DNA of 64,000 nt, from IMG/VR virus record IMGVR_UViG_3300026549_000032, positions 32,001-96,000 of that record; one strand, written 5' to 3'. Below, in pieces: positions 1-64,000 of the stretch. The notes below the pieces were generated by a model, which ran no database searches, was not told the DNA's origin, and saw only the letters and a program-made list of their open reading frames with translations. Origin of the DNA: a virus. Its lineage: Duplodnaviria > Caudoviricetes. The translations under genes were made by a program, and so were the position numbers. The first letter of the stretch is position 1; every line of letters starts with the position of its first letter.

Positions 1-549
1 GAGATTACCGACCAGGAGACAGGTTCGACTAAGTTTAGGTACTTGATTATTGATGATCAAGACTATTCAGGAACAATCTCAGCCTGGGTTAGTACAAATA
101 TGTCTGAGGGCGTATCAAGTCAAGTAGATGCTATCATCAACTACTACATTGCAGAGAATGAACGTCTCAGATCAAAAGAGGCCAGTCTTCAGAATATGTT
201 TAGATTTGCTGAACTTGAGGTAGATAACACAGGTATGGAGGTTAGTATTGTCGGACTTGATAGTACTGATTACGTGACTATCTGTCTGTATAAGAATGAT
301 AATGTATCCGGATCTACTACAATTAGATCCAATGAGACATTAACTATACCTCTCTCAGACTTTACTACAAGTTCACCGACACGAGTCTATCAGGTGTTCT
401 CTGCTTATCGAGCATCCGTTAATAAGTCGGATACAAAGCTAACCTTTACCTTTACTTCGTCACTTACTCAGAGTGCATCAGTGAGGATAGGAAATGCATA
501 TTATAGACAATCTTATCCAGATTATCAACAATGGCTCAGTCAAAATTAA
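1..549 (+). CDS. Virion/structural protein, 3' part (truncated by window start)
   Basis: Frame 1 is open from base 1 (EITDQETGSTKFRYLIIDD...) to TAA at 549; same orientation as the structural operon. Confidence 0.7.
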   Translation, partial: EITDQETGSTKFRYLIIDDQDYSGTISAWVSTNMSEGVSSQVDAIINYYIAENERLRSKEASLQNMFRFAELEVDNTGMEVSIVGLDSTDYVTICLYKNDNVSGSTTIRSNETLTIPLSDFTTSSPTRVYQVFSAYRASVNKSDTKLTFTFTSSLTQSASVRIGNAYYRQSYPDYQQWLSQN

Positions 550-1364
550 ATATAGCTTCTACCTACGGAAATTCAGACCTATACATCGATGAGTATAATA
601 ACTCGACAGAGGCTCCTGCCGTATGGATTGGAACTAGTTGGGAAATTGAAACTGATGCTGGTGTGTGTCAAAATGAATCATCTTTGGAGAGCCCACTAAC
701 GGTCATTGAGATATTCTCTAAACTTAATCAGAGACGTTTTCATGGCCCCTTAAAGAGGGTTGTTCATGGGATTGGTACTCCTGAACCTAGCCTTAGACTA
801 ATTAAGGATGATATTCAGGCAGCTCCATACCCCAAACTTAATTCCCATTTACATCCGGGAGCTTATGTTAGGGGACCTGAGACAGTCTCATTGATGAGTA
901 GTTCTTTAACGGAGGAAGAAGTTAATAGAATAAACGAAATATATAACATGACAATATTAGAAGATAATAATATATCTCTTTATAATGCCGCTAAGTTAGA
1001 GGTTGACTTAGGTCGTGGTTCTATAACAATTAACATGCTTGGGGATAAAGATTATACCAATACAATATCCCTGAAAGGTGTTGAAAAGAAGTATGCTAAA
1101 CCGAACATCTCTGGAAAAGTAGATCTTACGGTTAAGTATACGAGGGGCGGTCTGGTCTACACAAAGGACCTATCTTTTGAAGCTTTCAAGTATGATGATA
1201 ATGAACTTGAACCAAAGTCGACTAGCAATTCATATGTTAGTCCATTGAATAATGCTGACGTAGTGGTTGAATACTTAGGAGGGATTGTAAGAGTTATACC
1301 AGAATCTGACGATATTGATGAATGTATAATCAGTAGCTGTGTTGTAACTTATGGTCGCATCTAA
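531..1364 (+). CDS. Hypothetical virion/baseplate-region protein (277 aa)
   Basis: Long ORF overlapping both neighbours; beta-rich composition; context only. Confidence 0.6.
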   Translation: MAQSKLNIASTYGNSDLYIDEYNNSTEAPAVWIGTSWEIETDAGVCQNESSLESPLTVIEIFSKLNQRRFHGPLKRVVHGIGTPEPSLRLIKDDIQAAPYPKLNSHLHPGAYVRGPETVSLMSSSLTEEEVNRINEIYNMTILEDNNISLYNAAKLEVDLGRGSITINMLGDKDYTNTISLKGVEKKYAKPNISGKVDLTVKYTRGGLVYTKDLSFEAFKYDDNELEPKSTSNSYVSPLNNADVVVEYLGGIVRVIPESDDIDECIISSCVVTYGRI

Positions 1365-3120
1365 GAAAACAGAGATCTTAGGAACAAAGTCTCTTAATCA
1401 GTGTGATAGTATTAGGCTATACAACACAGAGACTTTTAAGAACCCTAGTATTGTATCGGGATTTGGATTATCAGAGAGTGATGTAGAACTACTCTGTTCC
1501 ACTCCCGATGCTACTAAGGTAGTAGAAATAAATACAATATTATCTAGGTTTACTGAATACGATGCCCTTGAGCCAGATGAAAACTTGGTTTTTACATTTA
1601 ACAATAATGTACCAGGTCTCCTTAATGGACAAGGTTTTGATACAATAATATTTCTCTTCATGGGAGAAATCCTAGGCTATATCTGTCTTCTAAATCCAGT
1701 TGGCAGAATAGTAAATCAATCCGGAGCCTCCACTTATGACTTAAAGAGAACTTATTCAGTAAATACGATATATTTAACCTTGACTAGTGACGGCAATGGT
1801 ATCTTAGTTGACAAGGATATGATCAGTCTTCTTAATAACTTGATACCTATTGCTGAAACTACAGGTCGAGACTTACGAGGGGAAGAGAATTATGACTTCG
1901 CCACGGTAAAAGATATTGAGGGTAGCGTAGATCGATCCTCAAACTATACAATACACTTAGAAGAGTTCCTATCTGGGAGAGATATTTTTACCGATACAAC
2001 AATCTCAACAAACCTTGATACTCCAGGGGAGATTAATATATACAAACTTGGTATTAAACGAAATCTAACCCTAGATAGTGTCTACTCTTCCTTCGAACAT
2101 CACCAGATTGGTTATTACAAAGGAGATCCTAGTATCTACATCTGGAATGATGATGGTGAATATTCAATATTCTCTCTGACAAAGCTTTTAGGAGAATACT
2201 TTGATGACGATAATACCAGACCTCTCTCTTATACAGTTAATAGTGAGATCTCTAAGTCTGAGATTTTCCAAGTACCGTATCTCTATGAAGGACAGCAGCG
2301 ACCAACTATAAGTGGTTTTGCTGGGAAGTACCTGATCTGCAAACTCTCAGGGAAGCAATATCTCCTAGACATTGATAGACAGTCTGGGGAAGATCCCTAT
2401 AACCACCTTTATGAAAAAAATAAAGGGTGGATTAAATGGAAAGACCCAGATACAGGTAAATCATATCCTGTTACAGACTTCTCCGTAGATAGAACAGATC
2501 CCTATTGTAAAGTATCCTTGCCAGAGAAAGATACTTGGGCTTGGACACATTGGACGGACGTTGTTGAAGATGTTAAGTCCCTCAGTGATACTTACTCTGA
2601 TTCTAGTGTAGGTGTTGTGGGTTATAATAAGACCTTCACCGCCAGATATGGTCAGTGGCATGTCACGGAGGATCAAATAGCCAAAACATATTCTGGAATG
2701 ACTAGGTCTGTAGTATTTGCTATCGAGGAGAACGATCCGTTTATTTTAAATGACAAGGCTCTAATTGCTTGGTCGAAGGGAACGGATTCGGAAGGATGTG
2801 ACACTATTACCTATACTCTCTATAACAATGATGGTTATTACATGACTCAGAAATGCTATGATAATGGATCATCTTTGTCAGACGGTGAGTCTTATGGTGA
2901 TAGGTACACAATATACCCAAGCAATTCTCATAAAACCGTTACTTTCCGAGTATCGTCTAGTCATGATACCGATGCAAGTAGTCCTTTAGAAGTTCAGAAT
3001 AGCTTCTTTGCAGGTTATCGGAGGGGTAGTCTTCCTATAACTATGGATGGTTTTAGAGTTATTGGTGCTTTAGCTGGTTTGGTGTTTTATAGAATTGGCA
3101 ATACAATAAATTATCTATAA
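1351..3120 (+). CDS. Hypothetical virion protein (589 aa)
   Basis: Long ORF, coupled to upstream gene; no recognisable motif. Confidence 0.6.
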   Translation: MVASKKTEILGTKSLNQCDSIRLYNTETFKNPSIVSGFGLSESDVELLCSTPDATKVVEINTILSRFTEYDALEPDENLVFTFNNNVPGLLNGQGFDTIIFLFMGEILGYICLLNPVGRIVNQSGASTYDLKRTYSVNTIYLTLTSDGNGILVDKDMISLLNNLIPIAETTGRDLRGEENYDFATVKDIEGSVDRSSNYTIHLEEFLSGRDIFTDTTISTNLDTPGEINIYKLGIKRNLTLDSVYSSFEHHQIGYYKGDPSIYIWNDDGEYSIFSLTKLLGEYFDDDNTRPLSYTVNSEISKSEIFQVPYLYEGQQRPTISGFAGKYLICKLSGKQYLLDIDRQSGEDPYNHLYEKNKGWIKWKDPDTGKSYPVTDFSVDRTDPYCKVSLPEKDTWAWTHWTDVVEDVKSLSDTYSDSSVGVVGYNKTFTARYGQWHVTEDQIAKTYSGMTRSVVFAIEENDPFILNDKALIAWSKGTDSEGCDTITYTLYNNDGYYMTQKCYDNGSSLSDGESYGDRYTIYPSNSHKTVTFRVSSSHDTDASSPLEVQNSFFAGYRRGSLPITMDGFRVIGALAGLVFYRIGNTINYL

Positions 3121-3128
3121 TAAAAAGT

Positions 3129-6100
3129 ATGACGTTAAGATTTAGCGACAATTTTAAAAAAGAAATACAAGAACTTGGCAATGCAGTGCTCTTAAAGGAG
3201 GCTACTCTATTAGGAGGACTTCGAGATGAAGGGACTTTTATAGAGTTTCAATCTCTTTGGAATGAAGAAACAAAGACACTCAGTATAACACTTGATTTGT
3301 CAGAGATCTCAGCCGATCAGGTGGAGGGAGTTAATGTAATTCAAGTTTACTATAGTGATTTGAGTGGTGAGAGAATTGGAGAAGCCTTTCAGTTAAGATC
3401 CCCTAATGATCTACTCCTCTGTCATAAAAAAAGAGATCCAGTTAATTATGATGAGCCTGTTACTTACTTGACTCGTGATTTGAACCACATAACAGTTTAT
3501 TTTCCTTCCACAACCGTGGCTGATATTAAGACTGTCTTGTCAGATGATAACACCAAGTTCTTGGAGAAGTATGCTGGTATGCAGGGTGTTAACACGTTTC
3601 TCGCCAGAGAAGGTCGTTATGAGGAAACTGATTACTTAACAAAAGATTCCTACGAGGCTTACATTCGAGATAGAATATCTCTAACGAATTCAATCCCTCT
3701 GTACCTCGATAAAAACGGCGAGAAAGTAACTAGCATATCAACATACAAACACTATAAGAAGATAGAAATTTACTCTGAGGGAGATACTCCACAAACAACT
3801 AGTGGTAGTAAGACCAAGTATACTATAAATAATGGCGGAACAGCTAATATTGTAGGAACTGTATTCTATGACCTATATTCTGTCAGTAATGGTGTGTATA
3901 CACTAGAAAGGGAAAACTTACGAATGGATCTTTCCCCGACTACACTGGTTCAGCTAGATATGGCTACAGGTACGCCCTTGGAAGAAACTACTTCAGCAAT
4001 TACTATCGATCCTTTCCAGAAAGCTATTACTTTCGATAGTGATCAAACATCAGAGATCAATGACTTTGCATGTCTCTTGACTTTCACTCCGGAAATTAAC
4101 GATGATAATTTAGGAATGATTGCAGGTAACTCGTTTACCATTAAATCAAACGTCGTCGAGTTCGTCACTTATCTGAGGTGGAATGTAGAGTATGGATCAT
4201 CCTTGTACGAGGATGGAGTTGTTGTTCTAGTATTTGATTCTCCTAGGGGTTCTGGCTTATGGAATTTTGAGGAGGATGAAGATTCAAGAGAAAACTGTAT
4301 AACTGTTTTTAGCGAATCTAATATAGACCCTCAGATGGATATAGTTATCACGCCAGAGGATCCAGACCGTTTTAATAGTTACTTTGAAATCATTCTTCCA
4401 CAGGAAGGTGTTTTTGAGTCATCTAATAAAAGATGGAGATACGATATAAAGATCGTTACTACACAAGACAATCTCACAGATAAGTGGTGGTACCCGTTAG
4501 GTCCTGATGGCAAGGGAACTATGGTTCTCTCTAGGATCACAGTTAATTCTGGCACAAAGAATGCGGCTTCTGATATACGTTTCTATTGTGTACAGAGACC
4601 AACTTGGCCATTAGTTATTGCTGGTAGTAGTGATCAGACTTCAGAAACATTCTCAACTGGAATTGGTCCGAAGGAGGTTAAGTTCTACCTGGATCGTCCT
4701 ATAGATAATTATACAACTTGGGAGGTAGATATGTCTGGCTTAGATTCAGACCTCTTGATAACTTCCCAAACACACGACCTAGTGGATTATGATTCGGGAA
4801 CAGTTGTAAGCCCAACCTCTGCTATCTCGGCCAAGACTATGGTCTATGCGGCCCATAGCGAAGAGGTGAATCTTGGTAGTGTAACATTCCGTAGAAGGAA
4901 TAGAGCAGGTGCAGCAGATTTTTCTTACTGGAAAGACCTAATCTATTGTCATCCAGTTAACGATATTACGATAGAGTTTTTTATTGATAGGTTAGATTTC
5001 GAGGCTGAGTCTGTAACAGCGGACCCTGATCGAGTGAACTATCCTGACGTTCCTAGTGTTCCCACTAAGTATTATTACCCAGTGGAAGATACGTATAAGA
5101 GATTATATATTTTTAATCCAGGTGAGACTAAGAGCTTTATCTTGAATACTGCTACTACCACTGGACTTAATGTCAATATGTCTGTTGACTTCCAGAGCAT
5201 ATTCGAACAGTTTTTTACAACTTCTGTCACCAAGAAAACTGAAGGATCGTTTAAGGTAGAAATAACAGCTAAACCACGAAATCCAGAATATGACCAGGCA
5301 AGTTGGTGGCCGAAGAACACAGAAGGCAAACCCATCGAGCTATTCATAGGGAATGAAACATTCTACTGTGTAGTAAGGCCTAACCTTCCTGAGCTTATGT
5401 TCTATATCCCTGAGGGAGACTCCTACAAGGTTGTTTCTGAGGTTGAGATGACTTCAGAAAAGAACCAAATAGAAGGACCAAATAATACGATTGCTCATCG
5501 TCAGATAGTATATGTCGTATCTAATGTTCTCTCTAGTGAGTTCCCTGGTTGGACAGTATTTTCAAAGGATAATGAGATGGAGGTATATTCAGTTAACCCG
5601 TCGGATAATACCGGTTCGTCCATGTCTGGAACTGTCCTCGATAGTAATATAGATAATTGGCCTAGTAAAGGTCAACAATATACAATGCTTACCACAAATA
5701 CTCTTCCCTACGACGTAACAACTGTTAAATTTGATGACTTGGTTGTTCGACGTACGGCAGGCACTGGTTTTGTGGATGAAATAGATGGTTTGTTTGAGGA
5801 TTGGAGAAATCAGTTAGTAGATAATACTTATTCACTAGGTCTCTCCTTAGCTCCTACAGGGAAATCAGATAAAATAACAGTTCAGTACTTAACATCAGGT
5901 GGTAATAGAGAGGACTACATTGAAGGTCTCCCCTTAGAACTTGATTATATAGGACTATATAGGATCTATGTTAAGAGTGAGATGGGATTCCGAGTTTCGC
6001 TCCCCAGTAGTAACAAGAGAGATGGCTTCTACTTCTTTAATTCCTCCGGGAATGAGATTAAGTGGGATGTATTGACTCTCGATGAAGGCTCTTTTGATAC

Positions 6101-9100
6101 AGTAACTGGCCGTGAAGTATGCTTTGCATTTATCGGAAACGAACCAGGTACATTCTCTAGTAAAGATCAAACCTTAGAGACTACTATTCGAATAACCAGC
6201 TTTGATGATAGAAGTTCTGTAATAATTCCTCTCCATAGAAAGTATTTTAATCAACAGTCTAGTGGAGGTGTCCTGAGTAATCAGGTGTTAGATACTAACA
6301 TAACTTCAACAACTACGCAGGATGAGATAGTATTTATCAAGCCTGGAGTTCCTGGTCAACTTGATTTCCAGTTTGTATCAAACTTGGAGACTATTACGGA
6401 ATATACTCCGATAGCAGAAGATGCGACAACTAAGATCACCATTAGTCATCCTAAGGGCAATCCTTACTTTGATTATGGCTCTTACCTAGCAAAGTCCACT
6501 GTAAAGAGAGGTACTAAGATTACAACGATAGACTCTCGTGGTTATATTAGATCTGATTCTAGTGTATCATATACCCCTGGTTCTATTCTTGGTAAAACAT
6601 ATCCTATTTCACCGATGGGATTAGTTAGAGTTAAGAACCCTGGAGATCTTTATCAGGCAAATAATGAGTCCATTAGTGTTACCTTGTATCAACTCATAGA
6701 TGCTCCGAAGATTACAACGAATTATGAGACCGAAGGTAGAGTTGTAGCTTTGACTAATCGAACCGGTAACTCTAAGATGCTCTATGTCAAGGCAGAGAAC
6801 ACGATTTATAATGTTTGTTATACTGTCGGTAATAGTGGAACATACGTAGTTGTAGAAAGAGATTCTGTCGGTTATGCAGAGTTTAATGTTGCTGACTCTA
6901 CTGGTACTAACCAGGTAAGTGTTGTTCGCATGGCTTCAGAAGATAGTGACTTAGGTGAGGCTTGGAAGATAACCTCTCTATGTGACTATCCTGCTGAAAC
7001 TGAGGATATGGTTTTTGGCGGTCTCAGATTTATAACTTACGTCCCAAAAGGTGGTTTCTTACTGGATGAGGATGGAGAAAGAATCCTAACCTACGATCAG
7101 CCAACAGTTGACCTCCTAGTGGGAACAAACAAGACTGACATTAGTCTGAAGAGACTTAGTAAGAAGAATTCTGAATCTTCTATTGAGGGAGGTAATCAGG
7201 AACAACCAATCAGTAGATACGGTGAGACCAGAGAATATACAATTTCACTGTCAGATCCTGAGGCTACTATTGATGTTAATGAGTATAGGAACTCTTGGAA
7301 AGACTACATCAACTCGATTACCTGTAGTGGTCTGTCTTTGACTGTAGATTATAAGAATCGATTAACTAGGTTTGGTGTTAATTATAGTGGTACATATTAC
7401 TCTAGTTTCGGAAGTTCTCGTCTTTCCTATACTCGAAAGTCAATAGATGGAGAGTATAAGTATATAATTTCAGATACAGCCCTCCTGAATAAGATGGTCT
7501 CTATTGCAAACGGTAATATAGACTCTAACTTCTCAATTCAAATAGGGGGTAAACAAGTCACCACAACTGGTATCACACAAGATCCGTGGGAATACGGAAT
7601 AATGGTAGACGGTTATCTCTTTGCTGGAGGTAATAATGGTAGATATTCTGAGAGCTTAGATTTCGAAGGAGGATCAATCTCATTCTATGCTTGTAAGGTT
7701 AAGTTCCCGAAGAACAAGAGCAATAATGGAACAGAGAACTCTAACGTAGTTCCTTTATCAGATCCACTAACTGTTAAAGTAACTAGAGCAGACGATGCTG
7801 ACTATACGCTTCAAGCAACAGGAGCTTTCATTAATAGAATTGAGTCCAATGGTAATGCCTATAGTACAGGAACTCCTTATGCATTCTCTAAGAATAGTCA
7901 GGGAGGAAATAGTACTCTGACCTATACGATAGATATATCTGATGACTACGGAAATAGAGTATTTTTCAATATTACCCAAGCGCCGAAAGATACGTTTGAA
8001 GTATATCTATATAGTCGCTACGATGAAGAGGAACATAAGTGTTGGGAGACTGATAAACTAAAGGGCATTATCTTCAATACTCAAGGTACTCTTTATACGG
8101 ATGACAATAACAGTGTCTATATGCTCACGGACTATGGTGTTAATGGCGAGTCTGGTTTAAGCCCCGACTTCTTTAATAGTTCTTATTCATCCTATGTGCG
8201 TGATGAGGGAGGAGCCTCAATTTCAGGATCCTATAACTTCAACGAGAACATTAACTACAGACTAGTATCTTCTAATGGAGTTACTAGAGAAGGTGATACC
8301 ACAGAATATGCTCTCTATGAATTGACACCGTTCTCTAAGTTGTCCAGGGCTACCAATTATAGCAGTAGTGGTGGTCCGGCGAGAATGCCAGGCCATATTA
8401 GGTTTATTCGTGACATTCAGATAGGTATTAACTACAATTCTTATGCAACAGTTACTGCCTATTATGGAAGTTCAACCTTACAACTTGTGGACCCTGTTGT
8501 AACATACGTCTCTGTTCGAGAGAAAGAAGATGATGAAGGGCAGGGGACAGGTGAATATTATCCGCCACATTACATTATTAACTTCTTTGAGAATGATAAT
8601 ATAGAGTTCAACAAGTATACGGCAAATGGTTCTTACTTGATGTCAGATACTAAGCCCAATAGTGGAACCTCTACTGTCCCTGTAGATGGCGGTATTCATA
8701 TCTCTTATGCAGAGTTCTCATCGACCCCAGTATCCTCTCTGAAGTTCTCTAGGTACTTCAATCCTTACGGCTATTTTGAGGGTTGGGGACTAGAGTTCTC
8801 TAGGTATGAGTGGGAGTATGACTTAAATCATAATCCAACAGCTACCTATGAGTGCTGGTTCAGAAAAGAAGGTAATGATGGTCATAAGATTATTCGCGTT
8901 AAGAGTGCATATGGAGCTAATGTTGAATACATAACTGACGAGGCCGACTTACAAAACGCGGAGTATTATCCGGAGAGTACAGCTTCGATAGATATCATGA
9001 TATCGCCATACACAGAGTCTTCAAACTTCCTTGTAGATGATGGCTATTATCCGGCCTTAAGTCTTGTCTTAGGGAAAAGCTTGTTCACAAGTAATGGAAA

Positions 9101-9212
9101 TAATCACGTATTAAAAAACAATATATCAGTAGACATAGAAACTGAAGATAGAGGAACAGTTAGCTTCTATGTGACAGCTGTTCTTAACTTGACTACGGTT
9201 TCTTCTACGTAA
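3129..9212 (+). CDS. Giant S/T/Y-rich virion protein (2027 aa), probably multiple Ig-like beta-sandwich domains (tail/baseplate)
   Basis: Uninterrupted 6-kb ORF, beta-strand-like pattern, recurring 'FYCVQRP/FYCVVRP' segments; structural context. Confidence 0.6.
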   Translation: MTLRFSDNFKKEIQELGNAVLLKEATLLGGLRDEGTFIEFQSLWNEETKTLSITLDLSEISADQVEGVNVIQVYYSDLSGERIGEAFQLRSPNDLLLCHKKRDPVNYDEPVTYLTRDLNHITVYFPSTTVADIKTVLSDDNTKFLEKYAGMQGVNTFLAREGRYEETDYLTKDSYEAYIRDRISLTNSIPLYLDKNGEKVTSISTYKHYKKIEIYSEGDTPQTTSGSKTKYTINNGGTANIVGTVFYDLYSVSNGVYTLERENLRMDLSPTTLVQLDMATGTPLEETTSAITIDPFQKAITFDSDQTSEINDFACLLTFTPEINDDNLGMIAGNSFTIKSNVVEFVTYLRWNVEYGSSLYEDGVVVLVFDSPRGSGLWNFEEDEDSRENCITVFSESNIDPQMDIVITPEDPDRFNSYFEIILPQEGVFESSNKRWRYDIKIVTTQDNLTDKWWYPLGPDGKGTMVLSRITVNSGTKNAASDIRFYCVQRPTWPLVIAGSSDQTSETFSTGIGPKEVKFYLDRPIDNYTTWEVDMSGLDSDLLITSQTHDLVDYDSGTVVSPTSAISAKTMVYAAHSEEVNLGSVTFRRRNRAGAADFSYWKDLIYCHPVNDITIEFFIDRLDFEAESVTADPDRVNYPDVPSVPTKYYYPVEDTYKRLYIFNPGETKSFILNTATTTGLNVNMSVDFQSIFEQFFTTSVTKKTEGSFKVEITAKPRNPEYDQASWWPKNTEGKPIELFIGNETFYCVVRPNLPELMFYIPEGDSYKVVSEVEMTSEKNQIEGPNNTIAHRQIVYVVSNVLSSEFPGWTVFSKDNEMEVYSVNPSDNTGSSMSGTVLDSNIDNWPSKGQQYTMLTTNTLPYDVTTVKFDDLVVRRTAGTGFVDEIDGLFEDWRNQLVDNTYSLGLSLAPTGKSDKITVQYLTSGGNREDYIEGLPLELDYIGLYRIYVKSEMGFRVSLPSSNKRDGFYFFNSSGNEIKWDVLTLDEGSFDTVTGREVCFAFIGNEPGTFSSKDQTLETTIRITSFDDRSSVIIPLHRKYFNQQSSGGVLSNQVLDTNITSTTTQDEIVFIKPGVPGQLDFQFVSNLETITEYTPIAEDATTKITISHPKGNPYFDYGSYLAKSTVKRGTKITTIDSRGYIRSDSSVSYTPGSILGKTYPISPMGLVRVKNPGDLYQANNESISVTLYQLIDAPKITTNYETEGRVVALTNRTGNSKMLYVKAENTIYNVCYTVGNSGTYVVVERDSVGYAEFNVADSTGTNQVSVVRMASEDSDLGEAWKITSLCDYPAETEDMVFGGLRFITYVPKGGFLLDEDGERILTYDQPTVDLLVGTNKTDISLKRLSKKNSESSIEGGNQEQPISRYGETREYTISLSDPEATIDVNEYRNSWKDYINSITCSGLSLTVDYKNRLTRFGVNYSGTYYSSFGSSRLSYTRKSIDGEYKYIISDTALLNKMVSIANGNIDSNFSIQIGGKQVTTTGITQDPWEYGIMVDGYLFAGGNNGRYSESLDFEGGSISFYACKVKFPKNKSNNGTENSNVVPLSDPLTVKVTRADDADYTLQATGAFINRIESNGNAYSTGTPYAFSKNSQGGNSTLTYTIDISDDYGNRVFFNITQAPKDTFEVYLYSRYDEEEHKCWETDKLKGIIFNTQGTLYTDDNNSVYMLTDYGVNGESGLSPDFFNSSYSSYVRDEGGASISGSYNFNENINYRLVSSNGVTREGDTTEYALYELTPFSKLSRATNYSSSGGPARMPGHIRFIRDIQIGINYNSYATVTAYYGSSTLQLVDPVVTYVSVREKEDDEGQGTGEYYPPHYIINFFENDNIEFNKYTANGSYLMSDTKPNSGTSTVPVDGGIHISYAEFSSTPVSSLKFSRYFNPYGYFEGWGLEFSRYEWEYDLNHNPTATYECWFRKEGNDGHKIIRVKSAYGANVEYITDEADLQNAEYYPESTASIDIMISPYTESSNFLVDDGYYPALSLVLGKSLFTSNGNNHVLKNNISVDIETEDRGTVSFYVTAVLNLTTVSST

Positions 9213-9228
9213 ACCCAAACTAAGTGTA

Positions 9229-9921
9229 ATGTTTATTATAAAAGCTTTCAAAGACCTTGCGAACTGTTTAATTGCCCTAGAAAAGAACTTAGGGTTTAGG
9301 ATGTTCGTTAAGTACACCCTATACCTATTGTTAATAGTAGTGGTATTAAATTATCGTACAGTTGTTAAAGAAGCCGTTGAGTTTGTAACAGAAATCAACT
9401 CAGAAATACACATTGAAAAGATGAAGCTACAAGATAGTTACTATAGAGATCTGACCCCGCTTCTAGCTGAGTTTAGAGCCGAAGTTGGTGCGGATCGAGT
9501 AATGTATTTTGAGTTTCATAACTCTGTTGAGACATTAGAAGGACTTCCTTTCAAATTTTTTGACTTAGTTAAGTGTGTTCCTGAATATGGCATCCCTGAA
9601 GTACAGGGAGATGTATACAAGAATGTAAATGCTGCTATGTATTCTGAGCTGTTTTTTGATATAAATAATGGTAAAATTCTAACTTGTCATGGATTCTACG
9701 ATAAAAATTTTAATACAAATTATCGAGGGATTTATGAACTAATTAATGAGTCAGACCACGCAGAACAGATGGTTATTTTTAGTGTTCCGGGTATACGCAG
9801 ACCGATCGGTTTCATTATATTAGAGTGGATGGATCATACGGAGGATATTAATGTAGATTCTAAAATCATAAATAAGTTTCTCCCAAGAATAAATGCCATC
9901 TCGGCACATGTTCGAAATTGA
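9229..9921 (+). CDS. Putative holin (T4 T-like: single N-terminal TM plus GAF-like domain)
   Basis: TM segment YTLYLLLIVVVLNY followed by 'GADRVMYFEFHN...PIGFIILEW', a GAF-like pattern; lies in late operon with an endolysin. Confidence 0.55.
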   Translation: MFIIKAFKDLANCLIALEKNLGFRMFVKYTLYLLLIVVVLNYRTVVKEAVEFVTEINSEIHIEKMKLQDSYYRDLTPLLAEFRAEVGADRVMYFEFHNSVETLEGLPFKFFDLVKCVPEYGIPEVQGDVYKNVNAAMYSELFFDINNGKILTCHGFYDKNFNTNYRGIYELINESDHAEQMVIFSVPGIRRPIGFIILEWMDHTEDINVDSKIINKFLPRINAISAHVRN

Positions 9922-9924
9922 TAT

Positions 9925-9960
9925 TTTGCGTTCAAGAAGACACTAATACCTAATAGGTGT
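9925..9960 (+). promoter_or_regulatory. Candidate promoter (TTTTGCG ... CCTAATAGGTG)
   Basis: One mismatch to the CCTTA-N4-TG box seen repeatedly in this window, with upstream TTTTGCG at the same distance to the TG as at 41593-41627 and 56772-56807. Confidence 0.5.
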
Positions 9961-9961
9961 A

Positions 9962-10033
9962 AAGCGGAAAGAATATTTTTGATATGAATAAATTTGGTTG
10001 TTTGATTTTATTGATAGAGTATTCTTTCCGTTT
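9962..10033 (+). promoter_or_regulatory. Long 5'-leader hairpin
   Basis: CGGAAAGAATA (9965-9975) pairs perfectly with TATTCTTTCCG (10020-10030); inner AATAAA/TTTATT pairing. Confidence 0.6.
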
Positions 10034-10053
10034 CTTTAACTATTAAAAAATTT

Positions 10054-11598
10054 ATGGCAACAAACAAGAAAGCAAAAATACAGATCACCCGAGGGGCACA
10101 TATCGAAGTTAGTAGAGACATTGCTTACCTTAATCTCACTCGAAATCATAGATTCTCAAAAGGTGAGATAGTGATGATGCAGTACTATAAGCAACCCGAT
10201 GTCCGAACAGACATTAGTGTTCTTATGGCTATTGGTATAGGGGACGGTACTGGTGAAGAATTCTTCCGTGTCATAGAGGCTGGTGCACAAGTACCTGTCA
10301 GAAAGGTGGCTATCGGAAATGAGAATCTCCCTGATACCTCACTCCTTGAGCATGGTGAAATCTATGTTTGGTATGGTGATGCTGACCTGAGGGATGACGA
10401 AGAAGAATTTGCTTGGTATTATGTTGATCGCCCAGAAACCTCTCGTAGGATTCGCAGAATTACAGAAGGTCCTTTCATATTTCTTGACTTAGAAACTGGT
10501 TATAGGTGGTTCTATAAAGACCAAGAGTGTAAGAGGGAGGATGACTTCTTCACGGTAGAAACCATTGAGGCCATGATGCAGCTCTTGATAGATTCTAAAC
10601 CATCTATCACAGTGAAGGCATCTAATAACAGTAGTCTCTTATTCGAAGTAGGAGATGTTAAGAACATTACTCTCGACGTTAATGTGAGGGACGTTCTCGG
10701 AAAGGATATCACAGGCAAGTGTCTGTACTTCTATGATGGAGAAGAGATATTTCTCGATAGAAATGGTCGTTATACCGTTACTAATATTAACAAAGACACG
10801 ACGATTAAGATCGAGGCTCGTCAACCTATTACCAGAAATGTATTTGTCCCAGTTACGGGTCAAGTTACCGTTAAGTTTGGTCATTTCTTCTACTTTGGAC
10901 GTGTACCAGGAGACTGGCATCCAGCCGATGGTGGAGAGATTTCTAGACTTGAGTATAAAAAACTTCACTATAAAGCAGACTTTACTTGGGAAAGAATTAA
11001 GCTTACCGGACAGAAGATAGTCTTTGCTTATCCCAAGATTTATGGTGACTTATCTCATATATTCGATGATCATGGCTTAGATTATCTGAGAACCTATGAT
11101 CATTATGAAGAAAATTACTTCATTAATGACGTTGAATATACCGTCTACATCAAGAAAGACGTAGTTGATATTGATGGTCTTAAACAGAAGTTTGTATTTA
11201 TTGAGCCTGACGAACTCGACCTAGAGAGCGCCACTATGCTTGATATCATTACTGCCTGGAAGATCAGAAATACAACAAGTGGTTTTGTCCAGCTCGATGA
11301 GAACGGTAAAATCCCAGAAGGACTTTATAACCTAAATGCTGCGTCATCTTTCATCCCCTTGGCGGGTATCGTTGATGACTATCCAGAATCAGACATGGTT
11401 CGCGATGAGTTGTACTATGTCACGAGTACTGGTAAACTTTATAAAGCGACTTCTGATACGCAAGGAAGTATTGAGGATGTTAATCCTGGGTTTATCTACA
11501 CTTATCAGAATAATTTCTATACATGGACAGGTTTGTCACTGAGACCCTTCGGTCGACTCTTGACTCGTGATATAGAAGATATAACAGAAATATTTTAA
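10054..11598 (+). CDS. Tail/fibre-associated structural protein (514 aa)
   Basis: Shares 'YFG...QKIVFAYPKIYGDLSHIFD..GLDYL' domain with the 320-aa ORF; contains 'VQLDENGKIP' fibre motif. Confidence 0.65.
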   Translation: MATNKKAKIQITRGAHIEVSRDIAYLNLTRNHRFSKGEIVMMQYYKQPDVRTDISVLMAIGIGDGTGEEFFRVIEAGAQVPVRKVAIGNENLPDTSLLEHGEIYVWYGDADLRDDEEEFAWYYVDRPETSRRIRRITEGPFIFLDLETGYRWFYKDQECKREDDFFTVETIEAMMQLLIDSKPSITVKASNNSSLLFEVGDVKNITLDVNVRDVLGKDITGKCLYFYDGEEIFLDRNGRYTVTNINKDTTIKIEARQPITRNVFVPVTGQVTVKFGHFFYFGRVPGDWHPADGGEISRLEYKKLHYKADFTWERIKLTGQKIVFAYPKIYGDLSHIFDDHGLDYLRTYDHYEENYFINDVEYTVYIKKDVVDIDGLKQKFVFIEPDELDLESATMLDIITAWKIRNTTSGFVQLDENGKIPEGLYNLNAASSFIPLAGIVDDYPESDMVRDELYYVTSTGKLYKATSDTQGSIEDVNPGFIYTYQNNFYTWTGLSLRPFGRLLTRDIEDITEIF

Positions 11599-11605
11599 CT
11601 GAGAA

Positions 11606-14600
11606 ATGGCAGAAATTAAAGGTACTAACCTAGCTGCGCCGATAGTTCCGTTTACCGACCAAGACGTCTATGCTACCCATGAAGCTAAGTATGGTAAGGG
11701 TGGTTATAGAACCGTCCAGAATATGGCCGAGCTTCGTGCAATCCCTACTCCTCGTTTGGAAGAGGGTATGCTCGTCTATGTGATGGACGACGATACTGGT
11801 GTTCATACATACCAATATCTTGGTGGAAAATGGGTTCGCAACAGAATTGGTAATGGTATTCCTATTTATACCCAGGAACTTATTGAAGATTTGGGTATCA
11901 ATCCTAGTGAAGATGAGTATATCTCCATCCCTAGCCTTGATACTGATCTCAATGGGGAGGTAGAAAATAAAACATACACGACCACGGAGAATGGTACATA
12001 CGTTGATGTTCTCTTTAAGGCCATACGTTCTTTGCAATCGGAAGTAGCCAGATTAAAAAATTCATTCACCTATGGAATCGAATCCTATACAGGTAAAGTA
12101 ACAACCATGTCTAGGATCGAAGGTGATTATGATGATATTGATGTAGAGGAAGAACCTCTTTGGGCAATTGATGAGGATGGTCTTAGCCAGCTCGGTGATG
12201 ACATTACTCTCGGCCCCGGTGGTGAAGCAGATTTTGATCCGTCTGATAATGTGACAGCGACCGTGGATGAAGGTGATTCTTATGATTCATTCCTCACTTT
12301 CACAAACAGTGCTCTCTGGACTGTAAAAGATTCAGCGGGAACTGGTAAGAGCTCCCAGATATATAACTGTACGGATAATAAAATATTCTTGTATTTCACT
12401 GCCAATGCAACTAAGATAAAACTTAACCTTGACGGTTACGTAGAAGATATAACAAAAGTCGATACAGATATTACTCCCCTTGAACTTGATCTGAACAAGA
12501 TTCAGTTGTCTAGGGCATCGTCTCGTGGATTCTATAATATACTTGTTGTGATATCTCGAAATCAGAAACTGACAAAAACAGATTCTGCTGGCCTTCCAGT
12601 TTATAGCTGGACTAGTGGCCAGAATTTTATTTGGATATCTATCGGTGATCCACATACAGACCAGACCTTGGCAGAAGGTTATTGGAGTGGTGATAAACTC
12701 TTTACCTCTAAGACTACTCTCAATAAGAGATACACCTTGGCAGGAGTTGTATTTACTAACTTAACCTTAAGTAAGTTCAACATTTATTCTAAGTGGCAGG
12801 ACTTCAGTCGTGAGATTGCTGGTTCTAAGCCCAGTGAAGAGGATTATAAATTTAAAGCTGCCCATATTACAATTAGATCAGTTGAAAAGCAGGCTGACTT
12901 GGTGAGCGTGAAAGACCAAATCATGAATAACGAGCTCATCTGGGTAGAAGAAACTAACCGACTTTGGATTAAAACAAAAAATGCCCTTACCATAATCGGT
13001 GGTGGCAATAATGACGATATTGACGATACAGGTATGACACAAGAAGAAATGATTGCCGCGTTGGAGGAAATGGGTATTGTCCAGGAGACCAATGGAGATC
13101 TTAAACTCTCTAATCTCGCTGTTGATGACATTACCTTTATTCATCAGGCGTCTGGCCGTCGCTTTAAGTTTGACATTGATGAGTCTGGTGAACTCCACAG
13201 TCAGGAGATCGGTAAGGACTCTGATACATTTGCTAGTAGAATTGGTACCGGATCGAGTGCACGTACTCTCACAAAGAACGTTCGTGGTTTCATTGGCCAG
13301 CTGAACGTTGTTGAGAAGAACCTTACCGCCACTAAAGACATTAAACTCAATAGTGACCGCCTCAAGATCGGTTCATTCTACGCTCCCCTCAGCACTGATA
13401 TCGTTCACGGCTGTTCTCACTCTTATGTTGAGCTTGAGAATACATCAGATCGTGACTATGCTCTGGAGGGATGTTACTTGCATCTGACGCGCCCTGATTC
13501 CGCTGGTAATCAGAAGGTATATCACCTGGCTCTTACTGGTGTTATTCCTGCCGGTGGTACTTATCTCGTAAGGGGTGCTAAACATGCTGAACCCGATGAT
13601 CCGAACGTATATCTGAAGATCACGGAATATGACCAAGAGTGGTATAACCTTGATGTACCAGCAGAGCCTAAGCTTCTCTCATTTGAGGTTGATATGTCTC
13701 TGGACTATACTGGTGGTCATAAGGGTTATGGTATTGCTCTGACTTACGGTAATAAGTTTGGAACGAGCGATGATCCAACCTCTTGGACAGAACCACTGAG
13801 TGCAACATATGCTCTCTACGAGGCTTCTAAATTAGGTGAAACGATTGGCGGTATTGCTATTACTTCTAGCAATAAGTCTAAGTTCCCATATAAGATGAAT
13901 CCGTACTTCATCGACGGTCTGTACTATAAGTACATGGTTACCAACGATGCTGGTACTGGTTTGTGGTCTTCAATCGCCGTAGATATTGTTAGCAACTCTA
14001 TTTATCGTAACACCTTTGAGCTTGATCCCGCTAAGCAGGCTTTCCAGGCCTTCACAACGGCAGATAGTTCTCGTGCTAGATGGGCTAACATTGCAAACGA
14101 TATTCAGGTAGTTGACCTCACCAACGAATTCATCACATTCCCTCATAGTGAGGATAAATATGCAATTTCTAATTATACACCAAAAGCATCTTACCAGCAT
14201 CGTAATGTAAGTACGGATAAGACTAAGCTGGATACAGAGAAACCTAATATGGTAACGACCGCTTTTGGTATTGACGTATATAGGACTCGTACTTTCAACT
14301 GGATTAGCGTAGGTTACTTTGATGAGTATGTTTGGATCAAGCCAAGCACTGCTTCTACTTGGTCAAAGCGTATTCAGTCTTACATTCCTATCGTAGAGAC
14401 TAAGCTAGTTGATAAGAGACCCAACAACACGACTGACGGACAGGGCAATGTAACCGCTTACAATACTATCCTGACTCTCAGCGTATCTAACCTTGGTGGT
14501 GTGGTAGGTGACCTTAACGAGTATTCACTGCTCTTAGACGCAGATCACAATAGTGTTGGTAGTATTACTATTAACACTGCCAGCAATGCTTCTTACACAG

Positions 14601-16432
14601 TTCAGATTAGTGGACAAGCCACGAACTTAGGAATCAACGATACATTCTATTTGGTACAGCCAGATGATGATGTCAATAGTGATGAATATCCCAAGAAGAA
14701 GTTCTTCAGTGGTGACATCACTAACAACATCTATGCTCGTCTGACGGGTCGATTCCCTGGTGATAATAGTTTCTATTGCTCTCACAAGGTTGTGGCTGAT
14801 ATTGTAGCGAGTGCTGTAGGAAGTCCTACCGAGTACACCTACATTGTGGGTCGTGCAGATAAGAACGGTAATCCCGACCTTGAGCACTGCTCTGATCCTA
14901 TGAAGTTTACCTTGTATCCGCAGTCTTATACTCCACGAGTATATCAAGTAACGGATCAGCAGGGTTTCCACTGGATCGAATATCAGGTTTGGGCAGCTGT
15001 TGCTAATTCACTGAATGATAAGATTGCTTCAGATCAAAGTCGCTCTCAGATTATTCCTATCCTGGTTAACACTGGTGATATGACCCAGAACGGTACTCGT
15101 ATTAATGAGTGGTTTGATTATTATCAGGCCGGTCGTTCTCTGTTTGATCACCTTGAGCAGATGAATGTAGTAGGTAATAACGACCTTTGTGGTACTAATC
15201 CATTTGTACTTGGAACTGGTGATGATGAAGGTAAGTCTAACTCCTTCTATTTCCACCTCTTCTACTGTTACGAGGTTAATCCCACACTATTCACTCCGCT
15301 CCTGCGTAACTTAAGTGGTGCAGCTAAGGCTCCTAAGTATATTCCTTCACTCTACTACTTTGATACTACTACGGATCGTTTCCTGGCAGTGAACTCAGAG
15401 TTGACTGAAGAGAATTGCAAGAGCTGGTTCAACCTGGTTTGGAATGGTAAGACAGTTAATGCTTATACAGGCTATACGATCGACTCTGATCGTGTATATT
15501 GCACTGACGGAAAGTTCACATCTATCTATACAATGCTCTGGCGTACCTTGAATGACGCCAAGACAAACAATAAAGACACCCTGGTTCTTTGCCATGAGAT
15601 GCCTTACACTGTTATCACAAATGAATCACTCCTGAAGACCGCTGCTCAGTACTCTCGTAGTATGTCTAATGCGGGTGCACTGGTAGGTTCTCATACTAAT
15701 CAGATCAGTCCTAATGAGGCCGATACTAGTGAGAATCCAAAGACAGCCGGTCTGTACTGGTTCAGTCGTCTCTTGGAATACTTTAAGATTCGTCTCGTAA
15801 TAGGTGGACACAAACACACCTACGCTTGTACTTATCCCGTTCGTGAGAACTATAACTACATGAAAAATGGAGCTAGCACAAGTTCAAGTGGTGGTCCAAT
15901 GGATATGCCTGAGACACTGCAGGATGACTACGTTAACTTCTATTCTATCGGTTCCGGCCAGAATAGTACTAAGTTCCCGTATGTTAAGCGTGAGTCTATT
16001 GGAGAACGTACCGATGAGGGATTCTATCCTGCAACGGTTATGAATACTCTGAGTGGTGGTGTGGTTTACTTTATGTGTCAGGCTTCTGGTTATAAGCTGA
16101 CTTCTAACAAGGAGTTGCCTTCACAGAATCAGAAGTACTCTCGTATCCTGCCTAAGACAACTACTACTTATAGTAATGGTGCTTATTCCGATAAGGCCAG
16201 TGATGAGCAGAAGTATCCAATGTTCTCTATTATCGAGCTTTCTAGATCTAGCAACTCTACGAAGTATAGAATTCGTCTGGCTCGTGTAACTAACATCATG
16301 AAGAAGTTTAAGTTCACACAGAAGAACTACGAAACAAAGGCTATTAAGATCCAGTGGCTTAAAGAGAATTCTACGGATAACTTTGGTACTTGGCAAGATA
16401 CCGAGGATTACTTATTCTCAGATCAAATTTAA
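11606..16432 (+). CDS. Giant virion protein (1608 aa): tail-attachment N-terminus, lamin-tail domain, FN3 plus purple acid phosphatase-like metallophosphoesterase
   Basis: LTD-like 'SYVELENTSDRDYALEGCYL'; PAP FN3-like 'PNMVTTAFG...RTFNWIS' and 'HKV...YTYIVG'; metallophosphoesterase motifs VTDQQ, TGDMTQNG, VGNND, CHEMPY, GGHKHTY. Confidence 0.75.
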   Translation: MAEIKGTNLAAPIVPFTDQDVYATHEAKYGKGGYRTVQNMAELRAIPTPRLEEGMLVYVMDDDTGVHTYQYLGGKWVRNRIGNGIPIYTQELIEDLGINPSEDEYISIPSLDTDLNGEVENKTYTTTENGTYVDVLFKAIRSLQSEVARLKNSFTYGIESYTGKVTTMSRIEGDYDDIDVEEEPLWAIDEDGLSQLGDDITLGPGGEADFDPSDNVTATVDEGDSYDSFLTFTNSALWTVKDSAGTGKSSQIYNCTDNKIFLYFTANATKIKLNLDGYVEDITKVDTDITPLELDLNKIQLSRASSRGFYNILVVISRNQKLTKTDSAGLPVYSWTSGQNFIWISIGDPHTDQTLAEGYWSGDKLFTSKTTLNKRYTLAGVVFTNLTLSKFNIYSKWQDFSREIAGSKPSEEDYKFKAAHITIRSVEKQADLVSVKDQIMNNELIWVEETNRLWIKTKNALTIIGGGNNDDIDDTGMTQEEMIAALEEMGIVQETNGDLKLSNLAVDDITFIHQASGRRFKFDIDESGELHSQEIGKDSDTFASRIGTGSSARTLTKNVRGFIGQLNVVEKNLTATKDIKLNSDRLKIGSFYAPLSTDIVHGCSHSYVELENTSDRDYALEGCYLHLTRPDSAGNQKVYHLALTGVIPAGGTYLVRGAKHAEPDDPNVYLKITEYDQEWYNLDVPAEPKLLSFEVDMSLDYTGGHKGYGIALTYGNKFGTSDDPTSWTEPLSATYALYEASKLGETIGGIAITSSNKSKFPYKMNPYFIDGLYYKYMVTNDAGTGLWSSIAVDIVSNSIYRNTFELDPAKQAFQAFTTADSSRARWANIANDIQVVDLTNEFITFPHSEDKYAISNYTPKASYQHRNVSTDKTKLDTEKPNMVTTAFGIDVYRTRTFNWISVGYFDEYVWIKPSTASTWSKRIQSYIPIVETKLVDKRPNNTTDGQGNVTAYNTILTLSVSNLGGVVGDLNEYSLLLDADHNSVGSITINTASNASYTVQISGQATNLGINDTFYLVQPDDDVNSDEYPKKKFFSGDITNNIYARLTGRFPGDNSFYCSHKVVADIVASAVGSPTEYTYIVGRADKNGNPDLEHCSDPMKFTLYPQSYTPRVYQVTDQQGFHWIEYQVWAAVANSLNDKIASDQSRSQIIPILVNTGDMTQNGTRINEWFDYYQAGRSLFDHLEQMNVVGNNDLCGTNPFVLGTGDDEGKSNSFYFHLFYCYEVNPTLFTPLLRNLSGAAKAPKYIPSLYYFDTTTDRFLAVNSELTEENCKSWFNLVWNGKTVNAYTGYTIDSDRVYCTDGKFTSIYTMLWRTLNDAKTNNKDTLVLCHEMPYTVITNESLLKTAAQYSRSMSNAGALVGSHTNQISPNEADTSENPKTAGLYWFSRLLEYFKIRLVIGGHKHTYACTYPVRENYNYMKNGASTSSSGGPMDMPETLQDDYVNFYSIGSGQNSTKFPYVKRESIGERTDEGFYPATVMNTLSGGVVYFMCQASGYKLTSNKELPSQNQKYSRILPKTTTTYSNGAYSDKASDEQKYPMFSIIELSRSSNSTKYRIRLARVTNIMKKFKFTQKNYETKAIKIQWLKENSTDNFGTWQDTEDYLFSDQI

Positions 16433-16441
16433 TAAATATAC

Positions 16442-19400
16442 ATGAAACATAACGGACAGAATATTATCTTCGACGAAGATGTTACACTGACCGGCAGTCT
16501 CGCAGGCCAAAAGCTCTCTGACATAATCAGGGAGCAGGCCGAAGAGATTGAACGTCTTAAGAGTAACCTCAAGTGGATCTACAAATATGGTGGAGTTGGA
16601 GGTAGTGGTGGCTCCGGTGGCGGCGGGGGTAGTGCTAGTGGCTATGTGCTATTTGCATCCCTTGGTTCTGTCCAGATGAGCAACCAGAGCGTAGCATTTA
16701 ACGGAGAAGGTAACTACGATCTTTACATTAAGATTACTCGACCTAATGGAGCTTCGTTTAGAGTAACTTACTCCTATGAGGTAATGAATAGTAGTGGTGT
16801 AAAGACGACGGCTTCGACCACCGTAACGCTTGACGTTTCGAGAAACTATGAGTATTCAGCAACTCTTAATCTGAACTGTAATGGTCGTGTAACAGTTACT
16901 GCGGTTGACTCTATCTATAATGAGACCAAGGCTAACTACCTTGACTACATTATCGAGTCTTACTCCGTAACGGGTTCTCTGGTGGATGATACAGGTAAAG
17001 TCTATGACTCTAACGAAATCTTCACTAGTGAGGCTGGTACACGTGGTTTGAAATATAGAGTCTCCTATGATATTGCTGTTGAATCTAATGGTAATACTTG
17101 TTACTTCGTCTTCAGTAAAGGTAACGAGATCCATACTGCAACAGCTGATCTTGAGGGTTCAAGGGGATATTATGATTTCGATATAAAAGACTTCATTGCC
17201 CTTAACGAAGCTAATTCTGGTTATTATTCGGTAACAGCAACAGTTAATTTGAACTTGGTTGGTCAGAGAACAGATCCTATCGTTATGGTGACATCGTTTA
17301 ACCTTGTCCCACAACAGCTGTTCTTGCTAGTTCAGCCTAGTACAGGTTCTATCTATACTGAACACCACTCAGACTATGCTACAAATCCGGACGTCTATAA
17401 ATATGGGGCTGGTTTTATCAGCTTTAATGTACGTCCTTACTTAGGTTCGGAAACTTCGGCCACTGCTGAAATTAAGTATTATGTAATCGATGCAGAGGGT
17501 AATCGTACGAATGACTTTACGGGAACTGGTATTAGTACAAAGCTTGGTTCACAGACAGAGATTTCAATCTATGCTGGAACACCAGGTCATTGTCGAATCT
17601 TCTTCCAAGTAACTTCATCTGGTACGACATATCCTTCGCCTGATACAGCAGGAGCAGTGGATGGTTATATTGTGTACCACTTCTATATTGAAGCTATGAG
17701 CGCTAATATTGACTGGTATTCTGAGGATATGGCTAGAACTGCCACTCAGAACTACTGGCGATTAGCTGAGCATACAAACTCGATGCAAGCCTTTGAGAAT
17801 CTGGCTAAGAGTAATATCTATCAGCAGACTGCTAACAAAGGTGACATTACACTGAGCAATCTTACTCTCCCTGCTAATATCTCTGGTGGTGCTTCGTATA
17901 ACAGTAATATAGCTATTGGTATACAGTTTAACGAAGTTAACTCTGAAACGACTCCAATCTTGACAGGTAAGTATAAAGGAGAAACTGCTTTGGTACTGAC
18001 TCAAAATTCAGTAACAATCCACAACACTACCTTCCCATACTTCCTTCCGAAGATTCGTAATTATAATAAGTCTGATAATCAGAACTATCACTTAGTTAAT
18101 ATTGTTTCTAGAAAGGTTAGCAGAATTGGTAACTTTGACTACTTCGAGGTAGCTATCTATGTGGATGGTATCTTGGAAGGTGGCTCACAGACCTTTACGT
18201 CTCAGGCCTTAATCATCGACCAACTTATTATCGGTCAGACTAACTCTTTTATTAACCTTCTAGAGTCTACATACATGGTAGCTCCTGACGTATCTGTTCC
18301 ATTGGATAATGATATTTATAGGTACTACCTGAAGTATAAGAATAGAATTATCTTGAGCAATGTATCAGACGATGAGTTGACTCTTTTGACTTATAGTGAT
18401 AAATTTACTCTTGATGGCAATGATGTGTATTGCACATCTTCTGATGTTATTGAGAATATCGCTAGGGTCCTGGACGTACCAACTCTTGTGCTTACTATGG
18501 CTCAAGATTATAAAGCAATCTTGGATGCTGGTTACAATGAGAACGACGAGATTGACCCCATTGAGGTTAGTGTTCGATATGCTGCCGCTCATGGTAACTT
18601 ATTGCCCATTGAATTCCCAACAGAGTTTATGGGTACGGCATATTTCACGATTCAGATCCAGGGTTCGTCTACCAAGACCTATAAGTGTAAAAACTATACC
18701 CTGACCTTAAATAACCGTGATGAATCTGAGACTGCATCACACTTCGTTTACTCACCGAACTATAAGAGTGTATCTGGTTTAACCGGTGATGCTGTAACGG
18801 AGGCTTACAAGACGTTCCTCCCCGAGGAATCATTTACCTTGAAGGCCGACGTTGTGGACTCTAGCCATAGTAACAATACCTCTATTGGTAAATTTGTAAA
18901 TGATGTAACAAAAGATTTTGATACCACATCCTACACGAACTCTCGTAACAACTTGATGGGTTATACTAAGAACTGTCTTGATGGTTTCCCATGTGTTGTT
19001 TACCTGTGCATCCCTCGTGTGGAGAATGGTATAACTACAACATATTATTACTACCAGGGTGTATATAACTTCAACCTTGGTCGTGAGTCTTTCTACAACC
19101 TTGGCTATAAGGATGCCTCTGTCTTCTGTGACACAACAGGTACCCCTAAACTGAAGGATGCTGGAACAGGTTTCTGCTTCCACCGTGTAGAAAACTCTGA
19201 GGACTACTCGTTGAAAAATGGTCTGGTAGTAGCTGAAATTCAGGGTAATAGCCCATACTTTGATTTCTCTCAGTGGGATAGCACTATCCTTTACAAGAGC
19301 TTGAGCAGTGTATCGAAGGATAATGAAACTTATATGTTCGATGACTTCGTGACTGGTTCTGACTTGAATGAAGCAAGTGCAAAGACTATCCTCCAGAACT

Positions 19401-22400
19401 TCGTTAAAAATGTATCTCTGGCCGGTGGTTATCTTTTCAATGAGATTAAAAAAAAGTTTGGTGATTCTACAACCGATTACGGTTACCGCGATGGTTACTC
19501 TACTTTGAATGATCAGGGAAATCCTGCTAACCAGGTCCCCAACTATCGAGTTCATATTAAGAAGTCGCTATCTGGTGAAACTCAGGTCTTCAATGTTGAC
19601 CCAAGCGTAACCATTAACGCAGGCGAGCTTAATGACTTGTCGGCTTTGATTCTTGGTGACAATGGTGATAACGGTTTCCTCGATTTTAGATCTCTGAGTG
19701 AATATTATACGATCTGTATGGCGTTTGGTCTAGTAGACTCTGTTCAGAAAAATATGAACTTAAAGAGCTGGAATGCTAACGCCGGATCCGGTCGAGCAAA
19801 GTTCTATACTGCATTCTATGATATGGATACCTGTCTTGGTATTAACAATGCTGGTAAAGATGTATCATACTTTGCGTTCAGTGATTACTGGAGCTATGAT
19901 GATAGCAACGTTGACTCTGAGGGTACTGTTACCCCAACATCAGTTACTATCTATCGTGACTTTAGCCCAAGAGCATCTAGTGGTTCTACTATTGGTGCAG
20001 CTGACTTCTACGATACTCCTAGCTCTTACCTCTTTGCCGTAGCTAAGTATGCTCGTTTGAGAGCTGCTAACATGTCAATCAACGGTGAAACTTTAGGTAT
20101 AGCTGCTACAGCTTTGTTCCCACAAGAACTTTGGGCTAAGTGGCGTGCCGGTACGACGGACGAAGGAGATGCAACAGTAGGTTGTTTGGCTAGCGCTGAG
20201 CACTTTATGAACAACTACTTCTCGAATAACCTCGGTAAGGTTGGTATCCCGATGGTGAACCTGAACTACCGTAACAAGTACTTCATCAAGTCCACTAACA
20301 AAGATGTAAGCCAGACAACGACAGGTTATTCTGCACTGAACTTCGCTAAATTTAACGGTACTCGTATTGCAAAAGCCACGGACTGGTTGGATGGTCGTTT
20401 CCATATCCTGGATGCTTACTTCAATCTTCCGAAGTCAACATCTAGCTTCCAGTATTATAACGATAATGGAAACTATGTAAACGTTCCTATCGCCGGTACA
20501 ACGGATCAGTTCTTAGGAGAACCTACATACGAATCGTCAGCATATAACCTCGCTGATAACTCTGATATTTTTGTCTTACAAGATATATTCGCTGGACAGG
20601 GTGGTGTAAACCAAACTGCCGGTGACCTCGATATCAATGTGAAGGCTAAGGAATATAGCCCACTTATCATTAATACGGCCAACTCAGGCGTTCGTTATCT
20701 GTTAGGCGGTAATGATAAGAAATATCACATTCGTGTCCCCTTGTCAGGTAACCAGACGTACTCATTCTATGGTTCTGGTTCATGGACGGATCTTGATAGT
20801 ATTAATACCTTCAACTTTACTACTCTTAATGTAAGTACTAAGTACTTGGAGAACTTGAGTGGTGATAGTACGAGAACTAACATGGTTATAGGTACTATTA
20901 ACATGCCATCTCTGAAGAACCTGAGTCTGACTTCTCGTACATACTCTGGTGAACTTGTAATAACGGGTGAGCAATATCCTAACCTTGGCTTTGTCAATGT
21001 TAGTAACTCTCAGATTAAGCTTGATATTCAGAATAGTACTTTCACTAATTTGAATATTAGTAACATGACGACGGAGAAGGTAAGTGTCCTTGGATGTACT
21101 AACCTTCAGAACGTTGTGTTTGGAACAGGTGGATCTGGTACAGTTAGTACGACTATTGATAACCTCCAAATTCAGCCTATGTCTGCTAGTCAGCTTAGGA
21201 GTGGAGTAACTATCAATAACAGTCGTATCAAGAACTTGACTATGGTCAATACTACCTATACTGGAAATAGAACAAAGCTTGTTATTCAGAATGACGAAGC
21301 TCTGACAACTATTAGTGTACGTGGTATATCTGACGTAGAGGTAATTGGATGTCCTAATCTGACAAACTTATATATCCAGGATCCTGAAACTCCAACTAGT
21401 GGTGATCCTAATGGTGATTACCTGACAACCATTGTTGTTAGGAACTGTGGTACAGTTAATACTGACTTTAGGGTGGGTAGTGCTACTACTACTACTACTA
21501 CTGTTGACTTAACTAATTTCAGTCACCTAAGTGTTGTAGAGTTCCGTAATATTCCTGGAATGGTTACTTGTATGCTATCTACTACTAGCACGGTTACCTT
21601 AGGTAATAGTGCATTTGCAGATAGTAATAACATGAGAACTCTTAGTGGTCAAAAGATTATCCTGAATGGTACTGGTATCTTCAGTAACTGTGGAGCTTTC
21701 ACAATGAAGACTGAAACTGGTGCTTGGACTAACATGGAAATCTCTAACTCACTGACCTCTCTGAATAGCATGTTCTCAACGAACGTTGGTTCTGCTATTA
21801 CACTGGAGGCAGCAAGACGCTTCATAACCAATGTAGTTGGCAGCAAGGCTTCTCAGATTACAAGCATGTCTAGTACTTTCCACGGACAGAGTCAAATTGT
21901 TTATGGTTTAAGCCAGTTACGAGATGATCTCCGTGGTAGCAGTAACTATATTGACTTGAGTTCTTTCACAAATTTGAGCAATGTATCTGGCTTGTTCGCT
22001 TGGTCTGGTGTACGAGCTATCCACAAGAAGATGGTTGCTTTCGGTGCAAATGTTAGCACAGTTTCCTTCAGTAGGTTCCTCTTCTACGGAGACCTCTACA
22101 TGGAAATTGATGCACTGGCTAATGTCATCGATAAGATAGATTACCTATGGGATAGTAGTCCAGATTACCAAAGATATATATCAACTCTCCATATAGTTAA
22201 TTCTAATGGCGTAGAGAGAACAGATACCATTCCTCTTAAAGACTTCTTCCACCCTGGAGGTAAACACCCGACAAGATTGGTAGAGCTATCTCGATTTGAA
22301 TTGGCTAAAGGTCAGACATTCGATATGGCAGATGTCTTTAAGAATTGGACATCTCTGACTACACTTCATAGTGCGTTCTATAACAGTCATGCCCGTTTGA

Positions 22401-24403
22401 TTAACCTCAATGAACTATTTAAGTATGCAACAGGTTTGAAGTATGTTTACGACTCACTTCGTATTTCTAATACCTCCGAACCAGTTGATCTTATGGAGCT
22501 CTTTAATTGGGATGTCCTGATCACCAACAATACTCGTGACATCTTCACGGAAAATAGTTCATATCGTGGAGAAGGTAGTTTTGCTATGACTAAATACATC
22601 AAGAGTCTTAACGAGTTTGAAACTCTCGTTAGAAAATTGATAGGTCCTAGTACGACGTCTTCAACTCGACTAACTGGTATAAGTAATATATTCCGTCAGT
22701 GTACTGTATTCATTACTGATCCTAGTCAAGCTCAATTGAACCTAGAGGCTCTGTCGATCAATAATAATATTGTTTCGATGAACTCTACGTTCCGTGACTT
22801 TAAGATGGTTGTTCCGGCTAACCCCGTGACACAAGATAACGTAGTTAGTGAGATTGGTGGTACTCCAGAATTTATTGCTCTTAAGGAAGGTCTCTTTACA
22901 TATGTTCCAAAGGTAGCTTACCTTAACCGTACTTTCCTGAATATGCGCATAGCTAATTCGATCCCTTATAACTTCTTCGGTCTCCGAAGAATTAAGAGAT
23001 ATCAATACTATGTGAAAGATGGAAGTGATTATCTGATAGGTAACTACTATAACCATACCTACGACGCTCAGCTTGTCGACCTTAGTTGCATGTTTATGAA
23101 TGTTAGATGGTATAGTGAGAATGGTGGAGTAAATGCTAGATTCTTCCAGGACGATCCAGAAATTCTTAGTGCAAACCGCTTTGAGGTACTGAGGGTAGAT
23201 GGTAGTACTGTAACTAACGAAGTTATTAGAACTATTACTGATCCGGATGAAACCTTCTATCAGAGAAGAGAAGATCCTATCTATGATGAACAAGGAAATC
23301 CAACAGGTGAAGTAAGTGTTAGATATGTAGCCGCCGGTAAGATTGGTAGCAATACTGAAATTACCGATACAGAGAACTTAAGAGGTAATTATAAACACTC
23401 CTTCTCTATCTCCTTGAGAACATCGGGGGGTTCAGATTTCGTGAACTTGTTTACGAACTTTGGCGTAGATGAGGCTGCTGTAAACTCACTGTTTATTGCC
23501 CCTGACTTCTTCTATGGATGTAAGTCAACTGCATCAATCTCTTACTGCTTCTCTAACAGTGCTGGATATGACGACTATTGCTTAGAGGGTATTATTCCTG
23601 AGCACCTGCTTAAGAATTGTCCGAACGTGAACCTTACCCATCTATTCCAGAATCTCCACATAATTCCGAGATACCTCTGGACAGTTGGTACGGAAGGAAC
23701 TGATAGAGAGATTTATAACGTCTACTATTACGTTCCGAAGAACTTTACTAAGGCAACGGACCTGTCTAATGCATTTACCTTCAATTTCATTGCCCCAGAA
23801 TGCGCAAGCACTGATGGTAATGGCGTAACAAGGTATAATAAGTACTATGTACTCTTAGACATGTCTATTAGTAAAGATGTTTCTTCGTTAAGTGATGCTC
23901 TTCCAAGCAGGGGTTATAGTGGACTTACTCACGATTCAGTTAATGGTCATTGGCCTAACTCACATACCTATGATTATGCTATCCACTACAATATAATGTA
24001 TAACATAGCAGACGATAATGGCACTGAGTTAACGACAGGTAGTGATGGTATTGATATGAACTACTTCAAGTCGCTTCGTATTGATAACCTGGTTCCTGCT
24101 ATCATCAGCTTCTTTGGAGAGGGTGATTTGTTCAATGGAACTACGTTCACTATCAATAACGCTGCTAAGACTGACACAGCTTATGCTATAACGGCTTTTA
24201 ATCAGACGAACAACGTTATTAGTCGTAACCTTAAACTGCCTCGTGCTACTGGCTCTTGGGAGAATAAGAGACTTATCAATTGGACGGGCGATACTCTGAG
24301 TTTGCCTTTGTGGGATTTCCAGATTCCAGCTGATTCAATAAGTTCATATAGAACGATGGAGAATGGCTCTAGTCGTAGAGTTGTTGTCGAGAGTTCTCAA
24401 TAA
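16442..24403 (+). CDS. Giant virion protein (2653 aa): LamG-like, CotH-kinase-like and leucine-rich/BspA-like repeat regions
   Basis: CotH-like motifs IQGSST..Y..KNY, FTLKADVVDSSHSNN, DGFPC, GVYNFN, DSVQKN, YDMDTCLG; LRR-like LKNLSL, CTNLQNV, CPNLTNLYI; BspA-like 'LTSLNSMF', 'LVDLSCMF'. Confidence 0.75.
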   Translation: MKHNGQNIIFDEDVTLTGSLAGQKLSDIIREQAEEIERLKSNLKWIYKYGGVGGSGGSGGGGGSASGYVLFASLGSVQMSNQSVAFNGEGNYDLYIKITRPNGASFRVTYSYEVMNSSGVKTTASTTVTLDVSRNYEYSATLNLNCNGRVTVTAVDSIYNETKANYLDYIIESYSVTGSLVDDTGKVYDSNEIFTSEAGTRGLKYRVSYDIAVESNGNTCYFVFSKGNEIHTATADLEGSRGYYDFDIKDFIALNEANSGYYSVTATVNLNLVGQRTDPIVMVTSFNLVPQQLFLLVQPSTGSIYTEHHSDYATNPDVYKYGAGFISFNVRPYLGSETSATAEIKYYVIDAEGNRTNDFTGTGISTKLGSQTEISIYAGTPGHCRIFFQVTSSGTTYPSPDTAGAVDGYIVYHFYIEAMSANIDWYSEDMARTATQNYWRLAEHTNSMQAFENLAKSNIYQQTANKGDITLSNLTLPANISGGASYNSNIAIGIQFNEVNSETTPILTGKYKGETALVLTQNSVTIHNTTFPYFLPKIRNYNKSDNQNYHLVNIVSRKVSRIGNFDYFEVAIYVDGILEGGSQTFTSQALIIDQLIIGQTNSFINLLESTYMVAPDVSVPLDNDIYRYYLKYKNRIILSNVSDDELTLLTYSDKFTLDGNDVYCTSSDVIENIARVLDVPTLVLTMAQDYKAILDAGYNENDEIDPIEVSVRYAAAHGNLLPIEFPTEFMGTAYFTIQIQGSSTKTYKCKNYTLTLNNRDESETASHFVYSPNYKSVSGLTGDAVTEAYKTFLPEESFTLKADVVDSSHSNNTSIGKFVNDVTKDFDTTSYTNSRNNLMGYTKNCLDGFPCVVYLCIPRVENGITTTYYYYQGVYNFNLGRESFYNLGYKDASVFCDTTGTPKLKDAGTGFCFHRVENSEDYSLKNGLVVAEIQGNSPYFDFSQWDSTILYKSLSSVSKDNETYMFDDFVTGSDLNEASAKTILQNFVKNVSLAGGYLFNEIKKKFGDSTTDYGYRDGYSTLNDQGNPANQVPNYRVHIKKSLSGETQVFNVDPSVTINAGELNDLSALILGDNGDNGFLDFRSLSEYYTICMAFGLVDSVQKNMNLKSWNANAGSGRAKFYTAFYDMDTCLGINNAGKDVSYFAFSDYWSYDDSNVDSEGTVTPTSVTIYRDFSPRASSGSTIGAADFYDTPSSYLFAVAKYARLRAANMSINGETLGIAATALFPQELWAKWRAGTTDEGDATVGCLASAEHFMNNYFSNNLGKVGIPMVNLNYRNKYFIKSTNKDVSQTTTGYSALNFAKFNGTRIAKATDWLDGRFHILDAYFNLPKSTSSFQYYNDNGNYVNVPIAGTTDQFLGEPTYESSAYNLADNSDIFVLQDIFAGQGGVNQTAGDLDINVKAKEYSPLIINTANSGVRYLLGGNDKKYHIRVPLSGNQTYSFYGSGSWTDLDSINTFNFTTLNVSTKYLENLSGDSTRTNMVIGTINMPSLKNLSLTSRTYSGELVITGEQYPNLGFVNVSNSQIKLDIQNSTFTNLNISNMTTEKVSVLGCTNLQNVVFGTGGSGTVSTTIDNLQIQPMSASQLRSGVTINNSRIKNLTMVNTTYTGNRTKLVIQNDEALTTISVRGISDVEVIGCPNLTNLYIQDPETPTSGDPNGDYLTTIVVRNCGTVNTDFRVGSATTTTTTVDLTNFSHLSVVEFRNIPGMVTCMLSTTSTVTLGNSAFADSNNMRTLSGQKIILNGTGIFSNCGAFTMKTETGAWTNMEISNSLTSLNSMFSTNVGSAITLEAARRFITNVVGSKASQITSMSSTFHGQSQIVYGLSQLRDDLRGSSNYIDLSSFTNLSNVSGLFAWSGVRAIHKKMVAFGANVSTVSFSRFLFYGDLYMEIDALANVIDKIDYLWDSSPDYQRYISTLHIVNSNGVERTDTIPLKDFFHPGGKHPTRLVELSRFELAKGQTFDMADVFKNWTSLTTLHSAFYNSHARLINLNELFKYATGLKYVYDSLRISNTSEPVDLMELFNWDVLITNNTRDIFTENSSYRGEGSFAMTKYIKSLNEFETLVRKLIGPSTTSSTRLTGISNIFRQCTVFITDPSQAQLNLEALSINNNIVSMNSTFRDFKMVVPANPVTQDNVVSEIGGTPEFIALKEGLFTYVPKVAYLNRTFLNMRIANSIPYNFFGLRRIKRYQYYVKDGSDYLIGNYYNHTYDAQLVDLSCMFMNVRWYSENGGVNARFFQDDPEILSANRFEVLRVDGSTVTNEVIRTITDPDETFYQRREDPIYDEQGNPTGEVSVRYVAAGKIGSNTEITDTENLRGNYKHSFSISLRTSGGSDFVNLFTNFGVDEAAVNSLFIAPDFFYGCKSTASISYCFSNSAGYDDYCLEGIIPEHLLKNCPNVNLTHLFQNLHIIPRYLWTVGTEGTDREIYNVYYYVPKNFTKATDLSNAFTFNFIAPECASTDGNGVTRYNKYYVLLDMSISKDVSSLSDALPSRGYSGLTHDSVNGHWPNSHTYDYAIHYNIMYNIADDNGTELTTGSDGIDMNYFKSLRIDNLVPAIISFFGEGDLFNGTTFTINNAAKTDTAYAITAFNQTNNVISRNLKLPRATGSWENKRLINWTGDTLSLPLWDFQIPADSISSYRTMENGSSRRVVVESSQ

Positions 24404-24415
24404 TATATAAAATAT

Positions 24416-24453
24416 ACTCTAGGCCTTGGGCTTAAAAACTCAAGGTCCAGAGT
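24416..24453 (+). terminator. Intergenic stem-loop (terminator or processing site)
   Basis: ACTCT-AGGCCTTGGG...CTCAAGGTCC-AGAGT inverted repeat followed by TTT. Confidence 0.5.
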
Positions 24454-24471
24454 TTTATAAAATACAAATAA

Positions 24472-25650
24472 ATGTTTCATATATCATCAAACTTTTCATA
24501 TAAGTCAACTGATTGGCTTGATGCTAGACAAGGCCAGGCTAAAACTAAATCAGACCTCTTACACTGGAATATTCCAGTCCCCGAGGGATTTATGGGCTGC
24601 TTGGATGGTATTTGGTACTATTACGATTCTCTGAAGTCTGATCCTGAAACTGGTCATTGGGTTCCATATGTAGCGGGTGATATTAATGAGGTTACTCCTG
24701 AGGAAGACTTGAAGCGTGCAGTTGCCGTAGGTGTTATTCGTGGACTGAATGAAGACGTTGTTACTCTTAAAAAGCAAACAAAGCTTATGGATAACGTCTT
24801 ATTCCCGGTTCAGATTACCTCCGCTAAAGCTGATACGACCTACAATAGTTCTCAGAGTGATCAACTGGAGGAAGACTCTGCTCTTATTCTCCCTATCATT
24901 CAAAACTTAATCTCTAGTGGTCAGTATAAGGAGGAATATGACATCAACGATGACGGTATAATCAACACCGACGACCGTGACGCTTGGGCAGCCTTGTTCA
25001 ATAATTGTCGTAACTCCTATTCTTACTTGGCGGCTGGTACTGAAGCAACTTATTGGCTTGAAGTCGGTTCGTTTATCCGACCTAAGATAACATGGAGTGT
25101 TAAGAAACAGGGATCTAGTGCTATTCCAGAAATAGATACCTCTACTGTTACTGGTCCTACAAACGGCGTAGTGAAGGATTTTACCTGGACAAGTAAGACG
25201 GGCTTAAGTAATAACTCGGTGGCAACCTACAAATATAATATCAAGTCTATAGTGGACGAAGATATCTGGGCCGAGGCATCGGTTAATTACAAGTTTGGTT
25301 ATAAAACTTATACCGGCACAGGGAACGAAGCCTTCGGAGAAAAGTTATGGTATACTATGACTGACCTGGTTGGTTTCGATGGTACCTTTGTTGAGAACGG
25401 TAAGATGTCTGCCAAGACGTTTAACTGTTCTGGTGGTAAGTATCCTTACATCTTGATTCCTAAAGTTTACTATAGCTCTTCTAACAAGACCTATGTAAAT
25501 GATAACCTGATGTCTGACTTCAAAGTAGTTGGTGTCAATCCGGGAGAGATCGTTCAGGTTAAGAATAATCGTGGTGTCAATATTCCATACGTTCTCTTAC
25601 GAACCACATATATCCAGACAGGTAGTGCAATTAAAATAGACATAAGATAA
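24472..25650 (+). CDS. Tail-associated structural protein with an EF-hand/dockerin-like loop (392 aa)
   Basis: N-terminal 'SNFSYK...LDAR' domain shared with the 606-aa ORF; YDINDDGIINTDD loop; C-terminal 'FNCSGGKYPYILIP' domain. Confidence 0.65.
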   Translation: MFHISSNFSYKSTDWLDARQGQAKTKSDLLHWNIPVPEGFMGCLDGIWYYYDSLKSDPETGHWVPYVAGDINEVTPEEDLKRAVAVGVIRGLNEDVVTLKKQTKLMDNVLFPVQITSAKADTTYNSSQSDQLEEDSALILPIIQNLISSGQYKEEYDINDDGIINTDDRDAWAALFNNCRNSYSYLAAGTEATYWLEVGSFIRPKITWSVKKQGSSAIPEIDTSTVTGPTNGVVKDFTWTSKTGLSNNSVATYKYNIKSIVDEDIWAEASVNYKFGYKTYTGTGNEAFGEKLWYTMTDLVGFDGTFVENGKMSAKTFNCSGGKYPYILIPKVYYSSSNKTYVNDNLMSDFKVVGVNPGEIVQVKNNRGVNIPYVLLRTTYIQTGSAIKIDIR

Positions 25651-26240
25651 TGGTAAAAGTACTAATTGATAACGGACATGGACAAGGGAGTCTAAAAGGT
25701 TCTCCCGATGGAAAACATAAAGAGTGGAAGTGGGCTAGAGCTATGGCTAAACGCTTAGCTATTCGCCTCAATCATTATGGTATTCCTTCACATATTCTAG
25801 TCCCTGAAGACGCTGACATTAGTTTAAAAGATAGAGCCGCACGTGCAAATGCAATCGCCGCTAAGGAAAAGTGTATCCTTGTCTCCATCCACTGTAACGC
25901 AAGTGGAGCTGATGGGAAATGGCACGATGCCCATGGTTGGTCTGTATTCGTATCTCTCAATGCCTCTGGCAATTCAAAGGCTCTTGCTTCTATGATGTCT
26001 GTTTGTGCGGAAGGAACTGGTATTAAAGTGAGAAAGCCTGATCCACAGCACGGTTACTGGAAACAGAACTTGGCTATCTGTAGAAATACGTCTTGTCCGG
26101 CAGTACTTGTAGAAAACATGTTCCAAGATAATAAAGAAGATGTAAAGTATCTTCTCTCTGAAGAAGGACAAGTTAACTTGTGCGAAATCATGGTAGAAGG
26201 TATCTGTAATTATCTTGGGATTCAATATAGTAATGATTAA
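25650..26240 (+). CDS. N-acetylmuramoyl-L-alanine amidase (Amidase_3) endolysin
   Basis: Zn ligands and catalytic motifs: VLIDNGHG, E, L..RA..AN, VSIHCNA, PAVLVENMFQDN. Confidence 0.92.
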   Translation: MVKVLIDNGHGQGSLKGSPDGKHKEWKWARAMAKRLAIRLNHYGIPSHILVPEDADISLKDRAARANAIAAKEKCILVSIHCNASGADGKWHDAHGWSVFVSLNASGNSKALASMMSVCAEGTGIKVRKPDPQHGYWKQNLAICRNTSCPAVLVENMFQDNKEDVKYLLSEEGQVNLCEIMVEGICNYLGIQYSND

Positions 26241-26242
26241 TT

Positions 26243-27205
26243 ATGGGATCTAGATTCAAAGTTCAACTTGATACTGAGGGCAACGACTATTTTCCAGCAA
26301 CCCTCACCGATGCAGTTGGGCACGAACAGACAAAAACATCCCTGACAAAACTTCTTAAGACATACGATTTATCCACCATTTGGCCAACAGAAGGCCTGCA
26401 AGGTGGTGTGTTCTACGACATTACACAGGCCATTGCGGTCTTGAATGAACACTTGACAGAGGAACAGAAGATTCCAGGAGTAAGAGCTCAGTTCTTAAAT
26501 ACTGGTAGCCGCTTAGAGGAGTGGCAGTACTTTGGAAATAACTTTAACTTTACCAATGAGTTAGGTTGGGGTCAGGTTGATTCCAGTGTGCTCAATGAGT
26601 TAGGTGCTGCTGTATTCCCCTTGTCGGTTACTCTGAACATAAGTAAGACTCTCTTACAGACGGGTAATGTTTATGATGTTAATCTGTCCTGGGCTGTGTT
26701 TAGAAAGGGAATCAATGTATCAGTCAATGCTATGAAGTACTTGAATGATGTGATGACCTTGAAAGTCGAAGAAACAGTTCGTATACAAGAACCAAGTGCA
26801 ACTACATTATCTTATAAATTTATGGCTTCGTATCAAGGACTAAGTGATACCGTAACGAAGACTATCAAAGTAGTAGATCCGTCTTACTCTGGAAAACTAG
26901 AGCCTACTGATGGAACGGATACGGTTGCCATAGGAAATGCTATTTATGCAGGAAAATTGAACCAGACTAGCTCTTTGCTGTCTAGTCGTAGTTATACTTG
27001 GTCTGGGATTAATCTGAATAATCAGAAATCGTGTTTTGTGTACCCAGCCGCTTTCGGCAAACTCTCGAATATACGAGACGCTAATAATTTTGAATATCTC
27101 GGTTCCTATACTCAAACCGACGTAGTAGTGAATGGTGTACAATATTACGCCTATACTTTAACAGACCCTGTAACAATAACGGGATTTAAACAAACCTTTA
27201 GTTAA
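26243..27205 (+). CDS. Tail-associated structural protein (320 aa)
   Basis: 'YFPATLTDAV' N-terminal fibre motif; C-terminal 'FVYPAAFGKLSNIRDANNFEYLGSY' domain shared with the 514-aa ORF. Confidence 0.65.
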   Translation: MGSRFKVQLDTEGNDYFPATLTDAVGHEQTKTSLTKLLKTYDLSTIWPTEGLQGGVFYDITQAIAVLNEHLTEEQKIPGVRAQFLNTGSRLEEWQYFGNNFNFTNELGWGQVDSSVLNELGAAVFPLSVTLNISKTLLQTGNVYDVNLSWAVFRKGINVSVNAMKYLNDVMTLKVEETVRIQEPSATTLSYKFMASYQGLSDTVTKTIKVVDPSYSGKLEPTDGTDTVAIGNAIYAGKLNQTSSLLSSRSYTWSGINLNNQKSCFVYPAAFGKLSNIRDANNFEYLGSYTQTDVVVNGVQYYAYTLTDPVTITGFKQTFS

Positions 27206-27208
27206 GTT

Positions 27209-29029
27209 ATGGCACTAATAGTAGGTGATAATTTTAGTTATAAAGGCCAGAAACCGAATTTTGAGAGAGATACTTTCTCAACTCTGGCTGCAATGAAAAG
27301 TTTCCCTACCACAAGTATAGACGAAGGTCACATATCTCTATGTCTTGAGGATGGAAAACGATATAAATATTCTGCAAGCTTTTCCAATGATCCTACCCTG
27401 GGGAAGTGGAGAAGAGTTATTGATTCTGTATTGGATGCCTCCTCTGAAAATCCAGTTCAAAATAAAGTAATATTATCAAAGTTTAGGGAAGATGAAGCAG
27501 CCTTTGCCCAACAGATTGCAGCTCTCTCACAGACTACTGCAACAAACCTAGAGGGAACAAGGCAAGCTTTACTTGCGGAAGATGCAAGAAATAGAAGTGA
27601 GATAGAAGCCCTTATCCAAGCTGGTTCTACTGCTGCCTCTACGGCATTAGCCAACCTGAGAAAAGACGTTGAGGATGACGAAGCTGCTACAGCTGCCGCA
27701 CTTAACGACAAGGTTAGCCAGAGCAGAACTATCAATGGATATGACCTGAGTGAAGATGTTATCCTAAGCAAAGCTGATGTAGGTCTCGGTGAAGTAGACA
27801 ATACAAGCGATGCTGACAAACCAGTTTCCACTCTGACACAGTTAGCCCTCGATAAGAAGGTTGACAAGCAAACGGGTTACTCTCTCATCTCTACTGCAGC
27901 TCTTACCAAATTAAATAATCTCCCGTCACAGTCAGAACTTTCGGGAGAGCTACAGACGCTTAGTGGAAATATAAGTGATCACGTAGCTGACAAGGATAAT
28001 CCTCATGAAGTAACAAAAACACAAGTTGGATTAGGAAACGTAGACAACACGAGCGACGCTGATAAGCCTGTATCCACAGCTACTCAGACCGCCTTGGATG
28101 GTAAAGTTTCTAAAACAACTACAGTCAATGGTCACGCCTTAGACACAGACATCACTATCCTGAAAGGTGATGTAGGTTTAGGGAACGTAGATAACACGAG
28201 TGATCTTGACAAACCAGTATCTACCGCGCAACAGGCAGCCATCGACGAACTCGGTCGAAATGCTAGTTCTGCCTTGAATGACTTGAGATCAACAGTTGAA
28301 TCTGTAGAAACCTCTTTGAATGATAGTAGTGAGGCCTCTGCATCGGCAATAAATGAGTTGGCAGGTATCCTGAAAAACCTGACCATTAATGGCAAGCCGT
28401 TGGATGGGACAAACTTCGTTATCACAAAAGAGGACGTTGGCTTAGGGAATGTGGAAAATGAAAGCACTTCCTCTATGCCTGTTAGTACAGCTACACAGGA
28501 AGCTCTCAATGCAAAGGTAGATAAAGTTACCACTGTTAATGGACACTCTCTAGCAGCTAATGTAACTGTCACTAAGGAAGATGTTGGCTTAGGAAATGTT
28601 GATAATACTAGTGATGCTAACAAACCTATCTCAACAGCAACACAGAGTGCACTGGATGGGAAAGTAAGTACTAGTACAACAGTTAACGGCCATGCTCTTA
28701 GTGGGAATGTGGAAGTAACGAAGACCGATCTTGGATTAGAGAATATAGAATCTGTTGTTCTTCAAGGTGGGGTTGCTGCTGCACTTACAGACATTAATGC
28801 GGACGTCCAAACTTTGACGACTACTGTTCAGACTAATGAAACTGTAGTAGCCGCCGCATTAAATGGGCTCATACTGCCTCATAACGTACTGAAATTCTGG
28901 ATAGGTACGGAAACTCAGTATCAAAACTTAGAAGGATACTCCGAGAATACTCTTTATGTAATCACTGAGGATGATACCGAGACATTACCTACCCCAGAAC
29001 AGGTTGAACCAGAACCAATGGAGCCGTAA
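27209..29029 (+). CDS. Tail fibre protein with GLGNVDNTSDxDKPVSTA repeats (606 aa)
   Basis: Five to six 'K.DVGLGNVDNTSD..KP.STA.Q.ALD.KV' repeats; 'SENPVQNKVI'; C-terminal 'WIGTETQY..L...ENTLYVI' fibre motif. Confidence 0.8.
   Translation: MALIVGDNFSYKGQKPNFERDTFSTLAAMKSFPTTSIDEGHISLCLEDGKRYKYSASFSNDPTLGKWRRVIDSVLDASSENPVQNKVILSKFREDEAAFAQQIAALSQTTATNLEGTRQALLAEDARNRSEIEALIQAGSTAASTALANLRKDVEDDEAATAAALNDKVSQSRTINGYDLSEDVILSKADVGLGEVDNTSDADKPVSTLTQLALDKKVDKQTGYSLISTAALTKLNNLPSQSELSGELQTLSGNISDHVADKDNPHEVTKTQVGLGNVDNTSDADKPVSTATQTALDGKVSKTTTVNGHALDTDITILKGDVGLGNVDNTSDLDKPVSTAQQAAIDELGRNASSALNDLRSTVESVETSLNDSSEASASAINELAGILKNLTINGKPLDGTNFVITKEDVGLGNVENESTSSMPVSTATQEALNAKVDKVTTVNGHSLAANVTVTKEDVGLGNVDNTSDANKPISTATQSALDGKVSTSTTVNGHALSGNVEVTKTDLGLENIESVVLQGGVAAALTDINADVQTLTTTVQTNETVVAAALNGLILPHNVLKFWIGTETQYQNLEGYSENTLYVITEDDTETLPTPEQVEPEPMEP
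27770..28745 (+). repeat. Intragenic fibre-shaft repeats (GLGNVDNTSD...)
   Basis: Repeated GG(C/A/T)TTAGG(A/G)AA(C/T)GT..A(C/T)AA at about 28028, 28175, 28439 and 28586; variant at about 27782. Confidence 0.85.
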
Positions 29030-29139
29030 TGAAATTGAAATTAGGACAAGAGACCCCGAAAGAAATACGCTTAGGGACTCTGGAAGTAAAGAAACTCTTC
29101 TTAGGAAGAACGCTTATCTACGATGTTGAAGCTGAATAG
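29029..29139 (+). CDS. Small tail-fibre accessory protein (36 aa; absent from the ORF track)
   Basis: TAATG overlap with the fibre stop; MKLKLGQETPKEIRLGTLEVKKLFLGRTLIYDVEAE has the triple 'xxLG' beta-repeat typical of fibre-tip partners. Confidence 0.7.
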   Translation: MKLKLGQETPKEIRLGTLEVKKLFLGRTLIYDVEAE

Positions 29140-29149
29140 ATTTATATCA

Positions 29150-29551
29150 ATGACTTCTCCGGTGGGTACTTGGGAACCTTCTCAACTCATCGGAGCTAGA
29201 GTCAAAGTAAAGTCCATGTCTCTTCGTTCCTCACTTTTTGGTTTCGATTCCGATTCAATCTATGTAATCACTGACGTGGGTTTCCGAATGTCAAAACTCG
29301 GAAAAGCTTACGGAGTAGTTTACTTAGATGGTTTTGGTACAAAAGAGTTCGTGTGGAAAGACCTAGAGATTCTAAGTCTGGATACTACACTCTACAAAAA
29401 AGCTATTTGCGGACAATTCTGTTGTGGTGGTTCACTGGTGGGATGGCAACTTACGCCAAACGATTCCTATGACGATGAATGGGATGATGGCGATAACTTG
29501 ACTAACCCAGAAGAGAATGAGACGGGTGAGGATGGAGATTTACTTGATTAG
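29150..29551 (+). CDS. Hypothetical structural protein (CGQFCCG motif, acidic tail)
   Basis: Start moved from 29123 to ATG 29150 because the upstream part overlaps the 36-aa gene. Confidence 0.6.
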   Translation: MTSPVGTWEPSQLIGARVKVKSMSLRSSLFGFDSDSIYVITDVGFRMSKLGKAYGVVYLDGFGTKEFVWKDLEILSLDTTLYKKAICGQFCCGGSLVGWQLTPNDSYDDEWDDGDNLTNPEENETGEDGDLLD

Positions 29552-29553
29552 TT

Positions 29554-30144
29554 ATGATCTTAAGGTATACACGATTTGAAAAAATTTATAGTTCTCGGGA
29601 AGAGGCTATAACCAAATTAAATAACACCTCCCGATACTATGCCGAAAACGTAGCAATCAGGTATAAATCGGGCGAAAAGGTATGTATAATGCTTGCCCTT
29701 TATCAGAGCACGACGAAGGGTGATTATACTATCAACTATGACTCCGGTGGTAATTCAAGTGGAGGAGGTTCAATAGGTTCTGGTGCTGTCAAAGAAGTAA
29801 CTCGTAGAAATGCGACAGAGACTGACTTAGATGCACTGAATCGAGCCTACTTCGGAAGTACTCCCGGGGAAGGAGACATGGTTATTATTAACACTAGGGG
29901 AACGGACTACAAAGCCATCTACTTCTATCATGGAAGTTCTTGGATATGCTTGTCAGGGACAGACGAAATAGAGGGAAGAAGTTCAACCACATTAAATCTA
30001 TCTGTAAACACAGATAAGATAACTGGACTGACTACAATTTATGGAGAAGTTCCTATCGACAACAGTTCTATTGTGGTGGATGCAGTTACGAAGAAACTTA
30101 GGGTTAATATAATCGATGGAGGAAATTTAAGCGACCTGATATGA
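29554..30144 (+). CDS. Tail-associated protein (196 aa)
   Basis: N-terminus 'R...YSSREEA...L' resembles the 514-aa N-terminus; C-terminal 'IDGG' motif. Confidence 0.6.
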   Translation: MILRYTRFEKIYSSREEAITKLNNTSRYYAENVAIRYKSGEKVCIMLALYQSTTKGDYTINYDSGGNSSGGGSIGSGAVKEVTRRNATETDLDALNRAYFGSTPGEGDMVIINTRGTDYKAIYFYHGSSWICLSGTDEIEGRSSTTLNLSVNTDKITGLTTIYGEVPIDNSSIVVDAVTKKLRVNIIDGGNLSDLI

Positions 30145-30482
30145 AAAATTCTTACAAAAAGACAAAGTGGGTCGACAATAAGACTCCAGTCTGCGCTCAA
30201 AACTTAAATAAGATTGAGAATGCGCTCTCTGAGATATACGAGAAGTGTCCAGAGAAAGATTCGTTTAAAGAGGGTAATGGAATTCTCTTTGATAATGATA
30301 ATGAAGGAAACACTGTGATTGGTGTAGATAGTACTGTCTTGACTTCTATTACGTGTACTGGCATTGAAGTTGTCACTGAGGAGCCACTTAACCCTATAAA
30401 AAATAAAATGTACTTTGTGCTCAATCAGGATATGTACCTGAGCAAGGTACAGATGAATGGTATAACATTATTTGAAATCTAA
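30141..30482 (+). CDS. Small tail/baseplate protein (113 aa)
   Basis: 'YKKTKWVD.KTP..AQNLNKIENAL' N-terminal motif common in phage fibre/baseplate proteins. Confidence 0.65.
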   Translation: MKNSYKKTKWVDNKTPVCAQNLNKIENALSEIYEKCPEKDSFKEGNGILFDNDNEGNTVIGVDSTVLTSITCTGIEVVTEEPLNPIKNKMYFVLNQDMYLSKVQMNGITLFEI

Positions 30483-30488
30483 TAAATT

Positions 30489-31085
30489 ATGCCAGCAGAG
30501 ATACAAAGAATCAAACTCCTGAGAGGAACAGCAGAAACACTATTAGAGAGCAATGCTATCCTAGAGAATGGTGAAATCTGCCTAATTAATAGCTCAGGGG
30601 ATAAAAATATAAATGAATATGATTCTCTTGTAATCGGAAATGGTGAAACAGAAGCAAGATCGCTAAAACTTATACCATTAAATGTCTCTAAAGGTTCTGT
30701 ATTCCTGGGTACAGCTGATAACGAAACTATACCCGCAAGTAAACCAACATGTTCTGTATACTACTTAGCACTAACGCCGGGTACTTATAGCGGGTTTGGA
30801 AATATAGTTGTAGAACCTGGAGAAATTGTATTCTTAGTCTACCAATATGGTGGCTGGTGCAAAATAAAAATAATCCAGGTGGATGAAGAATTAAGCGAGA
30901 CTTCTACAAATCCAGTTCAAAATAAAGTGCTCTATAGAGCATTAAAAGATCTGGAAAGTAAAATCGTAGAAGGTGCAATTAAGGTTCCAGTTGATTCTGA
31001 GTTTTCCGATGAATCAGAGAATCCGATAATGAACCGTACCGTTACTCGTAAATTTAACGAATTCGAGTGGTACGAAGAAGCATAA
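30489..31085 (+). CDS. Fibre adaptor with Mtd-N-like N-terminal domain (198 aa)
   Basis: 'RIKLLRGTA...N.IL..GEI...IGNG' Mtd_N/hyaluronidase-N-like; two 'D.E.S..S.NP..N' repeats; ends FEWYEEA. Confidence 0.65.
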   Translation: MPAEIQRIKLLRGTAETLLESNAILENGEICLINSSGDKNINEYDSLVIGNGETEARSLKLIPLNVSKGSVFLGTADNETIPASKPTCSVYYLALTPGTYSGFGNIVVEPGEIVFLVYQYGGWCKIKIIQVDEELSETSTNPVQNKVLYRALKDLESKIVEGAIKVPVDSEFSDESENPIMNRTVTRKFNEFEWYEEA

Positions 31086-31111
31086 ACCTATTAAAATTTT
31101 ATTAATTTATT

Positions 31112-33373
31112 ATGGCTCAAACCATTTTTAATAAATTTTTGTTCTATAGAACAGTGTCTGCTTTTAACACTGCTCTTGAAAATGAAGCATTTAGCTCCAA
31201 TTCGATCGTATTTGTAGGTCAGGAAGCAAGTGTAGATCCTAAACTCGATGAAGTTCATTTTATTTACACTCACGGTAAACGATTTGACACTGACTTTGAT
31301 CCCTCTACTATAGAAGCCGCCATTGATGCACTTGATGGTCGTCTTGATATTATTGAAGGCAGTAATACTACTGAGGGCTCTATTGCAAAGGCTGTAAAAG
31401 ACCTACAAGATACTCTTGAAGGCATTATTGGCACAGGCTTCGCTGCTACTGAGGGCAATACCATTGCTGAAAAGCTTACTGCAGAAACTACTGCACGTAC
31501 GAACGCTGATACGGCAATCAATGATAAGATCGGTACTGGTTTCGACTCTACTAACACCGTATCTAAGGCTATATCTGACGAAGCTACAGCTCGTGGAAAT
31601 GCCGATACAGCAATTCAAAACCAGATCGGTACAGGTTTCTCATCTGCTAGTGGTAATACAATTGCTGAGCGTGTTGTAGCTGCTGAGAATGCTATTACTA
31701 CTTTGAATAGTGGTAATACAGTTGCTGGATCAGTAGATAAGAAGGTTAAGGACGCAATTGATGCTCTTGGTTCAGGTACTGCTCAGACTGTATCCGGAAA
31801 AGCTATCATATCTGTTACAGAATCTGCTGGCGTCGTCACGGCTGAATCAGGTAATATCGATGCTCAATATGTAAATTATACTCCTCAGGGAGAAGAAGGA
31901 GCAAAGGATACTCTTAATACCAATGTTCAGACGGTTCTTGCTGAAATCTTCCAGAAGATCGCAGAGAACGAAGAAGCTGGTGAAGTAGCTGTCTACAAAA
32001 ATGGTACTAAGGTAAGTGCAATTGCTGCTGACGGTGAAACCTATACTATTAAGCAGGGTACTACTGATGTTGCTACTATCAATATTGCTAAAGATATGGT
32101 AGTTAGCTCTGGTTCAGTTATCACTGCTACTGGTGAAGAAACTGACGTTCCTACTGGCACTACTCTTGTAACTGGTAAGAAATATGTTCGTTTGGTTATT
32201 AAAGACTCAACTGATGGTAAGAACATTTATATTGCTGTTGATGAGTTGTATGATGACTACTCATTTACTGATAGTTCTGAAATTGATTTCGCTGAGTCAA
32301 ATAATGACGTAACTGCATCTATTAAGACGGGTTCTATTGCTGAGAGTAAACTCGATTCAGCACTTCAGGCAAAAATTGCTGGTGCAAGAACTGTTCTTGT
32401 TGAAATTGCTCAGACAACTCCTGCTACTAAGCATATCACAGTAACTAAGACCGCCGGTACGGGATCAACTCCAGATTCCTATACGATTGCTGAGCACGAT
32501 ATTGCATCGGCTGCTGCTCTTACTCAGGAAATCTCAGACCGCCAATCTGGTGATGCTGCTCTGCTGGGTGCAAGCACAGATGCATCTACTGCTAATACTA
32601 TCTACGGTGCAAAGAAGGGTGTTGAGGAAGCAAAGGCTGCTGCCGCAACTGCTAAGACCGTAGTGAACGCTAAAACCCCAAGCACGGGTGAGCATATTAC
32701 AGTAACTGTTACTCAAGACTCTACAGATAGTCATGATATTGTAACAATTTCTGAGAATGACATTGCAAGTGCTCAGCTCGTTGGTACAATTCCCGCCGGT
32801 GCTACTTCCACAACAGTAACTGAATATGCTGCTGAGGTTGCATCTAGTGAGGCTAATGCTGCTGAAACTGCTGCTAAGGGTTATGCAGATGCAATTACAG
32901 TAAACAGTAAAGGTAAAGGTCAAGACACTCAGAATATACTTATCGATGGTTCCGACATCGCCTTGACCGGATATACTGCTAAATCGGGTGCTGGAAATGA
33001 CGATGTTGCTGCTACTGATACAGTAAGTGCAGCTATCAAGAAAGTCGAGACTAAAGTAGACAACCTTGACTCTGCTTCTCCGTTTGGGTACACTAATGCA
33101 TCTAACAAGTCTACTGTACTTAAAGGCAGTAACTTAACTGCTCAAAACGTCAGTGAAGTAGCAGTTGGTCAATACAACGTATCAAGATCAGGTAAGACTC
33201 AGTTCTCTGTTGGTATTGGTGATGCAGTTAATGGCCAGAAAAATGGTATTGAAGTTCAAAACGACGGTACAATTATTATCTACCCATATGCTTCTAATGG
33301 CACCTTCTCAACGACTTCTGCTATTCTTCAGGAAATTCTGCACAACGAGATTGACTGGTACGAGGGAGCCTAA
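31112..33373 (+). CDS. Tail fibre protein (753 aa)
   Basis: Ala/Thr-rich coiled repeats (IGTGF...E.TAR.NADTAI); C-terminal 'AVGQYNV...FSVGIG...KNGIEV..DG' fibre-head-like; ends IDWYEGA. Confidence 0.8.
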   Translation: MAQTIFNKFLFYRTVSAFNTALENEAFSSNSIVFVGQEASVDPKLDEVHFIYTHGKRFDTDFDPSTIEAAIDALDGRLDIIEGSNTTEGSIAKAVKDLQDTLEGIIGTGFAATEGNTIAEKLTAETTARTNADTAINDKIGTGFDSTNTVSKAISDEATARGNADTAIQNQIGTGFSSASGNTIAERVVAAENAITTLNSGNTVAGSVDKKVKDAIDALGSGTAQTVSGKAIISVTESAGVVTAESGNIDAQYVNYTPQGEEGAKDTLNTNVQTVLAEIFQKIAENEEAGEVAVYKNGTKVSAIAADGETYTIKQGTTDVATINIAKDMVVSSGSVITATGEETDVPTGTTLVTGKKYVRLVIKDSTDGKNIYIAVDELYDDYSFTDSSEIDFAESNNDVTASIKTGSIAESKLDSALQAKIAGARTVLVEIAQTTPATKHITVTKTAGTGSTPDSYTIAEHDIASAAALTQEISDRQSGDAALLGASTDASTANTIYGAKKGVEEAKAAAATAKTVVNAKTPSTGEHITVTVTQDSTDSHDIVTISENDIASAQLVGTIPAGATSTTVTEYAAEVASSEANAAETAAKGYADAITVNSKGKGQDTQNILIDGSDIALTGYTAKSGAGNDDVAATDTVSAAIKKVETKVDNLDSASPFGYTNASNKSTVLKGSNLTAQNVSEVAVGQYNVSRSGKTQFSVGIGDAVNGQKNGIEVQNDGTIIIYPYASNGTFSTTSAILQEILHNEIDWYEGA

Positions 33374-33391
33374 TTAATCCTATATATTTCC

Positions 33392-33433
33392 AGGTGCGTA
33401 GGGAAGATTGAACTTCTCTCTTCTCTACCACCT
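33392..33433 (+). promoter_or_regulatory. Intergenic stem-loop
   Basis: AGGTG..TAGGGAAGA / TCTTCTCTA.CACCT imperfect inverted repeat followed by TTT. Confidence 0.4.
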
Positions 33434-33453
33434 TTTCTATAAAACAATAACAA

Positions 33454-35031
33454 ATGGCAAGTGAACTTATTCCAAATAAATTTATATGCTACCAGACTGA
33501 GGCTGCATTTCTCGTAGACAAAAACGCTGGTTATATCTCGAATAGATCTATTGCATTTGTTCTTGACAAAGAGTATATTTACTTTAGTGGAAAGACCTTC
33601 TCTGGTGGTCTAGACCAATCTGCAGTTGAGGCACTTATCCCTTCGTCCCTCCCTGACCCAAATTCATTAACTGTTCAGCAGAATGATACCAATATACTTA
33701 CCTTTAATGGTTCTTCTGCACAAACACTAAATTTTAAGGACGGTACGAACGTAACGGTTACGGAAGATTCTAGCGGAAATATAGTTATTTCTGCAACAGA
33801 CACTACATATACTAATATGTCAGCTGATGCAGGAAAAACTGGGACCGATACTACAGGAAGATTGATTAGTGCTGCTACCCTGAAGGCTATTATCGACGAT
33901 CGTGGTTATATTACTACCTCTGCCTTAAGTGGTTACTTGCAGTCTAGTGATGTGTCTGTTAGTAAGAGTGGACAAACCCTGACTGTAACAGTAGGTTCAA
34001 CTAGTGAGTCTCTGACAAACACGGATACGACCTATGATACGATGACATCGGAGGAAGGTATTACTGGTACAGATACTACAGCTCGTGTCATTACTCCTGC
34101 TGTCTTGAAGGCTATTATTGATGATAGAGGATTCTTAACGAGTCACCAGTCACTGACAGGTTATGCACAGGAGGCTAATCAGAGTGTCTCTAAGTCGGGT
34201 CAGACCTTGACGGTTAAAATAAATGGTACTACGGAGTCCTTGACCAATACAGATACATCGGTCACTTCTGCTGCTAATCACTATTCACCTACCAAGAATA
34301 ATGACTCAACCCTTACTGCTTCTGGTGGAACACTGGCAGGCGTAGGAACAGAGGTTCAGGTCATAACAGGAATCGAGCGAGACGCAAAAGGCCACGTGAC
34401 AGGTATTACGAGTGCTGGTGTTAAAAACACAGATACAGTCTATACTCACCCAACCTTTGAAGCTATCACAGGAAAGCCGACAGGCAATCAAACTCCTGCT
34501 TTCGGTGGAACATTCACTATTTCTCAGGTGAGTCGTAATACGGAGGGTCATGTATCGGCCATAACAGATCGTACTGTTACTATTCCTTCAGCTACCGCTA
34601 CAACTTCAGCTGCAGGTCTTATGTCTAGTGATGATAAGACTAAGCTGAATGGTATTGAGACAGGGGCTCAGATTAATACGATAACTGGTGTAAAGGGTAA
34701 TTCTGAAACTAACTATAGAACGGGGAATGTTAATATAACCGCTGCTAACATAGGTTTAGGCAACGTCAATAATACAAGTGATGCCAACAAGCCCGTATCA
34801 ACTGCCATGCAGGCTGCTCTCGATAAGAAGGTTGACAAGACAACTTTGGATGTTTGGGAAGAGACTACAGCAGCTGCTATTAATGATATTCTGGCAGATC
34901 CATACTCAGAAGTTTACAAGAGAATTGAAGACTTCTCAGAAAATACGGAGGATACGTTTGCAGCCGGTCTTAATGACCTGAGGTCTATGATTCAGAACCT
35001 ACAAGAACAAATAAATGCATTGAAAACATAA
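33454..35031 (+). CDS. Tail fibre protein (525 aa)
   Basis: About 75-aa tandem duplication; 'D.KGHVT', 'AGLMSSDDKTKLNGIE.GA', 'GVKGNSETNYRTGNVNIT', GLGNV repeat. Confidence 0.8.
   Translation: MASELIPNKFICYQTEAAFLVDKNAGYISNRSIAFVLDKEYIYFSGKTFSGGLDQSAVEALIPSSLPDPNSLTVQQNDTNILTFNGSSAQTLNFKDGTNVTVTEDSSGNIVISATDTTYTNMSADAGKTGTDTTGRLISAATLKAIIDDRGYITTSALSGYLQSSDVSVSKSGQTLTVTVGSTSESLTNTDTTYDTMTSEEGITGTDTTARVITPAVLKAIIDDRGFLTSHQSLTGYAQEANQSVSKSGQTLTVKINGTTESLTNTDTSVTSAANHYSPTKNNDSTLTASGGTLAGVGTEVQVITGIERDAKGHVTGITSAGVKNTDTVYTHPTFEAITGKPTGNQTPAFGGTFTISQVSRNTEGHVSAITDRTVTIPSATATTSAAGLMSSDDKTKLNGIETGAQINTITGVKGNSETNYRTGNVNITAANIGLGNVNNTSDANKPVSTAMQAALDKKVDKTTLDVWEETTAAAINDILADPYSEVYKRIEDFSENTEDTFAAGLNDLRSMIQNLQEQINALKT
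33796..34257 (+). repeat. Intragenic tandem duplication (about 225 bp x2)
   Basis: TDTTY...GTDTT.R.I....LKAIIDDRG......L.GY.Q....SVSKSGQTLTV......ESLTN occurs twice. Confidence 0.85.
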
Positions 35032-35033
35032 TC

Positions 35034-35624
35034 ATGATTACAAAATATAGAGTAGATATGTCGTCTCAGCCTCAGCCGGACGTTCTTCGTATCTCTGAAA
35101 ATTCTTCTAAGACTGTCTGGAGAGTATACTTCGATAGGGAGGAAGTTGAATCGGAGCAGACACGTGGAGAAGGTGAAGAGCCTGAGATCACAATTCAATA
35201 TCGTGCTAAGTTTATCGAGGTCACTCTGGCTACTGGTGTAACGCCAGTTCCCATTGATATCCTTCGCAGTGAAGTTATCAAGGAGATCACAGCCTATGAC
35301 GTCTCTTCTAATGTAAATGGTTTTATCTTGAACGGTAATGTCGTTTGGCTGGATAAGGATACTCGTGTAGGTCTTATGAACTCCACCTCTATCCAGAAGA
35401 GCGCTGGCTTAACGGAAACTGTTCTTTGGCTCGGTGAGACACCTCTCCGCATTAATTGCGACTTAGCTATTCAATTACTGTCTGCGCTGGAGCTTTATGC
35501 CCTGGAGTGCTTTAATAAGACAGCAGAGCATAGAAAAAATGTCCTTGCATTAGAGACCATTGACGAGATACTGGCCTACGATTATACGCAAGGATATCCT
35601 GCCATGCTCGAGATGAACGTATAA
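35034..35624 (+). CDS. DUF4376-like tail fibre assembly protein
   Basis: 'I..YD.S..VNGF.LNG..VWLDK.TRVGL...LELYALECFNKTAEH...YDYT.GYP' signature typical of Bacteroidales phages. Confidence 0.8.
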   Translation: MITKYRVDMSSQPQPDVLRISENSSKTVWRVYFDREEVESEQTRGEGEEPEITIQYRAKFIEVTLATGVTPVPIDILRSEVIKEITAYDVSSNVNGFILNGNVVWLDKDTRVGLMNSTSIQKSAGLTETVLWLGETPLRINCDLAIQLLSALELYALECFNKTAEHRKNVLALETIDEILAYDYTQGYPAMLEMNV

Positions 35625-35627
35625 TAA

Positions 35628-36137
35628 ATGATTATACCTGCTGTGTGTTCCCTTGTTCTCTTGGGAACCTATACTATATGGTTCTGTGTGAAGTACGGTA
35701 TCCCTGAGAGTCTTTCTCAGAGTTATTACTACATTCCTTGGAAGCCACTATGGACTCTTGTTCTTATGGCGGCTGGATTTCTCGTTCTCCCCGAGTGCAT
35801 GGATAGAGCTTCCAATGCTCCCACACAGATTATTCCCTTCGTTGGTATCTTTGGTTTGCTCTTGGTGGCAGCCGCACCCAGGGTAAGGGATTATGAAAGA
35901 ACTACACACATAATAGGTGCCTCTGTGGCAGGGATATTCTCACAGTTATGGGTAATCTTATACGGAAAGCCATGGACCCTGTGTGTATGGTTTATCATAC
36001 TCGGTCTATTCTTGATCGGGCATATACAAAATAGAGAGTTAACATTTGGAGAAGTCTTGGATAAGTACAAGATAGTCTTCTGGGGAGAAGTCGCCTGTTT
36101 CTTCACTTTATATATAAATCTATTATGCTTAAAATAA
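35628..36137 (+). CDS. Multi-pass membrane protein (169 aa)
   Basis: About five hydrophobic segments; 'GIPESLSQSYY' motif. Confidence 0.7.
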   Translation: MIIPAVCSLVLLGTYTIWFCVKYGIPESLSQSYYYIPWKPLWTLVLMAAGFLVLPECMDRASNAPTQIIPFVGIFGLLLVAAAPRVRDYERTTHIIGASVAGIFSQLWVILYGKPWTLCVWFIILGLFLIGHIQNRELTFGEVLDKYKIVFWGEVACFFTLYINLLCLK

Positions 36138-36388
36138 TTGAACGGTGGAAATGCACAGTTGCCTACTTCCTAGTATGCTTCTTCTTATTCATGCTAGTTT
36201 TTGTATGCGTCGCTCCTTTCTACCGAGAAAATCCATGCATTCCACGAGCATCTGGCATGATGGCCGTTATGTTTATGAGTATGTGGAAAGAACTTTGGTA
36301 CGATAAAAAGTACGGCGAGAAAGTAAAGAATTCTTGGGTCGGACTCCTCGGAGGTATGATCGGAGCTGCTTTCACGTTTATTCTCTAA
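36125..36388 (+). CDS. Small membrane protein (87 aa)
   Basis: Hydrophobic segments flanking 'KELWYDKK'. Confidence 0.55.
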   Translation: MLKIIERWKCTVAYFLVCFFLFMLVFVCVAPFYRENPCIPRASGMMAVMFMSMWKELWYDKKYGEKVKNSWVGLLGGMIGAAFTFIL

Positions 36389-36393
36389 AAATA

Positions 36394-36438
36394 AAAGACT
36401 CTCTAGGGCTTATTAAAGGCTCCAGGGAGTCCCTTTTT
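36394..36438 (+). terminator. Intrinsic terminator ending the late operon
   Basis: GACTCTCT.GGGCT / GGCTC.AGGGAGTC stem followed by a T tract. Confidence 0.6.
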
Positions 36439-36450
36439 CTTACTAATGAT
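36438..36450 (+). promoter_or_regulatory. Promoter box TCTTA-CTAA-TG abutting ATG
   Basis: TCTTACTAATGAT-ATG(36451). Confidence 0.6.
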
Positions 36451-37275
36451 ATGAAAAAGATTTTAATATTACCTGACATACATGGACGTATGTTTTGGAA
36501 AGAACCTGAAGTCCAGACCGCCTGGGGTGAAGCTGATCATGTTGTGTTCCTGGGAGACTACTTAGATTCCTATCCATGGGAAGGAATTTCCTGGAAGAGG
36601 GCGTGGGATAACTTTATGGAGATAGTCGAGGCTAAGAAGAAGGAACCAAAAAAGGTTACGCTTCTCTTAGGGAACCATGACTATCACTATGCCTTCTCTG
36701 AGATTGTTGGAATGAAAGGAAGCAGGTTCAACTGGGATGAAGCTCCAAAGACAACACGTTTCTTCCAGGATAACTTAGGACTATTCCAGTTTGCTTGGTC
36801 TATGACAAATTCAAAAGGTCTTGTCTACCTCTTTACTCATGCAGGGGTAGTGGGCGGTTGGGTTAAGAGTAACAAGCTAGTTCCCCCAGCTTCGACAAGA
36901 GTAGCATCATGGCTAAACAATTTTGTGGTGAATCCAGATACGCTTCTCTCTATGATGTGGGATGTCTCCAGAGATAGAGGTGGTTATGCTAGATATGGTT
37001 CCCCTATCTGGGCCGATCATGAAGAACATCACTGGAATACATGGAGAGAAAAGAAAATATATCAGATCTTCGGACATTCTCAAGGGTGTTATCACTGGAT
37101 TGCCGGAGACCATTCGGCCTGTCTTGATTGCAGAAGACCATTCATCCTTCTCCCTGAGAGCGGTATTTTTGGAGAACCAGAGACAGTCGAAGGTAATAGA
37201 TACTGGACAAAGGTTATAGAAACATCCGGCCTTCCCACCAAAGAGTGGGTTGATGCTTGGATTAATGAGATATAA
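36451..37275 (+). CDS. Calcineurin-like metallophosphoesterase
   Basis: PDIHG, LGDYLD, LGNHD, THAG, FGHS motifs; true start MKKILILPD at 36451. Confidence 0.9.
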   Translation: MKKILILPDIHGRMFWKEPEVQTAWGEADHVVFLGDYLDSYPWEGISWKRAWDNFMEIVEAKKKEPKKVTLLLGNHDYHYAFSEIVGMKGSRFNWDEAPKTTRFFQDNLGLFQFAWSMTNSKGLVYLFTHAGVVGGWVKSNKLVPPASTRVASWLNNFVVNPDTLLSMMWDVSRDRGGYARYGSPIWADHEEHHWNTWREKKIYQIFGHSQGCYHWIAGDHSACLDCRRPFILLPESGIFGEPETVEGNRYWTKVIETSGLPTKEWVDAWINEI

Positions 37276-37289
37276 AAAAAAGAAGAGAG

Positions 37290-37766
37290 TTAAGTATAAA
37301 ACTTACTCTCTTTAATTTCCTTCTCGATATCTGGACTGAGGAGTCCTCTCTGATATAGGATTAGGACAGACTCTTTTCCCTTCCCCTTAGCGGACAGGAC
37401 AGATTTGGGGTCTTTAAGGTTCGTGGTTACTCCCTCTGCCCTGAGAATAGACATGTTCCTATTGTAGGTAACACTATCATCACCCACTTTATAGAGAAGG
37501 TCAAAGGTGGTTGATTCTCGGATAGGGAACAGTTCGCTTATTCCTACTACCCTGCCAGTACTCTCTAGGAAATGTGTCTCGTGGGAATAGAAGAACCTAC
37601 TCTTGAAGTCTCGATCCTCCGACAGGTAGTCATAAAAGTCAGACCATCCAATCAAGATATCGTCCTCTGAGTCCCCAATAGTCCAAGGACATCCTTTCTC
37701 GTCTAAGTATTTGGTTAGGTCGTATCCTTTATCGGCCGTATCAGCTCTGACTAGTACTTTTAACAT
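37290..37766 (-). CDS. Hypothetical protein (158 aa)
   Basis: ORF overlapping the end of the ATP-grasp gene. Confidence 0.6.
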   Translation of the reverse strand: MLKVLVRADTADKGYDLTKYLDEKGCPWTIGDSEDDILIGWSDFYDYLSEDRDFKSRFFYSHETHFLESTGRVVGISELFPIRESTTFDLLYKVGDDSVTYNRNMSILRAEGVTTNLKDPKSVLSAKGKGKESVLILYQRGLLSPDIEKEIKESKFYT

Positions 37767-38484
37767 AGTCCCAAGCCCTCTTTAACATGAGAGGCAACTT
37801 CTGATAATCACTAAAACCATAAAGTCCACAGCTAATGAATTCATGAGCCTCCATAACGACGGTCATAACTACACCCTCCTTATTCTTGATTACAGCAAAG
37901 TCCATGGTTAGGGCAGGACAGGTGAGACCAGACAACTTAATAGCCCTCTTCATCTTAAAAGGTTCAGGGAAGATTAGTGGATCTCCTGAATATGGCTGAC
38001 AGGCTATAATCTCACCTCCCCAGACGAAGCACCTCCACTCCGACAAGACATCTAAGGGAAGTCGGAATTGGTAGTTCTGATTAGGGTCAAGGGTAGTGAG
38101 GTCCGTGACTAAGCCATTTATGTCGTCCTTAAGGGAAACAGTAGACTTGACATAGAGAGGCATAGCCGCCTTAAACTTCTCTGGTAAGTCGCCCACTTTA
38201 CCAACCCAAGCGCCACCAGTCCAAGTATCGTTCTCTAGGAGGGGAGTTGGAACATTGATTGGCTTGATGGTTAGCCCAGAGAAGGCCTTAACAAACTCTA
38301 TTGTTCCAACAGGTATCCAATCTGGGTCAAGTATGTCTTTCTTGGCAAGGAGTTCCTCCAAAGACATATAGGTAATCGAGAAGGGTTCTTTGCGCCAGTT
38401 CCAGTATTCCTGGGCGCGTTCTAATTCAAAACAAAAATCTAATGTAACTCTTTCGTTAATCGTTTGAATAATAAATTTCATCAT
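37741..38484 (-). CDS. ATP-grasp protein, R2K/DUF4343-like
   Basis: 'PVGTIEFV', 'YVKS', 'EWRCFV..GEII', 'MDFAV', 'VMEAH...SCGLYG'. Confidence 0.8.
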   Translation of the reverse strand: MMKFIIQTINERVTLDFCFELERAQEYWNWRKEPFSITYMSLEELLAKKDILDPDWIPVGTIEFVKAFSGLTIKPINVPTPLLENDTWTGGAWVGKVGDLPEKFKAAMPLYVKSTVSLKDDINGLVTDLTTLDPNQNYQFRLPLDVLSEWRCFVWGGEIIACQPYSGDPLIFPEPFKMKRAIKLSGLTCPALTMDFAVIKNKEGVVMTVVMEAHEFISCGLYGFSDYQKLPLMLKRAWDYVKSTSQS

Positions 38485-38499
38485 ATCACCTATAAGGCT
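38485..38499 (-). promoter_or_regulatory. Promoter box CCTTA-TAGG-TG abutting ATG
   Basis: Minus strand AGCCTTATAGGTGAT-ATG. Confidence 0.65.
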
Positions 38500-38509
38500 G
38501 TGAGAAAAT

Positions 38510-38535
38510 AAAAAAGGAGAAAATTACTTTCTCCT
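38510..38535 (-). terminator. Intrinsic terminator
   Basis: AGGAGAAA/TTTCTCCT stem; T-tract on the minus strand. Confidence 0.6.
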
Positions 38536-38587
38536 AAATTTTTTTAAAGTCGCTGTCCTTTCAAAGTCCAGCTCCACTGTCCATTAC

Positions 38588-39514
38588 TCATTCACAAGAG
38601 CTGAAGAAAGGTAACACATGGTACCTGCAACCCAGGCAAGCGTAATAGGGCCAGCGGCTCCAGCCACCATTACTGTTCAGGCGCCAAACCGAATCAGCGC
38701 TTCGCATTGAGGATGAGTAGAACCAATAGCCCCAAGGTATGTTCTCTAAGCCAAGGGCAAACCTAGTTATATTAATCTCTGCCAAAGACAGGAATGCTTC
38801 TTTAAGCTCACCAGTGGCCGGTACGTAACCACCAAGCTTTCTAGCTTTTTCGAAAGCAGGGAATTCTAGATCAGGGTTCTTGAGTAGAATGTCTCTCTGA
38901 TTTTCCTCACCATTCATATCACGGTCAGCTTCTTCAAACTTCATAGTCTTGGCCGTATTAATGATTCGGGAGGTACAGAATACTACATCCTGAAACCATT
39001 CTGTTGATATTATATGTTTGCCAACCTTAATACCAATCACGCCCTTTCTTTCTCGGCCTTCCTGAACACTTACTATACTTTTATCCATTAAGAGTACCTC
39101 TAATGCAAACTGGGGAACAAGGGACTCCAAGGTCTTAGTGTAGAGTTGTTCTGTGGCTCGGGAAACAGTATCTTTAGTGATATGTAACTTCCTCGCAGCT
39201 ACCTGATTCAAGTCATCTTGTATCCACATTCTCGTTCCTGCTGGGATTGTGGCTTTGAAAATCTCTCCACCGTTGTCATTTCTTCTAGCTTCGACGGGAT
39301 TCAGGTAGGCATGTATAGCTCCACCATTCAAGGAAAACTTATATCCATATTCGTCAAAGTTGGGGTCCCCGGAGGGAGTTAAGTCTTTTCCTAACTTAAC
39401 AGGATAGCCTTGGTAGGGAGTTTTATATCCATCTGCGCCCTTCTTTAGGACTTTATAAACTGTAATATCTTCTTTTGTTACAAATCCGTTTTTATTTCCA
39501 ACGTATAAACACAT
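38588..39514 (-). CDS. Two-domain protein with C-terminal C-type-lectin-fold (DUF1566-like) domain; probable DGR target
   Basis: 'YVPATGEL...YWFYSSS.....VWRL...G........YHVLPF' CLec/DGR-target pattern; NNY-rich 3' codons. Confidence 0.65.
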   Translation of the reverse strand: MCLYVGNKNGFVTKEDITVYKVLKKGADGYKTPYQGYPVKLGKDLTPSGDPNFDEYGYKFSLNGGAIHAYLNPVEARRNDNGGEIFKATIPAGTRMWIQDDLNQVAARKLHITKDTVSRATEQLYTKTLESLVPQFALEVLLMDKSIVSVQEGRERKGVIGIKVGKHIISTEWFQDVVFCTSRIINTAKTMKFEEADRDMNGEENQRDILLKNPDLEFPAFEKARKLGGYVPATGELKEAFLSLAEINITRFALGLENIPWGYWFYSSSMRSADSVWRLNSNGGWSRWPYYACLGCRYHVLPFFSSCE

Positions 39515-39562
39515 AATTTTAACTTAGTTTGTCTGTTTCTATGAGTAAGGCTTTGAAAAAGA

Positions 39563-39603
39563 AAAAGGAGGGAGAGAAAGATATTAAAATCTAATCTCTC
39601 CTC
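39563..39603 (-). terminator. Intrinsic terminator after helicase-like gene
   Basis: GGAGAGA.AGAT / ATCT..TCTCTCC stem; A-tract on + strand equals T-tract on - strand. Confidence 0.5.
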
Positions 39604-39621
39604 ATAATTAAAATGATAATT

Positions 39622-41565
39622 TTATTTCAAGGATATGAGTTCAAAACCATTTATTCGTTTGTTCTCGCTATCTGACCAAACCTTAGTGGGTTTAATATCA
39701 AACCACTCTAGCATGTCATTTGCTTTTGCATTTTTATTAATTGAGAGCTCTCGGTATACTTGTCCCAAAATTGATTTAATGTCTTTTGAAGACAGTTTAT
39801 CTCCAGCATTAAAGATACTATAGACTTTTTCTTTAAGGGCATCAGATTTAGTATCTACCACCATTAGCTCTCGTAACTCATTGTCTCTAAACTCATGAGC
39901 TTTACAGGTAGTAGTTCCGAGATATCCATAATAATCTTTAAACCTAGGGTCTCTAATCTCAAACTCAAGTCTCCTAGCTATGTAATCATTTCCTGAAAAA
40001 GAGTCCCTAAACTTGCAATATAGTTCAAGTCGATTATTAAAAGTAGTGTAACTATTAAATTCTTCCAAGAACAACTCAATATACTCTTCATCTCTGTGAC
40101 GAAAATCTTGTTGTTCAACACTTAAACTTTCATCTTGTAAAGAGCTAATAGCACGGGTTACACTAATTCTATCCTGATAGTCCTCTTGAGCAACTTCCCA
40201 AGCTCGCTCATGAGCAATCTCAATAAAGTTATTATAGACAGGTCTATCTAACTTCTCAGAAATACTCATGAAGTTATCACTATATAAACTCAATCCTTTC
40301 TTTAAAAGCTTAGCGTAATATCCTTTATATAGTGCGAGGTTTACTCTTCTGCCATCATCGTCCATATTATCATAGTAATTTCTCAACAGAGTCTCAGTAT
40401 CTGCTTTTCTTTGAGCTTGAAGTTTTTCGAAATCCTCTCTGGTTATCTTATTACCTTCTCTAAGAACTTTATAGAAAATTACTATATTATTCTTGAATGG
40501 ATTCTCTCTATCTCTTTGTCTACCAGCTATTTGTGGGAGATCAAGGGAAATATCTACGGCTAAGCACTGTAGGTTAGGGTCAGCGAAGATATAAGTAGAT
40601 GCACACTTACTATAGAAATCGGCACCTATATAACAAGTGGAGGTACAGAAAGTAAACATCTTATTAGGTTCGTTTTCCATTGGAATCTGACCACGAGTAA
40701 AACCAACCTCCTTTAAGGCCTGGATGTTCTTCTCAGTTTCGCTACAAAGGATATTAACTTCTGATGGATCAAAGTTACCATTCCTTAAGATCCGAGTAAT
40801 ATCTTTGACAGAATTAAAATAGAAAACAGCCTCCTTGCTCTGACAAACCTTCCCCTGGTCGTTGACCGTAATAGGGAAATTTCCCTCTCGATAGTTCTCA
40901 ATAATTCTCATAGCTTCTTTAGGGAGAGATTTAACCAGACGTCTTTGGATGATCAAAGTATCAACACTCCCTGATTTACTCCAATCAAGCTGGTAATAGT
41001 CCAAACCAGCGAATTCAGGGATTCTGCTCAGGTACTTCTCAAGCATGGGAGTAGCACTGAGAAAGAGGACATTAGGACATTCGTGGATAGTCTCTAGGAA
41101 ATTATTCTCAACCCCTGCTTTAAAATAGGCGTCAACGAAAATTGACTGAAACTCATCCACGACAAAGATAAACTGATCCAAAAGATTACGAGACTTTAAG
41201 TAATCAACAACGTAGTGAGTAGAGTCATAGGTAACCATAAACTTAATAGCCTGACCAGTGGTTAAGCAGGATAGGATATGATTAGCCATAATATCACTCA
41301 GTGAGTCTACATCTTTGAAATCCTTTATTTCGTTCTTCAGGTAGATAATATTCTTTTCCTCTTGATGTTTTCTGGCTTTATTCTCCAAGAGCATCTTCCT
41401 TGGGGAACAAAGAACAACGTGTCTGTTATTAGTCAAACACAATTCGGTGTAACCACATCCGGTCACACCTTTATCAACAATACATTGCCCTTCAGGCAAT
41501 TCATAGTCTTTCCATTCGGAAATATATCTAGTTCCAAAGGGAACTGTCATTGGAATTATATTCAT
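39622..41565 (-). CDS. SF2 (DExx) helicase-like protein, possible origin-binding/replication protein
   Basis: Degenerate Walker A VTGCGYT, motif Ia CSPRK.L, Walker B VVDEFQ, motif III LSATP, 'TSTCYIGADF', motif VI QIAGRQR; basic C-terminal domain. Confidence 0.7.
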   Translation of the reverse strand: MNIIPMTVPFGTRYISEWKDYELPEGQCIVDKGVTGCGYTELCLTNNRHVVLCSPRKMLLENKARKHQEEKNIIYLKNEIKDFKDVDSLSDIMANHILSCLTTGQAIKFMVTYDSTHYVVDYLKSRNLLDQFIFVVDEFQSIFVDAYFKAGVENNFLETIHECPNVLFLSATPMLEKYLSRIPEFAGLDYYQLDWSKSGSVDTLIIQRRLVKSLPKEAMRIIENYREGNFPITVNDQGKVCQSKEAVFYFNSVKDITRILRNGNFDPSEVNILCSETEKNIQALKEVGFTRGQIPMENEPNKMFTFCTSTCYIGADFYSKCASTYIFADPNLQCLAVDISLDLPQIAGRQRDRENPFKNNIVIFYKVLREGNKITREDFEKLQAQRKADTETLLRNYYDNMDDDGRRVNLALYKGYYAKLLKKGLSLYSDNFMSISEKLDRPVYNNFIEIAHERAWEVAQEDYQDRISVTRAISSLQDESLSVEQQDFRHRDEEYIELFLEEFNSYTTFNNRLELYCKFRDSFSGNDYIARRLEFEIRDPRFKDYYGYLGTTTCKAHEFRDNELRELMVVDTKSDALKEKVYSIFNAGDKLSSKDIKSILGQVYRELSINKNAKANDMLEWFDIKPTKVWSDSENKRINGFELISLK

Positions 41566-41592
41566 TGTATAATTTTAATTTTCTTCTCCTTT

Positions 41593-41627
41593 CATGGGTA
41601 AAGGTTTCAAGTCGTCCCGAGCGCAAA
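41593..41627 (-). promoter_or_regulatory. Promoter TTTTGCG-N21-TA-CCCA-TG for the helicase-like gene
   Basis: Minus strand TTTTGCGCTCGGGACGACTTGAAACCTTTACCCATG. Confidence 0.55.
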
Positions 41628-42059
41628 ATTTTCATTTCACGCTCGCGCGAAGAGGGATCTAAGCAGAGATATTCTTTTTCTTTGTTTGTCTAAAAATTTT
41701 CCCCACGAACGTATTCTCTCTATAATAGCATAGAAAAATGGAAAAATTAGACACTTGATTATCTTCTCCGCCTCGCCTAAGCTCGGCTCCGAAATACCAT
41801 CCTATATCCAACTGGGATGGCCGGAACGGCCCTTTCCTTTCGACATCCCGGGCGCGAGGACGAGTGATAACGAGGACGAAGTTGGCGTGGTGGGCGGGAT
41901 GTCGGTACGCTTGTCTTCTTTATTTCTCCTTACATCCGTCTTAGCCCTACAAAAATCAGACACTTCCATCTCTTGGTGTCATTTTTCTATATCACCTTAG
42001 TGAGGATTAAGAATTTTGTCAAAAACGGACACCAAATTCCACAAACGCCGACATTAACC

Positions 42060-42072
42060 CCTTACCTATGAT
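42060..42072 (+). promoter_or_regulatory. Promoter box CCTTA-CCTA-TG abutting ATG
   Basis: CCTTACCTATGAT-ATG(42073). Confidence 0.65.
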
Positions 42073-43137
42073 ATGAAAGAAGAAATGAACAATAAAAATC
42101 GATTAAAAATTATTTTTCGACCGTTTCTTCCTGAAACCAACTCCTCATCCTCACATTCCCTTGTTATTACACAAGGCACTCCCTACATTCTCCCAGGGAA
42201 TCCTCTCTGGGATGTTCCGACCGACCCATTGACCGCCAAACTCAAGATCGCCGGTTATGCATCATTCGGTCGTGGGGCTGGTGTGTATAACAGTGTCTAT
42301 TCAAAGATTCAGTATACCGCTGCTGCCTTGTGTTATTGGTCTAGGACAGAGAGAGCTTCGCATGAAGGTCTCCTCCGACTAGAAAGGATTATCAAGGATG
42401 TAACTGGTGTACCAGGGGTGACCTGGGAATGGATTCCTGATTATTATAAACGTCTCTTTACGGCCTATCAGGATCCTCGTGAGTTTATGAAGTACGGAGA
42501 GGAGGAAGAGTTTGGTTGGCCCGATGTGGACCATGAAGGAACGGATCGTTTTCCTGAAGTCTTAGAGTCAGATCAGACTATAGCCGACTTCATATTCTCC
42601 CCAACCTCAGTTCTCTATACTGGGGATGATGGTGGTTCGCCTTCTGTTCAATTCTTTGGAAGAACGGAACCTAAAGCTATTCTCCACGTAGAGATCCCTG
42701 AGCCCATCGGGCGTATAGATCTCCCTCTCTATAAATGGCCATGTAATGTGTTAAGTGAGATAGGAGACGTCTTGGGAAGAGGACCCTTGGATTCTGTGGT
42801 CTTTGAGAAAGGATCAACCCCTGGGGAATATATTGTCCGGGGGAAGGATGCCAGAGACCGCGAGCGTGTTCTCATAGATAATCCCTCGGGATCAGGTCCA
42901 AGAGTGGAACAAGATCAAGGGAGATTCTACTTTGCTGGGACAAACTATTTCAACCTCTTCAGGGATTTCCCGGCGGATGAGAAGCTGTACTGGTTTAGTC
43001 CGGCTCTCCCAGGTTATGTGGATGGGATTCGGAATGCTAATTATTCCCTCCCCGACGCTATGAAAGATCATCCCGACCTTTGGTTAGGTATCCCCTGGTC
43101 AGTAACAATCCTAGAACTTGGAGGAATCGAAGTATGA
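42073..43137 (+). CDS. Uncharacterised protein with N-terminal ETNSSSSHS motif (354 aa)
   Basis: Motif visible; 'VDH' and 'FIF..S.L.TG.D' also resemble this phage family. Confidence 0.7.
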   Translation: MKEEMNNKNRLKIIFRPFLPETNSSSSHSLVITQGTPYILPGNPLWDVPTDPLTAKLKIAGYASFGRGAGVYNSVYSKIQYTAAALCYWSRTERASHEGLLRLERIIKDVTGVPGVTWEWIPDYYKRLFTAYQDPREFMKYGEEEEFGWPDVDHEGTDRFPEVLESDQTIADFIFSPTSVLYTGDDGGSPSVQFFGRTEPKAILHVEIPEPIGRIDLPLYKWPCNVLSEIGDVLGRGPLDSVVFEKGSTPGEYIVRGKDARDRERVLIDNPSGSGPRVEQDQGRFYFAGTNYFNLFRDFPADEKLYWFSPALPGYVDGIRNANYSLPDAMKDHPDLWLGIPWSVTILELGGIEV

Positions 43138-44147
43138 TGATGTTCACTAGAGAGTATTACCCAGGGACCTATATAAACGGAAACTATTATGTTACAGGAT
43201 CCCCGGAGAATGGAACAAGAGTTAAGAGGACTCTTAGGGTGGGTGAAGATTTTAAACCTGCCTTCCCAGATTCCATTGACTTGAAAATAACGTCTGCCTG
43301 TGGGTTTGGATGTCCTTTCTGCCATGAAAGTGCTACCCCGAACGGTAAGACGGCTGATCTTGAAAGACTAAAAGCATTCTTAGACCCTCTCCCCAGGGTT
43401 GGTATAGAGGTTGCTATTGGTGGGGGAGATATATTCTCCTGTCCAGAGTTTACCTATGACTTGGTTAAGTGGCTAGAGAAGGATAATGGTTTTCTACCCC
43501 GTCTCACTCTGTCCCATAGGAACTATGAGGAACTAAACGATACTGTCGTCGAAGGGATGCTTCAATATACTAAGTTCTCTGAGGATTCCGTTGAGAAGAA
43601 ATTAACCTATCTCTTGGAAGAAATTCCGGTGGGTGTTAGTCTTAATCAGTACTTAGAGAATCCTATTCCAGACAGAATAAGTGCATCCTCCTTCCGTTTG
43701 AGTAGTGAGAGAATAGTGTACCATGTCATTGCTGGAGTTATTAATCCGGAGGACCTATGGGAAATGTGGTTAGATAGAAGACACTATCGAAAGATTCTTG
43801 TCCTTGGGTTTAAACAATTTGGACGGGGCGCTTCTTATACCCTCCCAGACCTAGACAAGACGAAGGAAGTAGTGGAGAGGATTCTTGCTCGACAGAAAGG
43901 TCTATTCACTGGAGAAGTTAGAAAGGTTATTGCCTTTGATAACTTAGCCATTGAACAGCTCGGTATCAAGAGTCTCCTACCCAAAGAGGAATGGGACACG
44001 TTCTATCAGGGAGATGAATTTACAGCTTCCATGTATGTTGATGCCGTGGAAGAAACTGTTGCCCCTACCTCAAGGACCCCTAAGGAGGAGAGAACCTCAT
44101 GGAATCAGACAACCCTTTTAAAGTACTTCAATGAAAACCATCGCTAA
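43134..44147 (+). CDS. Radical SAM enzyme
   Basis: 'FPDSIDLKIT..CGFGCPFCHE' CxxxCxxC, 'EVAIGGG', 'LVLGFKQFGRG', 'FDNLAIEQL'; ATGA overlap gives start 43134. Confidence 0.88.
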   Translation: MMMFTREYYPGTYINGNYYVTGSPENGTRVKRTLRVGEDFKPAFPDSIDLKITSACGFGCPFCHESATPNGKTADLERLKAFLDPLPRVGIEVAIGGGDIFSCPEFTYDLVKWLEKDNGFLPRLTLSHRNYEELNDTVVEGMLQYTKFSEDSVEKKLTYLLEEIPVGVSLNQYLENPIPDRISASSFRLSSERIVYHVIAGVINPEDLWEMWLDRRHYRKILVLGFKQFGRGASYTLPDLDKTKEVVERILARQKGLFTGEVRKVIAFDNLAIEQLGIKSLLPKEEWDTFYQGDEFTASMYVDAVEETVAPTSRTPKEERTSWNQTTLLKYFNENHR

Positions 44148-44679
44148 AAAAGAAAAAGTATTTGCCTTGGCTGGTATAGATCCAACCTGGAGGTGGAAGA
44201 GATTAGAAGTTAATGAAGGTACGCGGAGACATTGGGGTTATCCCTACTGGATTACCGATCAGGGGACTCCTATCATCATAGATCCCTATCGGTGGATGGT
44301 TTTCTGGCCGAGCCAATACCCTGAGCCGGAGAACATAGATCCAGATCCCTATGAAGGTGTTGATTGGGGAAATTGGAAAATCACTCGCCTAAGTGAGGAG
44401 AAGCCTTACATACGAAATGAATATGCAAGAAGTACATGGAACTATAATGTACTGTATAAGACAGGCGTATACGAAGTCAAGGATACCAAGTGGGGAGACT
44501 CCTATGAGATACAACTTCTCTGCTGGGATGTTGAATATGAATTCCAAACATTCCTCAGGACACCCCTCAAAGTGAATTCAAACTTGGGATCTGAGACTAT
44601 TCGCCTGGAAGATGAATTTTACCTAGAAATATTTAAACATAATGGAGAAAGCTATAAAGTCGCTCATCTCAACTGTTAA
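44131..44679 (+). CDS. Hypothetical protein (182 aa, Trp/Tyr-rich)
   Basis: Coupled ORF. Confidence 0.6.
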   Translation: MKTIAKKEKVFALAGIDPTWRWKRLEVNEGTRRHWGYPYWITDQGTPIIIDPYRWMVFWPSQYPEPENIDPDPYEGVDWGNWKITRLSEEKPYIRNEYARSTWNYNVLYKTGVYEVKDTKWGDSYEIQLLCWDVEYEFQTFLRTPLKVNSNLGSETIRLEDEFYLEIFKHNGESYKVAHLNC

Positions 44680-45055
44680 CAAGAAGATGAAAGTGACCTA
44701 TAAGGGAGGCGGCTGGATTGATGCCAGACGAACTCCTACCAGTGGTCAGAATATGGTTAATTCCCTGGAAGAATTTATTGATGCTGTCTTTAATCAGGAG
44801 TGTTATGACATCCCTGAGCTTAGGGAGGTAGAGGAACTCTTAGGAGGACGTCTCTTCAGTTGTACCTTAGAGGGAGAAGATGAAGCAAGACGTAGGTATA
44901 AACAGGCCACTATGACTATGGTTAGTCCTGAAGATATCGAGAACCCTAGTGAAGAACTCATTGAGCTCTTAGAGACAGCCAGGAAGTTCTTTGGTGGGAC
45001 GAAGATTAAATTTAATAGTGTACCAACTAAAATAAGATACAGCGTAGAATGGTAG
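44642..45055 (+). CDS. Hypothetical protein (137 aa)
   Basis: Coupled ORF. Confidence 0.6.
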   Translation: MEKAIKSLISTVNKKMKVTYKGGGWIDARRTPTSGQNMVNSLEEFIDAVFNQECYDIPELREVEELLGGRLFSCTLEGEDEARRRYKQATMTMVSPEDIENPSEELIELLETARKFFGGTKIKFNSVPTKIRYSVEW

Positions 45056-46506
45056 AAAAGTGGAGATTAGTAGAATCGTGTCGGCTTGTGCTGAATAAGG
45101 AAGCAAAAGAAGTTACTTTCAGACCAACCGACGTTAAGAAAGCTAGTGACGAAGGAATACTCCTTAGTGAGCCTGAGTTTGACTTAAAGTTTGATGATTC
45201 CTTAACCCCATGGATTAAATGGAAGGAGGAATATTACACTGTGAAAAACTTTATCCCCACCAACGAAGCTAGGGGGAAGTTAATCCGAGCTATGTCTGGC
45301 TTAGAGGGAACTAAACTTGATCCCGTCTTCAGTGAGGAAGCGGCGGATGCAGTTTGGTTCGTCAAGGCTGGAACACAGGAATATAAAGATGCTAGTGATG
45401 AAATGATTCGTCGACTGAATTGCAGTATGATGAAGAAAACTAGGAAATGGAAGCCTGGTCATCGCTACGATAGTGAGGATAAGACATACTACTATCTTGG
45501 GAAGTTCGTTAGTCATCGTAAGAATTATGACTCAAGCGAATTTCTCCATGATCCGGTTGAATGTCACTTAGTAGTTGAGAAGATTCCTGATGGAGTCAAG
45601 ACTATTCCCGATGTTCTCAGGACAGGTCTCTATGGAAGTACTGGAAAGGAGTTTATCCATACCCTTTGGGGTTCTAGTCTTCCCTTGATGGTTGATTCTG
45701 GACAAGCCTTAACAGATTCAGAGGAACCTTGGGATCTTCAGAGTCTCTACATGGACCAGCTTAAGAATATCTATGAGACAGGGGCCCCACTAGAGAAAGC
45801 TCTTGAGGTATTCGCCTACACAGACAAACCAGATGATGTATTTCTCCCCGGTTCGGTGGATCTAGATCCCATTGTGGCTCAGGTAAAGGTCACCATGGCA
45901 AACTTACTCATCGAGTGGTGGAACCTGAAATATAATGGAGATGCTCAGTATGTTGGTTCAGACCAGAACGAGGAAGGAAATATAAAGGGACTTATTACCC
46001 TTTTCTCGGGGAGTCTTGACCAGGAGAATATATTCAGAACTCTCTACTATCCAGAACTCTTCCGACTCATTGGTATTGACCTCACAGCTCTCGCTAAAGA
46101 AGCCTTGATTAACTGGGGTGGTGGTTATCTATTGAAAGGTGATTTTGACTATTACGTTAACGTATTACCTCTCTGGAGAAAACACCACAGAGAAATAGTG
46201 GACCTAGATCAGGCTTCCTCAGGGAATACAAATAATTTCCTCGGCAATAAGTTTAGTTCCCACCTGGCCGTTGCCTTAGAGAAACTACTTATCTCTGCTG
46301 CTTCGAATGGTGGTGAGGGAGTAACCTCATGGAAAGAGATCAACCGTGGGATCGCCAATAGGCCTGATATAGTGATTCAGGCAAGAGTCCTCCTCCAAGA
46401 TATCCTGGCTTTAGGAGAACCTAGTGAAACTCTTAAAAGTGATATTATTAACTCAGGATTTCAAGAGTTAAATATTAAGTTTATGAAAGATAAAGGCGTA
46501 AAATGA
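45049..46506 (+). CDS. Hypothetical protein (485 aa)
   Basis: Long coupled ORF. Confidence 0.65.
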
Positions 46507-46784
46507 AAGAACAAGCCATAATCAAAGAAGGAGTTGTTATAGAGGAACTTGGAAACTCCATGTTTAAAGTTCAACTCGACATGATTGGAGAACCAGTTAT
46601 CCTCTGTAGCATATCAGGAAAAATAAGAAAATATTATATCCGAATCTTGACTGGTGATCGGGTCAAGGTAGAGATGTCTCCTTATGACTTAACGAAAGGA
46701 CGAATCGCTACTAGACTCAAAGCTCCGGGCCAAGAGGAGGTAATAGGTAACAATAGTAATAACTCAAAAAAGAAAAAGAAATGA
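46503..46784 (+). CDS. infA: Translation initiation factor IF-1
   Basis: [22 protein letters not shown]...[33 protein letters not shown] matches IF-1; about 20-aa basic extension. Confidence 0.95.
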
Positions 46785-47494
46785 GAAGACCAAAATTGAC
46801 GAACACCATGATTGGTAATGTCTATCCCTTCTTCCTGAACAATCAGGCATTGAAAACGTACTATCTCTATCAGATAGTTAGTCCAGGGGCTCTTAGCGAC
46901 TATACGCCGCTACTCACACTCCAGAAGATTTGTGAGAGGACAGGAGACAAGGACTTCAGTGCCGTGGAGAGAAAGGATTGCTGCATGTACGGAGCAGACA
47001 TCATTGCCACTCTCCTGAAGAGTCGTAAAAACATAAAGGCAGAGGCAGTCAAGTATCTCTCCGAACAGATCTTGGCCCGTGGTGATGGCAGTTGGCAGCC
47101 CACTCTGTATGAGAATGATGTTGATTTCCCAATCTTCGAAATGGATTGGAACAACAGTGTAGCAAAGGCCCTGATCATTGGTCTGCGTGACGCCCTGAGA
47201 TGGCAGCAGTATCGCTTTGCCCCAGGAAATAAGATCGATCTTCTCTTGACTCCAACGAAGTTTGGTGTCTTTGAGATTAAGGGTGATAAAGAAGCTATCT
47301 GGTTGGAGCCCGTTGGTGTGTTCCACAACAATGATGTAGAGATGAAGAATCCCATCGCCGGAGTAAACATGCAGGAACTCGATTGGCCTAAGGGTAAGTA
47401 CGTTGGAGCTACTCGTGCAAGTGCTCTGAATCGTGTACTCCGCCAGACAGAGTGGAAATCATTTGATAACACAGAAATTAAGGAGGCCCGTTAA
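46781..47494 (+). CDS. Hypothetical protein (237 aa)
   Basis: ATGA overlap with infA; followed by a terminator. Confidence 0.7.
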
Positions 47495-47510
47495 AGGTCT
47501 CCTCTTTTTT
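47481..47510 (+). terminator. Intrinsic terminator
   Basis: AGGAGGCC/GGTCTCCT stem plus TTTTTT. Confidence 0.65.
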
Positions 47511-47517
47511 ATAGACT

Positions 47518-47979
47518 ATGAGTACATCAATAGAAAACATAATTAGAGGACTGGTCTATTGGTCAGAACTCTTAGAGAAACAGAAAAAGAAGATAACTTG
47601 GCTAGTAAGAATTGTCTGGCTAGTGGTTATTGCAGTCTTGGTCTGGTGTTGGGGATGGTATGGAGGAAGTCTCCTGAAGAAGGGGATAATAACAGTATCC
47701 CTTATGTTGGGCCTCATAGCGATCTGGGGATGGACTGTTTTATATGAAATGTTCGCCTCATATCTCCTTGTCTCCTACAACATATCTAAAGCAACCACCA
47801 CGGAAACAGAACTCCTCGCAGATAATATGATCTTAGAGGACATGAAAGGTGGTAGCAGAAATGAAGAAGAGATGCAGTTCCTCTGGATACAGCTCAGAAC
47901 GGAGCTTGGTCAATGGATTGGTAGAAAACTACTTTCAGCCAGAGGATTCACTCCACCAGAGGGAGGAGAAGAAAAATAA
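47518..47979 (+). CDS. Membrane protein, 2 TM (153 aa)
   Basis: Two long hydrophobic stretches. Confidence 0.65.
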   Translation: MSTSIENIIRGLVYWSELLEKQKKKITWLVRIVWLVVIAVLVWCWGWYGGSLLKKGIITVSLMLGLIAIWGWTVLYEMFASYLLVSYNISKATTTETELLADNMILEDMKGGSRNEEEMQFLWIQLRTELGQWIGRKLLSARGFTPPEGGEEK

Positions 47980-48027
47980 AAAGAAAACCTAGGAAAGGAA
48001 ATGCTGGAACCTAGGTTTTTCTTTTTC
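47978..48027. terminator. Bidirectional terminator between convergent genes
   Basis: AAAACCTAGG ... CCTAGGTTTT with flanking A and T tracts. Confidence 0.65.
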
Positions 48028-48029
48028 AA

Positions 48030-50732
48030 TCACACCACTACGAATGCCTTCTTTGTAGCGGGATCATAGTCCACTGTGAAACTCATTGCATCAGGGGCAT
48101 CAATCATTGCTCGCCCGACGGAATCTGTTACCCAGCGCTCTATATTACGATTAAGCTCTCGTGCTCCAAGACCAGCCGTACACTCATCAAGTACATGGTT
48201 CTTGAGGGCAGGAGTTACTTTTATCTTCAAGCGGCTCTTATTGAGCTGCTTTTTAATTTTCTCCAGTTCGAGGTTGAATACCTTGCTGAGGTCATCTCTC
48301 GTGAAGTGACGGAATACTATCTGTCTTGTGAGTCGATTTCTGAATTCCGGCTTAAACTTCTTCTCGATAGCCTTCTGGACAATCTCCTTGTCCTTATTGT
48401 GGCGCTCCTCGTCAGTCGGCTGGGTGAAACCAACCCTAAGCTGTGAGGCTACTTCCTTCGTACCTATGTTAGAGGTGAAGATTATGATTGTATTAGAGAA
48501 GTCGATCAACTCACCACTACTCAGGTTAATACGTCCCTCGTCGAGAATTGGGAGAAGCACGTCATAGATATGTTCGTTTGCTTTCTCAATCTCATCAAAG
48601 AGGAGGACACAAGATCCACCATTTGTGTCACGAACCTTGATAAGCTCACCAGACTCGTCACTCCTAACATAACCTGGAGCTGCACCTAAGAGTCGAGTCA
48701 CGTCTGCCTCAGACGTCATGCTACTCATATCAAATCTCACAAGCGCTTTCTCCGTGCCATAGAAGATTTCAGCCAGTTTCTTGGCGAGATAAGACTTACC
48801 AACACCAGTTTCACCTGAGAACAGGAGCACACCATAAGGTTTGTTAGCTGGTTTAACTCCTAGCACTGCTCTCTGGATACAACCCATAACTTCGTCTATG
48901 GCTTCTGGCTGACCAATCACTGTACGGGTCAACTCCTCACGCAAGAACTTCAGCTTCTCTCTGTCGTTCTGAGCTACCTTGTCATAGGGAATTCGGCTTA
49001 TATTAGAGACGGCCATGATGACGTCTTTGTCTTCAACTTCAGTCCAGTTAGTCCTCTTATTGGCTTCTTTAGCTGTAGCCTTAGTCTCTCGCTCAATAAC
49101 TTCATTCAAGGCCTTCTCCTCGTTCCTGAGGCGTTCTGCTTCCTCGAAGTCCTGATCCTCCATGACGGCTTTCTTCTTAAGCTCAATAACTTCAGCTAAG
49201 CGCTTTTCGGCCTCCGTTACGTCTTCCTTCTTCTCCGTGATTCGTTTCAAGGAGGCCAGCGAACCAGCCATATCCATGGTATCAACGGCCTTGTCAGGGA
49301 AGTTCTTGTCTGCCATGTACTTACCACTTAGCTCAACACAAAGGTCGAGAATGGCGGGAGTATAACGTACTCGATGGAACTTCTCATAGTTGCCAGCAAT
49401 TCCCTTCAGGATCTTCAAGGTTTCTGCCTGAGTTGGTTCCTCTACCATGACCTGGGTGAATCGACGATTCAGGGCTTTATCCTTCTCGATATACTTACGG
49501 TACTCGGCAGGAGTTGTTGCACCAATCATCTGGAACTCACCACGTGCCAGGTAAGGCTTGAGAATATTACCAGTATCGTTCTGACCACCAGCCGAACCTG
49601 ATACCAGGGTATGAAGCTCATCCAAGGCAATGATAATGTCCTTGTTGTTACATACCTCCTTGATTAGTTTCTGGAGACGTTCCTCGAATTGACCACGATA
49701 CTGAGTACCAGCCACTAGATCATTCAAGTTGAGGCTACATATCCTCTTTCCCTGAAGTTTCTCTGGAACTTCCCCGGAGGCAATTCTCTGAGCAAGTTTC
49801 TCTATAATAGCGGTCTTACCAGTTCCAGCCTCTGACAAGAGAGCAATGTTTGGCTTACGCCTCTTCAAAAGAATCTCTATCATAGATTCTACCACATCGT
49901 CTCTACCAATCACTGGATCAAATTCACCACGAGCTGCTTTCTTTGTCAGGTCTACACTGTAACGGTCCAAGTTAGGAGTATCGGAGTTGGGGTCAAGTTC
50001 AGTTCCGTCTATGGCTTCATGACGACCTGCTTCCTCGAACTCCCTTTCTTCATCTCCATCACCACCACCGTTATTAGCTTGTGGGGTAGGAGCTTCCCCG
50101 CCAGTCTTCTCTAGGATTTCTCCTATGAATTTTGCTGCCTCGTTTGGATCTCCATCAGCTACTGTCTTCACTAAAGAGTCCATGAGACCAGCTACGCTCT
50201 TAGCATCTGCTTTTCTATTAGATACCATTATCTCGTATAATACTTTTGATTCAAAACCTTCCATGTGGAGGTATTCAATACAATCTTCGTCCTCACCACT
50301 CATCTTAAGAGCAGCCATGAGAACAACGTCCGTATCAAGTTCGCTCATTCTCTCAGGGAAGAGTTGCTTACTTTCCCCGAGGGCATCGTCAAAGATGTCT
50401 TTCATGTTATCACTTAACATGATCATGGTTGGGTCGAATAGGTCAAGGTCATCACTATAGGTAGGTGCTACCTCTTCTTCTGTGTCTGTTAGCCCAGCTA
50501 AGGCATCCAGGATCCTCTTCTTATCTGGCTCTTTTAATCCAGAGAAGAAATCCTTTACAGACTTATTATATTTTCTGTCGGTTCCTCTTCCACTAAAGTA
50601 ATAGTAGAATAGGCTGTAAATAAAATTACCGACCGTAATTTCTGTAATCTTTGCTTCTTGTGCCGCTTGGTAAGAAGCTTTTAGAATTTTTGTTAATTCT
50701 TCAGTGTTGTCAAAAAATTTCATTCTTTTCAT
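48030..50732 (-). CDS. clpC: Clp/Hsp100 ATPase, ClpC-type
   Basis: [30 protein letters not shown]; UVR M-domain '[13 protein letters not shown]'; [25 protein letters not shown] ClpP-docking loop, [13 protein letters not shown]. Confidence 0.9.
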
Positions 50733-50745
50733 ACATGTATAAGAA
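50733..50745 (-). promoter_or_regulatory. Promoter box TCTTA-TACA-TG abutting ATG
   Basis: Minus strand TTCTTATACATGT-ATG. Confidence 0.6.
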
Positions 50746-50751
50746 TTTCAT

Positions 50752-51336
50752 TCACAAGAGAGTGCCAAAAACAGAATATGTCACGTGATAGGAAAACATG
50801 GTGATCAAGTTATCTACTCCACCAAACCAATAAGGGTGTTTTGGGTGGAGAGTGAAAGGGTCTTGATCCAGTCTCCCCATGATATAATCAAAGAGCCGTC
50901 CCTCTATGTTTGGGCCTGCCGCTTTGAGCTGTTCTTCTTGGATTGGGCTAGGTTTAGCCATCTTCAGCCTCGACCTAACTCCTTCCATTGCGTTCTTATC
51001 AATAATCTCTATACTTCCAAAGTCCAACGAATTCACAAGAGTATTAAAGGATATGTACTTGTACTGAGGGATGGTAGGTTTAGTTCTGAGATTAATATAT
51101 CTCCTCTCCCGACCGGCTCTCTTAACTATATCCTCATAGAATTCCGTCATTCGGTAAAACTCTGGGCTTAGCTCACCAGTGTTTTTATTATATGTCCTTA
51201 ACCACATCTCCCATTCTTCTCGATTGGGGAGTAGGTCTCTGACATTATACACATTAGCTAATCTAATCCACGGTTTCTCTATTAAGATACTAAGTTGTTT
51301 AAAATCTCCGTGATTATAACTAAATACTATTACCAT
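50752..51336 (-). CDS. Hypothetical protein (194 aa)
   Basis: ORF preceded by CCTTATTTTTG box (canonical Bacteroidota TAnnTTTG). Confidence 0.65.
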   Translation of the reverse strand: MVIVFSYNHGDFKQLSILIEKPWIRLANVYNVRDLLPNREEWEMWLRTYNKNTGELSPEFYRMTEFYEDIVKRAGRERRYINLRTKPTIPQYKYISFNTLVNSLDFGSIEIIDKNAMEGVRSRLKMAKPSPIQEEQLKAAGPNIEGRLFDYIMGRLDQDPFTLHPKHPYWFGGVDNLITMFSYHVTYSVFGTLL

Positions 51337-51397
51337 ATATTACAAAAATAAGGGATTATTCGACCTTCACAGGCAAAATAATCCCAAAACGTCACCC

Positions 51398-51616
51398 TTA
51401 ATAACCTCTGACTTGTTTAAGTTCCTTCTTTAGGGCTTTATTTTCCTTCCGAAGGGATTCTATTTCTTCAGTCATTCGGTTAATCTTGTTACCGAGTTTC
51501 TCTATCCTATTGATCAGGCCCTTGATATTTTTCTCATTACCGAGGACCTTCTTCTGAATTGCATCGTCAGTCATGACAATTAATTTTAAGAGACGCCGCG
51601 TGGGCTGGGTAATCAT
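51398..51616 (-). CDS. Small coiled-coil protein
   Basis: Heptad pattern; likely start at MTDD. Confidence 0.55.
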   Translation of the reverse strand: MITQPTRRLLKLIVMTDDAIQKKVLGNEKNIKGLINRIEKLGNKINRMTEEIESLRKENKALKKELKQVRGY

Positions 51617-51624
51617 TGATGTTT

Positions 51625-51945
51625 CTATCTTTTTCTAAACTTAAAGGTGTTGTTAAAGACCAAGGTTCTCTCGGTCTGAAATTTAATTTTATATCTAATA
51701 GTATCTGGTTGGAGTTCTATTACCATGAAGATTGAATCCTCGATGATATCCCACCAGAGTATCTTTTCTCCTTCTACGTGGTCTCCTACCTCACCCGTCT
51801 TGTCAGAGGAGAAACTATAGTAGACTCCTTCATTACTGACCCACGTACCTAGGATCTTACTCGTTTTATCAGTAGGCTTTTGTTCTCTTATCTCCTGACA
51901 TGCAATCAGGAAAATTGCTGTTAGTAGTAATATTAGTTTTCTCAT
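51625..51945 (-). CDS. Lipoprotein, lipocalin-like/DUF5640-like
   Basis: Signal peptide with lipobox LIAC; 'ILGTW....Y.FSSD.TG'. Confidence 0.7.
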   Translation of the reverse strand: MRKLILLLTAIFLIACQEIREQKPTDKTSKILGTWVSNEGVYYSFSSDKTGEVGDHVEGEKILWWDIIEDSIFMVIELQPDTIRYKIKFQTERTLVFNNTFKFRKR

Positions 51946-52670
51946 CTAATTTCGAATAGTTCTAGTTCTGGAAGACACCTATACATTAAGTCTCCTATGT
52001 GTCCAGAGAATCTTGTATGATAGTGTCCGTAGATCCACCAAGAGGCGTTAGTCTCATAGAGAACTTCATCCAAGTATCGACGATCTGCTAATACTCTATC
52101 CCAAGTTTCATTCGTACAATCATTCGGTCGAATAGGAACAGGCTCGAAAGCGAACGGTGCTTCGTGGGAAAGAATTATATCTACTTTCGTCGGATGTGGG
52201 TCCTTTGAAGGAACTATGTTTTCGTCAGGCCACCAACATCTCTGAGACGATCCTAACCTGATATAGCGATCGTTATACCATCTCCTGGTTCTTCCCTTTC
52301 TATCAGGAGCATCTATATCTACTGAGGTTGCTCCGCCAATGGGGTATATCTTCTTCCCACATATCTCGATGACTTCATGGTCCTTAAGGAAGTGCAGTCT
52401 AGGGAAATCATGTGTTCCATCAAAGAAAGCCGGATCATCGTGGTTTCCTCTGAGAGCCCACACTACATTATTGTCCTTCTCTAAGCGCTTCTCTATCTTC
52501 TCATAGTTAACCTGCATAGAGTGTTTTCTACCGAAGCCGGCTCCGAAATCACCAACCACGATTATGTCAGAGTTCTTAAGACCCCACTTACATTGTATCA
52601 CATTGTATACAAGATACTTTAGTTCACCGTGGATATCTCCACAAATAAATAATGATCTTTTTTCTTCCAT
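51942..52670 (-). CDS. Metallophosphoesterase
   Basis: GDIHG, VGDFG, RGNHD, IGGATSVD, SHEAP, YGHYH. Confidence 0.9.
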   Translation of the reverse strand: MEEKRSLFICGDIHGELKYLVYNVIQCKWGLKNSDIIVVGDFGAGFGRKHSMQVNYEKIEKRLEKDNNVVWALRGNHDDPAFFDGTHDFPRLHFLKDHEVIEICGKKIYPIGGATSVDIDAPDRKGRTRRWYNDRYIRLGSSQRCWWPDENIVPSKDPHPTKVDIILSHEAPFAFEPVPIRPNDCTNETWDRVLADRRYLDEVLYETNASWWIYGHYHTRFSGHIGDLMYRCLPELELFEIR

Positions 52671-52735
52671 ATCACTTATAAGGCTGTTCTAACTTAAGGA
52701 TCGCGTTTTCACCAGGTGGGTAATCCTTATTAGAG
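52671..52735. promoter_or_regulatory. Divergent promoters around a central CGCG
   Basis: Minus strand: GCG-N21-TA-TAAG-TG-AT-ATG; plus strand: GCG-N22-TA in CCTTATTAGAG before clpP. Confidence 0.55.
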
Positions 52736-52744
52736 AGAAAATAT

Positions 52745-53443
52745 ATGAATATGAAAAAGAAATTTAATCTAAATGATTTTAGAGGATTCTTTAAAGCAGG
52801 GAATCCTGGCATGATGACTGCGTTCGATGATATTATGACGAAGAAAGAAGCTGTCCAAAGTCCATACATCCTGGAAGAAAGGGAAATGCACGTGACACAG
52901 ATGGATATCTTCTCTCGACTCATGGGAGAACGTCAAGTCTTCTTTGCCTCAGAGGTAGATGACTATTCGGCTAGTATTACAATAGCTCAGCTTTTGTACT
53001 TGGATAGTCAGTCGGACACAGACATAACTATGTACATCATGACTGGTGGTGGTAGTTGTAGTGCTGGTCTGGGAATATGTGATACGATGAACTTTATTAA
53101 GTCTGATATCAAGACGATCAATGTATCCATGGCTGCCTCTATGGGATCGCTCTTGCTTTCCTCGGGAACACGAGGTAAAAGATTTTCACTCCCCAATGCG
53201 TCGTGCCTTATTCACCAGCCCTTAATTGGAGGTGGTGGACTTAGTGGTCCGACAGCAGACATTATGATTGAAGCTAAGCAGATGGAACTCCTCCGGGAGC
53301 GTCTGTTCAGATATTTGGCTCAGAGAACGGGCCAACCTTACGAGAAGATCTTTGAGGATGCTAGACGAGATTTCTGGCTTAATGCTGAGGAATGTAAGAA
53401 GTATGGCATCATTGATGAGATTATCGAAACTAAGATGGATTAA
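52745..53443 (+). CDS. clpP: ATP-dependent Clp protease proteolytic subunit
   Basis: MDIFSRL..ER, AQLLYLD, AASMGS (Ser), LIHQP (His), RDFW (Asp), YGIIDEI. Confidence 0.95.
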   Translation: MNMKKKFNLNDFRGFFKAGNPGMMTAFDDIMTKKEAVQSPYILEEREMHVTQMDIFSRLMGERQVFFASEVDDYSASITIAQLLYLDSQSDTDITMYIMTGGGSCSAGLGICDTMNFIKSDIKTINVSMAASMGSLLLSSGTRGKRFSLPNASCLIHQPLIGGGGLSGPTADIMIEAKQMELLRERLFRYLAQRTGQPYEKIFEDARRDFWLNAEECKKYGIIDEIIETKMD

Positions 53444-53523
53444 TTCTGGCATTAGTTTTAGTTTGGTTTTAGGGAAAGACGGTCCGTGAGGATAGTTCTC
53501 CCTTTCTATTCTTAACATGAATT

Positions 53524-54372
53524 ATGTACAAGTACTATAAATGTAAAGATTTTGATTGGTACGGAAGCGACCAATTTAAGGTAGGTGACGATCCAGAAGA
53601 TAGAAACTTCGTGCTAGTGATCGGAGAAGAAAAGAGAGATTACTGGATTAAGTTACCTGGTGATAAAACTTTCCGACGAGTGAAGACGGAAGGTGGAGGT
53701 ATGTACAGTAGCGGGGATAACACGTCTTCGTACGGTCTTACTTGGGCCACTGAGAAGAAGTTCCTAGAAAGAGATAGCATTGGTAGATACTTCAGGAAAG
53801 GTGATAAGGTCATGTTCCAGAATAGTATTTTCCACTTCGATTTCTTTGAACCAACGGACGAGTACGACTTAGAGAAGGCGCCAAAGATAGACTTCCCACA
53901 AGATGTCTATTGGGCTCTTCGCCTTCTGAAGAAAAAGGATAACTCTGGGTACTTAGTATTGTACGACCAAACGTACTATGATCCAGTAGATCCGGATCCT
54001 TTCACAGATCCAAAACTGTGGACCCTGGATGGTGCAGTAGAGCTTGACCTAGCTTGTTCAAAGGTCACAAAGACATACAAAGTTGAGAATTACAGCACCT
54101 ACAAAGATGGTGGTACTATAGTAGTTAGTCTAGTGGACCCAGAGAGTGGTAAAAAGATGGAACTACTAAGTCCTAATCGCTTAGGGAATCCAGAAGAAAA
54201 CGGTACCGCTACAGTAGACGGAGAGGAAGTTTTCCTAAGACTTAGGGAAGAGGATGAAAAATACTTCCCTATTCTGAAAAAGATAGAGAAGGTACTTGGA
54301 ATTAGGTTTTATAGTGAGGAAGAGTATTATGAACACGAGCAGTTGTTACGAAAGCATAGAACCGGAGTATAA
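53524..54372 (+). CDS. Hypothetical protein (282 aa)
   Basis: ORF; 'YKDGGT' motif. Confidence 0.65.
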   Translation: MYKYYKCKDFDWYGSDQFKVGDDPEDRNFVLVIGEEKRDYWIKLPGDKTFRRVKTEGGGMYSSGDNTSSYGLTWATEKKFLERDSIGRYFRKGDKVMFQNSIFHFDFFEPTDEYDLEKAPKIDFPQDVYWALRLLKKKDNSGYLVLYDQTYYDPVDPDPFTDPKLWTLDGAVELDLACSKVTKTYKVENYSTYKDGGTIVVSLVDPESGKKMELLSPNRLGNPEENGTATVDGEEVFLRLREEDEKYFPILKKIEKVLGIRFYSEEEYYEHEQLLRKHRTGV

Positions 54373-54712
54373 TCCGAGAAGTCCAGATCGCCAGATGGCT
54401 TATAGGACAAAAAGTGTTCGTCTCTGGGGTGATCAGGTGGACAAAGAGCTGGTGGAAATTGAGAATGCCATCAATGAGATCCTAAAAGAAAATCCTGGCC
54501 TGACTAGAGAGGACATTACTCTCAGTACAGAAGCAGAACCGGAGGAATACGAGGATTGGTATAATGGAGTATTATCTCTTGGCTATTACACTCCCGAAAC
54601 AGATGAAGAGTGGAAGTGGAGACTAGAGAATATGGATCATGAAGTTAAAGAGCTCCGTAGACTCATGGCTCTTCATCCAGAGGAGGTAGAAAAATTTAAA
54701 AGTAGGACGTAA
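54329..54712 (+). CDS. Hypothetical acidic protein
   Basis: Start placed at ATG 54329; 'PETDEEW..RL' motif. Confidence 0.55.
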   Translation: MNTSSCYESIEPEYNPRSPDRQMAYRTKSVRLWGDQVDKELVEIENAINEILKENPGLTREDITLSTEAEPEEYEDWYNGVLSLGYYTPETDEEWKWRLENMDHEVKELRRLMALHPEEVEKFKSRT

Positions 54713-54716
54713 AATC

Positions 54717-55259
54717 CTACTTCTTTTTTGTTTCTTTGTCTAAGATCTTTAACATCTTAGGGAGCCTGTGTTCACCAGCCATATTCTTGACCAAGGTTGC
54801 AACACCTTTTTGATCTCTCATCGCCTGTACATAGAGAGGTTTTTCACTAGTTCCTCTTAATACAAGTTCCGAGATCTCATCCGTCCTACAGAAGTTCGTC
54901 TTAGCTACACACCAGATATTTAGATCAGGATGTAATAAGCCTTTCCCCCGAAGGTCACTCATTAAGTGCTCTCCCAAGCCAGACCATTCCACTCCATAAT
55001 CCCCTTTCAGTTTATAGAAGCTATCGAGTATAATAGTATCAAACTCGGCTAGGTTAATCTTAGCCAAGCAATCTAAGATACATGGGAGTTCTCTCTTATA
55101 GAATAGTCCGGGTTGATATGGTTCAAACTCCGTCGACCAGACAGTAATTACTTGGGAAGGAGCTTCGTCTGAGAAGTCATTAAAAACAACTCCAACAGTC
55201 CGAGCTTTTTCCTCCCCAAAGTAGTATGTATCGATGGCTATTTTATACATAACCTTCAA
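54717..55259 (-). CDS. nfi: Endonuclease V family protein
   Basis: AIDTYY, Y.PG.FYKRELPC, IILD, GLG.HL, VAKT.F, RG.S.KPLYV, M.G.HRLP..LK..D. Confidence 0.8.
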   Translation of the reverse strand: MKVMYKIAIDTYYFGEEKARTVGVVFNDFSDEAPSQVITVWSTEFEPYQPGLFYKRELPCILDCLAKINLAEFDTIILDSFYKLKGDYGVEWSGLGEHLMSDLRGKGLLHPDLNIWCVAKTNFCRTDEISELVLRGTSEKPLYVQAMRDQKGVATLVKNMAGEHRLPKMLKILDKETKKK

Positions 55260-55593
55260 TTACCTTGGCTCCAGTCAGGTCATAATCCTTTCCTTCGTAG
55301 GTAACTGATTTCTGGTCTTCGTCGATCTCGATGATGTCCATGATTGTCATGTAAGCAATTCCACCACAATCATCATCGTCCCAATCGTCTCCTTCTGAGT
55401 AGTCGTCATCCCAATCATCCTCATCGGAATCATAGTCGCACTCGTCATCGTCCCAATCTACGGGATCTGCCTGGAAGTGATCGGGATATTCATCCCTTAC
55501 AAAATAGCCAAACTCAGTATCATCTGGCTCATGATCACATTTAAAGACATAGATGTCTCGTGTTTTGTCACTTTCTGCGATTACTGCGTACAT
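55243..55593 (-). CDS. Small highly acidic protein (116 aa)
   Basis: Roughly one third or more D/E; three DWDDD repeats. Confidence 0.65.
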   Translation of the reverse strand: MYAVIAESDKTRDIYVFKCDHEPDDTEFGYFVRDEYPDHFQADPVDWDDDECDYDSDEDDWDDDYSEGDDWDDDDCGGIAYMTIMDIIEIDEDQKSVTYEGKDYDLTGAKVIEGYV

Positions 55594-55599
55594 TGTTGT

Positions 55600-56397
55600 T
55601 TAATTATTTAAGTTTATTATTGAAGCGGACTCTGTATTAATAGAACCAGTGCCCATCAAGTCAATCAACTTAAGATCACCAATCTCAGGGACTTCATAAT
55701 AGTCCTCCTCAGTTTCAGAGATTACAATATTAATAGCCTGCTCGCCCTTTGTATCATAGAGCATAAGTCGCCAACTCTCTTTGTAGTCATGGCTAAGCTT
55801 AAGCTGACCAATCCTGAACAAGAATAACTTCCCAGTATCATTGTAGGTATTGGGATCTTCCTCATCCTGGACAGTCTCTCGGACAGCAGCTACTATGTTC
55901 TTACCATACTGTAAGAGCTGTCTCTGATCTTTACCTGAACTCTCACTGATGGCTTTAATAGCACCAAAGGGGAGAGTTTTAGTTTCGTCCCAGAGAGAAT
56001 CAATCCTACCAAAAAACTTCTCCTCTTCAACAACGGCACAGTGGAGAGAATACGGCATGAATCTGTTCATCGTACTCTGAATACCCTGTCCCATAATGTC
56101 GAAGGTAAAGCCCTCAGGGATGATAATTTCTTCAATCTCTGTCTTATCCTCCTTTCCTTCCTCGTTCTCACTGAGGTAGTACTTAATGGTATAAGTCATT
56201 GTAGCGGGATTGTAATCATAGATATCTATGATGTGTGCCGTGGCGAAGGAATTCATCCAAGTACCGTCCTCCTTTCGTGTGTAGTGGATTCGAATAACCT
56301 CTCCTCCAATGTACTTCAGAAGATCTCCTCCCGTCGGCAACCACTTAGTATCACCGCTGTTGTAAGAATACTGTTTCTTAAATTGTTCTACTTTCAT
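55600..56397 (-). CDS. Hypothetical protein (265 aa)
   Basis: Coupled ORF. Confidence 0.65.
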   Translation of the reverse strand: MKVEQFKKQYSYNSGDTKWLPTGGDLLKYIGGEVIRIHYTRKEDGTWMNSFATAHIIDIYDYNPATMTYTIKYYLSENEEGKEDKTEIEEIIIPEGFTFDIMGQGIQSTMNRFMPYSLHCAVVEEEKFFGRIDSLWDETKTLPFGAIKAISESSGKDQRQLLQYGKNIVAAVRETVQDEEDPNTYNDTGKLFLFRIGQLKLSHDYKESWRLMLYDTKGEQAINIVISETEEDYYEVPEIGDLKLIDLMGTGSINTESASIINLNN

Positions 56398-56768
56398 ATT
56401 AAACCTTGTTTACTGAGTTGTATCTCAACTTGTCCCCAATCAATGTACGGTTTCTCTGACAAGTCTTGGTTATAAGTCAGAGGTGCTCCAAGTGCAGCAT
56501 CGTCTATGTAGAGATTTGCGTACACTTTCCTCGATTGTGTCCACCTGAACTGAGTGGGGTTGTTGTTAATCGCATACAGAGGAATTTCATTCAGCTCAAA
56601 CCACTTTCTGGCTGCTTCCTCGGTAGGCCCTGATCTCATTGTATGAAGGATAAGCTTATGTCCTTTCTCAACGAGTCGCTTAAGAATAGGAACGGCTCCT
56701 ATGTCTTTTCCTATTCTAGGATACTCATGTGTCACACAAGTACCGTCAAAATCAATTGCTATAAACAT
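56394..56768 (-). CDS. HAD-superfamily phosphatase (BT0820-like)
   Basis: IAIDFDGT, ILHTMR, RKVYANLYIDD; ATG at 56768 directly after the promoter box. Confidence 0.85.
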   Translation of the reverse strand: MFIAIDFDGTCVTHEYPRIGKDIGAVPILKRLVEKGHKLILHTMRSGPTEEAARKWFELNEIPLYAINNNPTQFRWTQSRKVYANLYIDDAALGAPLTYNQDLSEKPYIDWGQVEIQLSKQGLI

Positions 56769-56830
56769 ATTCACCTATAAGGTTGATGGGGGCCCAAAAA
56801 CGCAAAACCCTTGAAAATCTTAAGTATGAT
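56769..56830. promoter_or_regulatory. Divergent promoters, each abutting an ATG
   Basis: Minus strand: TTTTGCG-N21-TA-TAGG-TG-AAT-ATG; plus strand: TCTTA-AGTA-TG-AT-ATG(56831). Confidence 0.65.
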
Positions 56831-56920
56831 ATGAACAGAGTTTATTGTATAAATGAAATTGTTAATGGAATTTTATACAGGACTCGAGAGAATAAGACAG
56901 GACACGCTTTTGTAGTTTAA
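56831..56920 (+). CDS. Small ORF, 29 aa (MNRVYCINEIVNGILYRTRENKTGHAFVV)
   Basis: ATG sits exactly where the promoter box predicts a leaderless start. Confidence 0.45.
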   Translation: MNRVYCINEIVNGILYRTRENKTGHAFVV

Positions 56921-56922
56921 TA

Positions 56923-57033
56923 ATGTACAAAACACGAGATATAATTTCGGAAACTGATCCAAACTCAGTCAAAAGCACGACGAGTCTCAACCACAGTGAG
57001 ACAAAGTCATCTAACAACATTAATGTTTTATAA
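56923..57033 (+). CDS. Small Ser/Thr/Asn-rich ORF, 36 aa (MYKTRDIISETDPNSVKSTTSLNHSETKSSNNINVL)
   Basis: Starts 2 nt after the previous stop and ends 1 nt before ATG 57035. Confidence 0.35.
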   Translation: MYKTRDIISETDPNSVKSTTSLNHSETKSSNNINVL

Positions 57034-57034
57034 G

Positions 57035-58084
57035 ATGAACAAATTTCTGATCTACACCTCGAACCCGAAGATCATGCCTAAGTCAATGGCTGATATCGTG
57101 GAGTTCGCTAAGAATGAGCCGAAGTTCCGCATTGCTAATGTTGAGCTGAACACTCACCTGGCAAACGTCAAGGCTGGTGACCACATTGTGACCACCAAGG
57201 GTAACAACCTGTATGTCATCAAGGCATATCAGGATTCTCTCGAGAACCTTTCAGAAGAAGAGCGTACGTACATTGACACGCTCACGCGTGAGTACGCCAT
57301 GAAGAAGGTCAATATCACTGGTGTATCGAATGTTATTAAGTTCGAGAACTGGTGCAAAAGTGCTAAACCATTAATCAAGACAACAGAAAAAGAAGACAAG
57401 ATGAACAAGACGAATTCTATCAAGGGCTATGCTGCCCGCATCAAGGAGATGTTCATGCCTACTGAGGCTAAGGACATCCGCGTAGCAACCGACGGTAACC
57501 TGTGTGTTGCCACCAGTAATGGTTATGTGGCTATTGACGCCGCCAACAACCTGCTCTCGTATCCCGAGGAGTTCACTATCGACCTGCCCGTGTATATCAT
57601 TAGCAAGCCGAAGGAGCAGCTCAAGCCCGGTGATGTGATTGCACTGGAGCGCAGCTATGCCAAGGTCGTGAAGATCGAGGGTGACAAGATCACCGGTATC
57701 AGTTACACTGGTTCTGGTAAGACCATCCACCTGATCAAGGACGTTCTGTTCAACCAGGCTATGGTCCGCGTGGCCGTATCTCTCACCGGTTCAATCGGTG
57801 GTCAGATCAATCCCATGCTGCTGATGGCCCTGAACGACGACGACAAGAAGGATTCGCTCCTGCCTCTGCTCCTCATGAACCAGCAGGGTGGCGCCGTTGG
57901 CATGAACCCCATGCTGATGCTCGCTCTGGCAGGCAAGGAGGACGGTAAGTCTTCTCTGAAGGACCTGCTGATGATGTCTGCACTGACCGGCAACAACCTC
58001 TTCGGAGGCGCCGCATTCGGTGTTCAGGCACCTGCACAGGTAGTAGACGCTCCTGCCGAGGCTGAGGCTCCGGCTGCCGAGTAA
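57035..58084 (+). CDS. Probably highly expressed protein with C-terminal NPMLLMAL repeats
   Basis: Strong C/G-ending codon bias (AAG, CTG, AAC, GAG); 'INPMLLMAL', 'MNPMLMLAL'; likely start MNKFL at 57035. Confidence 0.75.
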   Translation: MNKFLIYTSNPKIMPKSMADIVEFAKNEPKFRIANVELNTHLANVKAGDHIVTTKGNNLYVIKAYQDSLENLSEEERTYIDTLTREYAMKKVNITGVSNVIKFENWCKSAKPLIKTTEKEDKMNKTNSIKGYAARIKEMFMPTEAKDIRVATDGNLCVATSNGYVAIDAANNLLSYPEEFTIDLPVYIISKPKEQLKPGDVIALERSYAKVVKIEGDKITGISYTGSGKTIHLIKDVLFNQAMVRVAVSLTGSIGGQINPMLLMALNDDDKKDSLLPLLLMNQQGGAVGMNPMLMLALAGKEDGKSSLKDLLMMSALTGNNLFGGAAFGVQAPAQVVDAPAEAEAPAAE

Positions 58085-58093
58085 AAAATGAAC

Positions 58094-58127
58094 GAGGGTA
58101 CTCTTACTGTGGTTAAGGGTACCTTTT
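58094..58127 (+). terminator. Stem-loop/terminator
   Basis: GAGGGTACTCTTA / TAAGGGTACCTTT pairing followed by T-rich sequence. Confidence 0.65.
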
Positions 58128-58151
58128 ACTTTCAATGTAAAACCAAACTAT

Positions 58152-58943
58152 ATGGACAATACGTTTAATTATCTCAATCTTTGCAGTATTTATAGAACAG
58201 AAGGATATGCCAACTATTCGTTAGGTAGCTATCCTTGTTTCGCAAAGACTCTCAATCGATGGGGCAACCATGATGCTAACAACGTTCAACGCGTGCATTA
58301 TGAGATCTACTTGATAAAAGGCTTAGATTCAATCAAAGCTAACAATAGAAATAATGCATGTCTCCTGAACAAGAAGGAGATTGAAGGCTGGCTTCAGATA
58401 GCTAAAACCTACCATCCATTCAAGTATAAACTGGAAAACAGTGAGTATAAGTTGGAAGGTAAGAAGTACGAAGCTTGGCGCTTGCACATCGATATGGAGG
58501 GTAATTATACTCAGCACAAGTGGATCTTGACATCCCTGCGTGGATTTTATGAATATCCGTTTAATATGTGGTTTATTGACGCACATCGCCTCAGGGCAAC
58601 GGATCCTCAGAAGTTCCGTGGAGAGTCTATCCTCAATCTCATGGAGACTATCATCTCATCATTCCCCAACAGTTATCAGACTGATCAGTCACTGCTCCTG
58701 CCTAATCGTCAGTTCCATAGCAAGAACTATGTGAAGAAGAAGATTGGTGAAGGAATCCAGTACATCACGAAGATCTACAACGAGGAAACAACGAGAGACT
58801 TTAAGCGAATTGCTGATGCAGGCGCCACTTGTCTCCACTCCTTCGATTGGTGGATGAATGAGGAGTCTTTTGCAGAACGAGCAAAGATCTATCATGAAAA
58901 TTACGATAAGATTAAGAAACAAACGAAGCCAGAAGCAGTATGA
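58152..58943 (+). CDS. Hypothetical protein heading the amidoligase cluster (263 aa)
   Basis: ATGA-coupled to the downstream glutamine amidotransferase. Confidence 0.65.
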   Translation: MDNTFNYLNLCSIYRTEGYANYSLGSYPCFAKTLNRWGNHDANNVQRVHYEIYLIKGLDSIKANNRNNACLLNKKEIEGWLQIAKTYHPFKYKLENSEYKLEGKKYEAWRLHIDMEGNYTQHKWILTSLRGFYEYPFNMWFIDAHRLRATDPQKFRGESILNLMETIISSFPNSYQTDQSLLLPNRQFHSKNYVKKKIGEGIQYITKIYNEETTRDFKRIADAGATCLHSFDWWMNEESFAERAKIYHENYDKIKKQTKPEAV

Positions 58944-59566
58944 AAGTATTCGTAGTGGGACCCAGTGTCGGGTATTCAAGATTTATTGAGGACCTGGAAC
59001 TGGTTGACGACATGAAGGACGCACAAGTAGTCCTTTTCACTGGAGGCGAGGATATCAATCCTGAATTGTATGGATGTAAGAAACATCCGTCTACTTGGTT
59101 CAATACCAAGCGTGACCAATTCGAGGTTGAGTCTTTCAAGAAAGTCGCCTCAGACCAACTTTGCGTGGGTATATGCCGTGGATTTCAGCTTTTCTCAGCT
59201 ATGTATGGCGGGAAGTTAGCTCAAGACGTATCAGGTCACTGGTGCGGACGGAGTCACAGCATAACCAACGGAAAGATAACTTATGAGATTACGTCTCTCC
59301 ATCATCAGATGGTATATCCATTTAACCTGGATCAGAAGGATTTCGAAATCCTCTACTGGGCTGAAGGAATAAGCCACTACTATGAGGGAGATGGAATTGA
59401 TCCTAAGTTCTTTAGTATGTTTGGCGAGCCTGAGGTAGCTCTCTTCCATAGGGAGGGACTTCCGACGTGTCTTGGTGTGCAAGGTCACCCTGAGATGATG
59501 GCAGGTTCACCAGTTGCGAAGATGATTAATGATTTAATTCGTCAAAACATAAAGAGATGTCAATAA
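58940..59566 (+). CDS. Class I glutamine amidotransferase / peptidase C26 (gamma-glutamyl hydrolase-like)
   Basis: FTGGEDINP.LYG, RD..E, GICRGFQ (Cys nucleophile), SLHHQ, GVQGHPE (His-Glu). Confidence 0.9.
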   Translation: MKVFVVGPSVGYSRFIEDLELVDDMKDAQVVLFTGGEDINPELYGCKKHPSTWFNTKRDQFEVESFKKVASDQLCVGICRGFQLFSAMYGGKLAQDVSGHWCGRSHSITNGKITYEITSLHHQMVYPFNLDQKDFEILYWAEGISHYYEGDGIDPKFFSMFGEPEVALFHREGLPTCLGVQGHPEMMAGSPVAKMINDLIRQNIKRCQ

Positions 59567-60619
59567 AAGATATAACAATTGGAGCAGATCCTGAGTTGTT
59601 TATCATAAACAAGAAGACAGGAAAGGTCGTATCATCCATAGGATTGATCCCTGGTGAAAAGGGTAATCCTTGGGTAGGCGAAGACATGCCTACAGGATTT
59701 GGCTTGGAGATTGATAATATCTTGGCAGAATTCAACATTCCTCCTGTTACGGACGGACTCAGTTTCGTCAATAACATCGAGTATATGAAGAAGTATATTG
59801 AAAGATTTGTAAGTGAGAAGGACCCGAATCTCGGAATCCTTTGCGCTGCAAGTCAATCAGTGCCATCAGATCAGCTCCAGTCAGACGAGGCAAAACAGTT
59901 CGGCTGCAGCGTCGACTACAATGCCTATACGGGAGGTCCTAATCCTAAGCCAAAGGGTGAGACGACAAACTTAAGAAGTGCAGGTCAACGAAGGCCTGAA
60001 GCGCAGTAATGCGCCGTTGAATAAATCAAAAACGGTAAACGAGTAGATAACTAGTCTTGAATACCGTGCTAACCTAGGGAACTAAAGAACCCTAGACAGT
60101 GTAACGCATAGAGGTTGAACCTCATCAAACGATGAGAATAAAATATCTCCACGAGTGATTTACTCCAGGATTGCCTGGATGAAAATATATGCTGAACTTA
60201 CGGAAATTATCTAGGACCGTAAGAGCTATAGGATAAAAAGCCTATAGGGTAACAAATTGTTTCATATCCATATTGGATACAAAAACTATAATGCAGATAC
60301 CTCTATCCAGTTGGTCAAATATCTGGATCAGTATCTCGGAATCCCGTCGATTATTCGAGACCAGGACAAAAAGAGAAGATCTCTATACGGTAAAGCCGGT
60401 TGTTTCCGACTTACGGGCTACGGAGTAGAGTACCGAGTACTATCTTCTGCCCTCATGAAAGATGAGGAGAGCCTGGATTTCGTATGGCAGAGAACGATGC
60501 GTGCCATTCAGATGTATAATGAAGGTGCAAGTCTCTTGCCAACTGCAGTCGTGCAAGATATCATTAACAATACAAAAGTTAAGACCGCTGAACAGGTCAT
60601 TGCCGACTACAATCTCTAA
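59557..60619 (+). CDS. phiEco32-like COOH-NH2 ligase type 2, spliced: join(59557..59985,60260..60619), 262 aa
   Basis: IGADPELF, DNILAEFNIPP, FGC..DYNAY, RSAG|FHIHIGY, RRSLYGKAG.FR...YGVEYRVLS; motif restored in frame by removing the intron. Confidence 0.9.
59986..60259 (+). ncRNA. Group I self-splicing intron (274 nt, no homing endonuclease)
   Basis: P1 CAGGU/GCCUG with U.G at the 5' splice site; P2 GCGCA-GUAA-UGCGC; P3 UAAAUCA/UGAUUUA; P4 ACGGUA/UACCGU; P7 A(C)GCAUA/UAUGCU; P8 UCCAGG/CCUGGA; P9 CUUACGG/CCGUAAG and CUAUAGG/CCUAUAG; terminal omega-G at 60259. Confidence 0.92.
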
Positions 60620-60627
60620 AGATATAC

Positions 60628-60730
60628 CCGCTGCGAGGAGAGTTTCCGCACTTAACCGTGTGGGCTCTCATTCAGCGGTGATAGAAAATAAATCATTAAT
60701 TTAGTTATAAACAAAAAATTTTAGCAGCGG
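60628..60730 (+). promoter_or_regulatory. Structured intergenic RNA element upstream of GATase-II
   Basis: CCGCTG..GAGAGT..CCGCAC/GTGTGG.GCTCTC..CAGCGG long hairpin; second GCAGCGG immediately before the ATG. Confidence 0.55.
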
Positions 60731-62209
60731 ATGTGTGGCATATTTTCGATAATTAACTCGAAACCACGTAAATTTGACTATACGACCTTTTGTGTATTAG
60801 GAGTTAATAATGACTCTCGCGGAGGTGATAGTTGTGGAGTATTCATTGACGGACTTTGGGAAGTCGGAGTAGATAAAAAGAAAGAATTCCGAGACTTTTT
60901 CAAGGAGAGTTCCGTCCTGAATCGAATTAAAGGTAAGAACGTAAGTATCGCCCTCGGACATTGTCGAAAGGCATCTGTCGGTGGCGTATCAGATAAGACG
61001 GCTCAGCCTGTAGTCTTAACGGACAAGGCAGGGAACGCCAAGTTTGTAATGATTCACAATGGCACCATTCATAACTATGAAGAGCTCGCCAAGAAGTATA
61101 TCCCGAAGATAGATATCAAGGGTCTGACCGATTCTCAGGTCATGGCTAGAATATTCTATTACAAGGGCTATGACTGTCTGTCCGAATATAACGGCGGATC
61201 AGTATTCTTGATTGTGGATTATAGACAACCTGAGCCAAGAATCCTCATATTCAGAGGAGCTAGTAAGAAGTATTCAACTTCTACAACCATCGAGGAAGAG
61301 AGACCATTCTACTTCATCCAGAACAAGAATGAGTTTGTCTGCTCTTCCATCGACAAGTATTTAGAGGTACTCCGTCCAGACGATGAAGTATTCACCGTTG
61401 AGGATAATGTCCTGATTCAGGTACTTCCTGGTGACATTGTAAATGTTAAGTCTTATGACCGTAGCAATTGTCAGCAGAGCAAGGTTGTCAACTATACTAC
61501 CAGTAATTCTTATGGAACTGTTTGGCAGGGCAACCAAGGCGGAAGTACTTATGGTGGCACTTATTATCAGGGTGGTGGCTATCGTGGAGGTGCTGGTGTT
61601 GGACATACAACTCCGGCCGTTGGTTCTGAATTTAACAGAGGAGGCACGTCAACGGGGAGCTCTATTGACAGAGTCACCTCGATTGGGCCCAAGTTTCTCA
61701 GACCCGACAAAACCACAAACATCTACTTCACAGACAAAGCCAAAACAATCCCCGCCCACGGACAGCTCTCAATCAACGACTTCGGCCGCATGTATACAGG
61801 AGAAGCTGCCAAAGAGGAATCCTCACATACAGTCAAAGAGATCTGGTTTTTTAACGGGATTGCTCTCTTGGATGTTGAGTATTTTAGATTCCTCGAGTTC
61901 GCATTGAAGAAGTCGAAGATGAGTAAGGAAGAGTTTATGACGAAGTATCAGAACCTGATCAGGTTTGTGAGCCTCGATAAGCTCTACTCTATGAACGGAT
62001 CATTCCATCTTGCGACTGGCTTCTCCTCTCACAGACCATTCACTGGTGAATTCCAGATGATAGGTGATTCATTCGTTAGCGAGTTCAAGGACGGTCAGAC
62101 TTCATGTTATCGAAACATAAAGAACTATGATCATCCATTGGACCTATTGGGAACCAAAGGAATAAGTGTAACCAAACTCTATAAACGATGCAAGTCATTG
62201 ATGAAGTAA
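60731..62209 (+). CDS. Class II (Ntn) glutamine amidotransferase
   Basis: N-terminal MCGIF, RGGDSCG, GHCRKAS, AQP, HNGTIHN, DSQV, ERP. Confidence 0.9.
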   Translation: MCGIFSIINSKPRKFDYTTFCVLGVNNDSRGGDSCGVFIDGLWEVGVDKKKEFRDFFKESSVLNRIKGKNVSIALGHCRKASVGGVSDKTAQPVVLTDKAGNAKFVMIHNGTIHNYEELAKKYIPKIDIKGLTDSQVMARIFYYKGYDCLSEYNGGSVFLIVDYRQPEPRILIFRGASKKYSTSTTIEEERPFYFIQNKNEFVCSSIDKYLEVLRPDDEVFTVEDNVLIQVLPGDIVNVKSYDRSNCQQSKVVNYTTSNSYGTVWQGNQGGSTYGGTYYQGGGYRGGAGVGHTTPAVGSEFNRGGTSTGSSIDRVTSIGPKFLRPDKTTNIYFTDKAKTIPAHGQLSINDFGRMYTGEAAKEESSHTVKEIWFFNGIALLDVEYFRFLEFALKKSKMSKEEFMTKYQNLIRFVSLDKLYSMNGSFHLATGFSSHRPFTGEFQMIGDSFVSEFKDGQTSCYRNIKNYDHPLDLLGTKGISVTKLYKRCKSLMK

Positions 62210-63447
62210 CAAGGAACGAGGTTAACTCCAAAAATTGCAAACGAATAATCGTTGGCTGGGAGAAGGAAGGAGGTTGGATAGAAGGTTATACCTCTCATGT
62301 GGATAAGTGCATACCAGCATGTATCCAGTATAAAGATGGGAGGATAGAGGAACGCCTGATCCTAGGAAGCTCCGAGGCTGGTAAGAATGTGTTTTTCAGT
62401 AATCTCAATGGACGCTATATGTGTCGATTGGGAATGGATAACGAGACTTACCTGAGGGAGAGATATACTAGAGGTAATGGTGCATTCCCGTACCACTTCG
62501 AAAGAAGGTATGAAGCCGTGGAGAACTTCAGTCTCTTTAATCGAAAGCAGAAGATTGTTGGGACTAAGAAGACAAAGTATCCGATCTCTAAGCACTTGAA
62601 GTATACGTTTGGATTGGAATTCGAGACCAGTGAAGGTTATATTCCAGAGGACCTCTGTTTCAGAGATGGACTAATTCCTCTCAGGGATGGTTCCATAAGC
62701 GGTCTTGAGTATTCAACGGTTGTACTAGAGGGAAACAATGGTATATCCCTGCTTCATCAGAGCTTACATGACCTGAGGAAGTATACTGGTTTTAATAAGG
62801 AGTGTTCCTTGCATATTCATATGGGAGGATATCCACTAGAGCCAGATAGGATATATGCCCTCTATGTGACGTGTTATCGTCTACAACCGGCTCTCCAAAA
62901 CATCTTACCTGCTTTGACATTCCGCACAAGCAAATATAAAGCAAGTGGAAAGGATTATTGCAACCTGATGCCAGCGTTCTATAGTTTCGACGAACTATTC
63001 CAAGGACTAGTAGGGCGCAGGTATATGGGATCATTGGTACAGCCACATCCTAATGATATCGAAAGAAAAAGAAAGTGGCAAATTAATACGCGCTATTTCT
63101 GGTTGAACCTGATTAACATGATATGTTATGATGTTAACAAAACAGTTGAGTTCAGGTTCCTTAGACCTACTTACAATTTTAGAAAGATAGTGACTTGGAT
63201 CTATATCTTCAATGGTATCCTAAAGTTCTGTGAGGAGAATTGGAGATTCATAAGTCACGACCTAAGCAAGCCTCTCTCTTTGGTAGAGATTATGAGGCGA
63301 GCATATCCTAAAGATGTTGCTGATAAGATTGAAGGCGAGATTATTAAGTTGTCAATACTCGTGCAGAATCAGCACAAGAATGGTGATAATATTGGCCAGG
63401 ATATCTCCTTTGAGGAAGAGCTCTTCCCTGAGGATGTCCTACTATGA
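62188..63447 (+). CDS. Putative amidoligase (Amidoligase_2, glutamine-synthetase-like)
   Basis: TFGLEFE, DGSI.G.EY, CSLHIHMG, RY..LN, TVEFR. Confidence 0.85.
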   Translation: MQVIDEVTRNEVNSKNCKRIIVGWEKEGGWIEGYTSHVDKCIPACIQYKDGRIEERLILGSSEAGKNVFFSNLNGRYMCRLGMDNETYLRERYTRGNGAFPYHFERRYEAVENFSLFNRKQKIVGTKKTKYPISKHLKYTFGLEFETSEGYIPEDLCFRDGLIPLRDGSISGLEYSTVVLEGNNGISLLHQSLHDLRKYTGFNKECSLHIHMGGYPLEPDRIYALYVTCYRLQPALQNILPALTFRTSKYKASGKDYCNLMPAFYSFDELFQGLVGRRYMGSLVQPHPNDIERKRKWQINTRYFWLNLINMICYDVNKTVEFRFLRPTYNFRKIVTWIYIFNGILKFCEENWRFISHDLSKPLSLVEIMRRAYPKDVADKIEGEIIKLSILVQNQHKNGDNIGQDISFEEELFPEDVLL

Positions 63448-63465
63448 GAAAGAAAAAGAAACGGT

Positions 63466-63732
63466 TTAGCACACCGTTTTCTTTTCGAATGGATTTTCTA
63501 TGATCATATAGGCAGCAGGGATATAGAGAACGTCATCTCCTTCCTCTGCATACATATTCTCCGCATTCGCTGGGGAGGTTTTAACAGCCATGAGAATCTC
63601 TGGGACAACTGTGTTCCCAATGATTATGTCCTGTTTAGCATAGAGAAGCATTGTCCCAATGGGAATACTCTCCCAATCCTTTTTGTAATCGTTAGGATTG
63701 CTATAATCACTCTGTCTTATCCACTCCATCAT
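63466..63732 (-). CDS. Hypothetical protein
   Basis: ORF; start placed at MMEW to minimise overlap. Confidence 0.5.
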   Translation of the reverse strand: MMEWIRQSDYSNPNDYKKDWESIPIGTMLLYAKQDIIIGNTVVPEILMAVKTSPANAENMYAEEGDDVLYIPAAYMIIENPFEKKTVC

Positions 63733-64000
63733 ACTTCTTAAGTCTTTCTTTGAGTCGTTCAATTTTTCTAGCTTTCTCTTCGATAAAAGCGGGCTCTACA
63801 TTAAATGCAACGAGCATTTGTTCTACCATGATACTAACGTCCGCGAGTTCTGTAACAATATCGGGAAGTTCAACTCTTCCTCGTCTATACTTACAGATTG
63901 CGTTGGCCAATTCACTCATCTCCTCTAGGAGCATGAATACTTGGTCCTCAATGCCCCACTTAGAGAGGGCTTCAATGTAAACTTCTATGTCTTCTTTCTT
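63707..64000 (-). CDS. MazG-like NTP pyrophosphohydrolase (5' truncated by window end)
   Basis: Frame open to the window end; 'WG...Q..MLLEEMSEL..AI.K', 'ELADV.IMVEQ', 'K..RL'. Confidence 0.8.
   Translation of the reverse strand, partial: KKEDIEVYIEALSKWGIEDQVFMLLEEMSELANAICKYRRGRVELPDIVTELADVSIMVEQMLVAFNVEPAFIEEKARKIERLKERLKKYDGVDKTE

Follow-up and report, generated by a model that had tools for sequence, protein, structure and literature searches.

An uncultivated rumen phage whose COOH-NH2 ligase gene carries an ORF-less, very probably functional IA-type group I intron

An insertion in a COOH-NH2 ligase gene

The window analysed here, a 64,000-nt stretch of a 218-kb virus record (IMG/VR IMGVR_UViG_3300026549_000032), carries a ligase/GATase gene cluster headed by an ORF of 263 aa (58152-58943), which had no Pfam or PHROG match and whose position is conserved in three related contigs (L124, L126 and L128). 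PHROG searches with ten other proteins of the window gave no indication of the phage's lineage. The 263-aa ORF is followed by a Peptidase_C26/GATase gene (58940-59566), uninterrupted in the window, and by two ORFs at 59557-60009 (150 aa) and 60257-60619 (120 aa) that border an insert at 59986-60259. The second of the two opens at the TTG at 60257 and matched Pfam PF14395 (phiEco32-like COOH-NH2 ligase) over profile positions 97-164 of 254. Inside the insert no ORF of at least 30 aa was found on either strand.

In a search with exon 1 (Table 1) among longer proteins, ligases of about 262-263 aa that are contiguous across the split numbered in the hundreds, and the top match was P0001 (262 aa, 99% identical). 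Exon 1 was 99% identical to residues 1-143 of P0001 and exon 2 was identical to residues 144-262. Exon 1 ends in ...TNLRSAG and exon 2 starts with FHIHIG, with neither gap nor overlap between them, and the two motifs were contiguous in all eight aligned homologues. The full-length ligase homologues, taken as the best 120 of 658 matches, were likewise single chains, about 262 aa long and unbroken at the motif.

L005, the contig that encodes P0001, represents a natural intron-less allele with 98.4% DNA identity to the window and aligns to 59217-59985 and 60260-62000. Since its bases 769 and 770, which flank the junction, abut with nothing between them, the insert is exactly 59986-60259, or 274 nt, and the boundary cannot be slid because the flanking bases differ. 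Excision gives an in-frame ...AGT GCA GGT|TTT CAT ATC... and a 262-aa product. The ligase gene was uninterrupted in all nine loci found to be related via P0001. A reading made earlier from the sequence alone had taken the two ORFs for halves of one ligase, had predicted that removal of the insert would join RSAG and FHIHIG in frame to give 262 aa and had proposed a comparison with intron-less homologues; the alignments to P0001 and L005, the latter joining 59985 to 60260 identically, and the contiguity of the motif in the homologues bore this out. The stretch 59986-60259 is therefore a clean insertion that splits the COOH-NH2 ligase gene at a conserved motif.

Table 1. Coordinates of the exons, the intron and its structural elements in the window
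Feature	Position	Strand	Remarks
Exon 1, COOH-NH2 ligase	59557-59985	+	143 codons up to ...RSAG; final base U59985
Group I intron, 274 nt, ORF-less	59986-60259	+	Insertion relative to L005; covariation; 199 bits with family model R1; RNA contigs
Exon 2, COOH-NH2 ligase	60260-60619	+	FHIHIG...; 119 codons and stop
P1	Exon CAGGU 59981-59985 with guide GCCUG 59994-59998	+	U59985.G59994 wobble at 5' splice site
P10 half of internal guide, GAAG	59990-59993	+	Pairs UUUC 60260-60263 at start of exon 2
P2 hairpin, GCGCA/UGCGC, GUAA tetraloop	60001-60014	+	Sequence; orthologues
P3, UAAAUCA/UGAUUUA	60022-60028 with 60156-60162	+	Pseudoknot with P7; 7 pairs
P4	60032-60037 with 60062-60067	+	Encloses AA joiners and P5/P5a
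P5/P5a hairpin, 20 nt	60040-60059	+	From sequence, outside the covariation test
P6	60068-60070 with 60098-60100	+	100% paired
P6a	60074-60079 with 60090-60095	+	6/6 pairs vary on both sides
P7	A60104 and 60106-60110 (GCAUA) with 60188-60193 (UAUGCU)	+	Bulged C60105
P7.1	60111-60115 with 60145-60149	+	4/5 pairs vary on both sides
P7.2	60121-60126 with 60131-60136	+	5/6 pairs vary on both sides
P8 hairpin region	60163-60181	+	Pairs 60164-60169 with 60174-60179
J8/7, A-rich	60182-60187	+	Directly after P8
P9	60197-60203 with 60217-60223	+	Covariation
P9.1	60226-60232 with 60241-60247	+	Covariation
Terminal guanosine (omega-G) at 3' splice site	60259	+	Sequence and L005; 5/5 orthologous introns

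Structure of the insert and covariation of its helices

The insert folded better than its shuffled versions (z = -5.06). A structure was written from the window sequence and compared with an alignment (A3) of 27 non-identical ORF-less members of the family described below, covering P3 to the 3' end. Across these 27 relatives 97.3% of the cells of the 58 pairs in 11 helices were paired and 43 of the 58 pairs varied on both sides. Column shuffles reached 73.1%, with none of 500 attaining the observed value, while sliding one strand gave 31-42%.

Among the core helices, P3 was 99.5% paired with five of its seven pairs varying on both sides, and P4 was 100% paired with an A-U/U-A swap in ten of the 27 sequences. 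P7 was also 100% paired; its G-C pair (alignment columns 129/263) was invariant in 27/27, column 128 beside it was unpaired, and three of its pairs covary. Variants of this helix included a change from A[C]GCAUA/UAUGCU to G[A]GCAUA/UAUGCC in five sequences and, in one sequence each, GACUA/UAGUC, which is the classical P7, and GAGUA/UACUC. The pair G60106-C60192 is a candidate for the guanosine-binding pair, a role drawn from the group I literature. The IA-type extension P7.1/P7.2 (60111-60149), lying between P7 (5' strand) and P3 (3' strand), had nine of 11 pairs varying on both sides. All five pairs of the family P8 covary, with the window copy offset by one bulged base from the family register. 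In P9 and P9.1 together, 13 of 14 pairs varied on both sides and one P9 pair was invariant.

P1, P2 and P10 lie outside the covariation count and were inspected by eye in five orthologous introns from the same site. P1 showed a compensatory change from CAGGU/GCCUG in the window to CGGGU/GCCCG in L124 and L128. The P10 half of the guide was GAAG or GAAA in five of six orthologues, and the GGGG of L125 leaves only G-C and wobble pairs. The stems of P2 vary yet remain paired and the loop was always a GNRA; in the window the exon-1 frame terminates within this loop, at the TAA at 60007-60009. The hallmarks listed by the sequence-only reading, namely the U.G pair of P1, P10, P2, P3, P4, P7, P8, P9, CUCAUC/GAUGAG between P7 and P3' and the terminal G, were all present. 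By each structural criterion tested, the insert is a group I intron. Its description as ORF-less and IA-like was likewise upheld, by the lack of any ORF of 30 aa or more, by P7.1/P7.2 and by the similarity to the Twort introns given below.

Relatives of the intron in other phages and in the same gene cluster

By BLASTN, the 3' 160 nt of the insert, ending at 60259, was 70-82% identical to non-coding stretches that interrupt genes of other phages. Family copies were located between the halves of the tape-measure gene of Staphylococcus phage 6ec, right after an HNH endonuclease ORF; within the major capsid gene of bajarodcaudo virus 1, adjoining an 'intron associated endonuclease'; and between tail genes of C. 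difficile phage phiCD211, beside an annotated Intron_gpI. The family carries the signature UGAAMC ... GAAUAWAAU ... CCACGAG around the nested P7.1/P7.2, and a scan of IMG/VR with the motif GAATAWAAT, 3-6 bases and CCACGAGTG found more than 100 loci among the matches listed. The closest full-length match to the window copy among the fetched loci was only about 75% identical, and an exact 24-mer of the window P7.2 region had no other copy in IMG/VR. The introns with GAAUAWAAU-N(3-6)-CCACGAGUG (6ec, bajarodcaudo virus, phiCD211) share the helices of the window copy, with compensatory changes. Unlike the window copy in its ligase, they reside in other host genes (tape measure, capsid and others), and many hold HNH, LAGLIDADG or other ORFs in the loops of P5, P6, P8 or P9.

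R1, a 242-position covariance model built from the family, scored the window intron within the 177-223 bits of its training members and found no second copy in the phage's own genome. Two loci were unusual in their arrangement. One IMG/VR contig (L108, 4111-6527) contains four family copies within 2.5 kb, scoring 93-177 bits with R1; they presumably represent four introns of a single gene. In the phiCD211 locus (L003) the family copy (1328-1581, 210 bits) ends 20 nt before the annotated Intron_gpI (1602-1867), and the tail genes there may be separated by two introns nearly back to back.

The Rfam screens were silent. No group I match was obtained for the whole window at the gathering score, nothing including RF00028 was returned for the 451-nt slice 59900-60350 at E<=10, and RF00028 had no match in the whole 218-kb record. 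The sequence-only reading had proposed RF00028 as a check and had counted the lack of a covariance-model match against itself; formally that result was obtained. It was however not particular to the window. RF00028 at its gathering score overlooked all 15 of a set of family copies with R1 scores of 177-223 bits; it missed the 6ec tape-measure and phiCD211 copies while detecting the Twort and T4 introns, and Rfam returned nothing on four loci (L001-L004), where even the Intron_gpI match annotated in the phiCD211 record was not reproduced with Rfam 15. Because all 15 clear relatives were missed as well, while R1 links the family to Twort, the silence of RF00028 is read as a false negative and attributed to the limited sensitivity of the model rather than to an absent fold.

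In the Twort genome R1 detected the orf142 introns I2 (62 bits, E 2.5e-18), I3 (39 bits, E 8.9e-11) and I1 (19 bits, E 3.4e-4), and RF00028 was also above its cut-off at these introns, at about 100 bits. The Twort orf142 introns are self-splicing and have been placed in IA2, a subgroup traditionally linked to phages (PMC3984707, PMC11878797), and I2 is cited in PMC3984707 as the crystallised Twort ribozyme. R1 aligns end to end with I2 and I3, and the Twort introns, like the window copy, are short ORF-less introns of phage mRNAs. I2 and the window family share P4, P6/P6a, P7 with its bulge, P8, P9, P9.1 and a ...GUAACAnnAUUG 3' tail, and the P9 and P9.1 of the window copy align to those of I2. 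In contrast, the P7.1/P7.2 region could not be aligned to Twort, where 36 R1 positions are replaced by 26 or 69 nt, the P7 of the window family is mostly GCAUA/UAUGC and not GACUA/UAGUC, its signature is its own, and RF00028 recognises the Twort introns and not this family. The insert thus appears IA2-like and most like Twort IA2, an assignment that follows from the similarity to Twort and from the placing of the latter in IA2 by PMC11878797 and PMC3984707. The IA2 introns of T4 td, nrdB and nrdD belong to the same general class of phage mRNA group I introns in conserved enzyme motifs, although they are located in nucleotide-metabolism genes and not in a ligase. R1 had no match in T4 at E<=1, and any relationship to the T4 introns is therefore at most remote.

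The ligase site itself is occupied repeatedly. A search for short ligase forms returned many proteins of 144-167 aa that end after RSAG or RSCG and a few foreign residues, as well as another group, of about 201 aa, whose members stop after ...CFRLTxYG. Among the contigs of six short forms, five (L124, L125, L126, L128 and L129) contained a family intron at the identical point of the ligase, with ...GGU|...G|UUUCA as in the window, the same P1/P10 logic and scores of 157-194 bits. Those of L126, L128 and L129 lack an ORF and measure 275-278 nt, with scores of 191-194 bits. The introns of L124 and L125 are 1157 and 1168 nt long (157-159 bits) and hold a LAGLIDADG ORF of 263-318 aa between the strands of P5, which in the window is a 20-nt hairpin; their matches to LAGLIDADG_3 (PF14528) scored 43.9 and 44.7 bits, the cut-off being 22.5. 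Since relatives at the same site are either LAGLIDADG-bearing or ORF-less, comparison of these sequences identifies the window copy as an apparent endonuclease-free form of a homing intron. In the proposed search for a free-standing endonuclease in the phage's own genome, only a distant LAGLIDADG (27% identity) was found, elsewhere than in the intron. Its ORF is located outside the window on the minus strand (G000:C1:128978-129565), where neither RF00028 nor R1 detected intron RNA.

A second homing site of the ligase is located after ...CFRLTGYG and before VEYRVLSS (60424|60425), where the window is uninterrupted. It is filled by LAGLIDADG introns in L127 (about 3100-4400) and L129 (3384-4600), and the codon before it is GGA| in the window and GGT| in L005 and L127. 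The exon stretches of the window and L005 differ at about 30 nucleotides, all but one of them synonymous. Seventeen purely synonymous changes fall within the 40 nt of 60409-60448, centred on the second site, and of the 13 differences in the 769 nt that precede the intron nine fall 15-78 nt before the 5' splice site (59907-59970); exon 2 shows none in its first 148 nt. These patches around both sites look like the result of co-conversion or target-site escape tied to homing, as we infer from their distribution.

The GATase gene upstream is also split by group I introns in some related phages, namely in L129 (1874-2127), L127 (1142-1396 and 1996-2134) and L006 (346-491), with R1 scores of 37-100 bits and an RF00028 score of 64.7 bits for L129. 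The LAGLIDADG ORFs of L125 (3076-4029), L127 (3210-4079) and L129 (3486-4328) contain in-frame TAG and translate only with TAG read as Q, which suggests stop-codon recoding in these phages; the long ORFs of the window are open under table 11.

RNA evidence, alternative explanations and proposed splicing

Gut runs of bovine and goat origin contained the stretch. Four rumen metatranscriptome assemblies, representing three samples and two studies (X2 and X8 are one sample, X6 and X10 are from another study), were compared over 59200-61000 as assembled contigs, not raw reads. In each of the four, one contig skipped exactly 59986-60259, with 105-255 nt on the shorter side. The exons of X2 and X8 had no differences from the window over this region, and their joined contigs carried the window bases at all positions that distinguish L005. 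In the four assemblies the intron was assembled separately from the exons; in X2 it formed a contig of 59995-60253 with a word depth of 120 relative to 289 for the exons and without mismatches, exon flank or loose end. Gaps in the cover by RNA contigs, such as 60176-60236 in X8 and X10, carry no meaning. In eight runs guessed to be DNA, the share of the words present was about 0.75-0.77, as expected if the intron is missing. A joined contig alone is no proof of splicing, because DNA may be present in RNA libraries and alleles without the intron occur as DNA. Intron contigs that stop inside the intron are, however, not expected from DNA or unspliced RNA, which would run into the exons. The RNA contigs are therefore suggestive rather than decisive of ligated exons together with an excised intron.

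These observations bear most directly on the idea that the insert is a decayed, non-splicing group I relic in a ligase pseudogene, with the joined RNA contigs derived from co-resident intron-less variants, which we regard as very unlikely. Intron-less alleles do exist in nature and probably in many of the bovine-gut DNA runs (shares of about 0.76), a lack of endonuclease is the state that precedes degeneration in the homing cycle (PMC3984707), and RF00028 was silent. Against this, all core helices are intact and the R1 score lies inside the training range, and both exons are open and encode a protein 99% identical to that of the intact allele, with nearly all differences synonymous. Moreover, the joined contigs of X2 and X8 agree with the intron-bearing allele at every diagnostic position, and these RNA libraries contain the intron in abundance but lack the exon-intron junction that unspliced RNA or DNA would supply.

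It is far less plausible still that the gene is truly split, with two ORFs translated as separate subunits around a structured RNA spacer, for although the TTG at 60257 opens an ORF spanning exon 2, the best 120 of 658 homologues are single chains, the break falls inside the most conserved motif, the spacer holds a covarying ribozyme core homologous to self-splicing introns, and the RNA contigs remove it precisely. Some other kind of insertion, whether a miniature transposon, a group II intron fragment or a translational bypass element, was raised since RF00028 had failed and had nothing specific in its favour. We give it hardly any credence: the boundaries show neither target-site duplication nor terminal inverted repeats, 274 nt is too short for a group II intron and nothing in Rfam matched, and every helix tested has group I structure. 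The two-subunit ligase, the transposon, the group II intron and the translational bypass were accordingly rejected on the basis of L005, covariation, Twort homology and the RNA contigs.

We consider it very likely that the ORF-less insert at 59986-60259 functions as a group I intron of phage IA type, most like Twort IA2, within the COOH-NH2 ligase gene of this uncultivated rumen phage. In the mechanism that we infer, the transcript would fold into a group I core of P3-P9 with a P3/P7 pseudoknot, and the internal guide (59990-59998) would pair with the last five bases of exon 1 as P1 and with the first four bases of exon 2 as P10. Free guanosine, putatively bound at G60106-C60192 of P7, would attack after U59985; G60259 would then replace it and the 3'-OH of exon 1 would attack after G60259, ligating the exons into an mRNA for the 262-aa ligase with RSAG-FHIHIG restored. 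Unspliced RNA would yield only a product truncated at 150 aa because of the stop at 60007-60009. The window intron would have no mobility of its own, since it lacks a homing endonuclease; the versions with LAGLIDADG in the P5 loop in related phages presumably spread the intron by homing into the conserved ligase motif.

The sequence-only reading had called the ligase an unusual host. A literature search for a group I intron and a COOH-NH2 ligase together found no paper. The host is less unusual than supposed, as other phage genes hold such introns and the ligase site is recurrent in the clade. Capsid, tail and tape-measure genes are documented hosts of phage group I introns (PMC3706429), and the location of such introns in conserved motifs of conserved genes is textbook knowledge (PMC3984707). 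The intron of the COOH-NH2 ligase is a new address and not a new kind, an ordinary member of a well-known class, and the understanding of how group I introns work is unchanged. What is added is modest: the Rfam blind spot for a subfamily of more than 100 copies among the matches listed, a picture of the ligase/GATase cluster as an intron hotspot and support from metatranscriptomes. The wider proposal, in which a coherent IA2-like subfamily of that size, its systematic omission by RF00028, an intron hotspot in the ligase/GATase cluster of this clade of large gut phages (two homing sites in the ligase and at least one in the GATase gene) and a splicing-dependent pathway would all hold together, is put forward tentatively and seems to us somewhat more doubtful than probable.

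For the phage itself the annotation is corrected, as two 'hypothetical' half-genes become one intact 262-aa COOH-NH2 ligase, and since they do, its amide-ligase pathway is probably functional. The presence and absence of the intron, versions with and without endonuclease at one site and synonymous patches at two sites allow the homing cycle in gut phages to be studied in a natural system of compact size. For the family, routine screening with Rfam yields a false negative that extends to an abundant subfamily of phage group I introns as a whole, and R1 and A3 could recover many more split phage genes; if the wider proposal is true, genes split in this manner pass unrecognised in phage and metagenome annotation.
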